DNA of 64,000 nucleotides from a virus. The translations under genes were made by a program, and so were the position numbers. Of the stretch, positions 1 to 64,000 are shown in pieces. Below the pieces are notes generated by a model. It was not told the origin of the DNA, ran no database searches, and saw nothing but the letters and a program-made list of their open reading frames with translations. The stretch spans positions 1 through 64,000 of IMG/VR virus record IMGVR_UViG_3300025115_000003. One strand, 5' to 3'. The stretch's first letter is position 1. Each line of letters opens with the position of its first letter.

Positions 1-1588
1 CCCCTGCTGTTGCAAGTTTGATGCCTATTCTGCCGCTTGTTGAAGTTGCAGCACGTGTATCAATCAGAGGTGTCCAATCATCTGTAACGGTAACCAACCG
101 ATCTGCGTTGTTTACATCAATGATATTGACATTGCCGGTGCCTGTTACTCGTTTAGCGTATATGAGGTTTGTGTACGTTGTACCGTTTACTACTGTTGTG
201 GGTGTTGTAAGGCTGATAGTACCATTATTGGCTGTTGCAGTGAGTTTGTAGGCGTTTAGACCTCCTGCTGGGTCGGCAAATCCAGTAACTTCTTTTAATG
301 AAACTTCATCAACTTCAATATAAGCACCTGCTAACGCAGTTGAATAAAAATTAATTGTTGTTGATGCGCCTATTACATACATATATCCCTCCCAAGATAT
401 CGCATTACCTTCGTTTACTGGAATTGTCTTATTATACCATATACTAGCATTCCCTGAATTGATGGCAGTATTTGACCTATATTTGAATGATACTTTATAT
501 AATTTTCCAATGACTAATGAAGCAATAACTCGCACAAATGCATTGTTTGTAACCGCAGTTCCTCTTTGAGCGTTTCCTGTAAATCCATTACCTGTTACAA
601 TACTTCCAGTAGTTGCATCTCCACCAGCTCCCATTATTACACCATCAGCGACACCATCACCATTTGTATCTACCCAATCTGTTTGACCAATACCCCCACA
701 ATTTGTTAACATTTCAGACTTAGCAGCAGTAGGATCACCCTCTGGATAAATATTTGATTTAACCCAGTTTAATGTAGTAAAATGAATAAACCTACTTACC
801 AAATTACTCGCCTGCGGATTCACTCTGATACCTTTAACTCCTGCAACGGTATCAATCACAGGCACGTTTGCTGCAACTGCTTCAAGTGTGTTTTCGTTGA
901 GTTGTACGGAGGCTGTGGCTCTGCTTACTGTAAAATTATCTACAATATTATCCTTATTAAAAAAGAATAATTTACCAGCTTTATAACCTAACTCTGTATT
1001 ACAAACAAGTGTAGCACCTGTATTATTAACAATATCCTCTGCTGCTTTAACATCATCAATATTTACATTAATAGATTCAGTAGTATTTAATATATCACGA
1101 TATTGATATGATTTAGAATACTTACTTGCAGCTAATTTAAGCGATGTTAAATCTCTATTAGTAGGAAATACATAAGCTTTATTATTAATGATAAGGGTTT
1201 TAACATTATTAGCAATAGCTGGATATGAAATATTATCAGTGGTTACAATTAACTCTGGTACACCATTTTTATACGTATAACGTGGCTCATTTGCTGCTGC
1301 TGGTCGCCAAGTGCCGTCAGGGTTTTGGGTGTAGGCTGTTGTACCTGCTCTTACTACTGATAGGTCACCATCTCCATTAGAAGGTACAGCACAATAAATT
1401 TTCCCTACTTTACTTCCAGAGGGAAACATGGCCAAAGTAGGCTTTATTCCTGCTTGACCCAATTCATTTAAATAACTCTCTAATTGATCAAGAACCTGAA
1501 CAGTTCCTGAATCTGCTATAACTCTATCCTTAAAAATAGGTACAAGAGAATTACTAAATACTTCGTTTGTATCTGATCTTACTATCAT
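1..1588 (-). CDS. Tail/head fibre-like protein, runs off the window start (not in ORF track)
   Basis: ATG at 1588 overlaps the TGA of the upstream gene (ATGA); hand translation stays open to position 2 (MIVRSDTNEVF...). Contains PSNGDGDLSVRAGTTAY...AAANEPR, a motif typical of Bacteroidota phage fibre proteins; T/G/N-rich. Confidence 0.7.
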   Translation of the reverse strand, partial: MIVRSDTNEVFSNSLVPIFKDRVIADSGTVQVLDQLESYLNELGQAGIKPTLAMFPSGSKVGKIYCAVPSNGDGDLSVVRAGTTAYTQNPDGTWRPAAANEPRYTYKNGVPELIVTTDNISYPAIANNVKTLIINNKAYVFPTNRDLTSLKLAASKYSKSYQYRDILNTTESINVNIDDVKAAEDIVNNTGATLVCNTELGYKAGKLFFFNKDNIVDNFTVSRATASVQLNENTLEAVAANVPVIDTVAGVKGIRVNPQASNLVSRFIHFTTLNWVKSNIYPEGDPTAAKSEMLTNCGGIGQTDWVDTNGDGVADGVIMGAGGDATTGSIVTGNGFTGNAQRGTAVTNNAFVRVIASLVIGKLYKVSFKYRSNTAINSGNASIWYNKTIPVNEGNAISWEGYMYVIGASTTINFYSTALAGAYIEVDEVSLKEVTGFADPAGGLNAYKLTATANNGTISLTTPTTVVNGTTYTNLIYAKRVTGTGNVNIIDVNNADRLVTVTDDWTPLIDTRAATSTSGRIGIKLATAG

Positions 1589-2655
1589 GCGTTCTTTATT
1601 AATCTTATTGGTAAACCTATAGTATTAAGTTCTCCACTATCACTTGTCCAGAAACCACTTAATTCTTTTTCTCCCACATATACTCCGTCTTCACGGATAA
1701 TCCCTATACCAAGCAAGGTTAACCCTGATTCGTTTGTTCCATTATCATCATTCCAATAATCTGTTCCACTATACTTCAAATCATTACCATCATTAGAAAC
1801 GGTAGTTAGTAAAGTATTAACCTCAGCTTCAGTTGGAATATGCCATCCAAAATTAGCCAAAGCCATATCTAAGGCTATTAATTGCATTGCATACTTATTA
1901 TAAATCTTACCTGCCCAGCTTCCGTTATCAATATCATCATCAGGGTATCTCCAAGCTGCTGCTGCTATCAACGCTGCATAGTTCTTTTGAGCAGTACTAC
2001 CTTCTGTAGCTGCATAAACTGTAGCATATGTTTCAGCAAGTGTAGCCCATGTAGCAGGAATATCAACTTCAATAATATCATTGCCTTGTGGAGTAGTTAC
2101 AATTTCTAAATTTCTACTTGACCAAACCTGTGTTCCAATTGTAACATTTTCAATTTCAGAATATATACTTTGTAAGAAAGCAAGTAGAGCATTTTGTTCA
2201 GCTGTAGTTAGACTTCTATTAAAAATTGCATAAAATCTAATATGACCATTAAATTCTAATTCATTTAATGTTACATCAGAAACTTCTTCTATTACTAAAC
2301 GATATTTACCTCCATCTTCATCGTCTGTATCAATAAACTTAACTATTGTATAAGTATCTTCTTCTGAAACAACTATATCTGTATATTCAAATATTCTTGT
2401 TTCTCCATTAAGATTAACTATAGAAGGAATAGAATTAGGAGCAAGTCCTCCTACTAATCGAGGTTGATCATTTTCTGTATCTTGAATAGCATTATTTTTA
2501 TTTAAGGATAATTTATCTTGATTATCTCTTGTTACAGATAAATCTACCCAATTACTAATATATTTATATAAACCACTTGTTCGTAAAACATAAGCAGTTT
2601 TAACATCTAAAAAAATAAGACTATTTTCAATTAATTCTTTTAATTCTTGATACAT
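1585..2655 (-). CDS. Virion protein with C-terminal Fibrobacter succinogenes major paralogous (FISUMP, C-type-lectin-like) domain
   Basis: VTIGTQVWSSRNL...GKIYN...GWHIPTEAE...GTNESGL...GFWTS...GLPIRLIK matches the family pattern. Start moved to 2655 because a small ORF ends at 2657. Confidence 0.7.
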   Translation of the reverse strand: MYQELKELIENSLIFLDVKTAYVLRTSGLYKYISNWVDLSVTRDNQDKLSLNKNNAIQDTENDQPRLVGGLAPNSIPSIVNLNGETRIFEYTDIVVSEEDTYTIVKFIDTDDEDGGKYRLVIEEVSDVTLNELEFNGHIRFYAIFNRSLTTAEQNALLAFLQSIYSEIENVTIGTQVWSSRNLEIVTTPQGNDIIEVDIPATWATLAETYATVYAATEGSTAQKNYAALIAAAAWRYPDDDIDNGSWAGKIYNKYAMQLIALDMALANFGWHIPTEAEVNTLLTTVSNDGNDLKYSGTDYWNDDNGTNESGLTLLGIGIIREDGVYVGEKELSGFWTSDSGELNTIGLPIRLIKNA

Positions 2656-2656
2656 C

Positions 2657-2815
2657 TTAGAAAGTATTATATATTTTACAAATAGCAGATTTACTATATA
2701 TAGTAGCATTTAAAGACTTAGCATAGGTTATATATAATTGACATAACTCTCTACTTTCTCTTACTGTAATAGAGTTATTAAATATATAAGAAGTTCCTAT
2801 TCCTATAGCTTTCAT
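2657..2815 (-). CDS. Small hypothetical protein, 52 aa (not in ORF track)
   Basis: MKAIGIGTSYIF...IYNTF* fills the gap between neighbours in the operon. Confidence 0.55.
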   Translation of the reverse strand: MKAIGIGTSYIFNNSITVRESRELCQLYITYAKSLNATIYSKSAICKIYNTF

Positions 2816-2821
2816 ACTATA

Positions 2822-3121
2822 TTAGTATTTAATAAAAGGACAACGAAGTAATTGAATATTTCCAGATGTAAGTTCTATTGCTGTTATAATCTGATCTTTA
2901 GCAAATAGAAAAGGAAATCCACCAGGAATACCATCTGGAAAAGTAGTATCATCTAAACCATAGTCTGATAAATCTACTTCTGTTCCATTTATATCTAAAG
3001 AAGTAATTACTATATTACTTAATGTTACAAAACCAAAATAACTTCCTGTAACTTCTCCAGACAATGCTCCAATACATACAAATCCGTTATCGGAACTAAC
3101 TCTATCTAATATATTACTCAT
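2822..3121 (-). CDS. Hypothetical virion-module protein
   Basis: 99-aa ORF, co-oriented and overlapping its neighbour. Confidence 0.7.
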   Translation of the reverse strand: MSNILDRVSSDNGFVCIGALSGEVTGSYFGFVTLSNIVITSLDINGTEVDLSDYGLDDTTFPDGIPGGFPFLFAKDQIITAIELTSGNIQLLRCPFIKY

Positions 3122-3353
3122 TGTTTTTATTATTAAGTTTTGAATATCCTTCTACAATCTTTTGAAATACTTTAGGCATAAAAGCTAATGTTCCTACAAT
3201 AAGCAATGCCCAAATATTATAACTATCTTTTATAGTTTGATATACACACATAAATCCAAATATAAACCAAGTCATAAAAGATAATAAACGCATCATAGAT
3301 AAATCTCCATGCTGATCTTTTAAAAAACCATCATAATAATTACTTGATGCCAT
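3114..3353 (-). CDS. Holin-like small membrane protein
   Basis: Two hydrophobic segments (LLSFMTWFIFGFMCVY; IWALLIVGTLAFMP) and a charged C-terminus in 79 aa. Confidence 0.5.
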   Translation of the reverse strand: MASSNYYDGFLKDQHGDLSMMRLLSFMTWFIFGFMCVYQTIKDSYNIWALLIVGTLAFMPKVFQKIVEGYSKLNNKNNE

Positions 3354-4540
3354 TATTGCTGAACTTGTTGTTGTTGTACACCACTATTAATTGCATACCA
3401 TTGCATTATATATTTAGCAGTTGTATCTACTAAAAATGGATGCATAGATACAGGTAAATCACTATCTATATCTTGTTCCCTATTTACATCAACAGGTTCT
3501 TTAATATAAGATAGTTTAATTCCTGATATATTAAATTTAAAATCGTGATAAACTTGTAATTTATTAGCAGCTATTGTAGCAATAGGACTACTTGATACAG
3601 AACCATAAGATTGTTCTAAGAAGTTTTCAACATCTTGATATTTAACAAGTCTATTGTTATTAAAAGCAATTTCATACAAAATTGTACCTCCTGCCCAAGT
3701 TATAGTAGCAGAACTTGTACAAGTAAATATCTTTCCTACTGTATTTAAAACACTACCTCCAATACCACTCAAATCAGTAGTTCCTGCTACAGATACAATA
3801 TATTTTTTACCTTTTGTTAAAGTACCTGTTGTAATAGGTTGCCCAGTTGTAATTAAACTCTGACTGGATAAATAAGCAAAATAACCACGATTAGTAATTG
3901 GAATCAATGATGTACTTCCTGCCCAAGTAGGCAAAAAAGTCAATCTTTCATATCTAACATTTACATCAACAGGTAATGTACCACCTGCTGTTGCAGTAAA
4001 TACAGTTCCTGGTAAATTATTAACTGCTCCATAACTAGCAGGAGTAGAACTTCCAGGTTCAATTACTTTATAGGTTTCACCAATTTTTACTGTTCCTCCA
4101 CTTGTTAAATCAGTAGGCAAACAAACAAATGTTTCACCTGCTACAGGAGCGGATTTATAACCTACCTCTGTTAAGTTTGTAGTACCTTCAACTACAACTT
4201 TATAAGTAATATCCTTATATAATATATCAGAAGTTACAGCAGTCATTGTAATAGGAGTAGGTAATACCCCAAATACATATTTATAACCCAAATTTTCATT
4301 GAGTGCTAATTCTGTATCTACTATATAAAATTGTAAAGTTTCATAATACTTCAAAATATCAGCATAAGTAACAATATTAAAAACAGTATTCTGTTCTTTC
4401 AAAATAGCTGCTCTAACTAATTCTTTAGTAGTAACACTAAGGAAATAATCTTTTTCCTCTTTTTGAAGTTTACCAAATATATTAGAATTAGCCCTTTGCA
4501 AAGCTAAATCTAAACCTATGTGCATTTGTGGTATATTCAT
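3353..4540 (-). CDS. crAss-like tail ring protein (gene 73-like) with a large internal repeat insertion
   Basis: N-terminus MNIPQMHIGLDLALQ...EEKDYFL and C-terminus LSYIKEP...SDLPVSMHPFLVDTTA resemble crAss ring proteins; position downstream of MCP cluster. Confidence 0.55.
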   Translation of the reverse strand: MNIPQMHIGLDLALQRANSNIFGKLQKEEKDYFLSVTTKELVRAAILKEQNTVFNIVTYADILKYYETLQFYIVDTELALNENLGYKYVFGVLPTPITMTAVTSDILYKDITYKVVVEGTTNLTEVGYKSAPVAGETFVCLPTDLTSGGTVKIGETYKVIEPGSSTPASYGAVNNLPGTVFTATAGGTLPVDVNVRYERLTFLPTWAGSTSLIPITNRGYFAYLSSQSLITTGQPITTGTLTKGKKYIVSVAGTTDLSGIGGSVLNTVGKIFTCTSSATITWAGGTILYEIAFNNNRLVKYQDVENFLEQSYGSVSSSPIATIAANKLQVYHDFKFNISGIKLSYIKEPVDVNREQDIDSDLPVSMHPFLVDTTAKYIMQWYAINSGVQQQQVQQ

Positions 4541-4554
4541 ATTTTAAGAATTAA

Positions 4555-4579
4555 GAGAAGGGGTTGTTAGCCCCTTCTC
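4555..4579 (-). terminator. Intergenic hairpin / intrinsic terminator
   Basis: GAGAAGGGGTT...AGCCCCTTCTC inverted repeat after the 4594 stop. Confidence 0.6.
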
Positions 4580-4593
4580 AAAATTAGATTTAA

Positions 4594-5571
4594 TTAAACA
4601 ATAATTGTTCCTAAGTTATCTAAAGCTGCAATTACACCACTTGCTCCTGACGGAACAGCAATAACCAGTTTAACTGGAGCTTTCTTTGATTGATTAGCAG
4701 CATCAGTATTCGGCACTTCACTTGTAAATACATAAGTAGTGTATGTAGTAGCAGCAACAATTTGATCAGAACCAGTCCAAAGCAAATCTTGATATTCCAT
4801 ATACTGTTGATTACCATCTCTACTTGCAGTCTTGCCATATTCTTCAAGAATTTGAGCAACTGTACCAATGCCTTTTACATTAGCAACAGCAGTAGTAGAA
4901 GCTGAATCATATGCTCCATTTACTTCCTTATTGTAAACAAGGTCAGCATCTTTCAATACCCCATCAATATGGAAAAGGGCAAAATCATTTCCAGCAGTAA
5001 TAGCAGTAAATTTAATACCAGTAGCATTAGTTGTATCATCTTCAACTACAGCATTTACTATTCTCAACGAATCAGCATTAACCAATGCAGCAAGTTTAAC
5101 AATAATATTTTTAGCTGTAAGTCCAGTAAGCAAATCACCAGATACTACTGTATATTCATATGTTGTCATACGACAAGTATCATAATGAGGTTTACTTAAA
5201 TCAACAATTCCAATTCCTACAACCTGTCCAACACTTAAAGAAGATGGAAGATTAAGAGAATAAGCATTTACATCATCACTACCTAAGTATTTAACTGCTG
5301 CTACAGGAGCAACATATACTTGTTTAGCATAAGTAGTCTTACCTTTAAACAAAGGAAAACTTCTTTTTGTAGCACCGGTAGAAAGTTTGGTATATAATTC
5401 TACAAAGGGAATACCATTTAAGTTGGATGCATTATGAGCAACAAGTGCTCCTACATTACTAAGAATAGCAATTGCTCCATCACTTAATGTATCTAAAGCC
5501 CAAGCACCAGCAATAGTGCTGCTACCATTATAAGCATAGGCAACATTTTTTCCTATAAAAAGATCATTCAT
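4594..5571 (-). CDS. Structural protein (crAss gene 74-like, probable auxiliary capsid protein)
   Basis: Synteny two genes downstream of MCP; A/T/V-rich 325 aa; followed by a hairpin. Confidence 0.5.
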   Translation of the reverse strand: MNDLFIGKNVAYAYNGSSTIAGAWALDTLSDGAIAILSNVGALVAHNASNLNGIPFVELYTKLSTGATKRSFPLFKGKTTYAKQVYVAPVAAVKYLGSDDVNAYSLNLPSSLSVGQVVGIGIVDLSKPHYDTCRMTTYEYTVVSGDLLTGLTAKNIIVKLAALVNADSLRIVNAVVEDDTTNATGIKFTAITAGNDFALFHIDGVLKDADLVYNKEVNGAYDSASTTAVANVKGIGTVAQILEEYGKTASRDGNQQYMEYQDLLWTGSDQIVAATTYTTYVFTSEVPNTDAANQSKKAPVKLVIAVPSGASGVIAALDNLGTIIV

Positions 5572-5583
5572 TGTAAGTTAATT

Positions 5584-6681
5584 TTAAGTTGTTGGTAAAC
5601 CTTTATATCTTGCAGTTAAGTCAGATATATGCTGTTTATTTTTCTCATTTGTGATATAAGCAACTGCTTCTTCAAGAGTATTTCCTAAAATCAAAGAAGC
5701 ATCTACTCCATCAACAATAATCTGAGTATTCTCCAATCTTCTCAAAATACCAACTGAAATAAGTTTTTCCAGTCTAGCAATTGTTTGAAGATTTTTATTA
5801 TTAGCTACAGAAATAAATCTTACAGGATTTTCAACACTGATTCTATTCAATTCAATATCTTTATCCCTCGAATCCATTCCTTTAATAACATTACCTAAAC
5901 CAAACACATATAGAATATTTTCTACAGCTTCAGGGGATTTAGTTACATCTAAGAAAGCAGTCATTCTATCTCTTTCGAGTTTAATTTCTCTATCCTTAGC
6001 AGCTTTCAATTCTTCTTCTGAGTGTAAATAAAATCTAATATTATTTGACTTATCTAATAACGAATACTCATTTGCTACATGAGAATATACTAAACAATAT
6101 CTATATAAGATATAGTCTGCAACATTCAGGGGAGTACCAAATTTATATTTCTGTTTTTCTAAAGTTTCAATCGAATCATATTTAGATTTGTAAGCAATAT
6201 TAATAGCTTTTTCAACCAAATCAGGACTTCCAAGCTTTTGAGCAGATTCTATATCACTTTTAAACTTAGTTACAATATCTGTGTATTGTGTTTTAAAGTA
6301 ATCAGATATATCTTGATTTGATTTAATTTTCTTACCTTCTCCTACACCTTTATTATAGGCATCAATGTAAGGAACTTTGTTAATGTTATCAATACCCCAT
6401 TCAAATCCTATTTCTAATGTTTTTCCTCCAACTGGAATATCTTCTGATAAACTATCCCAATAATGAGCTAATCTGGTATCCCATTCAGGACTTGTAGGAC
6501 TAAAGCCTAAAATTTCAGGCATCAATACCTTCATTTCATCTGAATTAGAAATTATCTTTTTAGAAGCAGATAGGCTTGAACCTATAGTTCTAACTGTTTC
6601 GACAAATACATCTTTATTTTGAATAGCGTATGCAGAATAAAGATTCTTCCAATAGAGAAAAACAATTTTACTTTCAATCAT
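5584..6681 (-). CDS. Conserved crAss gene 75-like protein
   Basis: Directly downstream of MCP; GTPLNVADYILYRYCLVYSHVAN...IRFY motif. Confidence 0.6.
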   Translation of the reverse strand: MIESKIVFLYWKNLYSAYAIQNKDVFVETVRTIGSSLSASKKIISNSDEMKVLMPEILGFSPTSPEWDTRLAHYWDSLSEDIPVGGKTLEIGFEWGIDNINKVPYIDAYNKGVGEGKKIKSNQDISDYFKTQYTDIVTKFKSDIESAQKLGSPDLVEKAINIAYKSKYDSIETLEKQKYKFGTPLNVADYILYRYCLVYSHVANEYSLLDKSNNIRFYLHSEEELKAAKDREIKLERDRMTAFLDVTKSPEAVENILYVFGLGNVIKGMDSRDKDIELNRISVENPVRFISVANNKNLQTIARLEKLISVGILRRLENTQIIVDGVDASLILGNTLEEAVAYITNEKNKQHISDLTARYKGLPTT

Positions 6682-6726
6682 TGTATTACATTATTAAGTT
6701 ATATTCTTTTATATGTTATGAAGTTA

Positions 6727-6744
6727 AGGGGAGTTTCCTCCCCT
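6727..6744 (-). terminator. Hairpin after major capsid gene
   Basis: AGGGGAG-TTTC-CTCCCCT; GAAA tetraloop on the minus strand. Confidence 0.65.
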
Positions 6745-6749
6745 ATATA

Positions 6750-8243
6750 TTAAGCAACAAATTTTAACCAATAAGAAGTCATATAATTGCTCATATTAAT
6801 ACCTTGAGAAACAATTACTTCATAAGATGCCTCATCAATTTTAGTTGAAATAAGTTTATCACTTGCAAGAGCACCCCAAGCACCCGGAAGAGGACTCATT
6901 CCTTTGTATATACCTGTAATAATCTCACGACCTTTTTCGGCAACAAGTTGAATATTCCTTTCGCCTCCGTTAGTTATAGAGAAATCTAACAGGAATAAAT
7001 CATAAGAACTATGAGGTAATCCTTGATACATATTACCATTAGCCCTATCCAATTCAGCATAAAGACCAACATCAAATAACCTTGAAGGTTTAAAAGTTAT
7101 AATATGACCATCAATAGTTTTATATTGATTAAAATATTTACCATAACTTAGGAAGCCATCTTTACCAGAAGTAATTTCTTCAATACCAAGCTTTTCATAA
7201 TAACTATTACCACGAGCAGCTTCTTTTACAGCATTGTTAAATTCTCTTGCAGCACCTTTACCACCAACAAGAACTAATTCCATAGGAGTATCATCTACCC
7301 TATTAGAATAAATCTTATTGATAATAGAATCAATCTTAGATAAAGTTAATTTACCATAAGTTTCAAACTGACCAGTAGTATAAAGAATATCTTTAATACC
7401 TGCTCCACGAGGCAAAGGTTCTCCTGTTTGTTCATCTTTATTAAAGATAACTCCATTAGCATCTCGGTTATAACGACTATTCCAAAGCTCTTCTTCAAGA
7501 AGAATCCTACGATCTATTTCAAATAATTTCATTTCAAATGGCATCCAAGCACTCATTGTACCTTTCTCACCACTTTCAGTTACTGTATCAAGTTCAATGT
7601 TAACTACTTTGTTAGCAATGTTACCTGCAATTTGTTTACCAAAACGATAAAGTCCAAATTGATTAGTCCATTTACCAGGTGACATACTATTAGAAGTAGT
7701 ACCATCCGATTTACTTGCAGCTATAAGAGGAGCACCCATTACCCATGCTTTTCCTCCATTGAAGTTATCAAGGGTAACATATGAAGAACTATTGCCAGTT
7801 AAAAGAATAAGCCTTACTCTAAATTTATTAGAAGCAAGTTGAGTAGGATTGCCTTGAATACGGCAAGTAAATTCTTTATCTGGTGAAGTAATTGTGTAAA
7901 ATCTCTTAAACCAATCATCTTCAAAATCTACTTCAAATACACTACCTCCAAGACCTGGCTTAGTATTACTGGCATTAGCAAGACCAACAACTTTAGATGT
8001 ATGTTTCATACGACCCATAACATTCCATACGTATTGGCTATCATTTACAAGTTTTGGAACAATAGAAGTAAACCCTTTTTGTCCTTCTGTTAAAGACATA
8101 AGAGTAAGCATATCTGAATCTTTACCGTAAAGGTAAGTAAGTCCGTTACTTAAAGTAACAGGGTCTATAAGTCTATTTTTGTATAATACATTCTGGTCTG
8201 TATATTCTTCAGAATTATATTGTACGGTTTTAATCTCACGCAT
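6750..8243 (-). CDS. Major capsid protein
   Basis: 497 aa; crAss MCP-like segments (LTYLYGKDSD, PLPRGAGI, GKYFNQYKTIDGHIIT, GIYKGMSPLP); canonical TerL-portal-gene77-MCP order. Confidence 0.85.
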   Translation of the reverse strand: MREIKTVQYNSEEYTDQNVLYKNRLIDPVTLSNGLTYLYGKDSDMLTLMSLTEGQKGFTSIVPKLVNDSQYVWNVMGRMKHTSKVVGLANASNTKPGLGGSVFEVDFEDDWFKRFYTITSPDKEFTCRIQGNPTQLASNKFRVRLILLTGNSSSYVTLDNFNGGKAWVMGAPLIAASKSDGTTSNSMSPGKWTNQFGLYRFGKQIAGNIANKVVNIELDTVTESGEKGTMSAWMPFEMKLFEIDRRILLEEELWNSRYNRDANGVIFNKDEQTGEPLPRGAGIKDILYTTGQFETYGKLTLSKIDSIINKIYSNRVDDTPMELVLVGGKGAAREFNNAVKEAARGNSYYEKLGIEEITSGKDGFLSYGKYFNQYKTIDGHIITFKPSRLFDVGLYAELDRANGNMYQGLPHSSYDLFLLDFSITNGGERNIQLVAEKGREIITGIYKGMSPLPGAWGALASDKLISTKIDEASYEVIVSQGINMSNYMTSYWLKFVA

Positions 8244-8260
8244 TGTTGTAATTAATTTAA

Positions 8261-9505
8261 TTAACTATTTCTATTTGTAGGAAGAATAATCCTAACATTC
8301 TCACTTTTGATAGGGTTCTTTCCTTGTTTATTCATTTTATCTGTTCTTAGTCTTTTAATCGCTGCTGTCTTATTTTGACTTATAGCCTCTTTTAAAAACT
8401 GTTCAGTATCGTATTTAACAAATCGTTTAAAAGCATCAAAAACATCAGCATGAACATCTCTTTTATTATTTTCTAATTGAAGATCATATTCATGTCGAGT
8501 CATTGTAAATGTCTGATTACCTACAGTAACTTTAACTGGTTCATATAAATACCTAAAGAAATCATCACGTGTACTATAAGTAACTTTTCCGTTATCATTT
8601 ATTTTAATCTTATCTGGAATATTATAAGTATCTGCACCAATTTTTAATTTACCTTTTTTAATTATGTCATATACACTATTCTCAACATTAGCAATTTGCA
8701 TATTACCTTTTTTATCCACACTTACTCCCCAATAATCAATAGCATCTTGAATCTGTTTAGCTTCAGCATCAGCCTCTGCTTTAATTCTATTTTGTTGTTC
8801 TTTTGTAAGTGATTCTTGTAAGTAGTTTAATTCTTCTTCTGCTTCGGTAAATATTGTTTTAGAATCCTTGAGATAATTATAATATTTATCAATCTTCTCT
8901 TTAGATTCACCTCTCTTAGTCCTTGCTGTATAAATAATATTTTTTAATTGTTCTTCATTCTCAGGGTCTAATTGAATACTATTGTAATCAGCTACTGGAA
9001 CAAAGTTTTCAATGTTTCCATTATTAGTATTAAGGTGATTAATAACATCTCTTAATACTGGATATGTAGAAAATAAAGTTTGTACATATCCAGATACTGC
9101 TTGTTGTGCGGCAATATTATATACATCATCTACATATTTTGCTATACCTTGTGGAGTATTTTCATACTCAATTGGATTACCTGATTCATCAACAGGAGAA
9201 ATATTAGTAAGTTTAAATACTTCCTCTAATGGCAAAGGCTCATTAGAATTATCTTCTAATTCTTTTAACTGATCTGCTGTAAATTTAATAACATTATTAT
9301 CATCTATAGCATTACCTTTATCATCTAAATTATAAACTACTCCATCTATATCAATCTGATTTAAATTACTATTATCAACAACTCCTTGATTTTGTTCATC
9401 TTGTTGATTATTATTTAATACAGCAGATTGATCATTAGGATCAACAGGCTTTAAACCTTCGCTCCCTTTTTGTGAATCTTCAACTTTAATTACTAAATCT
9501 TGCAT
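8261..9505 (-). CDS. crAss gene 77-like protein (probable scaffold)
   Basis: Acidic N/Q/D-rich N-terminus, between portal and MCP. Confidence 0.6.
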   Translation of the reverse strand: MQDLVIKVEDSQKGSEGLKPVDPNDQSAVLNNNQQDEQNQGVVDNSNLNQIDIDGVVYNLDDKGNAIDDNNVIKFTADQLKELEDNSNEPLPLEEVFKLTNISPVDESGNPIEYENTPQGIAKYVDDVYNIAAQQAVSGYVQTLFSTYPVLRDVINHLNTNNGNIENFVPVADYNSIQLDPENEEQLKNIIYTARTKRGESKEKIDKYYNYLKDSKTIFTEAEEELNYLQESLTKEQQNRIKAEADAEAKQIQDAIDYWGVSVDKKGNMQIANVENSVYDIIKKGKLKIGADTYNIPDKIKINDNGKVTYSTRDDFFRYLYEPVKVTVGNQTFTMTRHEYDLQLENNKRDVHADVFDAFKRFVKYDTEQFLKEAISQNKTAAIKRLRTDKMNKQGKNPIKSENVRIILPTNRNS

Positions 9506-9532
9506 TTTAATTTAATTTACATTATTAATTGT

Positions 9533-11695
9533 TTAATTATTATTATTTTGCATTGCTGCGAGTTTTAATTCTCTATCAGTAATTAGATTTTGTTCTAATT
9601 CAATAGCATCTAATTTATTTTGCGCTGTAATTTGGGCAGCTTCTTTTTGACCTTCTACTACAGCTTGAGCATTTCTACCTTCAATCTCTTTCATTTCCTT
9701 TTGGAATTGTCTATCCAATTCTGCATATTTTGCAATAGCTTGTCTAATTGCAGAAGAACTATCTCCATCTATTGCCTCAGCAGCTAATTCATCTTTACCA
9801 TTCTGAGCAGCACTAAATGCAAGATTCTTATATTCTTCTAATTTTTGCTTTTCTATAACAGAATTAGCAACAAAAATACCAAGTTGCATATTACTTAATT
9901 CACCACCTGGTATATTAAAATACCTTGTAGTACCGTCTTTTCTATTAAATAATGAACCACTTACTCCATCTATATAAGCTACTTTAGCAAATTCACAGCT
10001 AATCTTATGTTGTTTTGCTAACACATTATTGTATACAGTAGTCATTAAAATACTACCAAGTTTGGCTCTATATAAATTCTGTTCATTATTTCTAACTGTA
10101 GAACTTGCAGGAGCACTACCATAACGAGCATCATTCATGTTAGATAGTTCCCAAGCCTCAGCTTTTAGACTTTCTCTTAAATCAATTAAATCTCTAATAA
10201 AATTAGAAGCAGAGGTATTACCTACTACAATGTAATCTTTTGCTACATCTCTACCTGAATATTTAGTTTCATCATATATAATAGTATTATCAGCTTTAAG
10301 ATAAAACATATTAGCTTTAACACTACCGTCTTGAGATGCTAATAAACCTTTAGGTATTAATTCAGTAGGAAGTTTATATTTAGCTATTGCTCTTTCAATT
10401 TGCAAATTTATAATTCTGTATAAAGCAAGAATAGGTAATATCCTTTTTGGAATAGGATTAATAAAATTATGCTTTAGTAATCCTCTTTTACCAACAACTG
10501 GTAAATAAACAGTTCCATCTTCTTTATAAATCTGCACCTCTACAGGTTCAGGAACAAGATAAATACCAGATGTATAATCACCTAATAATACTTGTTTCCA
10601 AATTTCTTCAATCCAAATATCTTCTTCATTTATATCACCTAATTCAGGATTAAATTCATAGCTTTCATCTTCTATAGATTCAGTTAATTGTCCTAATGGA
10701 TTAAGTCTAACAATAGATTTCTTTTTTATTTCAGTTTTAAATAAAATAATATATTCATCTATAAAATCAGAATTAAATGTAAAGTTAGTATCTCCTGTTG
10801 AAACACCATCAAGATTAATAGAACCATATATATCTTTATATACTTGAGCAGGGATACTATTTGGCATATCACCAGTGGCTAATCTACTGGTTAATATATT
10901 TAAATATTCTCTATCCTTAGTAGTTAATTTATCTCCGTAAAAACTACTAATTTGAAAAATACTCATTCTCCTTTTAATAAGGAATCCATCACCTTCTTCT
11001 ACAGAATCTTTACCTGCTAAAATAGGAAATGCATCTAATGGTGATATAATATCAAACATTGCATTTCCATTAATAATATAATTGTAGAAATAAACTTCTT
11101 CTGTTGCCCACCAATCAAAAAAGCCTTGAAGTCTTTTATCTTCAAAACCATTTAGATCATTAATAAATTCGATTAAATCAGAAGCATATATTGCTCTTTC
11201 ATCTACCCATTCTAATTTCTTCTTTTTTACTTCTTCTTCTATATTACCTATAGGTTGAGAAGGTACATCTGTTTGTTGAAACTCATTAATTTTATTAATA
11301 ATGAATTGTTCAAGAATAGGTTGAATAGCTTGTGCTACATCTAAATTCTTTTTAATTACTATATCAGGATCATTTATCTTAACTGTGTATTGATAAGGTA
11401 AATCAATATATTCTCCTATGTTCTTTTCTTTAATAGGAGTAATAAAATCAATATCTCTAATTTCACCTGGTAATTTAGGAAGATCTTCACCTGGTTCAGC
11501 AGACAAAGGTTTAAGTACATATTCAAATACTTTATCTGGAATTATACCATTTGCAGCATTATAATTATCTACAGTATCAGATATACTCTTTTGAGAAGTA
11601 GCAGTAGTAATCCAATATTTGGCATTATTAACATACCAATCTCTGGACTTCTTTTTTCTAATAGGTACTCGTTGTTGAGGAAAAACTATTGACAT
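9533..11695 (-). CDS. Portal protein
   Basis: 720 aa directly downstream of TerL; FPQQRVP N-terminus, DFITPIKEKNIGEY, MNDARYG, coiled-coil C-terminus as in crAss portals. Confidence 0.8.
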   Translation of the reverse strand: MSIVFPQQRVPIRKKKSRDWYVNNAKYWITTATSQKSISDTVDNYNAANGIIPDKVFEYVLKPLSAEPGEDLPKLPGEIRDIDFITPIKEKNIGEYIDLPYQYTVKINDPDIVIKKNLDVAQAIQPILEQFIINKINEFQQTDVPSQPIGNIEEEVKKKKLEWVDERAIYASDLIEFINDLNGFEDKRLQGFFDWWATEEVYFYNYIINGNAMFDIISPLDAFPILAGKDSVEEGDGFLIKRRMSIFQISSFYGDKLTTKDREYLNILTSRLATGDMPNSIPAQVYKDIYGSINLDGVSTGDTNFTFNSDFIDEYIILFKTEIKKKSIVRLNPLGQLTESIEDESYEFNPELGDINEEDIWIEEIWKQVLLGDYTSGIYLVPEPVEVQIYKEDGTVYLPVVGKRGLLKHNFINPIPKRILPILALYRIINLQIERAIAKYKLPTELIPKGLLASQDGSVKANMFYLKADNTIIYDETKYSGRDVAKDYIVVGNTSASNFIRDLIDLRESLKAEAWELSNMNDARYGSAPASSTVRNNEQNLYRAKLGSILMTTVYNNVLAKQHKISCEFAKVAYIDGVSGSLFNRKDGTTRYFNIPGGELSNMQLGIFVANSVIEKQKLEEYKNLAFSAAQNGKDELAAEAIDGDSSSAIRQAIAKYAELDRQFQKEMKEIEGRNAQAVVEGQKEAAQITAQNKLDAIELEQNLITDRELKLAAMQNNNN

Positions 11696-11698
11696 ATA

Positions 11699-13981
11699 TT
11701 AATCTTTATAACCGTACAAACCTATTTGAGAATGAATTGATACATTATTTACTGCTTTAATTGCTTCATCCAGTTTCTTTATCTGTCTTACTTTATTTGC
11801 AAATGGATATAGCTTTAAACTACTTATTCTATCAAAATTACCTGTAAGATTAAAGTTTTCTATTTCAAGTAATGTTGGCAAGTCTTTTATATAATGATAA
11901 CTGTACACAATCTGTCCATCCTCTCTAATTGCTCGTTTATTATACAACCACTCTTTTAAATATATATGAGATTCAGTAGAGTTATCTCCACTACCCATAT
12001 TAATACCATAGTTGATACTTTCTTTACCAACAATTCTATTTGATATAATATCTGTAGGATCTTGCATTATTAAATGTAATTTACCCCACTTCTTAAAATC
12101 AGAAACTATAGTACCTCTATCAACCTCTGGTAAGACTTTAGCATTATAATGTTCACATAAATACAATACTATTCTATTAATTTCTTCCATAGTCTCAGGT
12201 CTACCTGCATAAGCTGCTACAATTATATCTCCTGTAGTAGAAGGTAAATTAGTAGGATGCATTAATACATGAATACTATTTAAAGAATTTTTATTAATAA
12301 CTAATTCAGTTTTTTTATCCTTAGCCACACTATCAAAGACAACAGTATATAAATTATCAGGAGTTCTACCTTCTATAGTATAAGGAGGATAAAATTCTCT
12401 TATGCAACCATAGAAATCTTTCTTAGGATTAAACGGTACATCTTCAATATAAGGATGAGCATACTTTTCAAGACCTTCAGCAATTAATTGTTTATTAGTC
12501 TTAAATACAATCTTCTTTCCTATTTCAAATAGCATTCCATCTCTATAATAAGATAGAGCAGGATTAGATTGTAATTCAGAAATATGAGCAGATAAACCAG
12601 GACTACTATATATATTCTCATTAGCAGTTTTAAACGCTTCAGCAGGTTTATTTGCTCTTTGTCCAACATAAGTTAACCATTTATCTACAGATTGTTCAGC
12701 AGCATATTTCTTTTTATCTTCAATATCATATTTTTCTGCTTCTAATAATAAACTATTACCATGTTGATCTATAAACGGTTCCATGTTTAATACTTGAGGA
12801 TGAAAGAAACCACATACAGTTCTTCTTGAATTATCATCCCAAATATTTTCAAATGGCATCATTTTATAATTAGCAGGATTATAAAAAGCTGTACTAAAAG
12901 GTCTCCAGTCAGCACCTTTAACACCTGCTGTACCATAACATCTAATAGTACCTACATTACCGGCACCTACTTCAGTAGAACTTAAAGTAACATCTAATGC
13001 CTGATCAAGATTATTACATTTACCAGATTCTTCAAAGTCTATTTCTAAAGCACGTTTACCAATAGCAGCACTGGGATTATTAAATAAAGATACAGATAAA
13101 GCCTTACTTCTAAATCCAAATTTCTTATTGCCACCTTTTTTAGTTTTATACCCTAACTCAATAGCATCTAACTTTTCAGATAAATAAAATCTTTTCCAAT
13201 GAGTATTCTCTTCATACCAGTCAAGATTAGTCTTAACCATATCAGAAGTAGCACCTTGATCAGTAAGATAAGCTAAGTCATAAGCAGCTAAGATTACAGT
13301 AGCAAAAGGAATAATATTAATAGTATTAGCAGCTTGACTACCTCTTTTATAAGAATAACCTTTGCCACGAGCTTTAGCTTTAGTTAAGTGATAATTATTA
13401 TCTGCTATAAATCTATCAATCTTAAAGTTCCAATAATCACCATCCCAAAATCTTGGAAAACCTTGAACTAATTTAGTTTTATAATCACCTTTTTCATGTA
13501 ACTCTATTTGTTCTTGCTTAGTAGGAGTTCTTAATATTCTACCATAATTAAGATAATTATAATGATCACCAGTAATATGTAAATCTGTAATACTGCCATC
13601 TTTAAGTTTACACTTAGCAGTCATTCCATTTCTACGTCTGTATGTTTCTTGTTTCCAAAATTCATTATACTCATTAGTACCTTTTACATGAGGACAATAA
13701 TAATATTTACCTTTGTTTTCTCCAATAGATACATCTAATCCTTCAATCCATGCAACTAAATCAGGATTCTTTTTATTTTCTTCATAAGCATGAGCTACCT
13801 TAGAAAATATATCTGTATCTATAAATTGAAAATCTATATTAAGTAAAAATCCTCCTGATGCTCCAACTTTAAAATCATTATCTGGATCAATAAATGGCTT
13901 ATTAGTTCTACTATCTATGACAGTAGAAGCAAAGTCATACATTGACTTATCAGAAAATACGTATTCTATAAAAGGTAACAT
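11699..13981 (-). CDS. terL: Terminase large subunit
   Basis: Walker A-like KARGKGYSY, Walker B IDFEESG, GTAG coupling motif, C-terminal nuclease with NFDRIS. Confidence 0.9.
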   Translation of the reverse strand: MLPFIEYVFSDKSMYDFASTVIDSRTNKPFIDPDNDFKVGASGGFLLNIDFQFIDTDIFSKVAHAYEENKKNPDLVAWIEGLDVSIGENKGKYYYCPHVKGTNEYNEFWKQETYRRRNGMTAKCKLKDGSITDLHITGDHYNYLNYGRILRTPTKQEQIELHEKGDYKTKLVQGFPRFWDGDYWNFKIDRFIADNNYHLTKAKARGKGYSYKRGSQAANTINIIPFATVILAAYDLAYLTDQGATSDMVKTNLDWYEENTHWKRFYLSEKLDAIELGYKTKKGGNKKFGFRSKALSVSLFNNPSAAIGKRALEIDFEESGKCNNLDQALDVTLSSTEVGAGNVGTIRCYGTAGVKGADWRPFSTAFYNPANYKMMPFENIWDDNSRRTVCGFFHPQVLNMEPFIDQHGNSLLLEAEKYDIEDKKKYAAEQSVDKWLTYVGQRANKPAEAFKTANENIYSSPGLSAHISELQSNPALSYYRDGMLFEIGKKIVFKTNKQLIAEGLEKYAHPYIEDVPFNPKKDFYGCIREFYPPYTIEGRTPDNLYTVVFDSVAKDKKTELVINKNSLNSIHVLMHPTNLPSTTGDIIVAAYAGRPETMEEINRIVLYLCEHYNAKVLPEVDRGTIVSDFKKWGKLHLIMQDPTDIISNRIVGKESINYGINMGSGDNSTESHIYLKEWLYNKRAIREDGQIVYSYHYIKDLPTLLEIENFNLTGNFDRISSLKLYPFANKVRQIKKLDEAIKAVNNVSIHSQIGLYGYKD

Positions 13982-13984
13982 TCT

Positions 13985-14599
13985 TTACCAATCTCTATTT
14001 GGATCAGCACTATCTGGAACCTCTTCTTCAGTTCCTCTTAATAAAGTTCTATCAGTAAGGCTTGTATCTCTTTCTAATTCCTTCATTGCTTCTTTAAGTG
14101 ATCTAACCTCACCTGGAATACCCTTTGAAACACTAATAATAACAGATATCAAATCTAACAATTCTTGAGCCTGATTTTTATTTAAACCTGCTTCCGAATC
14201 CATTAAATCACTAATACTCTTTCTTACCTTTTGAACAATATTACCATAATATTTAAAACTCTTTAATAACTCACCTATTACTTCATTTACTACAGAATGA
14301 CAAGTATCCTTATAATCAACAATAGCTTGTTTAACTATAGCATCAGGTTTCCATTTATCTGGAAAACTTATTTTAGTTAATATAAAATTATGTGCTTCTT
14401 TATCGCTAAGTCCTTTCTTGTACACAGGAGATTCATAATCAGCCATAAACCAAACATATGCTAATTCTCTATGAGCCATATCTTTAGTTTTATCTCTTTT
14501 TATAATCTCTCTAAAAGAATCATAAGAGAGTAATTCAATAGTATTAACTATTAATTTACCATCTTCATTGATCTTAAATATATTAATCTTTGTCGACAT
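13985..14599 (-). CDS. Candidate terminase small subunit
   Basis: Helical ~200-aa protein immediately upstream of TerL; likely start MSTKINIF at 14599. Confidence 0.45.
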   Translation of the reverse strand: MSTKINIFKINEDGKLIVNTIELLSYDSFREIIKRDKTKDMAHRELAYVWFMADYESPVYKKGLSDKEAHNFILTKISFPDKWKPDAIVKQAIVDYKDTCHSVVNEVIGELLKSFKYYGNIVQKVRKSISDLMDSEAGLNKNQAQELLDLISVIISVSKGIPGEVRSLKEAMKELERDTSLTDRTLLRGTEEEVPDSADPNRDW

Positions 14600-15053
14600 A
14601 TGGTAAATTAGCAACTTTAACTTTAACTATATAACCATCATCCATATATTTCTTAACTAAATCAAATAGAGGTTTTTCATAAGTATTATATATTCTAAAG
14701 TTTACTTCATCTACATTGCTTGCAACCAATGGACAGCCTTCAGTATTATGATGTGTATTACCGCCATGAAAATACACATGAGAAAAACTAACTCCACCTT
14801 GTTTAATAGTAGCTTTATCTTTCTCTGTATATAAACATAGCATATCTCTTTTAAATCTATTAGAATATCTAATACCTATATTATATCCATTTGGATTTTC
14901 AAATATAGCAGTATGAGTTTTAATTTTAACTCCAAAAGGTCTAACTGCATCTTCTAAAGTATAACATAATAATTTATCACCAAGATAAAGTTTACCTAAA
15001 GTAGTATCAGTAGAATATTTATATCTAATTAAATCAAGATAAATTGTTTCCAT
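14583..15053 (-). CDS. DUF5675-family L,D-peptidase (putative endolysin)
   Basis: TTLGKL...CYTLED...YFHGGNT...TEGCPLV with His/Cys catalytic pattern. Confidence 0.75.
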   Translation of the reverse strand: METIYLDLIRYKYSTDTTLGKLYLGDKLLCYTLEDAVRPFGVKIKTHTAIFENPNGYNIGIRYSNRFKRDMLCLYTEKDKATIKQGGVSFSHVYFHGGNTHHNTEGCPLVASNVDEVNFRIYNTYEKPLFDLVKKYMDDGYIVKVKVANLPYVDKD

Positions 15054-15056
15054 AAT

Positions 15057-15566
15057 TTATAAGTTTAAATATACAACATAATCATTATATGCCTTAGCTT
15101 TACCACCAAAGTAAGGAAATAGATAATAACCAAAATTCCAATTTTTAAATTCAATAGGTACAGTATAAATATTATTTATAGTTAAATATACCTTAACTGT
15201 ATTAAGTTTAATTCTAACTTTAACTTTCTGACCAGCACTAAATGACATATAAGGTATTCTTTTTTCAACACCTTTATAATCACTTATAATATATAAATCG
15301 TATTTATCTTTGGTAATAGTAGGATACCAACCAATAACTATACTATTAACAAATTGTTTAGTAAAAGGTATTTTACCTAATATTCTTTCACCATGTATAA
15401 TAGAAGAAATACCAACAATTTTACTAATTCCATCTCCTTCTACTAAACTACTATTAAACCAACCTTCTTTAACAATAAATTCAAATGTAAATTCTTTTTT
15501 ATTAAACCAAAATTTAGGAATCCATCTGGACTTATGACTGTTCTTTTTTACAGTATATACTTTCAT
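15057..15566 (-). CDS. Hypothetical beta-rich protein
   Basis: 169-aa ORF in operon; C-terminal YLFPYFGG. Confidence 0.7.
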   Translation of the reverse strand: MKVYTVKKNSHKSRWIPKFWFNKKEFTFEFIVKEGWFNSSLVEGDGISKIVGISSIIHGERILGKIPFTKQFVNSIVIGWYPTITKDKYDLYIISDYKGVEKRIPYMSFSAGQKVKVRIKLNTVKVYLTINNIYTVPIEFKNWNFGYYLFPYFGGKAKAYNDYVVYLNL

Positions 15567-16540
15567 CGTCTAAATATATTTAATTGTGGTTCAGCTTTAA
15601 GTTTACTTCCACAATAATGATCGACCATTTTAACAATATCTTCTTTCATATAATTAATAGGTAATATATCAGTTACTTGTTTACCTATTAATTCAGGATA
15701 CCTTATAATATCAGGATGATCTTTAGTATAATAATCATGCCTAATATGACAAAGAATTAATGCCTGATTAACTAAACCAAATGCTTCAGTTAACCAGGCA
15801 TATTTACTTAATTGTAATGAATATTTAATACCAGTGCTTTGATGTAAATAATGTAATGGAAATCTTAATCTATCTTCATTAAGTATATAATTAGTAATAT
15901 TTCCATTATCATCTTTATCATAATAACCAGATTCAAATCTAATAGGAGCTTTATTAGTTTTCCAATCTAATATAACAAAATTATTATCTTTAATTAAAAA
16001 AATATCAATTAAACCAGCAATTAATCTAACATAATCATAAACACATATCTCAGAGTATATACTCCAACCATCATTTACAAAGGCTTCAATTATCTTATAA
16101 ATTTTAGGGTATTTATCCTTAACACCTAATTTAATAAAAGTATTTAAATCTAATTTACCTATATTAGTATTTGGATTAAGAATTAAATCTTTGATAGTAA
16201 ATAATCTTCCAGATTGAACTACAAAAGGAGAAACAAATCCTGTAGCAGTATCTACAGAATCTTCTAAATAACTATGTGTAGAATTACCAATGTTTTGACC
16301 AGTTATTCTATCTTTCTCCCATTTAGCTAATATTTGTAAATAAGTCATTCCCTTATACCTATTATATTTAGGATGTAAAGGATTTTTACCTATCTTTTCA
16401 CAGGCTTTAGCTATATCTCTTTCTTTATCTGCAAACTTATATTCATAATCACCTATAACAGTTGTAACACTTGTATAACTATTACCAAAGTTATCTGTAT
16501 ATTTATGACGTTTACTATCAAATAATATTTCTATATCCAT
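15563..16540 (-). CDS. PD-(D/E)xK exonuclease
   Basis: H-x-Y...SVTT, SE...AGLID...ILDWKT, YSLQLSKY motifs. Confidence 0.8.
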   Translation of the reverse strand: MDIEILFDSKRHKYTDNFGNSYTSVTTVIGDYEYKFADKERDIAKACEKIGKNPLHPKYNRYKGMTYLQILAKWEKDRITGQNIGNSTHSYLEDSVDTATGFVSPFVVQSGRLFTIKDLILNPNTNIGKLDLNTFIKLGVKDKYPKIYKIIEAFVNDGWSIYSEICVYDYVRLIAGLIDIFLIKDNNFVILDWKTNKAPIRFESGYYDKDDNGNITNYILNEDRLRFPLHYLHQSTGIKYSLQLSKYAWLTEAFGLVNQALILCHIRHDYYTKDHPDIIRYPELIGKQVTDILPINYMKEDIVKMVDHYCGSKLKAEPQLNIFRR

Positions 16541-16692
16541 TAAAATAAGATAATTGACTTAGACTTTATAATATAGTTTATGTTTTCAATTAACCCTTTT
16601 TTCTTACCTGACTTGCTAACTTCCTGTATTACCTTATTATATAAGACAGGAGTAAGATTTTTATTAGCTGACTGTTTGATAATGATATTCAT
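16540..16692 (-). CDS. Small basic hypothetical protein, 50 aa (not in ORF track)
   Basis: MNIIIKQSANK...SIILF*; TAATG overlap with the nuclease start; lies just after a promoter. Confidence 0.5.
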   Translation of the reverse strand: MNIIIKQSANKNLTPVLYNKVIQEVSKSGKKKGLIENINYIIKSKSIILF

Positions 16693-16708
16693 ATACTAAA
16701 TTTTTATA

Positions 16709-16739
16709 CAAAGATAATATATAAATATACATTTGTCAA
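16709..16739 (-). promoter_or_regulatory. Bacteroidota-type host RNAP promoter
   Basis: Minus strand TTGACA-N17-TATCTTTG (TAnnTTTG -7 element). Confidence 0.7.
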
Positions 16740-17161
16740 GTATTTTTGATACTTTTTTGTAAATTTAATGTTAAATTGTCCACAGCTTCATTCTTGAACC
16801 GCTTACTATTTCCAATTTTAATTTCTCTGCCTACAATAGCCATCTGTTTATCTACTTCTTCTTTTTTATCAATGGGTAAATCATTGTAACTTTCAAACCC
16901 CATTGCTTCAACTAATTTATGTCTATAATCTAAATAATCTAATTTATTCTTTTTAATTGTAATATTACCAATTCTTGGTAGATAAATATCTTTACGCATA
17001 TTCATAAAAGAATTAGCTACTTTAGATATATGAGATTCTAATTCAATTATTAAATTAGATAAAACTATAGGAGATACATCATCAAAGTGACCTATGTATT
17101 TATCAAACTTAGGTTCTTTACAATCTATTATAGTTCTACTATATACTACTTCATTATCCAT
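16736..17161 (-). CDS. IHF/HU-like DNA-binding protein
   Basis: DIYLPRIGNITIK resembles the HU/IHF beta-arm motif; IHF-like genes occupy this position in crAss-like phages. Confidence 0.5.
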   Translation of the reverse strand: MDNEVVYSRTIIDCKEPKFDKYIGHFDDVSPIVLSNLIIELESHISKVANSFMNMRKDIYLPRIGNITIKKNKLDYLDYRHKLVEAMGFESYNDLPIDKKEEVDKQMAIVGREIKIGNSKRFKNEAVDNLTLNLQKSIKNT

Positions 17162-17625
17162 TACTCAACAATTCCTATTACATCAACGGCATCTAAGATA
17201 AAATAATTAATAATATCAATAGTAGGATAAACCTTAATAAATAAAGAATAATCTTCCTTAGATAGCTTTCTTGCTCTATCTATAAAAGTAGTAAATCTTT
17301 GAGGATTAAGATCAGTAGGAATAGCCTTTGAAGCTAAATCTGCTCTTACATAACCGTTAATAACAATTCTCTTACCTATCCAATCTTTATATTCATCATT
17401 AGCAGCAATTACTTCCATATAATCTGCTGTAACAGTAAAATTCTTTTGATCAATAGATAAAATATTAAAAGTTTTAAAATCTTTTTGAACACCTTTTACT
17501 AATAAACATTTACCAACAGGTTTAATATTTGGTAAAATATTTACATCATAGATTACATCTACAAAAGTTTTAACTTCTGGTTGTAATTCTAATTCTTCTA
17601 CTAACTTTGTTTCTAACTCACTCAT
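17161..17625 (-). CDS. GroES/Cpn10-like protein, first gene of the virion operon
   Basis: IKPVGKCLLVK...EVIAA...IGKRIVI...YFILDAVDVIGIVE parallels GroES N- and C-terminal motifs. Confidence 0.45.
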   Translation of the reverse strand: MSELETKLVEELELQPEVKTFVDVIYDVNILPNIKPVGKCLLVKGVQKDFKTFNILSIDQKNFTVTADYMEVIAANDEYKDWIGKRIVINGYVRADLASKAIPTDLNPQRFTTFIDRARKLSKEDYSLFIKVYPTIDIINYFILDAVDVIGIVE

Positions 17626-17939
17626 AATAAAAGTTTTTTATTTATTTATAAATATATTATTTAAAAGACCTTCTAATTTAATAATCCAGAATCATCACCT
17701 GGTTATTACCATGACACCTTTTCAACTACTATTTGGTTTACCATTTGATTTAACAATCTGATTCAAAAAAAATTATATTTTTAATCCTGACTGCGTTTAT
17801 ACTACCATTTAAGATTTAATCTTAATTAAATCTTACTGCGGTAAAACCTTCAGTTTTTGAATTTGTATCTTAACTGTTGTTTAAAATGTTAATCTAATTA
17901 ACATCTTATATTATATAAGGGGGGGATCGAATTACCTGA

Positions 17940-17970
17940 CAAAGGTAATTAAAATTTTTGACAAAGTCAA
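17940..17970 (-). promoter_or_regulatory. Bacteroidota-type promoter facing the virion operon
   Basis: Minus strand TTGACT-N17-TACCTTTG, same spacing as the 16709 and 33481 promoters. Confidence 0.65.
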
Positions 17971-18135
17971 TAAAATACAGGCTAAAATTAGCCCTAAATC
18001 AGCTTAATTGTTAACAAGTTATTAACAGGAGTGAAATTATTAACAGTACAATAAAAACTAATATTATTATTAGTATTAATATTAGTATTATATTCAATAA
18101 TAGTTTTATAACTAATAAGGTAATGATCAGTTGTT

Positions 18136-18186
18136 AAACCCATAGGATAGGAAGCATATATGGGGGAACTTCATGTTTGTAACAGA
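18136..18186 (+). repeat. AAACCCATAGGATA element, copy 1
   Basis: 14-nt core identical to three other copies; ends in TTGTAACAGA like the 46140 copy. Confidence 0.85.
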
Positions 18187-18566
18187 CCTCTAATATAACA
18201 GTTAAAGTACCGGTACTATCTTCTAATAGTCTATTAAAAGTACCCCCGTCAAATTCTAATACTAAAATAATATATACAAATAAAAAACATTATCTATCAT
18301 TATCCTATATATACATTGCCAAAAAATAATAATTAATGTAAATGATAAATTAGATAATAAAATGTAATATAAAAAATTAAAATATATAAATAAGAATAAA
18401 GATATTAAAATAAAGATAATAGTAAATAATAAAAATTAAAAAGAAATAATAGAATGATTAAAATAATAAATAGGAAGAATATGATATGATAAAAGGTAAT
18501 TGAAATGTGAATGTAATAGAGAGATGGAATCACCTTCATGACTTATGGTATGTTGTTAGTCTGAAT

Positions 18567-18584
18567 CTTGTACCCCCGTACAAG
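18567..18584 (+). promoter_or_regulatory. Perfect hairpin upstream of first early gene
   Basis: CTTGTAC-CCCC-GTACAAG; GTACCCCCGT also at 18240-18249. Confidence 0.45.
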
Positions 18585-18625
18585 TTTTCAATTAAATTTC
18601 TATTAACCCATAAAAAATTAAAGTT

Positions 18626-19138
18626 ATGTCAAATCCTGTTAAGGGCAATAGCCCAAGAACTACTATGCATCAGGTTGTAATTTCCAGTATCAAACCAGCT
18701 AAGACTTATGATGATTTGTTCATCGTGACTGGCAGAGACGATATCTCAGGAGAATCTCTAACATTTAGCTGTAATGCAGCCATAATGGAAGGAGTTACCG
18801 AAGAGTCAGTTTGCTCTGTTGTGCTGGAACATCGTGTGGGAGGTTTAACTACCTATATCACAAGGGAAAAGGAATTGCGTATTCATGAACGTGACGGTGT
18901 TGCTGCAAAGAGTATCATACCTGTTAAACGTGTACTCACAATGAATGACGCAATTGCTATGAATGCAGCATCGTTGCAAGCCAGATTTGGTCAAATGTTT
19001 GTGACGAAAAGCCCTACCATTCAGATTACAGCAAAGAGCGACGTACCTGAACCGGAAGAAGCCGAAGTTGTAGAAACAGCAGAAGTACCAGCAGAAGTAC
19101 CAGCAAAAGCAACAGCAAAGCCTAAAGGTACAAAGTAA
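18626..19138 (+). CDS. Hypothetical early protein with low-complexity A/E/P/K tail
   Basis: 170-aa ORF, A-rich leader, followed by terminator. Confidence 0.8.
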   Translation: MSNPVKGNSPRTTMHQVVISSIKPAKTYDDLFIVTGRDDISGESLTFSCNAAIMEGVTEESVCSVVLEHRVGGLTTYITREKELRIHERDGVAAKSIIPVKRVLTMNDAIAMNAASLQARFGQMFVTKSPTIQITAKSDVPEPEEAEVVETAEVPAEVPAKATAKPKGTK

Positions 19139-19163
19139 CCACTAAAACGAGTAAAACGAGATT

Positions 19164-19194
19164 AGAGGGCAGCAATGCTCTCTTTTCTCTTTTT
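19164..19194 (+). terminator. Intrinsic terminator
   Basis: AGAGGGCA-GCAA-TGCTCTCT followed by T-rich tract. Confidence 0.75.
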
Positions 19195-19234
19195 ATTTCT
19201 CCCATGTTTAAAATAAACCCTAATACATAAAACA

Positions 19235-19540
19235 ATGACAACAGTTGAATTACTACATATTGGCTTACTGTTCTTAATCCTTATTGTATTAATAGGATTG
19301 TACTCTTTAGCCGTAATGATTAAAGATCATTTTGCTGATTGTTTTAAAGATGAGGATTTGGAAGCTCCTTTTAATAGGAGATCAGAAATTACTGCTGAAC
19401 TCTTTATGAGCCATGATTACTTTAAAACATTAAATTATACTGATTTACTATTCATACTTAGTGGTATGGATGATAAAGAAGTAGAGAAACTCGGTGATGA
19501 TATACATGAAATAGCAGATAAATTCATTAAAAATAGATAA
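19235..19540 (+). CDS. Hypothetical membrane-anchored protein
   Basis: N-terminal hydrophobic helix. Confidence 0.7.
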   Translation: MTTVELLHIGLLFLILIVLIGLYSLAVMIKDHFADCFKDEDLEAPFNRRSEITAELFMSHDYFKTLNYTDLLFILSGMDDKEVEKLGDDIHEIADKFIKNR

Positions 19541-19542
19541 CC

Positions 19543-20106
19543 ATGTGCTTAGAAAACATTAGTGAAAAGAAAATTGCCAAACGTAATATTAAATGTTACA
19601 AATGGTTAAAAAAAGTATTTGATTTGACAACTCTTGCCAACGCTCACGGAAAGCCTTTTAAGGCTAAAATACGTGAAAAAGAAGTAGAAGGAGTAATTTC
19701 TATAAGTAGTAGTGGAGGTATATACTTTTGTCAAAATCATCATGATGGAGCAGATGCTTTTGATAAATTTGGATATGAATATTCTTGGGCAATGGATAGT
19801 AATGTATCTAATATAGCCGTTGAAGGAATTGAAGTCCCTTTTACTCTAATTACTCCATATCAGGAGATTCCTGTTGAAATAGGAAAAACCTATCTCTCAG
19901 AGGTGGAAGTAACTAATTCTATTATTGGGGAAGGACTACATTCTTTTTATGATTTAGAAGATGCAATTGATGATGCTGACGATAATTGGGTCATAGTAGA
20001 ATGTATAATTCCGAAAGGAAGTACATACTACAGTGGGACATTTATAGGATGGAAATCCTATGCTTCTAATGAATTGAAGTATGAAGAGATAGTAAGGGAA
20101 AGATAA
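19543..20106 (+). CDS. Hypothetical protein (MCL...VECIIPKG type) with inserted domain
   Basis: MCL..KIAKRNIKCYK / TPY..IGKTY / GLHSF / VECIIPKGS / YASN pattern seen in Bacteroidota phages. Confidence 0.75.
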   Translation: MCLENISEKKIAKRNIKCYKWLKKVFDLTTLANAHGKPFKAKIREKEVEGVISISSSGGIYFCQNHHDGADAFDKFGYEYSWAMDSNVSNIAVEGIEVPFTLITPYQEIPVEIGKTYLSEVEVTNSIIGEGLHSFYDLEDAIDDADDNWVIVECIIPKGSTYYSGTFIGWKSYASNELKYEEIVRER

Positions 20107-20113
20107 AAATAAT

Positions 20114-20159
20114 AAAGTAAGCCAATAATATTGATGTTGATGTTGTTGGCTTACTTTTT
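20114..20159 (+). terminator. Intrinsic terminator
   Basis: AAAGTAAGCCAATAATAT...ATGTTGTTGGCTTACTTT long stem plus T run. Confidence 0.7.
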
Positions 20160-20484
20160 AAATATAATATGAAATGATGAATGTGATAGAGAATTAGGCA
20201 CTGTTTCCTTCGGAAACTTTACTTAATCCTCAATCATTAAATTTATTATTTCTTTTTATAATGTTATTATTTATTATTTTTTATCTTTTAATCATACTAT
20301 ACTATCAAATATTATTACTTTTATAACCTCAATTAAACTTATATATCTATTATTATATAATGTTTATTTTTTATAAACTCTGTTAATGTTCCTTTAGTCA
20401 GAGTATAATTAAAACTATAAATAAAAGGAGTGCATTGCATGTAATATTGCATTAAGGTTGCTCAAACTCAAAAACTTATTAATC

Positions 20485-20691
20485 ATGTCACAGAACGAAT
20501 ATTCATCACAGGAATTATACCGTGCAGTATTAGCATGTGTTATATTCTCAACAGCCAATGATAATCAGGGACTTAAAGAAGTCGCTGGTAAAACCTTTGG
20601 AGACAAAGTACACACAATTATTCATCATACTCTTAATAGTAAGTCTGCTGTAGAGGTAGTAAGTAAATTAAAAACATTTACTGGTGAATAA
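20485..20691 (+). CDS. Hypothetical protein
   Basis: Likely ATG at 20485 after the TCAAACTCAAAAACTTATTA leader repeat. Confidence 0.65.
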   Translation: MSQNEYSSQELYRAVLACVIFSTANDNQGLKEVAGKTFGDKVHTIIHHTLNSKSAVEVVSKLKTFTGE

Positions 20692-20699
20692 AATAATTC

Positions 20700-20727
20700 T
20701 TTGAATTTCCCCTGCAATAACATCAAA
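20700..20727 (+). repeat. 28-bp direct repeat, copy 1
   Basis: TTTGAATTTCCCCTGCAATAACATCAAA; 23/28 identical to 21078-21105. Confidence 0.75.
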
Positions 20728-20728
20728 T

Positions 20729-21073
20729 ATGAAATATCTAATTATTACAACCGATAAAAGAAAAGTATTTGGTATCGGTACAATTATATTTGCTGATACT
20801 AAAATCTTTTTTGATGATATTTTAGGAAAAGAGTGTGAAGTTCCCTTTGCTGACATTTTAGAAATAAGAGAAGATTGTGAAAAATTCATTCCTTATCCTG
20901 AAGAAGAAGCAAATAGAATATTTAACAACTGGCCAGAAATATCTGAATTTTGGTATACTTCTGATATGAAAGCCTTTATTAGAGCAGAAGAAGCTGTTGA
21001 ACACAGTTTAACTCTAATTAATACAATTGTGATAAACTACTGTATATTAGAAGGTTCTACAATACAATCTTAA
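20729..21073 (+). CDS. Hypothetical protein between direct repeats
   Basis: 114-aa ORF co-oriented with the early block. Confidence 0.7.
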   Translation: MKYLIITTDKRKVFGIGTIIFADTKIFFDDILGKECEVPFADILEIREDCEKFIPYPEEEANRIFNNWPEISEFWYTSDMKAFIRAEEAVEHSLTLINTIVINYCILEGSTIQS

Positions 21074-21077
21074 TACA

Positions 21078-21119
21078 TTTGAGCTTCCCCTGCGATTATA
21101 TCAAAGGGGATTCTCTTTT
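21078..21119 (+). repeat. 28-bp direct repeat, copy 2, completing a terminator-like hairpin
   Basis: TTTGAGCTTCCCCTGCGATTATATCAAA then GGGGATTCTCTTTT. Confidence 0.75.
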
Positions 21120-21204
21120 AATAAAGTGGACTAAGCCACTATAAATAGTTGTTAGGCTTAGTGCGTTGCTTATAGCAGGTCAAACTCAAAAAAAACTTAT
21201 TATT

Positions 21205-21378
21205 ATGACACTATCATTTAATTTAATATGGACTGATTCAAAATCAAAAAATCGAATTCAGATGGAAAACATGAGTTCTAAATGTCTTGCTAATCTTATA
21301 ATTAGATTAGGAAATACTGCTATAGAACATGAAATTACCATTTGTCCAAATCAAGAGTATTTAGGAAAGCCTAAATAA
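21205..21378 (+). CDS. Hypothetical protein
   Basis: ATG at 21205 after the second TCAAACTCAAAAAAAACTTATTA leader. Confidence 0.55.
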   Translation: MTLSFNLIWTDSKSKNRIQMENMSSKCLANLIIRLGNTAIEHEITICPNQEYLGKPK

Positions 21379-21476
21379 TTGAAATGGAGATTTGAAAGAT
21401 TTGAGTTCCCCGAAATCTAAGGAAAGTAGGGGAACTATATTTAAATTAGCATAGGTAAAATTAAACAACGACAATT

Positions 21477-21653
21477 ATGAAATACTGTATTGCAGCTTGT
21501 GATAGATTTGAACAAATTCCTGATCCCTATAATAATGGTAGGATTTGCTTTAAGTCTAAAAATACCTTTTTTGATAGAACCGACCTTACAGGGATTATGA
21601 ATGACCCTAAATTCCTGTTCATAGTACACGATATTGTATATTTCAATACTTAA
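21477..21653 (+). CDS. Small hypothetical protein, 58 aa (not in ORF track)
   Basis: MKYCIAACDRF...IVYFNT*, on the local coding strand. Confidence 0.45.
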   Translation: MKYCIAACDRFEQIPDPYNNGRICFKSKNTFFDRTDLTGIMNDPKFLFIVHDIVYFNT

Positions 21654-21664
21654 ATCTATTTATT

Positions 21665-21922
21665 ATGAAAGTGAAGATGTTTACCAAAGATGAAAAATGT
21701 GAAAACATTATTTCAGTAAATGTATGTCATATGACGATGTTTGAAAAACATGAGATATGTTTGCATTTTAATGGTATGGGTAATATGATATCCGAAGATC
21801 AAATAAAATTTTTGGAAGTATGTATCAAAAACCACATATTGGTTGAAGTTCAAGGTCATGAAGTTACAATAATTCCCGAACCTAAGAACTTTCAAAGAGT
21901 TAGATTTCGTTTTGATTCTTAA
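21665..21922 (+). CDS. Hypothetical protein
   Basis: 85-aa ORF on coding strand. Confidence 0.65.
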   Translation: MKVKMFTKDEKCENIISVNVCHMTMFEKHEICLHFNGMGNMISEDQIKFLEVCIKNHILVEVQGHEVTIIPEPKNFQRVRFRFDS

Positions 21923-21923
21923 T

Positions 21924-22109
21924 AAAGAATGCTAACAAGTTTGGAGTGTGCGAAAACCTTTTCGACCTTTTATGGATTGGAAATAATAATGAATAATTAT
22001 TGCACATAATTCTATTTCCAAATAAGTTAGAGTTAATCGTAAACATAGGGATATATACTTATGTGATAAGATTAACTTCCATTCAACATAGATAGAGTGG
22101 ACATTCTTT
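21924..22109 (+). ncRNA. Candidate structured non-coding RNA (four-way junction)
   Basis: Four helices abut with no unpaired junction bases: 21924-31/22102-09, 21932-36/22026-30, 22031-38/22070-77, 22078-84/22095-101. Confidence 0.55.
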
Positions 22110-22113
22110 TTAT

Positions 22114-22187
22114 AATCTCATAGTTTAAACTGGTTATAATATTAGCTTTTATAGTTAAAGTTTCAGGTTCGATTCCTGATGAGATTG
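22114..22187 (+). tRNA. tRNA with anticodon TTA (ochre suppressor-like, or degenerate tRNA)
   Basis: Acceptor AATCTCA/TGAGATT; T8A9; D-loop with GG; anticodon stem TTAGC/GTTAA with loop TT-TTA-TA; T arm TCAGG-TTCGATT-CCTGA; discriminator G, then CAA rather than CCA. Confidence 0.75.
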
Positions 22188-22222
22188 CAATCTATTAAAT
22201 TATTAATTTAATACTTAAAGTT

Positions 22223-22612
22223 ATGCCATTTATTTCAAATCAAGATTTAAAACTTATTAATATTCACATAGATGAATTAAATAAGTTAATTGCTGATAGA
22301 ATACAGGATTTAATTAAAACCTTTACACAAAATGCAATTAAATCTATTAGCGCTAAAGCAAAAGAATATGCTGAAGTAGATATATCTAAAGCTATTGATT
22401 CCATCAGTATTGAAGAAGAAAGATTATCTCGACATACTTATTTTGCTTTAGGCGCTGGTAGTAAAGAAGCATTTAATTATAATTTTATTAAATCTGAATT
22501 GTTATTTGTTGAATTAATTACTATTGTTAGTAAACAAGAACAATTAGAAGAAAACATAAATGCATTTTATAGTTGGTTTATCCAAAAATTAAAAGAAAAT
22601 GAAAAAGATTAA
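22223..22612 (+). CDS. Hypothetical helical protein
   Basis: 129-aa ORF, first of an overlapping gene run. Confidence 0.7.
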   Translation: MPFISNQDLKLINIHIDELNKLIADRIQDLIKTFTQNAIKSISAKAKEYAEVDISKAIDSISIEEERLSRHTYFALGAGSKEAFNYNFIKSELLFVELITIVSKQEQLEENINAFYSWFIQKLKENEKD

Positions 22613-22877
22613 AGACGTACTTGAGGCAATTACAATAAGAGATGCCATAAATGGTAATCATATAACTGTTACAGATTTAGTAGGAGCAATTCTTCCAGAT
22701 AATACCTTTAGAAAAGCCATTCCTGCTAAATTCATGTTTGTTATTTTTATAAAGGATAAGACTAAGTATTATTCTCAACATTATAATACAAAGGAAGATT
22801 TATTCTTTGCTATGTATGATGTTGTAAAAATTCACGGTAAAGAAAATGTTACACATATAAAAATCGAAGAAGTATGA
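22599..22877 (+). CDS. Hypothetical protein
   Basis: Overlaps both neighbours. Confidence 0.7.
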   Translation: MKKIKDVLEAITIRDAINGNHITVTDLVGAILPDNTFRKAIPAKFMFVIFIKDKTKYYSQHYNTKEDLFFAMYDVVKIHGKENVTHIKIEEV

Positions 22878-23377
22878 TAGGAACAATAAAAGCATTTCCT
22901 GTAACAGGAAAAATCAAAGAAGGAGTAACTGTACTAACTTCTGAAGGGGAAGTAGTAAAAGTCACTGAAGTAAAGGACAACATTGTAGTTTGTGCAAATG
23001 ATAAAAGTTATTCCTTAAGTGTAGTTACATTAATAAAAAAATATGTAGTAAATCGCAATAAAATTGCAGAATTACATTTTAGCGATTACCAATTATCTTT
23101 GGATAAAAAGGTTGAAGTAGCTACAAAGGAATCTTTAGTTAATGGTTTCATAGGAGACCACGTGAGAATCTTTAAAGTATCTGCTGATATGTTAAATTCA
23201 GATGAGTATTTAAAGATTGAACCTATTAACGGTGTTATTGTTGATATTGGTGATAATATGTATGAGGTTGAAACAATCTATGGTAAGAAGTTTAAAGTAA
23301 GGCGACATTACTTTGAAATTCTTACACGTAAGAATACTAAATTAGTTGGTAAATATATACGTGATGTTGACATTTAA
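22874..23377 (+). CDS. Hypothetical protein, possibly tandem SH3/KOW-like barrels
   Basis: ATGA overlap; IKEGVTVL and IGDHVRI beta-rich segments. Confidence 0.65.
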   Translation: MIGTIKAFPVTGKIKEGVTVLTSEGEVVKVTEVKDNIVVCANDKSYSLSVVTLIKKYVVNRNKIAELHFSDYQLSLDKKVEVATKESLVNGFIGDHVRIFKVSADMLNSDEYLKIEPINGVIVDIGDNMYEVETIYGKKFKVRRHYFEILTRKNTKLVGKYIRDVDI

Positions 23378-23690
23378 AGATAATGTAAAAGAAAACACTC
23401 CCAAAGAATATACTATTGGTATAGTTGTATATATTGAAAATGTATTTTATGCTAATGTCAAAGATACTTTGTATGAAATAGATTATCAAATATGTAATTA
23501 TACCACTGTATATAGCAAACCTAACAACGATAAATATTCTGCTTGGACAGAAAAGAAAAATAAAATTATTTCTAATTCCAAAGCAGAAGTTTATTGGAGT
23601 CCATTTAAACCTGGTATGAGAATACAAGGTAATATAATTAAAAACAAATTTGTAGAAAAGAAAAGTAAAATTAAAAAGCCATGCAAATAA
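23364..23690 (+). CDS. Hypothetical protein
   Basis: Likely start MLTF at 23364; overlaps neighbours. Confidence 0.6.
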   Translation: MLTFKDNVKENTPKEYTIGIVVYIENVFYANVKDTLYEIDYQICNYTTVYSKPNNDKYSAWTEKKNKIISNSKAEVYWSPFKPGMRIQGNIIKNKFVEKKSKIKKPCK

Positions 23691-23929
23691 CAAAAATTGT
23701 AATCACTAAAAGGAAAGAAGCATTTCCGCTAATAGATGTAACTGTTAAATATTGGGGTTTTATCCCTGTTTCTTATCGCTCTATTAAAATACGTACTCGT
23801 AAAAATCGAGTATGGGAGAGTGTTTTTGGTCAAGTAGGCACAAACCGTGCCAAAAAGATTACTGCTTTATACGATGCCCGAATTGAGGATCAGTTTAAAG
23901 GAGTAATATTTATTGATAAAACAAAATAA
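23681..23929 (+). CDS. Hypothetical basic protein
   Basis: 82-aa ORF followed by terminator. Confidence 0.65.
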   Translation: MQITKIVITKRKEAFPLIDVTVKYWGFIPVSYRSIKIRTRKNRVWESVFGQVGTNRAKKITALYDARIEDQFKGVIFIDKTK

Positions 23930-23961
23930 TCCTAAGTTGTTCTTTGTATAGGGAGTGGGGA

Positions 23962-23996
23962 TAAGGGAGGAGTAGGATTATCCTCCCTTACTTTTT
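23962..23996 (+). terminator. Intrinsic terminator
   Basis: TAAGGGAGGA...TCCTCCCTTA then CTTTTT. Confidence 0.75.
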
Positions 23997-24017
23997 AATC
24001 TAATAATAATTAAAATC

Positions 24018-24263
24018 ATGAGAACCTATTTATTACTTATAACAATAATGTTAATTGTTATGTATCTTATAGTTAACTATAATAAAGATAAAAATATAGA
24101 AAGAGAACATCAAAAGAAAATGAATGAGTTGAAGTATCTACAAAAGGCGCAAGATATAAAAACCAGTATTCAATTAAAATTGGATATAATGGAATTAGAC
24201 AGTATAATCAATGAGAGTAGGAAAAGAATGGAGTATACTGTTAGCGTTACGACAGCAAAATGA
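24018..24263 (+). CDS. Hypothetical membrane-anchored coiled-coil protein
   Basis: N-terminal hydrophobic helix. Confidence 0.65.
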   Translation: MRTYLLLITIMLIVMYLIVNYNKDKNIEREHQKKMNELKYLQKAQDIKTSIQLKLDIMELDSIINESRKRMEYTVSVTTAK

Positions 24264-24302
24264 GGTTGACCCCCCATGTGCATCATCTTATCCTATGGGT
24301 TT
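24259..24302 (-). repeat. AAACCCATAGGATA element, copy 2 (inverted)
   Basis: CTTATCCTATGGGTTT at 24287-24302, preceded by ATGAGG...CCCCCCAT. Confidence 0.85.
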
Positions 24303-24428
24303 TGGGAAGTAAGATAACTTATTAAATAACAAAATGATTTTAAATTGATACAAAAATGAAAACTTTTCTTATAGTTTTTTTAGTAATATTTGCTATTGTA
24401 ATGTTATTCAATTCTGATAAATTTAATA

Positions 24429-24788
24429 ATGATGACAACGAAGGATTTTATAATAGCTAACAAAGATATAGTTAAAGATTTTTTAGAATGGTTAACTACT
24501 AATTCTAATTTAACTGTACTTTTACCCATGCCAATAGAAACAATTATTGGTTATGCTATTAAATACTTAGCTACTAAAAATTTATCTTATATATGTGATC
24601 TTAATAGTATAATTGTATATTATCTTGATCCTAAATTAGTAGTTAATATATTATTAGCCAAACATGCTGAAACTGGAAAGTTTAATGATATAGCATATGA
24701 ACTATTCAATATTAATTCTCCAGATATAGTAACATCTCATTTAAAAGCAATTGAATTTTTACTTAATAAACTTAATAATCCTTTTTAA
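24429..24788 (+). CDS. Hypothetical protein
   Basis: 119-aa ORF on coding strand. Confidence 0.7.
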   Translation: MMTTKDFIIANKDIVKDFLEWLTTNSNLTVLLPMPIETIIGYAIKYLATKNLSYICDLNSIIVYYLDPKLVVNILLAKHAETGKFNDIAYELFNINSPDIVTSHLKAIEFLLNKLNNPF

Positions 24789-24789
24789 T

Positions 24790-24972
24790 ATGGTAGGAAG
24801 AAATGAAGCATTTTACAAAGTATTAAATGCAATCAAAAGTTGTGAAATAATACAACAATTGGATTCAGCATATAAATTTATAATGAATTATTATAAATTA
24901 TATGATGATATATCCAGTTATGAGTTATTAGTTTTTGAATATAATAATAAAGCTAAGGAGTTAGAGACATGA
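24790..24972 (+). CDS. Hypothetical protein
   Basis: Likely start MVGRNEAF just after the previous stop; ATGA overlap downstream. Confidence 0.6.
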   Translation: MVGRNEAFYKVLNAIKSCEIIQQLDSAYKFIMNYYKLYDDISSYELLVFEYNNKAKELET

Positions 24973-25366
24973 GACTAATTAACCTATCAGATACTCACTA
25001 CATAGTTGTAGATTATTCTAAGATAAAAGAAGGTGATTGGTTCTTTTTAGATATGTCTGAAAATAATCGCCCACATGAAATACATCAAATGGGTAACAAT
25101 AAATGGTCGAAGACGGGGGGATTAATTTTACTCAACCCTCAGCTTGGACAAGGTGCTGTTTTAAAATCACTCATTCAACTCAACCATTAGAAATAACTAA
25201 AATACCTTCCAAAAGTGCTAACATACAAAAAGTATCTTGGGGTAAAATTAAACCACTTTCTCTATCAGAAATAGAAAAAGCTATTAAAAACAATCCTTCT
25301 GAAAATAATCAATGGAATATTTATTTTGATGAAAATAATAAAATAAATTTGGAAATGTTAAAATAA
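24969..25366 (+). pseudogene. Hypothetical gene split by a frameshift at a G6 run
   Basis: ORFs 24969-25190 and 25103-25366 join into one 132-aa protein (..KWSKTGG-INFTQPS..KITHSTQPLE..) if G6 at 25115-25120 is G7. Confidence 0.6.
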
Positions 25367-25379
25367 TGTAGTATATTTG
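25349..25379 (+). promoter_or_regulatory. Bacteroidota-type promoter upstream of replication module
   Basis: (T)TTGGAA-N17-TATATTTG. Confidence 0.6.
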
Positions 25380-25433
25380 TAGTATAAAATACTATAATTA
25401 TGCTAGAAGTATTTACTCGTAAAAATAAATAAC

Positions 25434-25727
25434 ATGAATAAACCTACTATAACTTTGAATACTATTGCTTATTATCTCAATACTATAGATTCTTACAAAG
25501 TTGAGGCTTTTGAAGATGGATTTCTTCATTCTATTCGTAAAGATGATTTTTCGATTTATATATCTGAAATGACTTGGGAACTTAACGGACAAGTTGAACA
25601 TGATTATGTAGTAATAATATTTAAAACAGTAAACAAACTACCTGGATATGCAGGAAAGTTAAAGTTTGTAATGGAAAAGTTAAAAGAATTGTGTAGTACA
25701 ATAACGCCAAATGAAGTTTTAAAATAA
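25434..25727 (+). CDS. Hypothetical protein
   Basis: 97-aa ORF after promoter. Confidence 0.7.
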   Translation: MNKPTITLNTIAYYLNTIDSYKVEAFEDGFLHSIRKDDFSIYISEMTWELNGQVEHDYVVIIFKTVNKLPGYAGKLKFVMEKLKELCSTITPNEVLK

Positions 25728-25732
25728 ATAAT

Positions 25733-25984
25733 ATGGAAACTATAAATTTTAGTAAAATAGAAAATAGAGTAGATTATACATCACTTGATAAAACCAAAGC
25801 TATTTCGGCAGAAGGTGAATTATTTACCATTGGAGATGTAGTTCAACATGAAGTTGAAGAAGCTGGAACAGCTACGATAAAATCCTTTAGTTTTGATTAT
25901 GAAACTAATGATGTAATTGCTAATACTGAAAAAGGTTCAGTCAGAATTTGTTTTATTACTAAAGTTAAACAAGAAGATATATAA
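25733..25984 (+). CDS. Hypothetical protein, SH3-like
   Basis: FTIGDVVQH beta-barrel-like pattern. Confidence 0.65.
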   Translation: METINFSKIENRVDYTSLDKTKAISAEGELFTIGDVVQHEVEEAGTATIKSFSFDYETNDVIANTEKGSVRICFITKVKQEDI

Positions 25985-26062
25985 ATGACATGGAATACAA
26001 AGTAACACCAGTAGAAGATAAAAGACCTATTGATTATTCAACTAAAGACTTAATAGATAAAT

Positions 26063-26302
26063 ATGAGAATCATACGCACCTCTTTAAATAATGTACTTTC
26101 TTTAATTTCTTGTGCAGTAGATTATGGATTTGATGATATTATATTGTTTGAAGCACTTGCTGATATGTTAGATAATAATCTTAGTGATCAGGAGATAGAA
26201 GTATATGCCAAACATATAGAATCTTTAGAAGGATATAGTAAAAAAGACTATAAAGAGATTAAAGATAGATTGATTGATTTTAGAAATAATTATTGTAAAT
26301 AA
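26063..26302 (+). CDS. Hypothetical acidic protein
   Basis: 79-aa ORF on coding strand. Confidence 0.65.
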   Translation: MRIIRTSLNNVLSLISCAVDYGFDDIILFEALADMLDNNLSDQEIEVYAKHIESLEGYSKKDYKEIKDRLIDFRNNYCK

Positions 26303-26315
26303 TTTAATTTGATTT

Positions 26316-27749
26316 ATGAAATTAATACCTGTTAATAGTACTAATCTAAAAGAAGATCAGAGATTATTAGTTGAAGATATAACTAAATTCTTTGAATCCA
26401 AAAAGTTATCTTATACTATATCAGGATTTGCTGGAACAGGTAAATCTTTTGTAGTTAAATATATTATAGATAACTTATTATCTGGAAACAAAGTAGCTGT
26501 AACTGCACCTACTCACAAAGCTGTTAGAGTAATTGAAAAGTTTACTGGTAAATCTGGTCATACTCTACATAGTTTACATGGTCTTAGACCTAATTTTAGT
26601 CTTGATGAATTTAGTATTGATTCTTTTACTTTTGAATCTATTGGTAATGTTAAATTTGATCAATATGAAGTAATATTCATAGACGAAGCCAGTATGATAA
26701 ATGAAGATTTAAAGAAATTAAATGATATTAGATCGAAAGATTATGATACTCGAATTGTATATATGGGTGATCCTTATCAATTACCTCCAGTTAAAGAACA
26801 TGAACCTTCTAAAATATTTACTAAAGTAGATAATTATTATAATCTTACTGAAGTAATTAGACAAGATAAAAGCAATCCATTACTTGAACTGTTTGATATG
26901 CTTAGGGAAGATATTGGAAATGATACTGCTAATTTTATAAATCATATTAAAAAACATAGGCAAGCAGTAGTTACTGGGGGATATATAGTACTTAGTGGAA
27001 AAGATTTCTTTTTAAAAGCAGTAGATCATTTTTTAAGTGAAGAGTTTAAAAAGAATGTAAATTATTGTAGAATTGGTACATATACTAATGACAGTATAGC
27101 TGAATGGAATAAAGCTATAAGAAGTAGAATATTTCCAAATGCACCGTTGATTGTAAAAGATGATGTATTAACAGCTTATAAAACCATTGTTGATGATAAC
27201 AATGCTACAGTCATTACTAATTCTACTGATTACAGAGTAATGGATGTAATATGGAGATTAAATGATGATGGTTTTTATAGTTATCATTTAAAAGTATTAG
27301 ATTTAGATGTTAATAAAATGATATTTATCTCTATTGCAGATCATACAAATCCAACTTTTAAAGTTTATTATGATAAATTAAATAAATTACATAGATTAGC
27401 TTATCATGCTGGTAAACATGAGAGGGCTGTAAAATATAAAGAATATTTTAAATATAAAGATAAATATCTTTGTATGGTAGATTTTACTTTAAAAGATGCA
27501 GGTTCTCATTATGATAGAGGTTGGGTTAAAAAGGAAATAGATTATGGCTATGCTATATCTATTCATAAATCACAAGGTAGTACTTTTGAAAATATATTTA
27601 TTGATGCTCGTAATATATGTTATATGAAAAGTAATGCTAATTTACCAAGAATTAATTCACAAAATAATCCTTATGCTATTTCATTAAGAAATAGATTATT
27701 GTATACAGGATTAAGTAGAGCAAGTAATATTGTTTATATATTTATATAA
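26316..27749 (+). CDS. SF1B (Dda/RecD-like) DNA helicase
   Basis: GFAGTGKS, APTHKA, IDEASM, GDPYQLPPV, YAISIHKSQGSTF, LYTGLSRA. Confidence 0.92.
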   Translation: MKLIPVNSTNLKEDQRLLVEDITKFFESKKLSYTISGFAGTGKSFVVKYIIDNLLSGNKVAVTAPTHKAVRVIEKFTGKSGHTLHSLHGLRPNFSLDEFSIDSFTFESIGNVKFDQYEVIFIDEASMINEDLKKLNDIRSKDYDTRIVYMGDPYQLPPVKEHEPSKIFTKVDNYYNLTEVIRQDKSNPLLELFDMLREDIGNDTANFINHIKKHRQAVVTGGYIVLSGKDFFLKAVDHFLSEEFKKNVNYCRIGTYTNDSIAEWNKAIRSRIFPNAPLIVKDDVLTAYKTIVDDNNATVITNSTDYRVMDVIWRLNDDGFYSYHLKVLDLDVNKMIFISIADHTNPTFKVYYDKLNKLHRLAYHAGKHERAVKYKEYFKYKDKYLCMVDFTLKDAGSHYDRGWVKKEIDYGYAISIHKSQGSTFENIFIDARNICYMKSNANLPRINSQNNPYAISLRNRLLYTGLSRASNIVYIFI

Positions 27750-27750
27750 T

Positions 27751-27978
27751 ATGGAATCAACATTAAAAGATAAAATTAAAAAGATTACAGAAGATCATTT
27801 AACTGATGATGAAGTTAATGAGATTTGTAAATTAGCTAAAGATACAGCTATTAGATTTGATCATTTTGCTACTATGTCATATGTATCTATTATTGATAAA
27901 TATAGAGCTAATGGTAAAAAGTATACAATAGAAGAATTATTTGATGTTTTTGTAAATACTAAAAAAGATGAAGGATAG
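27751..27978 (+). CDS. Hypothetical protein
   Basis: Likely start MESTLK at 27751. Confidence 0.6.
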   Translation: MESTLKDKIKKITEDHLTDDEVNEICKLAKDTAIRFDHFATMSYVSIIDKYRANGKKYTIEELFDVFVNTKKDEG

Positions 27979-28525
27979 AGTAGTAATTCATAATTGTTAT
28001 AAATGTGACATATCTTTAACAAGAAGAAAGATTGTTAATGGAAGAGGTCCAAATACTTCTAAAGTTATGATAATAGGTGAAGCACCTGGAGCAGAAGAAG
28101 ATAAAACTGGAATACCTTTTATAGGTAAATCTGGAGTTATGCTAAGAGCCTTACTAAGATCGTTAATGATAGAACCTAAAAATGTTTATATTACTAATGT
28201 AATTAAATGTAGGACTTTGAACAATAGAATACCTTCTGAAATAGAATGTATGAATTGTCTTCCTTATTTATTAGCAGAAATAGTATTAGTTAATCCTACA
28301 GTAATTGTATTGTTAGGTAATACAGCTTTACAAACTTTCTTTCCTGATCCTTATTCTACTATTACTAAACAAAGAGGTATTCTTAAGGTAATAGGTAATA
28401 GAATATTTCTTCCGACATATCATCCTTCTTATGTATTAAGAAATAGGAATGATATGGGTATTGCAACTGAATTTTGGAATGATTTAACTTTATTACAAAC
28501 TCTTATGCAATTAATATATAAATAA
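27968..28525 (+). CDS. udg: Uracil-DNA glycosylase, family 4 (Fe-S)
   Basis: CxxC, IGEAPG..ED..G.PF.G.SG, TNVIKCR, further Cys, TYHPS. Confidence 0.92.
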   Translation: MKDRVVIHNCYKCDISLTRRKIVNGRGPNTSKVMIIGEAPGAEEDKTGIPFIGKSGVMLRALLRSLMIEPKNVYITNVIKCRTLNNRIPSEIECMNCLPYLLAEIVLVNPTVIVLLGNTALQTFFPDPYSTITKQRGILKVIGNRIFLPTYHPSYVLRNRNDMGIATEFWNDLTLLQTLMQLIYK

Positions 28526-28836
28526 TGACTAAAGTAATAGATAAAGGATTAACCCCTGAAGCTATAGAAGTTTTAAAAAATTATAGAAGAGAAGATCATC
28601 CTTATGTAACATGGTATTTAATTACTGGTTATTCTATTGATTTATATAGATATGTCCATGAGGATAATTCTATGTTAATTGAAGTAATCGAAGGAATTAT
28701 TCCTTTAGAAGATACAATAGAGGTTTATCGTTCTCTTGCTTATTCTTTGTTCTTTAGTTATAATTCAAATTATAATTGGAAAATAGATTTAGTATATGAT
28801 GATAATGTGAGCTTTGATGATTTAATACTTAATTAA
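28525..28836 (+). CDS. Hypothetical protein
   Basis: TAATG overlap with UDG. Confidence 0.7.
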   Translation: MTKVIDKGLTPEAIEVLKNYRREDHPYVTWYLITGYSIDLYRYVHEDNSMLIEVIEGIIPLEDTIEVYRSLAYSLFFSYNSNYNWKIDLVYDDNVSFDDLILN

Positions 28837-28837
28837 T

Positions 28838-30961
28838 ATGGCTAATTATATATTTGATGTTGAATGTATTCCTAATTTATTTTCTGTTATTTTTATTAAA
28901 TCTGGTCAAACAGCTTTGATTAAAGATCACATCGAAGCCGATATAAAAGGATTAACTAATGAAATGAATACTATTTTAAATAAAATACGAAAAGAAGTAT
29001 TTGTTATATTTTGGCAAGATGAGAATCACATGATAAACGATTTAGACAGATTATATAATTGGGTAACTAATAAAGGAACAGATAAAGAAAGAATCTTTAT
29101 AGGTTATAATAGTCAGAATTATGATAATATAATGATAGATTATATTATTACTCACTATAAGACTCTAAAGAAGATGCACTTAGCTGATATGCTCATTAAA
29201 TTAAAAGAAATAAATGATTATATCATAGATTCCCAACAGATGTTTTTTGATATTAGGACAGAATTAGAATTAAATAAAAAGAGTTATTATTATGCTGTAG
29301 ATTTACAAAGTTTGAATAATTTACATAAGATTTCAAATAGAGTAAGTTTAAAGCAAGCAAGTATATCTTTAAAATGGTATAAACTTGAAGATTATGAAAT
29401 GCCCCCATATACAGATCAACAAGTAGAAGATTTATACGGATGGGATGTTACAGCAGAAGAAGTTAACTCTTTAAATAGTTTTAGTAGAAAAGTACATTAT
29501 TCTGAATTAAATCATTTAATATCTTATAACTATAATGATGTATTTATAACCAATGCTTTATTTGAAGCAAGCTTTGATGAATTATCCTCAAGAGTTGCAG
29601 CTTATAGTAAGTATGGTATGTATATGTATAGTTCTCCAAGAAGTGGTGTAGCTGAAAAAGTTATTAGGCATTTATATGCTCAATATACTGGTTTAGAATA
29701 TAGAGATTTTGTTAATCAAAGAACTTGGAGAAAGATAATTAATTTTTCTGATATAGTAACTTCCAATGTATCTTTTAAAACTGTTAAGATGCAAGAGTTT
29801 TTAAAAGAAATAAAGAGGTTTTCTATTAATCCTTATGATCCTAAATCTAAAATGAAATTAAGTATCAACTTAAATGATAAACTGTATATCATGGGAGTTG
29901 GAGGATTACATTCTAAAGATTTAGGGGGAGTATTTAAATCAACAGAAAATTACATTATATTAGATGTTGATGCTGATTCATATTATCCTAAAACAATAGT
30001 AAATAATAAATTTAAACCTGCTCATTTATCTGTAGTAATATTAACCATTATTAAAACTTTATTAGACGAGAGATTATATTACAAAAGGATTAAAGATAAA
30101 ATAAATGCAAGTATACAGAAAATTGTAATAAATGCTATATTTGGTAAGATGGGAGATGCCGATAGTATTATGAAAGATGATCTTGCCATGTATGCAGTTA
30201 CAGTTAATAATCAATTATATTTGCTAATGTTGATTGAAGATTTTATATTAGCAGGAATTGAACCCATTAGTGCTAATACGGATGGTATTACTTGCAAAGT
30301 TAAAGTAGATCAGGTTGAAATTTATAATAAAACTATAAATAATTGGTGTAACAGATTAGGATTTACAGTAGAAGTGAATAGGTATGATCTTTATGTTCGT
30401 ACTTCAGTTAATGACTATTTAGCTAAAATTAATAATAACGGTAAGATAGAAATTAAAAGAAAAGGTGATTTTGATAAAGAGAAGTATAAAGAATTAAGTT
30501 CGGGTTATTCTTATCCGATAGTACCAACTGCTATTGAAGAATATTACTTGAATGGTATTCCAATTAGACAAACTTTATATGAAGCAACAGATATTTTAGA
30601 TTTTTGTTTATCGGTTAAAACTGGTAAGAATTTTAAGAATGAATTTCACTATATAGATAAAACTACAGGTGAATTAGCTATTAAACCTCTAACAAAACAT
30701 TTAAGATATTATGCTTCTACATCAGGAGGAACTTTACTTAAAAGGAATTTAGAAACAAATGCTTTAACTAATATATTAAGTGGGCAAAATGTTACTATTC
30801 TCAATAAGTTACTCCCTATTACTGATATTAGAGATTATAATATAAATTATAATTTTTATATTAGTAAATGTCAAGATATGATAGATAAAATAAATAACAG
30901 TCAAACAAAAACTATGAAAAAACATAGTGGAACATTATTTGATAATTTAGACGATGAGTGA
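28838..30961 (+). CDS. polB: Family B DNA polymerase
   Basis: Exo I FDVEC, Exo II GYNSQNYD, Exo III YNYNDV, motif A DADSYYP, B KIVINAIFGK, C ANTDG. Confidence 0.93.
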   Translation: MANYIFDVECIPNLFSVIFIKSGQTALIKDHIEADIKGLTNEMNTILNKIRKEVFVIFWQDENHMINDLDRLYNWVTNKGTDKERIFIGYNSQNYDNIMIDYIITHYKTLKKMHLADMLIKLKEINDYIIDSQQMFFDIRTELELNKKSYYYAVDLQSLNNLHKISNRVSLKQASISLKWYKLEDYEMPPYTDQQVEDLYGWDVTAEEVNSLNSFSRKVHYSELNHLISYNYNDVFITNALFEASFDELSSRVAAYSKYGMYMYSSPRSGVAEKVIRHLYAQYTGLEYRDFVNQRTWRKIINFSDIVTSNVSFKTVKMQEFLKEIKRFSINPYDPKSKMKLSINLNDKLYIMGVGGLHSKDLGGVFKSTENYIILDVDADSYYPKTIVNNKFKPAHLSVVILTIIKTLLDERLYYKRIKDKINASIQKIVINAIFGKMGDADSIMKDDLAMYAVTVNNQLYLLMLIEDFILAGIEPISANTDGITCKVKVDQVEIYNKTINNWCNRLGFTVEVNRYDLYVRTSVNDYLAKINNNGKIEIKRKGDFDKEKYKELSSGYSYPIVPTAIEEYYLNGIPIRQTLYEATDILDFCLSVKTGKNFKNEFHYIDKTTGELAIKPLTKHLRYYASTSGGTLLKRNLETNALTNILSGQNVTILNKLLPITDIRDYNINYNFYISKCQDMIDKINNSQTKTMKKHSGTLFDNLDDE

Positions 30962-31304
30962 AAGAGTATTTGATACAATATTATTTGAAGAAAATGATGT
31001 TGTAGTACGAAAAAATAAAGCATTAGATGCTTATGGAAAAGAGCCTAAAGCTGAAAGAATATGTAAGACAATACAAGTTAATTCAGGTACAGGATATGTC
31101 TATCAGATTATATATTTTTATAGTAATCCTAATTCTCCATTTGTAGCATATGAATTTGAACCATATGATGAAGTGCAGAAAAAAGAATATTATGAGATAC
31201 TTAAATCGGTAGAAAAGGAAAACAAACCTAAAGGTAAAGATAAGCATAAGAAAGTGGAATCTGAACCGTTGGTTATTAAAAACTTTGAACAATTAAAACG
31301 ATGA
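30954..31304 (+). CDS. Hypothetical protein
   Basis: Overlaps polB stop and next start. Confidence 0.7.
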   Translation: MSERVFDTILFEENDVVVRKNKALDAYGKEPKAERICKTIQVNSGTGYVYQIIYFYSNPNSPFVAYEFEPYDEVQKKEYYEILKSVEKENKPKGKDKHKKVESEPLVIKNFEQLKR

Positions 31305-32044
31305 ATAAAATACAACTAACAATTAATTATGGAGTAAGTACAGTTTTAATCATTTTAACTATTATATTTTTAACAGGAATGTTAAAATATAAATCTACAA
31401 TTAATGATTTAACAGAGTTACAAACTTTAACTACTAATGAATTAACAATATATAAAGATGAAAATAGTAAACTTATTTATACCAATAGTGTATTAGAATT
31501 AGATAACTTTAAGCATTTAGAAAATATTAAATCAAACGATAGCACAGTCCAAAGACTTAGACAATTAATAAAAAAAGAAAAAAACATTAACAGCCAATTA
31601 CAAGGACTTATACTATTACAATCACAAACACAATTAGCATATAAAGACTCAATAGAAAATCTTATTGTTTCTTATGATAGTATTATCAAAGATGGAGTAG
31701 TTCATCATTATCCTACTTATTCAAGAAAAGTAGATATGTTTAATAATTGGATAACTGGTAATATTGAATTGGGAAAAAGTAAGTTTGATATTAATCTACA
31801 AGTAAAAAGTGATTATGATATAATATTGATAAAAGAAAGAAAAAATATATTTAAACCATATGAATATAAAATTAAAGTATCTAATCTTAATCCGTATGTT
31901 ACCACTGGAGGAATAACTACAGTACAAAAGAAAGTTAAAAAAGATAGATATAATATATCTATTTCTGGAGGGTATGGTATGGGTAAAGATGGATTTACAG
32001 GATTTGTAGGTATAACTGGAGGTTATTCAATAATTACTTTCTAA
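31301..32044 (+). CDS. Membrane-anchored coiled-coil protein with Gly-rich beta C-terminus (spanin-like?)
   Basis: N-terminal TM helix, coiled coil, ends ISGGYG...GFVGITGGYSIITF. Confidence 0.5.
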   Translation: MNKIQLTINYGVSTVLIILTIIFLTGMLKYKSTINDLTELQTLTTNELTIYKDENSKLIYTNSVLELDNFKHLENIKSNDSTVQRLRQLIKKEKNINSQLQGLILLQSQTQLAYKDSIENLIVSYDSIIKDGVVHHYPTYSRKVDMFNNWITGNIELGKSKFDINLQVKSDYDIILIKERKNIFKPYEYKIKVSNLNPYVTTGGITTVQKKVKKDRYNISISGGYGMGKDGFTGFVGITGGYSIITF

Positions 32045-33444
32045 TGAATAGAATTGAAAGACAAGAAGTATCTATTAAAAAAGCAATAGATTCTAATTTA
32101 CATGGTTTATTGCATCTATGTGTTAGATTTGGTAAAACTCGAATAGGTTTAAAATTATATCAATATGCTATAAGTATAGGATTAAAACCTCTTATATTAG
32201 TACCAAGTCTTACTATTAAAAATGGTTGGATACTGGAAGATCAAAAGTCAACTAATATCCAACCTATTATTGTAACTATTTCTCAATTACTTTCAGTAAG
32301 TAAATCCTTCAATGTGGATTTACTTATAGTAGACGAGATACATAAATTTACTTCTGATGAAAGATATAATTTAATAAACAAAGGTTTAATTAAATATAAT
32401 AGATTAATAGGATTAACTGCTACATTACCTTTAGGTAATAATTTAACTAAACTTAAAACTATTGTTCCTGTTATAGATCATATATCTGAATCCGAAGCTA
32501 TCACTAATAATTGGGTTAGTCAATTTGTCGAATATAATATTAGTTTAGAATTAAGTGATAATGACAAATATACTTATGTAAAATTAACTGAAAGTATTAG
32601 TGAATACTTACAAACTTTTGCTAATCTTGAGAATTATATAACTCATGGAGGAATTAAATTATTTAATTCTACTATGGATTTACTATATGGTTGTTTTAGA
32701 GGAGCAAATGTAAGAGGTTTTCCTCATATAAGTTCTGAAATTATAGCCAAAACTTTAATTGAGGTAATGCGACAAGGAAAAGAAGATGAATTTTGGAATC
32801 TATCTAATATTAAAGAACAAGGAAGTGCATTTGCAAGAAAGGTAGATTTAAGAAACGATATTCTTATTGCTAATCGCATTAAATTACAAGCTGTATTAGA
32901 TATATATGATACTCTAAAAGTTCCTACTTTATGTTTTAATGATTCGATTGTTTTTTCAGATATAATTGCAGAAAAGGTAAATGAAAAATACCCTAATCAA
33001 GCTATGAGTTATCATAGTAAATTAGAAAGTAAACCTTTAATTGATAACTTAACAGGAGAATATTATAGATATGTAGGGGGAACTAAAGCAGGACAGCCTA
33101 AATTATTTAGTAAAGCTAAGCAATTAGAATATGCTATTCTTGCAATAGAACATGGAGTAATGAGTTTTATATCTACCGTTAAGGCTTTAGATGAAGGAAT
33201 TACTATTCCTAATATTGAATGTTTAATTACAACTGCTGGAACTTTTAATCCTATTCAATATGAACAAAGAACTGGTAGAGCTAAAACTTATGTAAGTAGT
33301 GATAAAATTGCTAAAATATACAATTTGTTTTTTAATGATTTTGAATATGAAGGTAAAGTATATAAATCCAGAGATAAAACTAAATTGTTAAGTAGGCAAA
33401 CAAACAGTAGTAATGTAAAAAATATATCTTTATCGGATGTATAA
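32044..33444 (+). CDS. SF2 (DExH) helicase
   Basis: RFGKT, IVDEIH, GLTAT, LDEGITIP, QRTGR. Confidence 0.88.
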   Translation: MNRIERQEVSIKKAIDSNLHGLLHLCVRFGKTRIGLKLYQYAISIGLKPLILVPSLTIKNGWILEDQKSTNIQPIIVTISQLLSVSKSFNVDLLIVDEIHKFTSDERYNLINKGLIKYNRLIGLTATLPLGNNLTKLKTIVPVIDHISESEAITNNWVSQFVEYNISLELSDNDKYTYVKLTESISEYLQTFANLENYITHGGIKLFNSTMDLLYGCFRGANVRGFPHISSEIIAKTLIEVMRQGKEDEFWNLSNIKEQGSAFARKVDLRNDILIANRIKLQAVLDIYDTLKVPTLCFNDSIVFSDIIAEKVNEKYPNQAMSYHSKLESKPLIDNLTGEYYRYVGGTKAGQPKLFSKAKQLEYAILAIEHGVMSFISTVKALDEGITIPNIECLITTAGTFNPIQYEQRTGRAKTYVSSDKIAKIYNLFFNDFEYEGKVYKSRDKTKLLSRQTNSSNVKNISLSDV

Positions 33445-33480
33445 TTTTTGCAAAAATATCAAAAATATTTGCCAAAAGTA

Positions 33481-33511
33481 TTGACAAGTATTGAAATTTA
33501 TATTATCTTTG
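33481..33511 (+). promoter_or_regulatory. Bacteroidota-type promoter
   Basis: TTGACA-N17-TATCTTTG, near-identical architecture to 16709-16739. Confidence 0.75.
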
Positions 33512-33533
33512 TAATCTATCTAATAAACATTAT

Positions 33534-34514
33534 ATGGAGAATGAAAAAACCGATTTATCGCCCTTTACAGAGGGGCAAGATGTAGTCCATACCTCACAAC
33601 AAGCTGAAGAAAAATCTATCAGCCAGAGCCTTCCTGTAAAGTCTATTGGGCAAAATTCGCTTGTTAAGTCTTTACAAGAATTTGACCAATTTGCAGAAGT
33701 AATTATTAAATCTGATTATGCTAAAGGTTTCAAAAGAGTAATAAAAAACAAAGAAACAGGAAAAGATGAAGAAGTTGTATTAAAAGAAGATATTATAGCA
33801 TGTCTGATGGTAGGACAAGAATTAGGTATTAAACCAATGGGTTGTTTAGCACTTGGTAATAAACTTAATGTTAAGTCCTATTTTTCTGTATTGAAAGGTA
33901 GAGAATTAGGACTTGATCCTATAACTTCAATTAGTAAAATATACAATATAGAAACTTCACAAGGTACAGTTTTAAGTTTAGCAGTAGATATCATTAATAA
34001 AGTTATTTTAGAGAATAGTAAAAAAGTAGAACTAATTAGAGATTTTGAACTTGTACCTTTATATTATACTGTAGTAGGAAATGTATATGTAGGACATAAA
34101 TATAACATATTAGATATAAATGGAATACTAAAAGAAAATTATTTTATATATTTAAATAGTACTCCTGTAGAAGAGGTTGAGGCAAATAAACATAAAATTG
34201 TAATTAGACCTATTGGATTTACTCACATAAGTTCTTTAAGAATTACAACTGATACGAAAGATGTAATCTATCATTATAGTTTACAAGAAGCTATAGATGC
34301 TGGATTATATAGAGGATTTCATTCATCATTAAAAGATGATAAAGGAAATCCTATTTATGTACCAGGTAGAGATAATTGGAATAAACACAATTCTACTATG
34401 TTAAGAAATAGAGTAACTTCTATAGCAGGTAGAGATTCTTTTCCACATAAACTACATGGTAGTTATACTCCTGAAGAAGTATCTGAATTTGCAGATGCTA
34501 TTGTTATTGAATAA
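33534..34514 (+). CDS. RecT-like single-strand annealing protein
   Basis: GQELGIKPM / GRELGLDPI, YSLQEAIDAGL, NW.KH..TMLR.R...GRDSFP..L.G.YT.EE. Confidence 0.65.
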   Translation: MENEKTDLSPFTEGQDVVHTSQQAEEKSISQSLPVKSIGQNSLVKSLQEFDQFAEVIIKSDYAKGFKRVIKNKETGKDEEVVLKEDIIACLMVGQELGIKPMGCLALGNKLNVKSYFSVLKGRELGLDPITSISKIYNIETSQGTVLSLAVDIINKVILENSKKVELIRDFELVPLYYTVVGNVYVGHKYNILDINGILKENYFIYLNSTPVEEVEANKHKIVIRPIGFTHISSLRITTDTKDVIYHYSLQEAIDAGLYRGFHSSLKDDKGNPIYVPGRDNWNKHNSTMLRNRVTSIAGRDSFPHKLHGSYTPEEVSEFADAIVIE

Positions 34515-34679
34515 TTTTAATTAATATATTGTAATATTAATTTCCTCTTATATTATAAATCCAAAGTAATATATACTAATACATTTAAGATAATAGTAAG
34601 ACTGAAAGGAAATAGAATAATATATTAATTCAGTTATAATTAATTAATTAATTTTTTAACTTTTAAAATCATAAAATTT

Positions 34680-35291
34680 ATGTTTCAATTTAAAAATGCG
34701 TTAGTAATAAGTGGTAGTAAATCAGTTAATGAAGCTGAACCGGTAATTGAACTTAATTCAACCTTAAATACCTTTACCTTGAATAAGAAAGCGATGCTTT
34801 TGTTGGATATTACTCCTGGTGAAGATAGAGTTGCTATGTTTGATATGGCTGGACAAGGTGCTACAGATCATAATGACAGATTTTACATTTGTAAATCATT
34901 TGATATTCAAAAAGGAAACAGTTCAGTACCAGCAGGAGCATTGGTTTCTACAACTGGTAAGTTTTCTTACAATCGTATCTATGGGGCAATGATCTGTGAA
35001 GATATGGATGTAATTGATATTACTCCTGAAGCAATGGTTGAACGTGGAGTTGTTTATCCTAAAGTTAAGGGAGCAAACACTCAATATATTTCCAAAAAAG
35101 TTGGAAATGGAAAGTTGGAGCTTTACAAGAATGGTGAAGAAATAGAAGTTCGTGATGGAATCATGCGTAAGCTGGCTCTTATTACTAATCTTCAATTTAC
35201 CGAACACGTTAGCACAAGAGCTAATTCTATTGAAGATGAAGCAACTGTTGATCAAACACAGGGCGATTTGTTTTCAGATGATCGTGAATAA
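34680..35291 (+). CDS. Conserved replication-module protein with acidic tail (SSB-like?)
   Basis: Between RecT-like and primase genes; ends EDEATVDQTQGDLFSDDRE. Confidence 0.45.
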   Translation: MFQFKNALVISGSKSVNEAEPVIELNSTLNTFTLNKKAMLLLDITPGEDRVAMFDMAGQGATDHNDRFYICKSFDIQKGNSSVPAGALVSTTGKFSYNRIYGAMICEDMDVIDITPEAMVERGVVYPKVKGANTQYISKKVGNGKLELYKNGEEIEVRDGIMRKLALITNLQFTEHVSTRANSIEDEATVDQTQGDLFSDDRE

Positions 35292-35321
35292 TTAAGTAAT
35301 TAACTAACTAAATAATAATAG

Positions 35322-36089
35322 ATGTTACAAATAGATATTAATCAAAATGTAACCAGTAGGCTACAATTTGAACCAATTGAAGCACACAATGGATTTTGTT
35401 TAGGTTTTCTAAACAATGTAAGTATTGAAACCTCTCCTGTAAATGAAGATGCTAAATGGGAATTTAAAGGATATGAAACTCCTCGTTTGGTCTTTGAATT
35501 TATTCAAAAGAAAGACCAATATAATACTAAAGAAAGGTTTCATATTCATTCAGAACTTCCAATTAGCAGACTTAAATCCAATGGAGAAAGTCGTGAAGAA
35601 GCTACTATCGTAAAAGATTATTTAGCTTTATGGGGTAGAGTTAAACATATCCATGATATGTTTAGTACTTCTGCTAATTTTAAGGCAATTACCGAAGCCC
35701 CTAAGTTTACTCCTGAAGCAGATATTGCTACAAGACTTGCAGAATTTAAAAAATTCTTTGAGAATATGGTTAATCTGTTTAATATGGGTACAGACGGTAA
35801 TCCTATCTATAAACCTTTTACTGTTGAAGGTACTGAAAAGTGTTTGACTCTTAAACTTATTGTTAATACTCTTAACGATAAGAGTTATTTAGGTTTTCCT
35901 AAATATGTTGGGCAAGGATTTGCTGAAAGAACTACTATTAATAATGGTAAGATTGATACAGCATTGAAGTTTCAACCCAAAGAAACTTATAGAATAACTT
36001 CAGCGGTTATTCCTCCTGTACCAAATCAAATGAGCAATAAAGCAAGTAATTTGCCCGCAGATGTTTTGAGTATTATTCAACAACAGTAA
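35322..36089 (+). CDS. Conserved replication-module protein (possible ssDNA-binding)
   Basis: 255-aa ORF upstream of primase; synteny only. Confidence 0.45.
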   Translation: MLQIDINQNVTSRLQFEPIEAHNGFCLGFLNNVSIETSPVNEDAKWEFKGYETPRLVFEFIQKKDQYNTKERFHIHSELPISRLKSNGESREEATIVKDYLALWGRVKHIHDMFSTSANFKAITEAPKFTPEADIATRLAEFKKFFENMVNLFNMGTDGNPIYKPFTVEGTEKCLTLKLIVNTLNDKSYLGFPKYVGQGFAERTTINNGKIDTALKFQPKETYRITSAVIPPVPNQMSNKASNLPADVLSIIQQQ

Positions 36090-36107
36090 TTATTAACTTA
36101 ATTAAAG

Positions 36108-36143
36108 ATAAAAGAGGGTTAGTGATAACCCTCTTTTATTTTT
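36108..36143 (+). terminator. Intrinsic terminator
   Basis: ATAAAAGAGGGTTA-GTGA-TAACCCTCTTTTAT then T run. Confidence 0.75.
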
Positions 36144-36159
36144 GTTTATTTTTGCAATA

Positions 36160-37374
36160 ATGATTGATGATAATATAAAATATTATATTTTAAATAACTA
36201 CGATCAAGTAGAAATGTTTAGTTTTTATTTACAGATACCAATAGAAGATATACAAGAATCAATTAAACTTAAAAGAAATATACTAAATTTACATAGAGGA
36301 GATACTGCTCCTTCTTTAAAATTTTATTACGATGGAGGTAAATTAAAAGTCTTTGATTATGGAAATGTATTTTACAGAGGAGATATATTCGATATTGTAT
36401 CACTAGTAACAGGAGATAAAGGCTTTATTAATTCTTGTACTCATATATTACAAAAATTTAAACCAGGAATAAATAATCCTATATTAACATCAAGAAAAAA
36501 TAAATATTTATATACATATACATTTAGAAATTATAGTTCTAAAGAAATTACATATTGGTATAATGCAGGTATAACATATGAACATTTAAAAAATAGAGGA
36601 ATATTATTAGCAAATGAAGTACATAGAGATGGAGTTAGAATACATTATTATAATCAAAACAATCCTGGATTTATTTATATATTAGGATTTCAAGAAGAAG
36701 AATTGTTTACTTTATATAAACCTTTTGAGAAAAAAGAATTTAAGTTTACTAAAAATTATAATTATCCAATCGAAGGAATAAATGAACTATATGAATCTGA
36801 AAACTTAATTATTACTAAGAGTAGAAAAGATAAGTTGACCATAGAAAGTTTAATTGATAACGGTAATATAGTTAAACAAGTAAGTAAATTAGTTAAAAGA
36901 TTAGATTTACCCCCCTTTCAATATTATTCTTTTTATGTAGGGTTTTATGACAATACGTATCATATTAATTCAGATTATTGTATAACTAATTTATCCAGTG
37001 AATCTATATTACTATCAAATAAATTAATAGATTTTCTAAAATCTAAACATAAAAGAATATTTATATTCTATGATTATGATTTAACAGGAATAATCAATAG
37101 TTATTTTTATGCTAAATTACATTCATTTATTCCTATATTTATAGGAAGACCAAAAGATAAAATTATAGAAAAACTAACACCAGAAATAGTAAAATTAATA
37201 ACTAATAAATTTTTAGAATATGAAATAATATTTGAAATTAACGAGTTTATACAATTCGTAGATTTTCATTCAGGTAATGAAGAATCAAAAGATATGTTTG
37301 AATTAGCAAATTATAATATTAATAAAGCTAAAACTTTTTTAAATGGACTTGAAACATATAAGAAGAAAACATAA
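36160..37374 (+). CDS. DnaG-like (TOPRIM) primase
   Basis: HRGDTAPS..FDYG..GDIFD N-terminus, IITKSRKD, FYDYDLTG, SKD; likely start MIDDN. Confidence 0.75.
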   Translation: MIDDNIKYYILNNYDQVEMFSFYLQIPIEDIQESIKLKRNILNLHRGDTAPSLKFYYDGGKLKVFDYGNVFYRGDIFDIVSLVTGDKGFINSCTHILQKFKPGINNPILTSRKNKYLYTYTFRNYSSKEITYWYNAGITYEHLKNRGILLANEVHRDGVRIHYYNQNNPGFIYILGFQEEELFTLYKPFEKKEFKFTKNYNYPIEGINELYESENLIITKSRKDKLTIESLIDNGNIVKQVSKLVKRLDLPPFQYYSFYVGFYDNTYHINSDYCITNLSSESILLSNKLIDFLKSKHKRIFIFYDYDLTGIINSYFYAKLHSFIPIFIGRPKDKIIEKLTPEIVKLITNKFLEYEIIFEINEFIQFVDFHSGNEESKDMFELANYNINKAKTFLNGLETYKKKT

Positions 37375-37765
37375 GTTCTTAGGTATAAAAGAAGAGGAAT
37401 TTCTATTCGGAGTACCTGTAACAGAACAACAATGTAATGAATTTTTAGATGAAATGACAAACTTATCAGATAATGATTTCTTTAATAAATATTTATTCTA
37501 CAAGGAAAAAGTATTAATGTTAGGAAATGTAAATGATAAATCAAGAAAGTTAATGGAACTTGTAATAGATTCTATAGATTTACCAAATGGTAAGAAGTCT
37601 TTTACTTGTTTTACTGGAGATTGGAAAAGATGTATTGATAAATCTCCAACTATTATACATGAGGACATAAGTTCTTCATGGAATTGTTTAGTTGAATATT
37701 TAGGTCATCCTGAATATGCTATAATATTAAAATTTAAACCAGATGAACATGAATTTCTTATATAA
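37343..37765 (+). CDS. Hypothetical protein
   Basis: Overlaps primase and ligase genes. Confidence 0.65.
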   Translation: MDLKHIRRKHKFLGIKEEEFLFGVPVTEQQCNEFLDEMTNLSDNDFFNKYLFYKEKVLMLGNVNDKSRKLMELVIDSIDLPNGKKSFTCFTGDWKRCIDKSPTIIHEDISSSWNCLVEYLGHPEYAIILKFKPDEHEFLI

Positions 37766-38972
37766 ATTGGATATTAATAAAAATGTACTGGAATGGGGAA
37801 TTGATTATGATTATGATTCTGGTATAAATTATATATTAATACAACAAGGTAGAATTAATGGTAAAAAAGTACATAGTTCTACACCTTGTGCAATGACTTC
37901 TCCAGATATAGAAATTGCATCTAAAATAAGAGATAAAAGGAAATCTGGATGGAAGACTTTAGATGAATTAGGGGTAGTAGCTTCAAATAATATGGAAGAA
38001 CAATTATTAAAGCTTCTACCATATGAGCATAAAGATTTGAATAATAGACATAAGCCTCAAAAAGCTGTATTATTTCAAGAAGGTAAGTTTAAATATCCTG
38101 CTCTTATTCAACCAAAACTTAATGGAATTAGAGCTACTTTGAGTTGGACTAAAATAATTACTGGAAAAGGATTATTTGCCGAAACTATAGAAAAAGCAGT
38201 ATTAACTTCAAAAGAAGGTATTGTTTATCATATGCCTCATATTACAGATATTTTAACAGAAGATTTCTTTAAAGCCTTTGTAAATAACGAGTGGATAGAT
38301 ATAACTTACGATGGTGAGTTATATAAACATGGAATGAAACTTAATGAGATAAGAAAGAGAGTACCTTATTATAATGCTCATGGGACTTTAAGTAAGGCCT
38401 CTGGTAATCCTCAAGAAATATCTTTTTGGTGTTTTGATTTAGCTATTCCTAATATAATACAACAAGATAGAACTATTATACATGGAAATTTATTAACTGA
38501 TTATCCTTCAGTTATTGAACCCGCTTATTCATTAAGTCCTATAGTAGCTTTAGATGCCATTCTTGTATATGATGATAAACACAGCAGAGAAGTAGCAGAT
38601 GAATTTATTAAAATGGGATATGAAGGAGGAATATTAAGAGATTTAGATAGCTACTATGGTTTTGGAACTAAAGATAAAAGAATGATGAAACTAAAGAAAT
38701 GGTACTTTACTAAATGTACTATTGTTGATGTAGTTTATAAAAATTCTTCTATTGTAAATGATAAAGAACGTACCTATATAGCTATAGTATTAAAAAACGA
38801 TATAAATAATGAAATCTTTGAATGTACTCCAGAAGGAGATGAAGAAGATAGATTGTTATTACTAACCAATAGAGATAATTATATAGGTAAATTAGCTAAA
38901 GTTAAATTTAGAGAAAGAAGTGGTATTGCAGAAGTACCCTTTCAAGCAATTGTAACAGAAATTGAAAACTAA
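37743..38972 (+). CDS. lig: ATP-dependent DNA ligase
   Basis: QPKLNGIR, YDGELY, FWCFD, YEGGILR, KLK motifs. Confidence 0.88.
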   Translation: MNMNFLYKLDINKNVLEWGIDYDYDSGINYILIQQGRINGKKVHSSTPCAMTSPDIEIASKIRDKRKSGWKTLDELGVVASNNMEEQLLKLLPYEHKDLNNRHKPQKAVLFQEGKFKYPALIQPKLNGIRATLSWTKIITGKGLFAETIEKAVLTSKEGIVYHMPHITDILTEDFFKAFVNNEWIDITYDGELYKHGMKLNEIRKRVPYYNAHGTLSKASGNPQEISFWCFDLAIPNIIQQDRTIIHGNLLTDYPSVIEPAYSLSPIVALDAILVYDDKHSREVADEFIKMGYEGGILRDLDSYYGFGTKDKRMMKLKKWYFTKCTIVDVVYKNSSIVNDKERTYIAIVLKNDINNEIFECTPEGDEEDRLLLLTNRDNYIGKLAKVKFRERSGIAEVPFQAIVTEIEN

Positions 38973-38978
38973 ATAACT

Positions 38979-39191
38979 ATGGAAAATAAATATTTTAAAT
39001 CAAAAGTTAGAGAAGATTATTTTAAATTTGATGATGGAGTGGATTGTTATTTCTTACAGTTAACCGATGGGGGATTTGCTATTCTTGAAAAAGAAGTAGA
39101 TATTCCATTAATTCCTATTACTGAGGAAGAATTTAAAGCTGCTCTTATTAATACAGGTTTAATACCAATAATTGCAAATCTTATAGCATGA
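38979..39191 (+). CDS. Hypothetical protein
   Basis: 70-aa ORF, ATGA overlap downstream. Confidence 0.6.
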   Translation: MENKYFKSKVREDYFKFDDGVDCYFLQLTDGGFAILEKEVDIPLIPITEEEFKAALINTGLIPIIANLIA

Positions 39192-39730
39192 GAAGAATAT
39201 TTGTAATAAATGCTGCAAATGAAAAAGTAGCTAAGGAATTAACTGATTATGTATTATTAAATAAACAAGATGATATATTAGTTCCTAATGTTGTATTCAT
39301 GAGTATCTATTATGATATGCATTCTTATCTTACTAATCTATTAATAACTAAGTTTGAGGATCAAGTTCCTATTACTCAATCTTTACTTAAAATCCTATTT
39401 AAAAATTATAAACAAAATTTTATAGATTATGTATTAGAAAAAATAGATAGTAGGGATACACCTCGTACAACTTTGTTTATATTTTGTCAAAATAGAATAT
39501 TATTTCATTATATCAGAAAAGTTTATGGATATAAAATCGTTAAGTCTGTAGAAATAGTAACTGATGTAAAAAAGATAGAATATGAATTACCTGCAAATAG
39601 ATTTAGTAAGCATGATATTAAATTATCTTTTCCTGAATGGAATAACAAAACATTTAGAAGAAGAATTATATCACAATTTGTAAATAATCATATACCAGTA
39701 AAAATATTAAAACTTGAATCACATGAGTAA
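39188..39730 (+). CDS. Hypothetical protein (possibly degenerate kinase fold)
   Basis: 180-aa ORF overlapping neighbours. Confidence 0.6.
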   Translation: MRRIFVINAANEKVAKELTDYVLLNKQDDILVPNVVFMSIYYDMHSYLTNLLITKFEDQVPITQSLLKILFKNYKQNFIDYVLEKIDSRDTPRTTLFIFCQNRILFHYIRKVYGYKIVKSVEIVTDVKKIEYELPANRFSKHDIKLSFPEWNNKTFRRRIISQFVNNHIPVKILKLESHE

Positions 39731-40304
39731 TATATTTAATTTAGAACAAGAATATCTTCAACTTATATCAGAAATTGAAGAATTAGATGGAGAAATTACT
39801 CCTGAAATAGAAGAAAGATTGGCTATTAATTCTCAAAATGTTCACAACAAACTAAGAAGTTATAGATACATAACCTTAATGATTGATGGAGATATTAGGG
39901 TAATAGATGATGAAATAGAAAGATTGAAAAACTTAAAGGAATCTAAGTCTAAAGCTATTGAAAGAGTAAGAAAAGTAATGCTGGATGCAGTATTACTTTT
40001 TGGAACAGATGGTAAGTCTGGCAATAAGAAAATGGATTTTGCTGAATTTAAGATGTGGACTACTAATAGAAAATCTGTATTTATATCTAATGAAGATACA
40101 TTTAATAATACAGATTATTTAAATTACAAACTTGGAAATAATCTAAATAAAGAAACTTTTGATAAAATCTCTAAATTAATTGAAGGAGAGGAAGTAAAAG
40201 TTTCTACTGCTATTAATAAAACTGCTATAAAAGAAGCTTTAGAAGCAGGAGGAGAAGTAAATGGAGCAATATTAATTAATAAACCTTCTTTAACTATTAA
40301 ATAA
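39714..40304 (+). CDS. Siphovirus Gp157-family protein
   Basis: IFNLEQEYLQL..DGEITPE..IDDEIERLK...NKTAIKEALEAGGEVNGA.L..KPSLTIK. Confidence 0.8.
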   Translation: MNHMSNIFNLEQEYLQLISEIEELDGEITPEIEERLAINSQNVHNKLRSYRYITLMIDGDIRVIDDEIERLKNLKESKSKAIERVRKVMLDAVLLFGTDGKSGNKKMDFAEFKMWTTNRKSVFISNEDTFNNTDYLNYKLGNNLNKETFDKISKLIEGEEVKVSTAINKTAIKEALEAGGEVNGAILINKPSLTIK

Positions 40305-40555
40305 TGGCATACGAAACTATATTTGAAAATGGTACTAATATAACTTCTTATATGGCTACTGGAATTGCAGAAGGATTTGAAGATTCAGATAATGAAAAGG
40401 ATATAGTTAGAGCATGGAGTTATTTAATTGGTACAAGATTAGCATATAGTTTACAAGGAAGTTTTGGAAGACAAGCCTCTATCTTTATAGATAGAGGTTT
40501 AATTTCCGAAGATGGAACTGTAAATTGGGAAAGAGTTGAACAATTAATAGAATAA
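40304..40555 (+). CDS. Small conserved phage protein
   Basis: AWSYLI...SLQGSFGRQA..FIDRGLI motif. Confidence 0.7.
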   Translation: MAYETIFENGTNITSYMATGIAEGFEDSDNEKDIVRAWSYLIGTRLAYSLQGSFGRQASIFIDRGLISEDGTVNWERVEQLIE

Positions 40556-40557
40556 AA

Positions 40558-41397
40558 GTGGAAATTATGATTATAGGAATAAGCGGTAAGATGCAATCTG
40601 GTAAAAACACAGTTGCATCCCTAATACAATATTTGAGTACCAGACCTGATATGACTTATAGTTCTTTTTTATTATTATCTAAACAAGAACAAAGATATAA
40701 TTGGAAACAAGTAGCTTTTGCAACTAAAATTAAACAAATTGTATCTATACTTACAGGAATATCTGTTGAAGATTTAGAAAGACAAGAAATTAAGGATAGT
40801 AAACTTTCTGATGAATGGATTAGATATGGTTATGCTAATGGGTTCTATAAATATTATAAAGATGGAAAAGAAGAAACTGTAATGAATAATACTCAATGTG
40901 ATAAAAAACGGTATGAGTTAGAGTTTCGTACTAATTATCAAACTGCATATAAAGTTCATCCTACATATCGTGAAATGCTACAATATATAGGTACAAATTT
41001 ATTACGTGATAAATTTCATAATGATACTTGGGTTAATGCTTTATTTGCTGATTATAAAAAAGAGGGTGGTTTTGAAGGTGGTGAAAGAACAGCTTCGGAT
41101 GGTGGCTATTATTCTACTCCAAGTTACAAAGGAGAATTTCCTAATTGGATTATCACAGATGTTAGATTTCCTAATGAATTAGAAGCTGTTAAACAAAGAG
41201 AAGGTATTACCATTAGAGTTAATAGATATGTAGGAGAAGTTGTTATGTACACCCCAAGATATTCTCCACCAAAAGAACACTCTTCTGAAACAGCTTTAGA
41301 TGATGCTACATTTGATTATACTATTGACAATAATGGTACAATTGAAGAATTAATTAAAAAAGTAAAAGAAGTATTAATAAAGGAGAAAATAATATGA
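40558..41397 (+). CDS. Deoxynucleoside monophosphate kinase
   Basis: IIGISGKMQSGKNT, AFA..IK, REMLQYIGT, ITDVRFPNE, HSSETALD, IDNNGT. Confidence 0.88.
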   Translation: MEIMIIGISGKMQSGKNTVASLIQYLSTRPDMTYSSFLLLSKQEQRYNWKQVAFATKIKQIVSILTGISVEDLERQEIKDSKLSDEWIRYGYANGFYKYYKDGKEETVMNNTQCDKKRYELEFRTNYQTAYKVHPTYREMLQYIGTNLLRDKFHNDTWVNALFADYKKEGGFEGGERTASDGGYYSTPSYKGEFPNWIITDVRFPNELEAVKQREGITIRVNRYVGEVVMYTPRYSPPKEHSSETALDDATFDYTIDNNGTIEELIKKVKEVLIKEKII

Positions 41398-41618
41398 CTG
41401 AGAAACAATTATTAAAAAAGTTAGTTAAATTATTTCCAGATAGGCATATAGTTATTAGAAGAGAATATGCATATTATCAAACAATAGGGTTTAAAACTAC
41501 ATATCCTTTGTATATAGCAAATGGGGATAATACCGATTTAGGTACGTGTTGGACTCCAGATTTCGACACTTTCCAAGAATTATTAGATTTTGTTAAATCT
41601 AAATTACCTTATTTATGA
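41394..41618 (+). CDS. Hypothetical protein
   Basis: ATGA overlaps on both sides. Confidence 0.65.
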   Translation: MTEKQLLKKLVKLFPDRHIVIRREYAYYQTIGFKTTYPLYIANGDNTDLGTCWTPDFDTFQELLDFVKSKLPYL

Positions 41619-41887
41619 GTAAAAAAATAACTTATCATAAATCACATAGTTTCAAAGATACAGAAGGAGTTAGTCATTCTTTTTTAACAGAACTCTATAA
41701 AATAGGAGTATATGGAATATTAGATGGTGATCCATCAATGCAGGGAGGATATAGTCCAACTCAAATAGTTAAAATAGAAAAAGGACTATCTAAATTGGCA
41801 AAAAAAGGAAAAATAACAGACTTACAGTTTGGAAACCCTATAACAGTTCAAAAGATAGATGGGTTATGGAAAGAGATAAAGGTATAA
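41615..41887 (+). CDS. Hypothetical protein
   Basis: 90-aa ORF. Confidence 0.65.
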   Translation: MSKKITYHKSHSFKDTEGVSHSFLTELYKIGVYGILDGDPSMQGGYSPTQIVKIEKGLSKLAKKGKITDLQFGNPITVQKIDGLWKEIKV

Positions 41888-41941
41888 AACATAGCACTTT
41901 TTCATTTTCCTATAACACGATTAAAAATAATAATAAATAAT

Positions 41942-42259
41942 ATGAAACCTAAAATTGAATTAGAACCAAATGAAGTTTTTGATTTTTTAGAAAAAGAATT
42001 AAAAATAAGAATAATAAGTAGAAAAACTACAGGGGGATATTTTAGAGGAGCATTAAGTAGAAAGAGTGCTATTAAAAAATTAGAAAGATATTTACAAGAA
42101 GATAAGATTTTAGCTAAATATTCTAATAAGGATGTTAATTTTATGATAATTGATACTAAACTTGAAAAACCTCATAGGTGGATAGATTTTTGGGTAAAAG
42201 AAAGTTTATTTACAATAACTTACACACAAACCAATGAAAATCGTCTCCCCAAGCAATGA
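41942..42259 (+). CDS. Hypothetical basic protein
   Basis: 105-aa ORF with A-rich leader. Confidence 0.65.
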   Translation: MKPKIELEPNEVFDFLEKELKIRIISRKTTGGYFRGALSRKSAIKKLERYLQEDKILAKYSNKDVNFMIIDTKLEKPHRWIDFWVKESLFTITYTQTNENRLPKQ

Positions 42260-42455
42260 ATTATTAGCTTCTATTTCTGAAAATAATAGAATATCTTTTC
42301 ATACAGATTTTGATATAAATTTAAAATTATTTATTAAAGAATGTATGAAAGTTAAAAATGAATCAGAAACAGAAGCTGTTTTTATTTATAAATTTAATAA
42401 TATATCTAATGGAAGAAGTAAAAGACAAACATCAAAAAACAGGAGCAATTCTTAG
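42234..42455 (+). CDS. Hypothetical protein
   Basis: 73-aa ORF overlapping neighbours. Confidence 0.5.
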   Translation: MKIVSPSNELLASISENNRISFHTDFDINLKLFIKECMKVKNESETEAVFIYKFNNISNGRSKRQTSKNRSNS

Positions 42456-42678
42456 AGAAGATACTTATGATTTAAAATCTGAATCGAGAAGAGCATTAGC
42501 TAAAATTAAAACAGCTATGTCTAAACGAAAAGATATTAAAATATATAAAGTAGGTGAAATAAGAATTGAAACTACTTTTAGTATAGATGAATCCCCAGTA
42601 TTAAAATTTTTAAAAGATACTTATGGACAAGAGCCAATCGAAATCACTGAAAGCAGAGTTGAAGAGGCTGAGGAATGA
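42409..42678 (+). CDS. Hypothetical protein
   Basis: Likely start MEEVKD at 42409. Confidence 0.55.
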   Translation: MEEVKDKHQKTGAILREDTYDLKSESRRALAKIKTAMSKRKDIKIYKVGEIRIETTFSIDESPVLKFLKDTYGQEPIEITESRVEEAEE

Positions 42679-42985
42679 ATTAGAATTAGCCAAAGAACTT
42701 CAAAAGAAATATAATAAACTAATTAACGAAACAAAAGATAAAATAAAAGAAATAGAAATATTATTGAATCCACCTGAAATAGAATTTACAGATCATGGTT
42801 TAGTCAGGTATGTGAGTAGAATCTGTAAAATTAATCTTAAAATTTATGAAATAAAATTCATAGAAAAATATAAGGATACTATATATAGTCAAGGAGGAAC
42901 TTGTACTATACTACATGATAACCTTAAAGTAGTAATAAGAGATTTTAAAATAATAACCGTAATTGATGTAAAAAATGAGTCATAA
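42623..42985 (+). CDS. Coiled coil plus small RNase-like (RelE/DUF4258-like) domain
   Basis: FTDHGLVRYVSR...VVIRDFKIITVI after a heptad-rich N-terminus. Confidence 0.5.
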   Translation: MDKSQSKSLKAELKRLRNELELAKELQKKYNKLINETKDKIKEIEILLNPPEIEFTDHGLVRYVSRICKINLKIYEIKFIEKYKDTIYSQGGTCTILHDNLKVVIRDFKIITVIDVKNES

Positions 42986-44006
42986 TCTTAATTATAATTC
43001 AAAAGCTGGTCGTCATGCTTTTGCATCAGCAAAAGAAATAGCATGGCATAAACTGGGTAAAGTAGTATCTGATAGAATGACTTCTACTGAATGTATAGAA
43101 GAAGCATTATTAGATTACGAAGTTGGAAAAGGTAAACTTTATGTTAAATATGAAGAACCTATTCAAAAGAATGATAAAACCATAGTAGGAGGACAATTAG
43201 AAGATAAATTTGCTACATATAGAAAAGATACTGGAGATACATTTAGTATTGTAGGTAGTCAATATGAAGTAATACAAAACATTGAAGCATTTGATTTCTT
43301 TGATGAAATAGTTGGAGAAAGAAGAGCAATTTATGAAACTGCTGGAGCATTAGGTAAAGGAGAAACAGTATTTATTACTGCTAAGTTACCTGATCATATA
43401 CTTATTGCAGGTAAAGATACCATAGATAAATATTTATTGTTTACAATGAGTCATGATGGAACAGGTAGTATTATAGCTAAATTTACTCCAATTAGAGTAG
43501 TATGTAATAATACTCTAAGTACGGCTATAGAAGGAGGAAATAATATATTTAGAGTTAAACATACAAAAAATGCAAGAAATAAATTAGAAGAAGCTCAAAA
43601 GCTATTAGCGATTACTTATAAATCATCTAAAGAAACTCAAGAGTTATATGAATATTTAACTAAAATTAAAATTACAGATGAAGTAAAAGCAGAAATATTT
43701 TTAAATATATTTCTTACTAAAGAAGAATTGACTAATTTAGGAAAAAGTAATTGGGTTACAAGTCCTGACTTATCAACAAGAAAGAAAAACCAACTACAAT
43801 CTTTATTTAAATATTCTGAAATAGGAGTAGGACAAGATATGGATATTTGTAAAGGTACAGCTTATGGAGTATTTAATTCTATAACTGGATATATTCAAAA
43901 TGTTAAATCTTTTACTTCAGAAGAAAAGAAGTTTAGTAGTATCTTTTTAGGAACAGATGGTACTTTATTAGATAAAAGTTTAAACTTAATTTTAAATTAT
44001 CAGTAA
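42975..44006 (+). CDS. DUF932 family protein
   Basis: AWHKLG, YEVIQNIEAF.FFD, YETAGAL, SHDGTGS, TPIRVVCNNTL. Confidence 0.88.
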   Translation: MSHNLNYNSKAGRHAFASAKEIAWHKLGKVVSDRMTSTECIEEALLDYEVGKGKLYVKYEEPIQKNDKTIVGGQLEDKFATYRKDTGDTFSIVGSQYEVIQNIEAFDFFDEIVGERRAIYETAGALGKGETVFITAKLPDHILIAGKDTIDKYLLFTMSHDGTGSIIAKFTPIRVVCNNTLSTAIEGGNNIFRVKHTKNARNKLEEAQKLLAITYKSSKETQELYEYLTKIKITDEVKAEIFLNIFLTKEELTNLGKSNWVTSPDLSTRKKNQLQSLFKYSEIGVGQDMDICKGTAYGVFNSITGYIQNVKSFTSEEKKFSSIFLGTDGTLLDKSLNLILNYQ

Positions 44007-44009
44007 TTT

Positions 44010-44453
44010 ATGGAAAAAGTATTAGTAGAAATTATTAATCAAAGTGCAAATGCAAATCCAAGTTATGAATCTGAATTTGCATCTGGAATGGATGTTAGAG
44101 CAAAGTTAGTAGAACCTATTCGATTACAACCAAGTGAAAGGATTATGCTTAAAACTGGAATATATGTAGCTATTCCCGAAGGTTATGAAATTCAAGTTAG
44201 ACCAAGAAGTGGTTTAGCTCATAAACATGGTATTATGGTAGTTAACAGTCCGGGTACTATAGATGCAGATTATAGAGGAGAATGTAATGTTCTGTTAATT
44301 AATACATCTAATATTCCATTTGTTATTAATCCTGGTGATAGGATAGCACAATTTGTATTATGTCCTGTAGCTAAAGTTCAATGGGTAAATGTAGAAACTC
44401 TATCAGAAACTAAAAGGGGAGATGGAGGATTTGGAAGTAGTGGAACTAAATAA
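44010..44453 (+). CDS. dut: Trimeric dUTPase
   Basis: SGMDV, RPRSG, GTIDADYRGE, GDRIAQ, RGDGGFGSSG. Confidence 0.95.
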   Translation: MEKVLVEIINQSANANPSYESEFASGMDVRAKLVEPIRLQPSERIMLKTGIYVAIPEGYEIQVRPRSGLAHKHGIMVVNSPGTIDADYRGECNVLLINTSNIPFVINPGDRIAQFVLCPVAKVQWVNVETLSETKRGDGGFGSSGTK

Positions 44454-44460
44454 AAATAAC

Positions 44461-44484
44461 AGGGTGAGTAGCAATACTCACCCT
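44461..44484 (+). terminator. Hairpin / terminator
   Basis: AGGGTGAGTA-GCAA-TACTCACCCT. Confidence 0.7.
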
Positions 44485-44500
44485 ATTTAAAACTTTTAAT

Positions 44501-44683
44501 ATGGCAAAATTAATTGATAGTTTAAATAATATTATAGCTTCTGGAACTGAAGAATATGTATCTGAACTACATAGAGTTCTATTAGCTGATCCTGAAGATA
44601 TATCTGAAGAAGATGAAGTAAGATTTGAAACAGAACTTAGGACTTTAAGTTGGGCTGGAAATTTAATTGTAATAGCAGATTAA
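44501..44683 (+). CDS. Small acidic hypothetical protein
   Basis: 60-aa ORF on coding strand. Confidence 0.6.
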   Translation: MAKLIDSLNNIIASGTEEYVSELHRVLLADPEDISEEDEVRFETELRTLSWAGNLIVIAD

Positions 44684-44686
44684 GTT

Positions 44687-45793
44687 ATGAAAACAGTATG
44701 TATATATCATTCGATAGACCTTGATGGTTGGATGTCAGCAGCAATAGTTAAACATTGGTGGAAAACCAATAATAATGATAAAATAGAACCTTTAAAATTT
44801 AAAGATGAAGAAAAAGATACTTTAATATCTGTTAATAATACTCTTGATTTCATTGGTTATAATTATGGACAACCTATTCCTGATTTATCAGAATATGATA
44901 AAGTTATAATGTGTGATATTTCTTTTCCTAAAGAAGAAATGCTTAATTTATTTAATAGATTAGATGATAACTTTATTTGGAATGATCATCATATTTCTGC
45001 TATAAAAGATTGTAAAGGTTATGTTTGTCCTTTGGGAAGACAACTTACTAATTATGCAGCTTGTGAACTTACTTGGCAATATTTCTTTCCTAATGAGCCA
45101 ATGCCTGAAATAGTAAGATTACTTGGTAGATATGATTGTTTTGGTCATAAGACAAAAAGATTTGATTTTGATATTAATGGTTATAATAAAGCCAAAGAGT
45201 ACCTTATAGAAATTAATAAGTTGCAAGAATTTGAGAATAATAATACTTCTACCGATGGATTTAGTTTAGTTCATTATGCTAATGATGTTGCTTTAAAATT
45301 AAGTGAAGAACAAAAAGTATTAGAGTTTCAATATGGTGCAAGACAACTTATTGATAACTATGAAAAAGCCTATAAATGGTTAGTCGAATCACTAAAACCT
45401 ACATCAGGTATTGTAGAAGATATTCAATACAACGGAGCTTCTATTTATCAATATCTTTATACAGACGCTAAACAAACTTATAAGAATGGATTTGAAATTA
45501 ACTTTACATACGTACCTGTTATAAATGCGGGAGCAGTTGTTAAAAATTTTATTTGCATTAATAGAGAACGTTTTAACCCTATTAACTTTGGTATTAATTA
45601 TCATGCTGATGGTTATGATGGTTGTGCTTGTTTTCATTATGATGGGGTAGCTAAACTTTGGAGATTTAGTTTGTATAACGATAATGGTACTGTTGATTGT
45701 AGTATTATAGCTAAACAATTTGGTGGAGGTGGTCACAAAGGTGCGACAGGATTTACAGTAAATATGTATAATTTTTTAGAAATAATAAAATGA
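44687..45793 (+). CDS. DHH/DHHA1 phosphoesterase
   Basis: YH..DLDG, MCDISF, NDHH, FGGGGHKGATGF. Confidence 0.88.
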   Translation: MKTVCIYHSIDLDGWMSAAIVKHWWKTNNNDKIEPLKFKDEEKDTLISVNNTLDFIGYNYGQPIPDLSEYDKVIMCDISFPKEEMLNLFNRLDDNFIWNDHHISAIKDCKGYVCPLGRQLTNYAACELTWQYFFPNEPMPEIVRLLGRYDCFGHKTKRFDFDINGYNKAKEYLIEINKLQEFENNNTSTDGFSLVHYANDVALKLSEEQKVLEFQYGARQLIDNYEKAYKWLVESLKPTSGIVEDIQYNGASIYQYLYTDAKQTYKNGFEINFTYVPVINAGAVVKNFICINRERFNPINFGINYHADGYDGCACFHYDGVAKLWRFSLYNDNGTVDCSIIAKQFGGGGHKGATGFTVNMYNFLEIIK

Positions 45794-46083
45794 ATGAAGT
45801 AAAAGAATTAGGTAGTAAATATTCAGCTTGGGGAATATGTGTTGGTAATTTATGGGGAGGAGGACAAGGTTCTTTTCTGACAAGACATTACCACAATGAT
45901 GATTTAGAAACAATGAAAAAAGAAATACAAAAAGATTTAAGGTCTGGAACAATAGATTCTGGAATGGGATTTGAGAGTATGATTAGAGCAACAATGGTAA
46001 TACAAAAAGTAACTTCTATAAAATATAAAGAGGAAATATTTAAAAGTTTTGTTGAAGTAGAAGAACTATTTGAAAATAATTAA
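45790..46083 (+). CDS. Hypothetical protein
   Basis: ATGA overlap; last plus-strand gene. Confidence 0.65.
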   Translation: MNEVKELGSKYSAWGICVGNLWGGGQGSFLTRHYHNDDLETMKKEIQKDLRSGTIDSGMGFESMIRATMVIQKVTSIKYKEEIFKSFVEVEELFENN

Positions 46084-46086
46084 AAT

Positions 46087-46126
46087 AAAGGGAATTAGAC
46101 TGATAAAACAGTTTAGTTCCCTTTTT
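46087..46126 (+). terminator. Terminator of the plus-strand module
   Basis: AAAGGGAATTAGACTG-ATAAAA-CAGTTTAGTTCCCTTT plus TT. Confidence 0.75.
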
Positions 46127-46139
46127 AATTTACGGTAAC

Positions 46140-46248
46140 AAACCCATAGGATAAGGATGCATGATCGGGAATGGAGTTATTGTAACAGATTGTAATTAGA
46201 TACCAGATGAGGATTCCCATTTGATATATCTTCTTATCCTATGGGTTT
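46140..46248. repeat. AAACCCATAGGATAAG element, copies 3 and 4 as a head-to-head inverted pair
   Basis: Perfect 16-bp inverted repeat 46140-46155 / 46233-46248, with inner GGGAAT/ATTCCC. Confidence 0.9.
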
Positions 46249-46380
46249 AGCTTCATTCTAACAATAGCAAATTATCAAATATATCCCAATATTAAATATT
46301 TTTAATATGCTCCCAGATTCAAGCTAATAAGCCATACAGCTAAAATTTAAGCCTTTTATAATATACCGACAAGTGTAAAT

Positions 46381-46416
46381 AAAAAAAGAGTAGGATTAAA
46401 TCTTCCTACTCTTTTT
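46381..46416 (-). terminator. Terminator of the giant-gene operon (bidirectional type)
   Basis: AAAAAAAGAGTAGGA...TCCTACTCTTTTT. Confidence 0.75.
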
Positions 46417-46437
46417 ATTTAATTTAAGTATTAATAT

Positions 46438-49400
46438 CTATTCATCATCTTCATCCAGGACATTTTCAATTACATTTGTAATTATAGTATTTTGTCTAAC
46501 AGAGGTTGTTCCTAAGTAATTTAATTTAGGTAATTGATTAGTAAAAGGAAATACTTTAGCCCATTTTACATAAGGGGGTTGTCCTCTATATTCATCATCT
46601 GTTATGTATCTTATAGTTCCATGCATAGCAAATAATAAGTCAGATATAGATTTAGTTATAGGTACAGGGTCTTTTAATACATTGTAGGCAGTCATAGGAC
46701 TCATATAAAAATATATATCTTGTTCAGCCCTATATATTTGATTAGCTAATAACATAGCTGTATAATCATATAAGTTCTTTTTATCATCGTCTTCTTCAAT
46801 TGAAGATTTAAGTAATGTTGTTAATAATAATAGATTAGCAGCCATTGTTATTTCAGCTAAATTTTTACGCATATTTTCTTTATCTACATCAGATAATCCA
46901 TCAAACGCATTCTTTTTGTAACTTAATTGTTTAAGTAGTGTAACAATTGATTTACTAAAACCTAAGTCTGAATAAGTAACCCATCTACCTTTAATTCTTC
47001 TGTCTAATTGAGGATCGTATCTTTCTGCATAAAATCTACTTACTACACCCATAGGAATCCAACTTCTAAATTGGAATAACATTCTGCCTATTAGTACTTT
47101 CTTTGCTTGTAAAGGACTGGATGGATCATAATTACCATGTAAATATTTATTCATTTGAATAATCTTAGCCCTTAATTTAGTAAACTCATTCTTTTCATCT
47201 GCCTTTATGTTTTCATCATTCCATTTTATTGCATCTTCTTCTGTAAATTTAGATTTATCTATTTTTCCTTGATCGTTAAATAAATCCCATACACTCATTT
47301 CACCTTGTTTAGTATATACTTTTTGTTTTAATGCTGTAGCAATAGCACTTACTCCTTGTACAAAATATTCAGTTTTATTTTGAATTATATATGGGTCAAG
47401 ATTACGTAAAGGTCTTGTTCGAGATTCAGAACTTTCTGCATCATATCTAATATCTACTGTTTCAAATAGTACATCTAAATTAGATAAATAATTAAATACT
47501 TTGTTATTAGTAGGATTTTGACCTAAACTTTTAAGCATTATTCCAAGTGCTTGAAGTAGTTGTTTATTTCCATATTCTTTATCTCCGTTAGCATGAACAA
47601 TGTTAGATACCATACCAAAGGATATGTTAGCAATACCAGCAGCTAAGTTAAGACCCATACCTTTTAATTGGGTAAGTTTCATTAACATTTCACCTAAATT
47701 TTGATATACTAAACTTTTACCTCCTAATTCTTTATATCGTTCGGATAAGTATTTCATTTTCTGTTCATATACAGCCTTTGATCGAGTTTTAATATGAGAT
47801 TCAGCCATAGAAATGTTAAGTTCAGAGTTATCATCTGTATATTCCATAGCTACTTCTCCTTCATAATCATATACAGTTACACTACCATCTTCATTAGCTT
47901 CATATCTAAACAACTCATTATCTTCAAGTCGTCTCTCTAATTCATCTCGCATCATTTCAATTTCTCTGGCTAATTGATATTTTTTAAGTCTATCTTTATG
48001 AGTAGAACCCATGAACTTTTCTATTTCTGCAACTACTTCATCGTAATTTTCATAGTTTTTTAAACTACTATCAAAACCAAATATTTTTTTATCGCTTGGT
48101 TTACCTTTATTAACTCTTTCTCCGTACATTATAGCGTCTATTGTAAATCGAGCCCACTGTTTAGTTTTAAGTCCTTCTTTCTCTAATCTAATTTCTTTAC
48201 CGTCTATGTTTAATTGAGGTTTACCTGACTTTCTATTTTCTTCTATTTCGGCAGCTTTTTCTAATACAGAATATAATACCTCAACTTTATCTCTTACTTG
48301 GTTCTTATAGTCATAATTAATAGCTACATCCATGAACAAAATAAGCATCTTCTCTAAGTCCATAGTACGATCTTCTATTGGTACAGGACTAATATATTTA
48401 AGTGGAATATTCTTTTCTAATTCTCCTGTTAATTTACGAGAAGAATATTTTCTTTCTTGAGTTGCATTTAATTCAGCTATTTCTTTTGTAGTAAAACTAT
48501 CTAACATTTTATTGCCAATTAACTCTACTTTTTGTCCAATTGTAGCACCTGTTAACTCTTCAATTAAAGATTTATGTACATTTGCCAAAAAGTTATAAGG
48601 TAGGTCTGCTCTTACTTGATCGGGAAGCATCTTCATACCTGATGCCATCATAGATTTATATAAGGTAAAAAATGTATGTAAAGTTTTATCTTTAATTACT
48701 GTTTCAAACTTAGAGTCAAAATATCCAGTATCTTTATTAGTCCCTTGTTCTATTTTACGAGGAAATCTTTTAATCCATCTATTATTAGGATAATTACCTA
48801 TTTCTCTAAAGTTTGAATCTTTAAATGCTACATTGATAGCTACAATTGGATCATTTTCACCATACCAATCGGCTTTAGCAGAATCTTTATTTGTAATAGT
48901 AGTATCTAAATCTATTTGTTCATATACATTAGCTTTTTCTTCCACATATCTTTGGTATCTTTCTTTAGCTTCTTCGATAAATTCATCTGCTAATTCCTCA
49001 CCCCATTCTTTAGCTAAGTATGCTCTGTATTCTCTTTCATTCCTATATTTATATTTATCAGGATTATCTGGTTTTTTAATATTAGATACATTTAAAAATC
49101 TTAAATCAATTACAATTGTTTTTGCATGATGGGCATCTACAATTTTAGCAATTTTATCTTTTTTCTGTTCAGCACTTAATCCTATATCGTTTCTTATTTT
49201 ATTTAGTTGCATTTTATATTGATTCTCTTCTGTTACCCATTTATCAGAAAACCTATCAATAAATCCTCCTGTATATTTAACTTTCATTTGGGCTTTAAGT
49301 ATATCTATTTGGGTAAGAGTAGTTTCTTTATTTTCTCCATATGGATATTTATCCCTTTTAATCTGTGATTCTAACTTTTCAATTCTTTCTTTTAATGAAA

Positions 49401-52400
49401 CTAAGTCATAAGTTTGCCAAAATAAATCATAATCTTTACCCACTTTAGCAAAAGCGGCTTTATCTTCTCTAAGTGCTTTGAAGAATTTGGTAATAGTATC
49501 TAATATGTTTCTCTTTGTAGTTATTTGATTATTTTGAGAAAGTTTAACTGCATCATCAATAGCCATTACTATCTTATTATTAGACATGGAAGTATCTAAA
49601 GTTAAAGTAGTTATTTGACCTTGATCTTTTATATCGGTTAAATCTTTTCGAGTAACTTCTAATTTAGGTAATTGTTCGTTTATAACATCTTTTGCATAAT
49701 CTAAAGATATATTATAATGTTTATTACTTAATAAATCTGCTTTATTTCCTAATTGTTGATATATAGTTACAGATACAGAATTAGGATTATCTAATTCTTC
49801 TTGTGGTATTAAAGCACGAGTGAATTTAAATTGCCACATTTCAATTAAGTTACCTGCTAATCTTAACTCAGCAGGATTAATAGTAGGAGAATCCAAAAGA
49901 TTTGCTACATATGTTAATTGTCTATTAGCAATTTCTTTAATAGATTCTATACTTCTATTTTCAACTAATGCTTGTCTGTCTTTGTACAATTCGTTAATTC
50001 TGTTCCAAATATTAATTTTATGTGCCGTAGGAGTATTTTTAGTTAATCCTGCTCTTAAGGTAGATATTCTATTATTTATAGCTAATCTTAATTTAGTAAT
50101 AACAGGGTCTTCTTCAGTTGGAGTATCTTCTAAACTGTATGAGTCATTGTATAAATCATCATTGCTTTCTAAATGATTTATATATTCAGCTACAACTTTT
50201 TCATCTACTGTAACTTGATTATTTTCAGTTTTAAATACAGGAAAATTAGTATAATATTGATGATTAAATTTTGCTGTATTTTCAGGAGTTATATTATTTG
50301 TATTTAATATAATATTAGCTTTAGAAATTTCTGTAGATATAGGATCAATTATTTTTGATTCTGAATTAGCAAATTCTGTTACTTGATTATGAATGTCTGA
50401 ATCATCAAGAGGTAAATTAAAATTAGAAGGTAATTTTTGAAAAATTAAATCATCTGCTCCAAAGTTATCATACGCTTGTGTAGAATAAGAATTACTTATA
50501 CGTTTAACCTCACTTCTAATTAAACTTCTTGGGTACTTCTTAGCTACTTCTTTAAGTTTAGCTATTTTAATGTTTGTAATAGCTTGGTGTGTATATTCTT
50601 TATTTAACCTATGTTCATTCTTTTGAGATATAATTTCTTCAATTATATAAGGTTCATTTATATCAAAAAAGTCATCGCTTTTAGCTATTTCTAAAGCTTC
50701 TTCCATAGTATCCCCAAAAGAATAAGAAGCATTACCTTGTTTTACAAAATATTCTTTTTGGTTTTCATCAAATAATGTTCTAAGTGCTACTTTATGAATA
50801 CTTTCTTTTAAAGTTTTATCAGTTTGAGTTGGTTGAATGCCATCATATCCTTCTAAAAAATATGAATCTTGGATAGTATAAGAATTTTCATCTCTATTCC
50901 ACTTAGAAGCATGAAGTTTTACAAATGCTTTGGCTTTTTCTAACGTATCCTTGCGCATTTGTTCTACACCATTATATATAACAGAATAAGCCTTCCTTCT
51001 TTTTTCTTTAGATTCTTTAACTTCAGGTTTATTTAACTTACCATATTTTTGATCAAGTATAGAATTAATACTATCAATAATCTTTTTAGTAGAGGAAGGT
51101 ATATCATTATCATATTCTAATCTAAAATTACTACCTGTAAGAGATATACCTAATTCATTATGATGACCTTCTAAATTATCTATAATAGATGCAAGGTTAG
51201 GTTGTACACTATGTATATTATGCATTCCTGGATATTTGGTATAACTAACTCCAAGTAATTCAGATTTTTTATCTTTACTTACTTTTTTAGAAGCATCCCA
51301 TACACTACCACTAAATACATCAGTATCAGCCGCCCATTTAATATCTTCAGATTTAGGATAAATTTTAAATTTAATTTTACCTCCGCCACCTTCCATGTGT
51401 GGAATAATTCTATCAATAGGTTTAGTAAATGCAGATATAGTAAATTCCCCACCAGCTTTTTGATTATCTTCTATGTGTTGCAATAGATTTTGCATCATGA
51501 GATTTACATCAAAATCACTATAAGCTCCTACAACAGATATAAATTCTTGACCTCTACTATAAACTTCTTCTGGATTATATTGAATGTTATTTACTTTTTT
51601 CCATTCTTCTATAATTTCTTTAGATTGTTCATATTCTTTATTTTTTTCTATAAACTCCTTAATAAATACAGTAGTGTTTTTAAAATACCCAGCATAAGAA
51701 TCAACGTATTCTATATTACCTATATTTTTTTTGTGGATATAGTTATCTCCATCCCGTACTACAATTATTGGAGCATTGATGCTATCATATTCGTCTTTAG
51801 ATGAAGGTTCTCTTAATCTATTATCATTTTGATCAACTTGTTTTAAGATATCTAAATTCATATTACTCAAATCAACATCTTCAACACTTTTAGCTAAATT
51901 ACTAATATGTTTACTTGCTTCTGCATAAGTTTTAAATTGTTGATTATCTGGTGTAGTATATACTACTTCATTTCCTGGTAATATAAGTTTAGAATTACTA
52001 TAAGCTAATAAATCAGCAATATCACCTAATGTCATATTATCAGGTAAGTTATCTATCTCTACTTCTTTTTGACCTAAAAGCTGTTTTACAAAAGCTTTCA
52101 TTTCTTTAAGAAGTCTTTTAAGTAAAGATATTAATTTACCATCCTTAACTTTATCTAATCTATTAGCAGTATATAATCCAAGTAATTCTACAATAGCTTC
52201 TTCTTTATTATTTTCTTTATGTTGCTCTAAATAACTATCATATTCTTCTTGTGAATAAAAATCAGGAAATGAAACATTTTCATCTTTACTGTATGTAGAA
52301 CTATTTATATCTTTTGGTAAATATGTTTTATTAATCCTATCTAATACCTCTTTACCTTTACCATATTCAAGTTCTTTGAGTAAGTTTTGGTATAGTTGTA

Positions 52401-53994
52401 TATTTTTACCAATAGATTTTAAATTGTTTATATATTGCTCTGCTTCTTCTTTTGTTTCAAAAAAATTAATATCTCCTAAATTTACATCGCTATAAGATTC
52501 TACATAATATTTAGGATAACCTTGTTTAGTATAGTCTTCTGAATTTTCTTTAATTTCATATTTAAGATTAGTAAAAGGTACTCCATTTTTAATAGTTCTA
52601 ATAATAGGATGCCCTAGTATTTCATGTATAGGAGTATCTAATGTAGCATAAGTTAAATTAATTACAGCAGTATTATTTTCTAATTTACCTTTATATTGTT
52701 TAGTTCTATCAGATTCAAATCTTACAGGAATCCCTATTCTATCAGACATTCTTGCTGCTAAATCTCTGATAGTTTTTTCAGAGGCTACATACTCTTCTTG
52801 TTCTCTACCTTGTGGTAATTGATATTGTGTATTATTTGATTTATTAACAAACTCTTTAAATCCTTGTATATCTTGTTTACTCTCTAATATGTGGATTTGT
52901 TCTGGTTCAAATACACTATATGATTTAGAACCTTTATCCTCTACAAAATTTATATATATATAAGAATCATGATTTTTCCATAAAGCTACTCTTTCAGGAA
53001 TAGATTTATCAGGTAATCCAAACATATCACTTTCTTCTTTTGGTAAATATCCATTTTCATATAACCAATTATCTAAATAGCCAACTGTCTTTATAAGTTC
53101 ATAGGGGTCAGGTTGCTCACCTGCCGAATCTAATTCCCAATCAAAATCTGCATCTGTAATTATAGGTTTTTCTATATTTAAGAGTACAGGGTAAATATTT
53201 TCAGTAGTAGATTTTCTTATTTCTTTAATTGTTTTTAATCTTTCTTTAGCTGCTTTTAATGTACCAAAGTGTATGTTATTATACATTTTCATAAACTTTT
53301 CAAAAGTAGCGTTAGTACCATGATAAACAATATCCTTTACTTTACTATTAGGAAATATAGTATCAAGATATTGAGAATAAAGAATTTGTGCTTGTTGTTT
53401 TTGTTGAGGGGTTATTTGATTAGGTTGAAATGAAGTTCTATTTTTCCATATATATCCACCACTTTCGGATTGATTATATCCCTTTAATTTAGAATTTACA
53501 ATAGGAAGTTCCAATTTATCTGCAACTGCTTGATAAATATATTTAGTCAATCCTTTACCTTGATGCTCTTGAGGAAGTCTTATCATTCCAACAACAACTT
53601 CTCCATTTTTAATAACAACATTCATTTCTCCTAAACCAGCAACTCCATCTTGAGATGTTATAGATTTACCATTATAGGATATTATTATGTTTTGCACTTT
53701 TCCAAAATCCCTATCAGCACTTCTACCCAATTCAATAGAAATTCCGTTATAATCAGATTTAAATCCAACAGCTTCATATACAGCATTAGCTAATTCAGGA
53801 TTAGATTCAAATAGTTCTGTTACTCCTGGTTTAATAAAAGGTTTAATATCTAATTCCTCTAAAGTAGGAAATTTATCAACCCCATTCTCTTTTTGCCAAA
53901 CTCCTATCTTAGCAGCTAATACATAAGGATTAATTCCACTTTCTTCTACCAGTTTAATAAAATCTGGACTATTTTTATTTATACAATTTACCAT
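46438..53994 (-). CDS. Giant virion (ejection/cargo) polyvalent protein, 2518 aa
   Basis: Adjacent to RNAP gene; N-terminal GNAT-like (HQGKGL), ADP-ribosyltransferase-like (VYHGT...HFGT...VFEPEQI) and zincin-like (IHEILGH...EEAIV) modules; helical C-terminus with hydrophobic segments. Confidence 0.75.
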   Translation of the reverse strand: MVNCINKNSPDFIKLVEESGINPYVLAAKIGVWQKENGVDKFPTLEELDIKPFIKPGVTELFESNPELANAVYEAVGFKSDYNGISIELGRSADRDFGKVQNIIISYNGKSITSQDGVAGLGEMNVVIKNGEVVVGMIRLPQEHQGKGLTKYIYQAVADKLELPIVNSKLKGYNQSESGGYIWKNRTSFQPNQITPQQKQQAQILYSQYLDTIFPNSKVKDIVYHGTNATFEKFMKMYNNIHFGTLKAAKERLKTIKEIRKSTTENIYPVLLNIEKPIITDADFDWELDSAGEQPDPYELIKTVGYLDNWLYENGYLPKEESDMFGLPDKSIPERVALWKNHDSYIYINFVEDKGSKSYSVFEPEQIHILESKQDIQGFKEFVNKSNNTQYQLPQGREQEEYVASEKTIRDLAARMSDRIGIPVRFESDRTKQYKGKLENNTAVINLTYATLDTPIHEILGHPIIRTIKNGVPFTNLKYEIKENSEDYTKQGYPKYYVESYSDVNLGDINFFETKEEAEQYINNLKSIGKNIQLYQNLLKELEYGKGKEVLDRINKTYLPKDINSSTYSKDENVSFPDFYSQEEYDSYLEQHKENNKEEAIVELLGLYTANRLDKVKDGKLISLLKRLLKEMKAFVKQLLGQKEVEIDNLPDNMTLGDIADLLAYSNSKLILPGNEVVYTTPDNQQFKTYAEASKHISNLAKSVEDVDLSNMNLDILKQVDQNDNRLREPSSKDEYDSINAPIIVVRDGDNYIHKKNIGNIEYVDSYAGYFKNTTVFIKEFIEKNKEYEQSKEIIEEWKKVNNIQYNPEEVYSRGQEFISVVGAYSDFDVNLMMQNLLQHIEDNQKAGGEFTISAFTKPIDRIIPHMEGGGGKIKFKIYPKSEDIKWAADTDVFSGSVWDASKKVSKDKKSELLGVSYTKYPGMHNIHSVQPNLASIIDNLEGHHNELGISLTGSNFRLEYDNDIPSSTKKIIDSINSILDQKYGKLNKPEVKESKEKRRKAYSVIYNGVEQMRKDTLEKAKAFVKLHASKWNRDENSYTIQDSYFLEGYDGIQPTQTDKTLKESIHKVALRTLFDENQKEYFVKQGNASYSFGDTMEEALEIAKSDDFFDINEPYIIEEIISQKNEHRLNKEYTHQAITNIKIAKLKEVAKKYPRSLIRSEVKRISNSYSTQAYDNFGADDLIFQKLPSNFNLPLDDSDIHNQVTEFANSESKIIDPISTEISKANIILNTNNITPENTAKFNHQYYTNFPVFKTENNQVTVDEKVVAEYINHLESNDDLYNDSYSLEDTPTEEDPVITKLRLAINNRISTLRAGLTKNTPTAHKINIWNRINELYKDRQALVENRSIESIKEIANRQLTYVANLLDSPTINPAELRLAGNLIEMWQFKFTRALIPQEELDNPNSVSVTIYQQLGNKADLLSNKHYNISLDYAKDVINEQLPKLEVTRKDLTDIKDQGQITTLTLDTSMSNNKIVMAIDDAVKLSQNNQITTKRNILDTITKFFKALREDKAAFAKVGKDYDLFWQTYDLVSLKERIEKLESQIKRDKYPYGENKETTLTQIDILKAQMKVKYTGGFIDRFSDKWVTEENQYKMQLNKIRNDIGLSAEQKKDKIAKIVDAHHAKTIVIDLRFLNVSNIKKPDNPDKYKYRNEREYRAYLAKEWGEELADEFIEEAKERYQRYVEEKANVYEQIDLDTTITNKDSAKADWYGENDPIVAINVAFKDSNFREIGNYPNNRWIKRFPRKIEQGTNKDTGYFDSKFETVIKDKTLHTFFTLYKSMMASGMKMLPDQVRADLPYNFLANVHKSLIEELTGATIGQKVELIGNKMLDSFTTKEIAELNATQERKYSSRKLTGELEKNIPLKYISPVPIEDRTMDLEKMLILFMDVAINYDYKNQVRDKVEVLYSVLEKAAEIEENRKSGKPQLNIDGKEIRLEKEGLKTKQWARFTIDAIMYGERVNKGKPSDKKIFGFDSSLKNYENYDEVVAEIEKFMGSTHKDRLKKYQLAREIEMMRDELERRLEDNELFRYEANEDGSVTVYDYEGEVAMEYTDDNSELNISMAESHIKTRSKAVYEQKMKYLSERYKELGGKSLVYQNLGEMLMKLTQLKGMGLNLAAGIANISFGMVSNIVHANGDKEYGNKQLLQALGIMLKSLGQNPTNNKVFNYLSNLDVLFETVDIRYDAESSESRTRPLRNLDPYIIQNKTEYFVQGVSAIATALKQKVYTKQGEMSVWDLFNDQGKIDKSKFTEEDAIKWNDENIKADEKNEFTKLRAKIIQMNKYLHGNYDPSSPLQAKKVLIGRMLFQFRSWIPMGVVSRFYAERYDPQLDRRIKGRWVTYSDLGFSKSIVTLLKQLSYKKNAFDGLSDVDKENMRKNLAEITMAANLLLLTTLLKSSIEEDDDKKNLYDYTAMLLANQIYRAEQDIYFYMSPMTAYNVLKDPVPITKSISDLLFAMHGTIRYITDDEYRGQPPYVKWAKVFPFTNQLPKLNYLGTTSVRQNTIITNVIENVLDEDDE

Positions 53995-56900
53995 TTAATT
54001 ACATTTTAAAAAGGTTTCTTTTTCTGCGGTTGACATTTCATTCCACATAGATTGAGTTATACCAAAATCTGATACAATATTACCATCATCTGTATAAAGA
54101 TTATCTACTGAATTAGGATCAGTATTTAAAAGTACAACATTAAATAATCCATTTTGTACAGGTCTAACTCCAAATTTAAACTTATATTTATTTCCTTGAT
54201 TTAGAATACTTGCCCAATTTACTGCATTTTTATAAGGTATCTTTTTTAACTTACCCTCATTGTTTAAAAGTTTGTATTCTTGATAATAACGATAAGCTAT
54301 TAAAAAAGGAACTGGTCTATATTTATGATTACGTGGTATATTATTTGAAAATAAATTTAATTGATTAGAGTCATCTATATTAAATTCAGAAAATAAATCT
54401 AATTGAGAAGATTGAGTAGAAGAAGATTGAGATTTTGTTACAAATCTATCTTTAAATTGTTGCTCATTGGATATATCTTTTCCTTCAATATTTCTAAAAG
54501 TCCAACCTTTTGGTGCTAAAATAGTTGTAGGAATACCTAATCTCATACCAGCCTTAGCTCCAGCTTCATCAAATCCAGTTTGTCCTCCAGTTCTAATATT
54601 TTCTATTTTATTTTTTAAATCAGGTGATTCTATAACTTCTTTTAATATTTTATAGGTCATTAAATCAATTTCTTCTTGATTCCAGCCTGCATCTTTCATT
54701 GTATAAATTCCATTTCCTGCAATATTTAAAGTTTTAGCATTAACTGAATTTAAAGCATCTACTATTGTTTTAACTTGAGTTTTAAAATTAGCAGTTTCGA
54801 TATTAGAGGTTTCTGTTTTCTTTGGAACATTTAAAGCTATATATTTTTTATTTTGTTCTAATACAGATTTTTTAGTTAATTTTTCTCCTGCGCTATTGAA
54901 ATTATAAGCAAAAGCAATAGTAGCATCTGCAGAAGCATTTTTAACAGTTCTTTCCTTGTATCCTGTACTTTGATCTTCTTGAAAGTCTATATCTTTTGTA
55001 TCTTGTTGATTATTCCAATCATATTTATTAATTAAATAATCTAAAGCTGTAGCGTGAGAAGGTTCTCCTAATTCTTTGTAATATAGAATAGATTTATCTT
55101 TTAATTCTCCTGATTTTAATTTTTCTCTAATCCATTCTGCTCTCGTATCTTGTGAATTAATAACCCAATCAATATATTTTTCAACAGCTTCTTTTATATT
55201 TTCTGTTTTAATTAAACCTTGTGTTTTACCAGCAGGGTCATGTGAGAATGGATTACCAAAATGTTTATTAGAATTTTTAATTCTTGTAGATATAATATGA
55301 ACTATAATACCATAAGCATTTGTAAAGGGGGAAGTTTGATCTTTAAGAGAACTCCAATTTTCAATTCTTACGTTTTTAGATACTGTTTTATTACCTAATT
55401 TAGAATATATTTCTTCAGCTTCTGATTTAGGAGTATTACCTTCTTGTGTATTTTCAAACTTACTTTCTGTATTAACCTTTGGTTCAAGATTAACTAATAT
55501 TAAATCAAAAGCTGCACTAATAGTAGCTTCTAATGCACTATTAGGATTAACTTTAATATTAAATACTGCTAATACTCTTCTTACAATCTCCTTAGCAATT
55601 TCTTTAATTTCATCTAATATGCTACCTTCTTTTCTTATGATATTATTAAGTATTTCACTAAATGTCCCACCTTCTAATGCTTTTGCTACAAATTCAGTAT
55701 TAGATAATAAATTAATATATTGAAATTGAGTAGCTGTAAGTTTAGGTAATATTACATCTTCTCCTTTTTCTATTTTATGAATAGTAGATAAATAATTTTC
55801 AGCAGCTTTTAGATTTCTATCGAAATATCTATCTGATGCTTTTAGCTCACTGATAATCCATTTACGAATATTATCTATTCTTGTGACTAATACATTTTCT
55901 TCAGCAGAATTTAATTTTCTATCTATATCCCAATTAACTAAAGTCTTTCTTAAAATTGCATGGTTAGTTTCATGAAGCAAAGTCATTATTTTATCATCAA
56001 TAGACATTTTACCAGTAGAATGTTTTGCTAAATTTATTTGTATGCCCTTACTATTAAATCTACCTTTAACATTCATATCATTATCAATAGTTATAGGAAC
56101 ATCAATATCTCTTCTTTCGAGAACTCTACTATAGATTGTAGCAAGTTGTCTGTTATGAGCATTAACTCTATTATTAGATTTTACTTTATCCAATGCTGCT
56201 TTCAAAGTAGGTTTTTCTAAAAATAAATTAACAAAAGATTGTTGCTTATTAGGTTTTTCTTCTGTTTCTGTTTTAATAACTTGAGGTTGATTAGCTTTAA
56301 CTCCCATGTTATTTAATCCAATTATAGATAAACTATCTGGACTAATAGCATTAGCTTCAACAAAATTTAAACCATCTATGTTAAAACCACCTAATACAGG
56401 AATCTTTTTGTATTTATAAAAATTACTATCTTTTCCATTTATTACTCCTGCTTGTAATTGATATAAGTGAGTAACAGTGTATTCCTTACTTATATTATTA
56501 GAAGTTATAGTTTCAGTTGAAGTAGTATGAAAAAATAAAGGGGGAATATTAGTTGTACTATAAGTAAAATCAGTAACAGTTCCAAAGCTATCTACAATTT
56601 TAAGCTTAGGATCAATCTTATTTAATTTTATATCAGGAGTTTGATCAGGATTATGTTGAATATAAGCCTTAAATATATGATTTGGGTCTAACTCTGTTGT
56701 TCTTAATACATCAAAAAATCCAATGCTTTCTAAATACTCAAAAGAAATATCATTTCTATAATTAGCATTTACAGGTTGTCCTAAAACAAAAGTATATTTA
56801 ACTATATCTTGAGCAACCTTTCTAACATTAGCATCTTCATCTAACAATAAGTTATTTAAAGAGTTAACTATAGTCCTTCTGTCTAATCCTAATTTAGAAC

Positions 56901-59900
56901 CAAAGTTATGATTAATAGTATCAAAAAATGGATATTGTACAGATTTATTTAATCGTAGCGTATTAAGGAATGCATTATTCTTATACTTTGGGTTTTGTAG
57001 CAGTTCAGTTATCCTATCAACTAAAGACTTATTATTTTTATTATACATAAGTCTTACTCTAAGTCTATTTACAGGTTCATCATATAAATTAGAATTACCT
57101 GAATAAGCATATTGTCTAATAAAAGTAAGAACTTTATTAAACTTATCTTGACTTAAAATATCTGATTCATAGAAAGATTTAAGATTAGCCATAACGCTCT
57201 CTACTACATAAGAATCAAATCCTAATACAGAAGAAGTAGCTCTACCTAATCTAATACTATTAAATATATAGTGACCATATTCAGTATATAAACCATAATC
57301 TTTACCATCTTTTCCTTCTCTTTTTGTATTAAAGAATATAGAATTAATGTTTTTGAAATTAGGATTAATATAATTGTAATCTTGCATAGAAGAAGAAAGC
57401 ATATCTTGATAAATGATACCTGAATAATTCTTTCCTAATCCTTCTTTAGATAAAGTTAATGTTACCTTACGAATTTTATCTAATTCTTCAAAGTAGTTTT
57501 CAATTTTAGCAAAACTATCTAATATAACTAACTGTTGAGTAATATAATTATAATCATCTTTCCATTCTCTATTAGCTTTTAGTTCATCAACGGTAAATGT
57601 AGTTTTCTTTTGTATATCTTCTGGGATAGGAATCTGTTTAAGTAAGTCTACATATCTATCTTTTACAGCAGCTATAGCTAATTGTTTAGCTTTATGATTA
57701 GTCAAACGAGGGCTATCGTTCTTTAACGAAAATGCTTGCCCTACAATATGTTTAATAACTGGTTGATTAATATATGCTAATATTTGAGTAATATTTAATG
57801 CATTATTATCTGAATCTTTTAAAATAGACAATAGAATAGAAGCACCTGCTGTCATTTCATTAATATTAATATACCCCGCAATTGGATTATTTGCATTATC
57901 AATTACAGCATTCATCAACATTACTAAATTATTAGAAGTAGTTCTTTCTTGACCATCATATTCAGATATACCAATATCACTAAGTTTGGATAATTTAAGA
58001 CCCTCAAAGATACGAATATCATCATTTACTATATCGCCATTAGCATTTTCTTTAGTTAATCTAATATCTTCTTTTCCTTCAAATATTGCATATAAGGTAT
58101 TATAATTAGCATATACTGAAATAAGATCTGCTCCAGATTGTTGGCTAATATATGAATCTCTCTGATATATCCAACTATTTATATCTCTATATTTAACAGG
58201 AATATAATCTTTTGCTTCTTCATAAATATCTGCAAAATCAATAGATGTAGTCATTTTATCATATACCTCTGGATTTAATAATACAGATTTATGTATATCT
58301 ATATAATTATTTATAAGTTTATTTCTTTCTGTAAATTTACGATCTCTTATACTAACTAATTCCCATTTTTTAGAAGCTAAACTTTTAATTTGTTCAGTTA
58401 ATCTTTCCGTAAGTTGTGAAAATCTAACTATTTTTCCATCTTTAAGATTACTAATCTGTAATTGTATATTATCTAACTTAATAAATAGTTGATCTAATTC
58501 AGCTTCAATTTGAACTAATTCTTCTTCTGTATTAGGCTTACGATTAGATATGTAATCTATTTCACCTTTTATCTTATTGTATTTAGATAAGATTTTATAA
58601 GTATTAGAATCTTTATTTATTTCAGTAGCAACTAAATCATTTAGTTCTTGAGATGCTTTATCTCTTTGTTCAACGTTTAATTTAATAGAAAGTTCTATCT
58701 TTTCCCATGTATCATTTAATTCTGTTTCATCTTCTTTGACAATGGCTAAACTTCTATCTAAAGGATTATAATAATATTCTTTTAGATATGAATAAAGTTT
58801 ATCAATATCAAAGTCAGAACCCATTTGATATACAATCTCAGAAGGTACTATTACAGTATCCTTAATAGATTTAGGTAAGAAACCTACAATTTCAAAAGGT
58901 AACATATTACCATGATCTTGATTAGGAATCCTAAATCCAATACCTTCTAATAACTCTTTAGGTAATTTATTTATATCAATTGTAACTTTACCATTTTCAT
59001 CAGTAGTCATAAACATACCAATATCTAAATCTTTTCCGTAATTATCTTTGAAATTCCAAGTTACAATTATTTGAGCAGGCTTAACTACTTTACCATCCTT
59101 TTTAACAAAAGACAAACCTTTACTTAAATCTACTCCAGCTACAGGAATAATAGATTCTGTATAATTATTAATATCTGTTTGAATATCTACAGGTTGAAAA
59201 TCTATTCCAGGTATTTGTACCCAAGAATTACCTGGTATCTTATGTTTAACTAATTGCTTATTAATTATACTATAAAGAAGGGATTCTATTCTATGTAATT
59301 CAGAGTTATATATAAAAGGTAATACAAAAGTTTTACTTTCTTGATCTAATTTAAGAGCCTTAATAGATTCAGTTTCCCATTGTCTACTATTAGCCTCTTC
59401 TAATAATATATTTTTTATTTTATTTAAATCTGTAAAGATAAACTCATCAGTAAACTTATCTATAGTTATGCCTAATTTTTCTTGTAAACTTTCGATACCT
59501 AAATCAAATAATCTTTTACGTATCCATTCTTTTTCTAATTCTAATTCTTCTCCAGTATAGGTATTTCCATTGTATTCAAATCCTTCTACTCTTCTTAAAC
59601 CAGAAAATAAACCTCTGTTAACTTGAGTAACAGTTAATATTTTAGTTTTACTATGTGGACTAATTGTGTTTAATCCATCAAATTGTCTATCGTGAATAGA
59701 TATATAATCTGATGCATCAAGGTTATTTAAATTTTCATTAATATTACCTCTTTCATATAAAGGAAATACTGCATTATCTTTTACTTTAACTGCTGAACTA
59801 TAAGACAATCTTTGAATATTATTATCTTTCATAAATTGTCTAATGGCTACTAACTTAGGACTACCTTTTACTACTTGTGGCAATAGTCCAAAATATGAAG

Positions 59901-62900
59901 ATTTAGTTAAATCGGGATAAATAGTATCTTCCGTAGAAGAATATACATTAGTAAAACTAATAGGTTTAAGTACTTGAATGGGTATATCTAAATCACTAAT
60001 TTTGTAATTATCTGGGTCTTTTGCAATACGCTCCATTACTTTATCATATTGCGACTTAGTAATTACATCATAAGATAATAATATTTTAAAATATTCAGTG
60101 TCTTCTAACCATTCAAATCCATCAGTAGATGTAATATTTTTATATCCTCTTTTTTTAAGTTCTTCAATAGTAGAATTATAATCAGGATCATTAACTACAA
60201 TCCTATTATATTGACCACTTAAATTACCTACTGCATAAGGAGTTAATGCACTTTTTAATCTCTTTTGCATAGCTTCAGCAGTAGCACTATAATCAATAAT
60301 TTCTCCTTGAGCTTTAGTAAAATGAGCAGGATCATTAACTGTAAGTAAATGTTGATCTATATTAAAGAAATAATTATTTAAAGCAAAATCTGCAATGGCA
60401 TATTTATACAATCTATTACCAAAATAAGATGTAGCTTTAGTAACTTTTGCTAAATATCTATTGTCCATATACTTAGACCGCAAATAACCATTTTGTACAG
60501 TTATTGTACCAGAGTTAATAAAATCTAATTCGGTAGAAGTTACTAGTTGAGTTAAATGTCTCCTTAATAATTTTTTAATTACATTAATTGTATCTCTATT
60601 AATATTTAATACATCATTAGTATAAAGAATATCATACTCTTGTTGTGAAATAAATGAAGTACCAATACGAGGTTTAAGGTTTTGATAATCTAACCAACCA
60701 TGTAAAATAAATCTTTCTGCTCCTTTATTGTAAGTTTGAGATTTAGTAGATTGTATTTTAGACCTAAATCTTATTATCCTTTTATACTCTCCTTTTACAT
60801 AGTTAAAAGCATAATCTATCAATTCAGGACTTAATTCTAACTCACCTGATTCATTAATCTTTATTCCAGTAACAAGGTTATTAATAGCTTTAGGTCTGGT
60901 TATTTCAAATACAGGGGTTTGTGAACTATCGCCATATGTAATACCTATCATATAAGCATTTCTATAGCCTTGATTTTGAAATAGATTTAAAGCCATAGTA
61001 TTCTGAGAAGTATTAACTGCTCCACCACGTTCTAATACAGTTGCATCAATACCTGCCATTTTAGACAAAGTGAGTGCATCAAAGTAATGTAAATTAAAGG
61101 TCAAATTTTGCCCCCTGTCGCTTTGTAGGGAACGTAAGAAAGGACTAAATTTTGAAATAGATGTTTGGAGTAGTTGATTTAATAAAGTGCTGTCAGATTG
61201 CTTAATTTGGGCTATAATAGAGGACAAACGGTTATACTTTCGTACAGTCCATATATTATCATTATTACTATTCCTTGTACTTAAAGAATATACTACAGAA
61301 TTATTTCTATAGAATTGTTTGCTTAATGGTACAATATATTGATCATATAAAGTACCTGAGAAATTAAATTTATTATCAATAAATGGCTCATTGATAACAG
61401 TAGCATCTTCTAAAGTTCTAAGTAATTCTCCAAGAAAACTTGCTATAGTATTATTTTTGTAATAGGGATATAATATATTAGCATTCCAAACACTATTACT
61501 TGATTTATTTTGAATCTGTGCTTTTTTAGAATCAATAAAAGTTTTAAAACTATCTAAATCTATATTAAGTCCAAGTTTAGACAAAGAACCTAATATTTTA
61601 TTTAAGTATTCATCTGAAGTAAAAGCTGTTTTAGGTCGTTTAGCCTTATCTTGTAAATCATACAACTCCTTTTGCTCTTTATAGTAAGTTCTAAATTCAG
61701 TAGCTACTTCTTCTACTAAGGCAGAATTAATAGAAGGAATATCAATTCCATCTACAGTAGTATAATTAATTAAGTTAGAACTTTTGATTCCTTCAACCCA
61801 TTGAGCAATTACTCCTTTGTATCCATTAGTAGCTGATAATTCAGAATTAACATATCTATAACCTACAAGTTCTTCATCGTAATATACTGGATATCTTAAA
61901 GTTTTAATTGAATCATTTCTTGACTGAATAATATTATTTACAAATAAAGTTTTAAATGATGTAGCTGAATCAGTAGATTTAAGAGATTTTAATTTATTTA
62001 TAACATTTAAATATACAGGTTTAACTTTTGCTCTATCTTCTAATATAGCTATGGCTTCATCTAAATTAGTAGCTTGACCTGCTATATCTATAAGTAAATG
62101 ATCATATAAATAATCTATATCAGCAGGAACTTTAAATCCTAAACTATTTCTTTTACTTACTACTTTACCATCTTCATTAAAATCTAATTGATTAACTGTA
62201 GATAACATTAATCTAAATTTACCACTATGTAAACGAGGATCAATAGTTGCTTCTAAGTGAGGAGAATATTTAATTCTTTCATACATATTATCTTCTTCAC
62301 CAGCAATTAAATCTTCTTCATTTACCATACCTCTATCTTTAGCTAAATCATAAAGATATTTAACTACTCTATCGTAGTTAGGTAATATTCTATTAAATGC
62401 ATCTATTGAAGAATCTAATCTTTCTTGAGTATTAATACCCAATAAGGCTAAATAAGGCTCTTGTTTTTCAGTTAGATTATTAATATCTGCTTCTTTAATA
62501 ATATCAAATACTTCTTCTAATAAAGTTCTTATTGATTCAATAGATTTAGATAAATTGTTATTATCTACGTTTGCATCTTTATTTAATATATTATCTATAA
62601 CTCTACCGAATAAATAATTAACTACATCTTCTTGTTCAGATAAACTATTAAATACATCAGTAAGATAATTTTGCTGAATAATTCCAAATTCAGTTGAGTC
62701 ATAATTAACTTCTCCTGGAGTAAATGCTATAGAATAACTTGAATCATCTTCATCAAATAAAGGTTTATGAGTATCTTCTACCTCTTTTGTATCTATAACT
62801 TCAACTACGGTATCAGAAACTTCATATTCTCCAAAATAATCTTCAAGGACACCTGGTGTTTCTAATCCATCTATTCTAAATTGAGTTTCAAATTGAGCCA

Positions 62901-64000
62901 AAGGAATACGAGAAGATTCATATTTAAGTGTACCATTAATAGTAGTAGTCAATACATCTTTAATAAAATCATTGTATCTTGGATAACTATAGGCTTTAGT
63001 TAATCTTTTTCCAGCTGAATCATAAACAGGTAAATTAAATTCACCTGATGTATTAATCTTATCTAATTTAACAGAAAGTGGAGTAAAAGATAAAGTTTTA
63101 GTTAATGCCTCTATATACTCATCCAAAGATATTTCAACTGGAGCATTAGAACCAGATACAGTTTTAGTAAATTTAACTTTAGTTTTTGAAGGATAGTAGT
63201 TATAATAAGTTTCATCAGCTGCTACTCCAAATACTAAATTACCGTATTTATCTTTACCAAAGAAACCTTTCTTTCCATCTTTTTTATCTAAGTATATTCT
63301 TTCTCTTACATTTACAAATTGGTCAAAAAATTCAACTAAATTATTATCTATATCTCTAAGAAAACTTTGATTTTCTAAAGTAGGATTAAGAAACGCTCTT
63401 GTAACATTAATAATAGATTTAGCTATTTGAGCAGCCTTTAGATTTGTTTTACTATTTATATCTAAGGATGAACTATAAATAGGAACAAATTTATCTTCTC
63501 CTCTAAATTTAAATAAAGCTAATAGTAAACCATTTGGTATTTCAGGCATAGTTTCTCTTTCAAGAAATGTATTAACACCTGTCATAATAGAACCTGACTT
63601 AACAATACCAAAAGTATTAATATCAGGCATAGCATCTTTTACATGTTTACGTTCAATAACAGGTCTATTTCTGCTATCTAATACTACTTTTCCTTTTTCA
63701 TATCTTACATTCGATTGAGTCCAACCACCTTCAACTCCAGTTAATTTACCATATACTTCTTTACCTTCTGTTAACATATTATAAATATGTTTACGTATAG
63801 CTTTAGTATTTTTTATTTGATGGGGTAAATTAGGTATAGTCACACCTCCACCTATTGAAACATCTGGAGCAACATTGTTTATTATCCAATCTAAATTATG
63901 AATCCATGTATCTGTATCAATCCACTTTCCATCTTTTTTTAATTGAATTTTAATATGCATTTTATTATTGATATAATTTTCATCTGCATCCTTTTTAATA
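53995..64000 (-). CDS. Virion RNA polymerase polyprotein (>3330 aa, 5' end outside window)
   Basis: Catalytic GSDFDIDK at 58801-58824 with upstream FRIPNQ; frame open beyond 63960 to the window edge; C-terminal HETNH zincin, DUF4326-like and SLOG-like domains. Confidence 0.88.
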   Translation of the reverse strand, partial: IKKDADENYINNKMHIKIQLKKDGKWIDTDTWIHNLDWIINNVAPDVSIGGGVTIPNLPHQIKNTKAIRKHIYNMLTEGKEVYGKLTGVEGGWTQSNVRYEKGKVVLDSRNRPVIERKHVKDAMPDINTFGIVKSGSIMTGVNTFLERETMPEIPNGLLLALFKFRGEDKFVPIYSSSLDINSKTNLKAAQIAKSIINVTRAFLNPTLENQSFLRDIDNNLVEFFDQFVNVRERIYLDKKDGKKGFFGKDKYGNLVFGVAADETYYNYYPSKTKVKFTKTVSGSNAPVEISLDEYIEALTKTLSFTPLSVKLDKINTSGEFNLPVYDSAGKRLTKAYSYPRYNDFIKDVLTTTINGTLKYESSRIPLAQFETQFRIDGLETPGVLEDYFGEYEVSDTVVEVIDTKEVEDTHKPLFDEDDSSYSIAFTPGEVNYDSTEFGIIQQNYLTDVFNSLSEQEDVVNYLFGRVIDNILNKDANVDNNNLSKSIESIRTLLEEVFDIIKEADINNLTEKQEPYLALLGINTQERLDSSIDAFNRILPNYDRVVKYLYDLAKDRGMVNEEDLIAGEEDNMYERIKYSPHLEATIDPRLHSGKFRLMLSTVNQLDFNEDGKVVSKRNSLGFKVPADIDYLYDHLLIDIAGQATNLDEAIAILEDRAKVKPVYLNVINKLKSLKSTDSATSFKTLFVNNIIQSRNDSIKTLRYPVYYDEELVGYRYVNSELSATNGYKGVIAQWVEGIKSSNLINYTTVDGIDIPSINSALVEEVATEFRTYYKEQKELYDLQDKAKRPKTAFTSDEYLNKILGSLSKLGLNIDLDSFKTFIDSKKAQIQNKSSNSVWNANILYPYYKNNTIASFLGELLRTLEDATVINEPFIDNKFNFSGTLYDQYIVPLSKQFYRNNSVVYSLSTRNSNNDNIWTVRKYNRLSSIIAQIKQSDSTLLNQLLQTSISKFSPFLRSLQSDRGQNLTFNLHYFDALTLSKMAGIDATVLERGGAVNTSQNTMALNLFQNQGYRNAYMIGITYGDSSQTPVFEITRPKAINNLVTGIKINESGELELSPELIDYAFNYVKGEYKRIIRFRSKIQSTKSQTYNKGAERFILHGWLDYQNLKPRIGTSFISQQEYDILYTNDVLNINRDTINVIKKLLRRHLTQLVTSTELDFINSGTITVQNGYLRSKYMDNRYLAKVTKATSYFGNRLYKYAIADFALNNYFFNIDQHLLTVNDPAHFTKAQGEIIDYSATAEAMQKRLKSALTPYAVGNLSGQYNRIVVNDPDYNSTIEELKKRGYKNITSTDGFEWLEDTEYFKILLSYDVITKSQYDKVMERIAKDPDNYKISDLDIPIQVLKPISFTNVYSSTEDTIYPDLTKSSYFGLLPQVVKGSPKLVAIRQFMKDNNIQRLSYSSAVKVKDNAVFPLYERGNINENLNNLDASDYISIHDRQFDGLNTISPHSKTKILTVTQVNRGLFSGLRRVEGFEYNGNTYTGEELELEKEWIRKRLFDLGIESLQEKLGITIDKFTDEFIFTDLNKIKNILLEEANSRQWETESIKALKLDQESKTFVLPFIYNSELHRIESLLYSIINKQLVKHKIPGNSWVQIPGIDFQPVDIQTDINNYTESIIPVAGVDLSKGLSFVKKDGKVVKPAQIIVTWNFKDNYGKDLDIGMFMTTDENGKVTIDINKLPKELLEGIGFRIPNQDHGNMLPFEIVGFLPKSIKDTVIVPSEIVYQMGSDFDIDKLYSYLKEYYYNPLDRSLAIVKEDETELNDTWEKIELSIKLNVEQRDKASQELNDLVATEINKDSNTYKILSKYNKIKGEIDYISNRKPNTEEELVQIEAELDQLFIKLDNIQLQISNLKDGKIVRFSQLTERLTEQIKSLASKKWELVSIRDRKFTERNKLINNYIDIHKSVLLNPEVYDKMTTSIDFADIYEEAKDYIPVKYRDINSWIYQRDSYISQQSGADLISVYANYNTLYAIFEGKEDIRLTKENANGDIVNDDIRIFEGLKLSKLSDIGISEYDGQERTTSNNLVMLMNAVIDNANNPIAGYININEMTAGASILLSILKDSDNNALNITQILAYINQPVIKHIVGQAFSLKNDSPRLTNHKAKQLAIAAVKDRYVDLLKQIPIPEDIQKKTTFTVDELKANREWKDDYNYITQQLVILDSFAKIENYFEELDKIRKVTLTLSKEGLGKNYSGIIYQDMLSSSMQDYNYINPNFKNINSIFFNTKREGKDGKDYGLYTEYGHYIFNSIRLGRATSSVLGFDSYVVESVMANLKSFYESDILSQDKFNKVLTFIRQYAYSGNSNLYDEPVNRLRVRLMYNKNNKSLVDRITELLQNPKYKNNAFLNTLRLNKSVQYPFFDTINHNFGSKLGLDRRTIVNSLNNLLLDEDANVRKVAQDIVKYTFVLGQPVNANYRNDISFEYLESIGFFDVLRTTELDPNHIFKAYIQHNPDQTPDIKLNKIDPKLKIVDSFGTVTDFTYSTTNIPPLFFHTTSTETITSNNISKEYTVTHLYQLQAGVINGKDSNFYKYKKIPVLGGFNIDGLNFVEANAISPDSLSIIGLNNMGVKANQPQVIKTETEEKPNKQQSFVNLFLEKPTLKAALDKVKSNNRVNAHNRQLATIYSRVLERRDIDVPITIDNDMNVKGRFNSKGIQINLAKHSTGKMSIDDKIMTLLHETNHAILRKTLVNWDIDRKLNSAEENVLVTRIDNIRKWIISELKASDRYFDRNLKAAENYLSTIHKIEKGEDVILPKLTATQFQYINLLSNTEFVAKALEGGTFSEILNNIIRKEGSILDEIKEIAKEIVRRVLAVFNIKVNPNSALEATISAAFDLILVNLEPKVNTESKFENTQEGNTPKSEAEEIYSKLGNKTVSKNVRIENWSSLKDQTSPFTNAYGIIVHIISTRIKNSNKHFGNPFSHDPAGKTQGLIKTENIKEAVEKYIDWVINSQDTRAEWIREKLKSGELKDKSILYYKELGEPSHATALDYLINKYDWNNQQDTKDIDFQEDQSTGYKERTVKNASADATIAFAYNFNSAGEKLTKKSVLEQNKKYIALNVPKKTETSNIETANFKTQVKTIVDALNSVNAKTLNIAGNGIYTMKDAGWNQEEIDLMTYKILKEVIESPDLKNKIENIRTGGQTGFDEAGAKAGMRLGIPTTILAPKGWTFRNIEGKDISNEQQFKDRFVTKSQSSSTQSSQLDLFSEFNIDDSNQLNLFSNNIPRNHKYRPVPFLIAYRYYQEYKLLNNEGKLKKIPYKNAVNWASILNQGNKYKFKFGVRPVQNGLFNVVLLNTDPNSVDNLYTDDGNIVSDFGITQSMWNEMSTAEKETFLKCN

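Follow-up and report, generated by a model that had tools for sequence, protein, structure and literature searches.

Phages have repeatedly placed elaborate non-coding RNAs next to their tRNA genes, the described examples including the rnaC and rnaD of T4 and the GOLLD and ROOL RNAs. In the T4 tRNA cluster, rnaD (species 2, 119 nt) lies 1 nt from the tRNA-Arg gene and rnaC (species 1, 139 nt) lies 6 nt beyond, and the stable RNAs of this cluster are thought to serve as a protein-binding scaffold or decoy. GOLLD (RF01998) and ROOL (RF03087) are large, ornate RNAs, known from both phages and prophages and found 'often near tRNA islands' (PMC12286853). Theta ribozymes, which are minimal HDV-like ribozymes of gut phages, adjoin phage tRNAs, often suppressor tRNAs, and have been proposed as a substitute for the enzymes by which tRNA 3' ends are processed (PMC10879173). 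Four-way junctions are used by the natural forms of the twister-sister and hairpin ribozymes, the twister-sister ribozyme carrying its cleavage-site loop L1 inside the closing helix together with a conserved SL4 loop (PMC5660989).

The present analysis concerns a 186-nt domain situated directly upstream of a tRNA gene in a viral genome, which folds into a four-way junction and most probably represents a genuine orphan module of structured RNA on the plus strand. Both a pistol ribozyme and a tRNA that reads the main stop codon of the phage are found within about 1.1 kb of this RNA. The compactness of the domain (186 nt), its unusually clean fold and the proximity of the pistol and of the UAA-reading tRNA make it a convenient object for work at the bench. 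The features of the locus are listed below by their positions in the window, i.e. the whole stretch of DNA that was analysed (64,000 nt).

21125..21184, plus strand: pistol self-cleaving ribozyme (RF02679, 58.8 bits against a cut-off of 34.5)
21665..21922, plus strand: upstream ORF of 85 aa, with its stop codon TAA at 21920-22, 1 nt before P1
21924..22109, plus strand: whole structured RNA domain, 186 nt, 63 base pairs, perfect four-way junction
21924..21931, plus strand: 5' strand of P1, AAAGAATG, pairing with 22102-22109 (CATTCTTT) over 8 uninterrupted bp
21932..22030, plus strand: P2 arm, 99 nt (from the minimum free energy (MFE) fold and pair probabilities)
22031..22077, plus strand: P3 arm, 47 nt; for the arm alone, 0 of 500 shuffles reach its energy
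22078..22101, plus strand: P4 hairpin, 24 nt, 7 bp (22078-84/22095-101) including U22082-G22097, with the 10-nt loop AACAUAGAUA
22102..22109, plus strand: 3' strand of P1, CATTCTTT, with a strain breakpoint at its 3' edge; the loose ends of other contigs begin at 22109/22110
22110..22113, plus strand: 4-nt spacer TTAT, the tRNA 5' leader (from the sequence and the tRNA coordinates)
22114..22188, plus strand: tRNA with anticodon UUA, reading UAA (ARAGORN; Rfam tRNA model, 54.4 bits)

The phage genome and its early transcript

The record is an 85,693-bp IMG/VR virus genome, 94% complete according to CheckV, of which the window represents the first 64 kb; its G+C content is about 27%. The first 18 kb or so carry minus-strand genes; a plus-strand block follows (18-46 kb), over which the GC skew is positive, and beyond it the genes return to the minus strand. 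Two giant ORFs (2,518 aa and >3,300 aa), a Dda-like helicase and a family-B DNA polymerase are encoded in the record. The helicase shares 31-36% identity with the helicases of crAssphage and other Crassvirales, and its nearest relatives among 5.8 billion proteins show just 58% identity. The sequencing runs containing the region comprise one DNA run from a freshwater metagenome, probably the source sample, with no RNA runs listed. The helicase identities, the giant ORFs and the polymerase, together with the freshwater run, identify the virus as a crAss-like phage from fresh water. The standard genetic code applies in this genome, and TAA terminates 52 of its 70 long ORFs.

The pistol ribozyme is located 740 nt upstream of the domain, within the same plus-strand gene block. 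Cleavage by pistol occurs at a G-U dinucleotide (PMC6154101), and the predicted cut in the present copy falls at G21179/U21180. The predicted 3' product starts with the leader TCAAACTCAAAAA...CTTATTA, and this leader recurs at 20462 before another small gene. Judging from the pistol match and its predicted cut, the early transcript of the phage would already be cut by RNA catalysis. A scan of the plus strand for terminators gave no terminator-like site from 20537 to 23753, including 21900-22200, and no promoter or cut site defining the 5' end of the domain is visible. In view of this empty terminator scan and of the strand common to the small genes, pistol, four-way junction and tRNA, the simplest reading is a single transcript for all of them, with the tRNA as a processing point. 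The co-transcription put forward in the original prediction is thus also the simplest reading of the early-block coding strand. Another spacer region of this block, 20100-20460, also folds strongly (z -7.2).

The ORF preceding the domain is followed by a second in-frame TAA, which overlaps P1. Its 85-aa product belongs to no Pfam or PHROG family, has no usable match in the Atlas and gives an AF2 model with a pLDDT of 42; having no family and a poor model, it was dropped as a candidate partner of the RNA. On the other side of the domain, the tRNA with the UUA anticodon is the sole tRNA that ARAGORN calls in the 85.7-kb genome, and neither ARAGORN nor the Rfam tRNA model calls anything inside 21924-22109. 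Back-up stop codons were also considered as a mark of an active ochre suppressor and rejected, as they are not enriched: tandem stops occur in 3 of the 52 TAA-ending ORFs, against about 8% expected. The protein of the downstream gene has an 89% relative (P0002, encoded on a 2,295-bp contig), aligned to residues 28-129 only. The 3' side of P1 runs into the T-rich TTTTTAT, which is U-rich in the transcript but short.

The 5' end of every tRNA is matured by RNase P, and from general tRNA biology a cut would be expected after position 22113. Such a cut, between 22113 and 22114, would leave a 3' end 4 nt past P1, in keeping with the earlier proposal that the RNA could be released by tRNA 5' processing.

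Structure of the 186-nt domain

The unconstrained MFE fold of the domain is identical to the structure drawn in the original prediction, with the helices P1 to P4 meeting at a four-way junction that has zero unpaired bases. The boundaries proposed for it were likewise recovered, the upstream TAA being at 21920-22, P1 extending the domain from 21924 to 22109 and the tRNA starting at 22114. Pair probabilities across P1-P4 range from 0.85 to 1.0, except for the outermost pair of P1 (0.52). The same four-way fold is retained unchanged upon folding 366 nt of context, where no alternative pairing forms between the domain and the tRNA.

The MFE of the domain is -53.4 kcal/mol as against -29.0 +/- 3.7 kcal/mol in 200 dinucleotide shuffles (z -6.58). 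Among 4,000 further dinucleotide shuffles (z -6.39), none attains -53.4 kcal/mol and the best reaches -43.5, leaving a gap of 9.9 kcal/mol. The comparison with shuffled controls, suggested earlier as a check that could have dismissed the structure, thus came out in its favour. When the arms are folded singly and compared with their own shuffles, z is -3.8 for P2, -5.4 for P3 and -3.3 for P4. In a scan of 186-nt windows across the genome (85.7 kb; mean -27.6, sd 7.1), three plus-strand windows fold lower than the domain.

The closing helix P1 clamps the two ends of the domain together. It is A-U rich, with a pair probability of 0.9-1.0 in seven of its eight pairs. P2, the longest arm, starts from a 5-bp base followed by a 2x2 internal loop (AA/AA). 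Helices of 7 bp and 6 bp, separated by a 9-nt bulge, lead from there to a distal three-way fork bearing two small hairpins. P3 consists of 8 bp, an asymmetric 4x5 internal loop (GUAA/GAUAA), 7 bp and an 8-nt loop. Five bases of the P4 loop, AUAGA, are complementary to UCUAU of the P2 bulge.

Two alternative interiors had been proposed for P2. The complementarity needed for the second is indeed present, but forcing this 9-bp pairing gives -44.6 instead of -53.4 kcal/mol, i.e. a cost of 8.8 kcal/mol, and the alternative interior is, according to the folding model, not populated at equilibrium. This cost also makes a switch, one of the functions suggested at the outset, unlikely.

The assignment to the plus strand, made in the original prediction from the G-U pairs, is borne out by the energies. 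The minus strand of the domain reaches an MFE of merely -33.6 kcal/mol (z -2.37), and the six G-U pairs are formed on the plus strand only, becoming A-C mismatches on the opposite strand. For the minus strand the MFE alone is taken into account, since the program counts A-C as pairs when it scores the mirrored structure. This strand asymmetry and the six plus-strand G-U pairs argue for selection on a plus-strand RNA rather than for a DNA cruciform or a transposon end. The domain is thus probably a genuine structure of the plus-strand RNA rather than a signal in the DNA or part of a coding sequence.

Strain variation and searches for relatives

Contigs of the probable source run were placed on positions 20400-22900; the evidence on strains obtained in this way consists of contig overlaps and depth sums and, as the genome itself probably came from this run, is suggestive and not independent. 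The source population is a mosaic across this interval. Along the main path, the contig depths drop from 121.7 to 75.8, 56.5 and 47.7. The contig covering 21527-22081 (depth 56.5) carries the 85-aa ORF and most of the RNA, and from 22052 it is continued by two contigs, the main path with the tRNA (47.7) and a variant (8.1). The variant, a contig of 656 nt, differs from the main path at two positions within 22052-22110 and is unlike it in the DNA beyond. From the 30-nt overlap of the contigs, the first difference would be expected at 22082, the U of a U-G pair in P4. As 47.7 and 8.1 add up to about 56.5, a co-occurring strain can be inferred: the overlaps suggest a second strain of about 15% abundance, which would have the same upstream ORF and RNA up to 22081 and another module from 22110. 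A further short contig has just 22074-22109 (P4 and the 3' strand of P1) in common with the main path, both of its flanks being unlike. Both foreign continuations open with runs of six T directly after P1. Among the contigs of this run there is also a pistol variant of low depth.

The RNA and the upstream gene therefore appear to be kept where this tRNA cassette is absent. An obligatory link between the RNA and the tRNA does not agree with the apparent co-occurring strain, which carries the RNA to 22081 and unlike DNA from 22110. Since the variant strain seems to keep the RNA without the same tRNA cassette, the contigs suggest that the RNA is an independent module with a recombination-prone 3' edge rather than a dedicated tRNA leader.

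Searches for known families were performed with Rfam 15. Across the whole window, the pistol and the tRNA alone pass the thresholds and no family is assigned to the domain, which accords with the earlier failure to recognise its family by eye. A search of 21900-22125 (226 nt) with E-values up to 10 gave only sub-threshold chance matches, the best being snoZ122 with 27.4 bits against a cut-off of 38. Judged by these models, recognisable membership in the tRNA-like, Y-RNA, 6S, GOLLD, ROOL, hairpin, twister-sister, hatchet, hammerhead or HDV-like RNAs is excluded.

Relatives of the locus were sought by several sequence-based methods. A blastn search of 21600-22300 against 50,697 GenBank phages gave no match. 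No relatives of the RNA locus emerged from IMG/VR queries with both flanking small proteins, the helicase and the closest relative of the helicase (P0009), and the exact pattern of the 3' half of the tRNA was not found in IMG/VR. A search with nhmmer, using the RNA together with the tRNA, gave no match in 112 helicase-neighbour loci and 48 pistol-pattern loci.

A covariance model (R1) was constructed from the domain and its fold; being derived from a single sequence, it is weak for distant relatives. It recovers the domain itself at 222.6 bits. The domain is present in a single copy, a DNA search of the whole genome giving one occurrence and the model no second copy in the window. Nothing credible was retrieved by R1 from the collected loci L002-L176 (about 1.75 Mb), the best E-value of 0.96 representing a chance match; this collection comprises helicase neighbourhoods from IMG/VR, JGI metagenomes and GTDB genomes as well as 48 loci with the pistol core pattern and nine with the P4-P1 pattern. 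The model also retrieved nothing from one whole IMG/VR relative, five gut crAss-like genomes and the T4 tRNA cluster, nor from 154 bacterial genomes (3 + 151 Bacteroidota), the closest relatives of the phage (56-58% helicase identity) being outside the set searched with R1. The RNA is thus probably an orphan in the sense that it has no relative in what was searched, which does not mean that it is unique.

The loci of eight relatives, scanned with Rfam, contain no family, and neither a pistol nor a tRNA is syntenic in them; on this evidence the pistol, the tRNA and the four-way RNA would all be accessory to this lineage. When the flanks of eight tRNAs in four gut crAss genomes were scanned, the one strong signal, in cr271_1, came from several plain hairpins in a row that resemble terminators and not from a four-way junction.

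Probable role and comparison with known systems

The best explanation, which is preferred tentatively, is that the locus encodes a stable plus-strand RNA domain, an independent module of the early polycistronic transcript with a role of its own. The domain would be transcribed together with the neighbouring genes, and RNase P would, in this strain, cut after 22113 and mature the tRNA 5' end. The 4-nt 3' tail left beside the 8-bp P1 would be a toehold too short for 3' exonucleases, and the domain could remain attached to the upstream message, as its protected 3' terminus, or, if a further cut were made on its 5' side, persist as a separate RNA of about 190 nt. It might then work as an RNA in its own right, by analogy as a protein-binding scaffold or decoy for a phage or host factor. 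Such a role would probably be its own rather than a service to the tRNA, since a strain appears to keep the RNA without this tRNA cassette. Against this explanation, a simple hairpin would suffice for the protection of a 3' end and the elaborate shape is left unexplained, termination of a ribosome at 21920-22 would entail the melting of P1, and conservation is seen in one sample only.

The position of the domain would also suit an element acting only in cis, namely a structured 3' end serving as a leaky terminator or exonuclease block and as a conserved junction for cassette exchange, with no function in trans. The domain begins 1 nt past a stop codon on the contig of the upstream gene, the strain breakpoints lie at its 3' edge, P1 is followed by the T-rich TTTTTAT and in both other contigs by six-T runs, and the motif TTCTTTTTATAAT is also present 3' of the large hairpin at 20171-20256. 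T-runs, however, are common at 27% G+C, and an intrinsic terminator is defined by a G+C-rich hairpin followed by a U-run, whereas here an A-U-rich P1 closes a multi-arm body of 170 nt and the terminator scan is empty at 21900-22200. A length of 186 nt with four perfect arms, moreover, far exceeds what protection needs, and a purely cis-acting boundary is considered unlikely. The breakpoints at the edge, the occurrence of the fragment 22074-22109 in another context and the perfect 8-bp terminal inverted repeats may instead point to the DNA level, i.e. to a non-autonomous mobile element, a recombination site or an origin-like cruciform of which the RNA fold would be a by-product. The asymmetry between the strands (-53.4 vs -33.6 kcal/mol) and the six plus-strand G-U pairs speak against such an element, which is further made very improbable by its single genome copy and by there being neither a target-site duplication nor a transposase or nuclease gene nearby. 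It is just as hard to credit that the structure arose by chance in an A+T-rich spacer or reflects short coding (a 26-aa ORF at 21929-22009, or read-through of the TAA to the TAG at 22027). No conservation could be shown, and hairpins are frequent in A+T-rich phage spacers, as in the strongly folding region 20100-20460; but none of the 4,000 composition-matched shuffles comes within 9.9 kcal/mol, three arms are each significant alone and the junction is exact. The candidate ORFs span only part of P1-P2, and the tandem in-frame TAA TAA argues against designed read-through.

Catalysis by the domain itself deserves consideration beside a bona fide pistol 740 nt upstream in the same plus-strand gene block. 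Self-cleaving ribozymes reportedly cluster, and pistol, hatchet and twister-sister are said to have been discovered through this property by Weinberg et al. in 2015. The natural four-way hairpin ribozyme has internal loops in two adjacent arms, and the adjacent arms P2 and P3 of the domain both contain internal loops. The hairpin and twister-sister ribozymes, moreover, are four-way in their natural forms (PMC5660989). A self-cleaving ribozyme of a new or unrecognisably diverged four-way class might thus cut the early transcript, freeing the upstream message or making the tRNA 5' end without RNase P. This is nevertheless rather improbable, as no ribozyme model matches at E-values up to 10 in the 226-nt search, the closing helix is uninterrupted at the place where twister-sister has its cleavage loop, no conserved core nucleotides stand out, 186 nt is larger than most small ribozymes and the helices are so regular that little remains for a catalytic core. 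The exact geometry of the locus, with a stop codon 1 nt before P1 and the end of P1 4 nt before the tRNA, has also been weighed as a gate on tRNA maturation. RNase P holoenzymes contact single-stranded nucleotides of the leader. With P1 formed, a 4-nt leader against a bulky junction would be a poor substrate for RNase P, while ribosomes terminating 1 nt upstream would melt P1, extend the leader to 12 nt and allow processing, so that translation of the upstream gene would determine suppressor supply. Tight control of an ochre suppressor would be expected in a genome that uses the standard code and ends 52 of its 70 long ORFs with TAA. P1 alone would do for such a gate, however, and P2-P4 would be unexplained; no alternative pairing with the tRNA is seen in the context fold, back-up stop codons are not enriched in the genome, and the co-occurring strain seems to keep the RNA before unlike DNA and not before this tRNA cassette. 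A gate of this kind is therefore quite improbable.

It is rather doubtful that the domain founds a class of its own among catalytic or gating RNAs, be it as a ribozyme punctuating the early transcript beside the pistol or as a translation-sensitive clamp that times the maturation of the suppressor tRNA by RNase P. If it were catalytic or a gate for the suppressor tRNA, it would provide a new RNA class and a new form of phage control over decoding. If it is just a stable end-cap, it would show a crAss-like phage punctuating its early transcripts.

Among the systems described, the twister-sister and hairpin ribozymes resemble the domain in their four-way junction, in the internal loops of their arms and in having here another self-cleaving ribozyme, the pistol, near. 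The L1 loop of twister-sister (RF02681) is absent from the domain, where the eight uninterrupted pairs of P1 lead straight into P2 on the 5' strand, and its model gives no match. The hairpin ribozyme (RF00173) gives no match at E-values up to 10, and the internal loops of P2 and P3 (AA/AA and GUAA/GAUAA) do not appear to fit the loop A/loop B consensus of that ribozyme. With theta ribozymes the domain shares the setting of a structured RNA directly against a phage tRNA. Theta ribozymes are small HDV-like folds, and no HDV-like model matches the domain, which, unlike them, lies on the 5' side of the tRNA where RNase P acts, forms a four-way junction and occurs in a freshwater phage.

GOLLD and ROOL are similar to the domain in being phage-encoded, elaborately structured and located beside tRNAs, some GOLLD RNAs even holding tRNAs in a linker. 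The likeness is one of genomic habit alone: GOLLD and ROOL measure 500-800+ nt, contain pseudoknots and form multimeric cages, whereas the domain has 186 nt, requires no pseudoknot and has no Rfam match.

The rnaC and rnaD of T4 are comparable to the domain as small non-coding RNAs that adjoin a phage tRNA gene on the same strand and in one transcription unit. There is no similarity in sequence or model between the T4 cluster and the domain, R1 finding nothing there. The T4 RNAs are situated downstream of a tRNA and the domain upstream, 4 nt away; the domain is also larger, and its junction has no unpaired bases. The last arm of rnaC is a true tRNA T-arm with the loop GUUCGAAUC, whereas P4 of the domain is a 7-bp stem with the unrelated 10-nt loop AACAUAGAUA. 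In folding, rnaD is no better than its shuffles (z -0.8), while rnaC forms a closed multi-arm fold (z -4.6) whose arms follow the order long, middle and short, the same as in the domain. Like the domain, both T4 RNAs are presumably freed by the tRNA-processing machinery. By this analogy, the domain would be of a kind already known, that of the small stable RNAs which phages encode beside their tRNAs.

Pistol ribozyme, leader and strain variation

The early region carries a catalytic RNA family member flanked by two small early genes:

21125-21184, plus strand: pistol self-cleaving ribozyme, scoring 58.8 bits with RF02679 (cut-off 34.5)

Cleavage between G21179 and U21180 is predicted to generate an mRNA 5' end starting with TCAAACTCAAAAA...CTTATTA..ATG, and this leader has a second occurrence at 20462-20487, ahead of an ORF starting at 20485. 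A variant of the ribozyme, with 10 other letters and two gaps, is present at low depth in the source run, the freshwater metagenome from which the phage record probably originates.

When contigs of this metagenome were aligned to 20400-22900, the depth of the main path was found to drop stepwise (121.7, 75.8, 56.5 and 47.7), and the path branches at about 20508-20537, 21527-21556 and 22052-22081. The depth steps and the branch points therefore indicate several co-occurring strains, which share the early region at the left and diverge rightward; the source metagenome is a strain mosaic over this interval.

Structured RNA around the four-way junction

Folding of the four-way junction (21924-22109) with its flanking context, 366 nt in all, places a 10-bp hairpin at 21895-21921 on the plus strand, immediately 5' of the junction, where it covers the end of the upstream 85-aa ORF, from its last codons into the first nucleotide of the stop codon. 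A second structured block lies further upstream:

20100-20460, plus strand: gene-free, strongly structured block (z -7.15)

One of its elements, at about 20116-20158, resembles a terminator: a 17-bp hairpin with almost perfect pairing and a T-run after it. Another is a long UUCG-loop hairpin at about 20171-20256. The motif TTCTTTTTATAAT follows the latter and is also present at 22104-22116, across the end of P1, the closing helix of the junction, and the tRNA leader.

The UAA-reading tRNA and the genetic code

The sole tRNA of the genome has a U at position 37:

22114-22188, plus strand: tRNA with anticodon UUA, reading UAA

Despite this tRNA, the phage uses the standard code, since ORFs of at least 100 aa span 87% of the genome and TAA closes 52 of the 70 long ORFs. 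Tandem back-up stops are not enriched among the TAA-ending long ORFs (3 of 52).

tRNA-flanking regions in other phages

On three related IMG/VR contigs, retrieved by the pistol-core pattern, tRNAs for Lys, Ile, Arg, Leu and Glu form the same array. The first four are separated by 340-450 nt, and the pistol-like pattern match lies a few kb away. In the uncultured phage cr271_1 (MT774394.1, about 66.6-66.9 kb), a crAss-like phage of the pig gut, near-perfect hairpins occur in series upstream of tRNA-Gln, at positions 1150-1500 of the tRNA-flanking locus L188 (z -6.4 across 351 nt). This row was considered as a candidate junction RNA and rejected; its hairpins resemble stacked terminators in a gene-free stretch.
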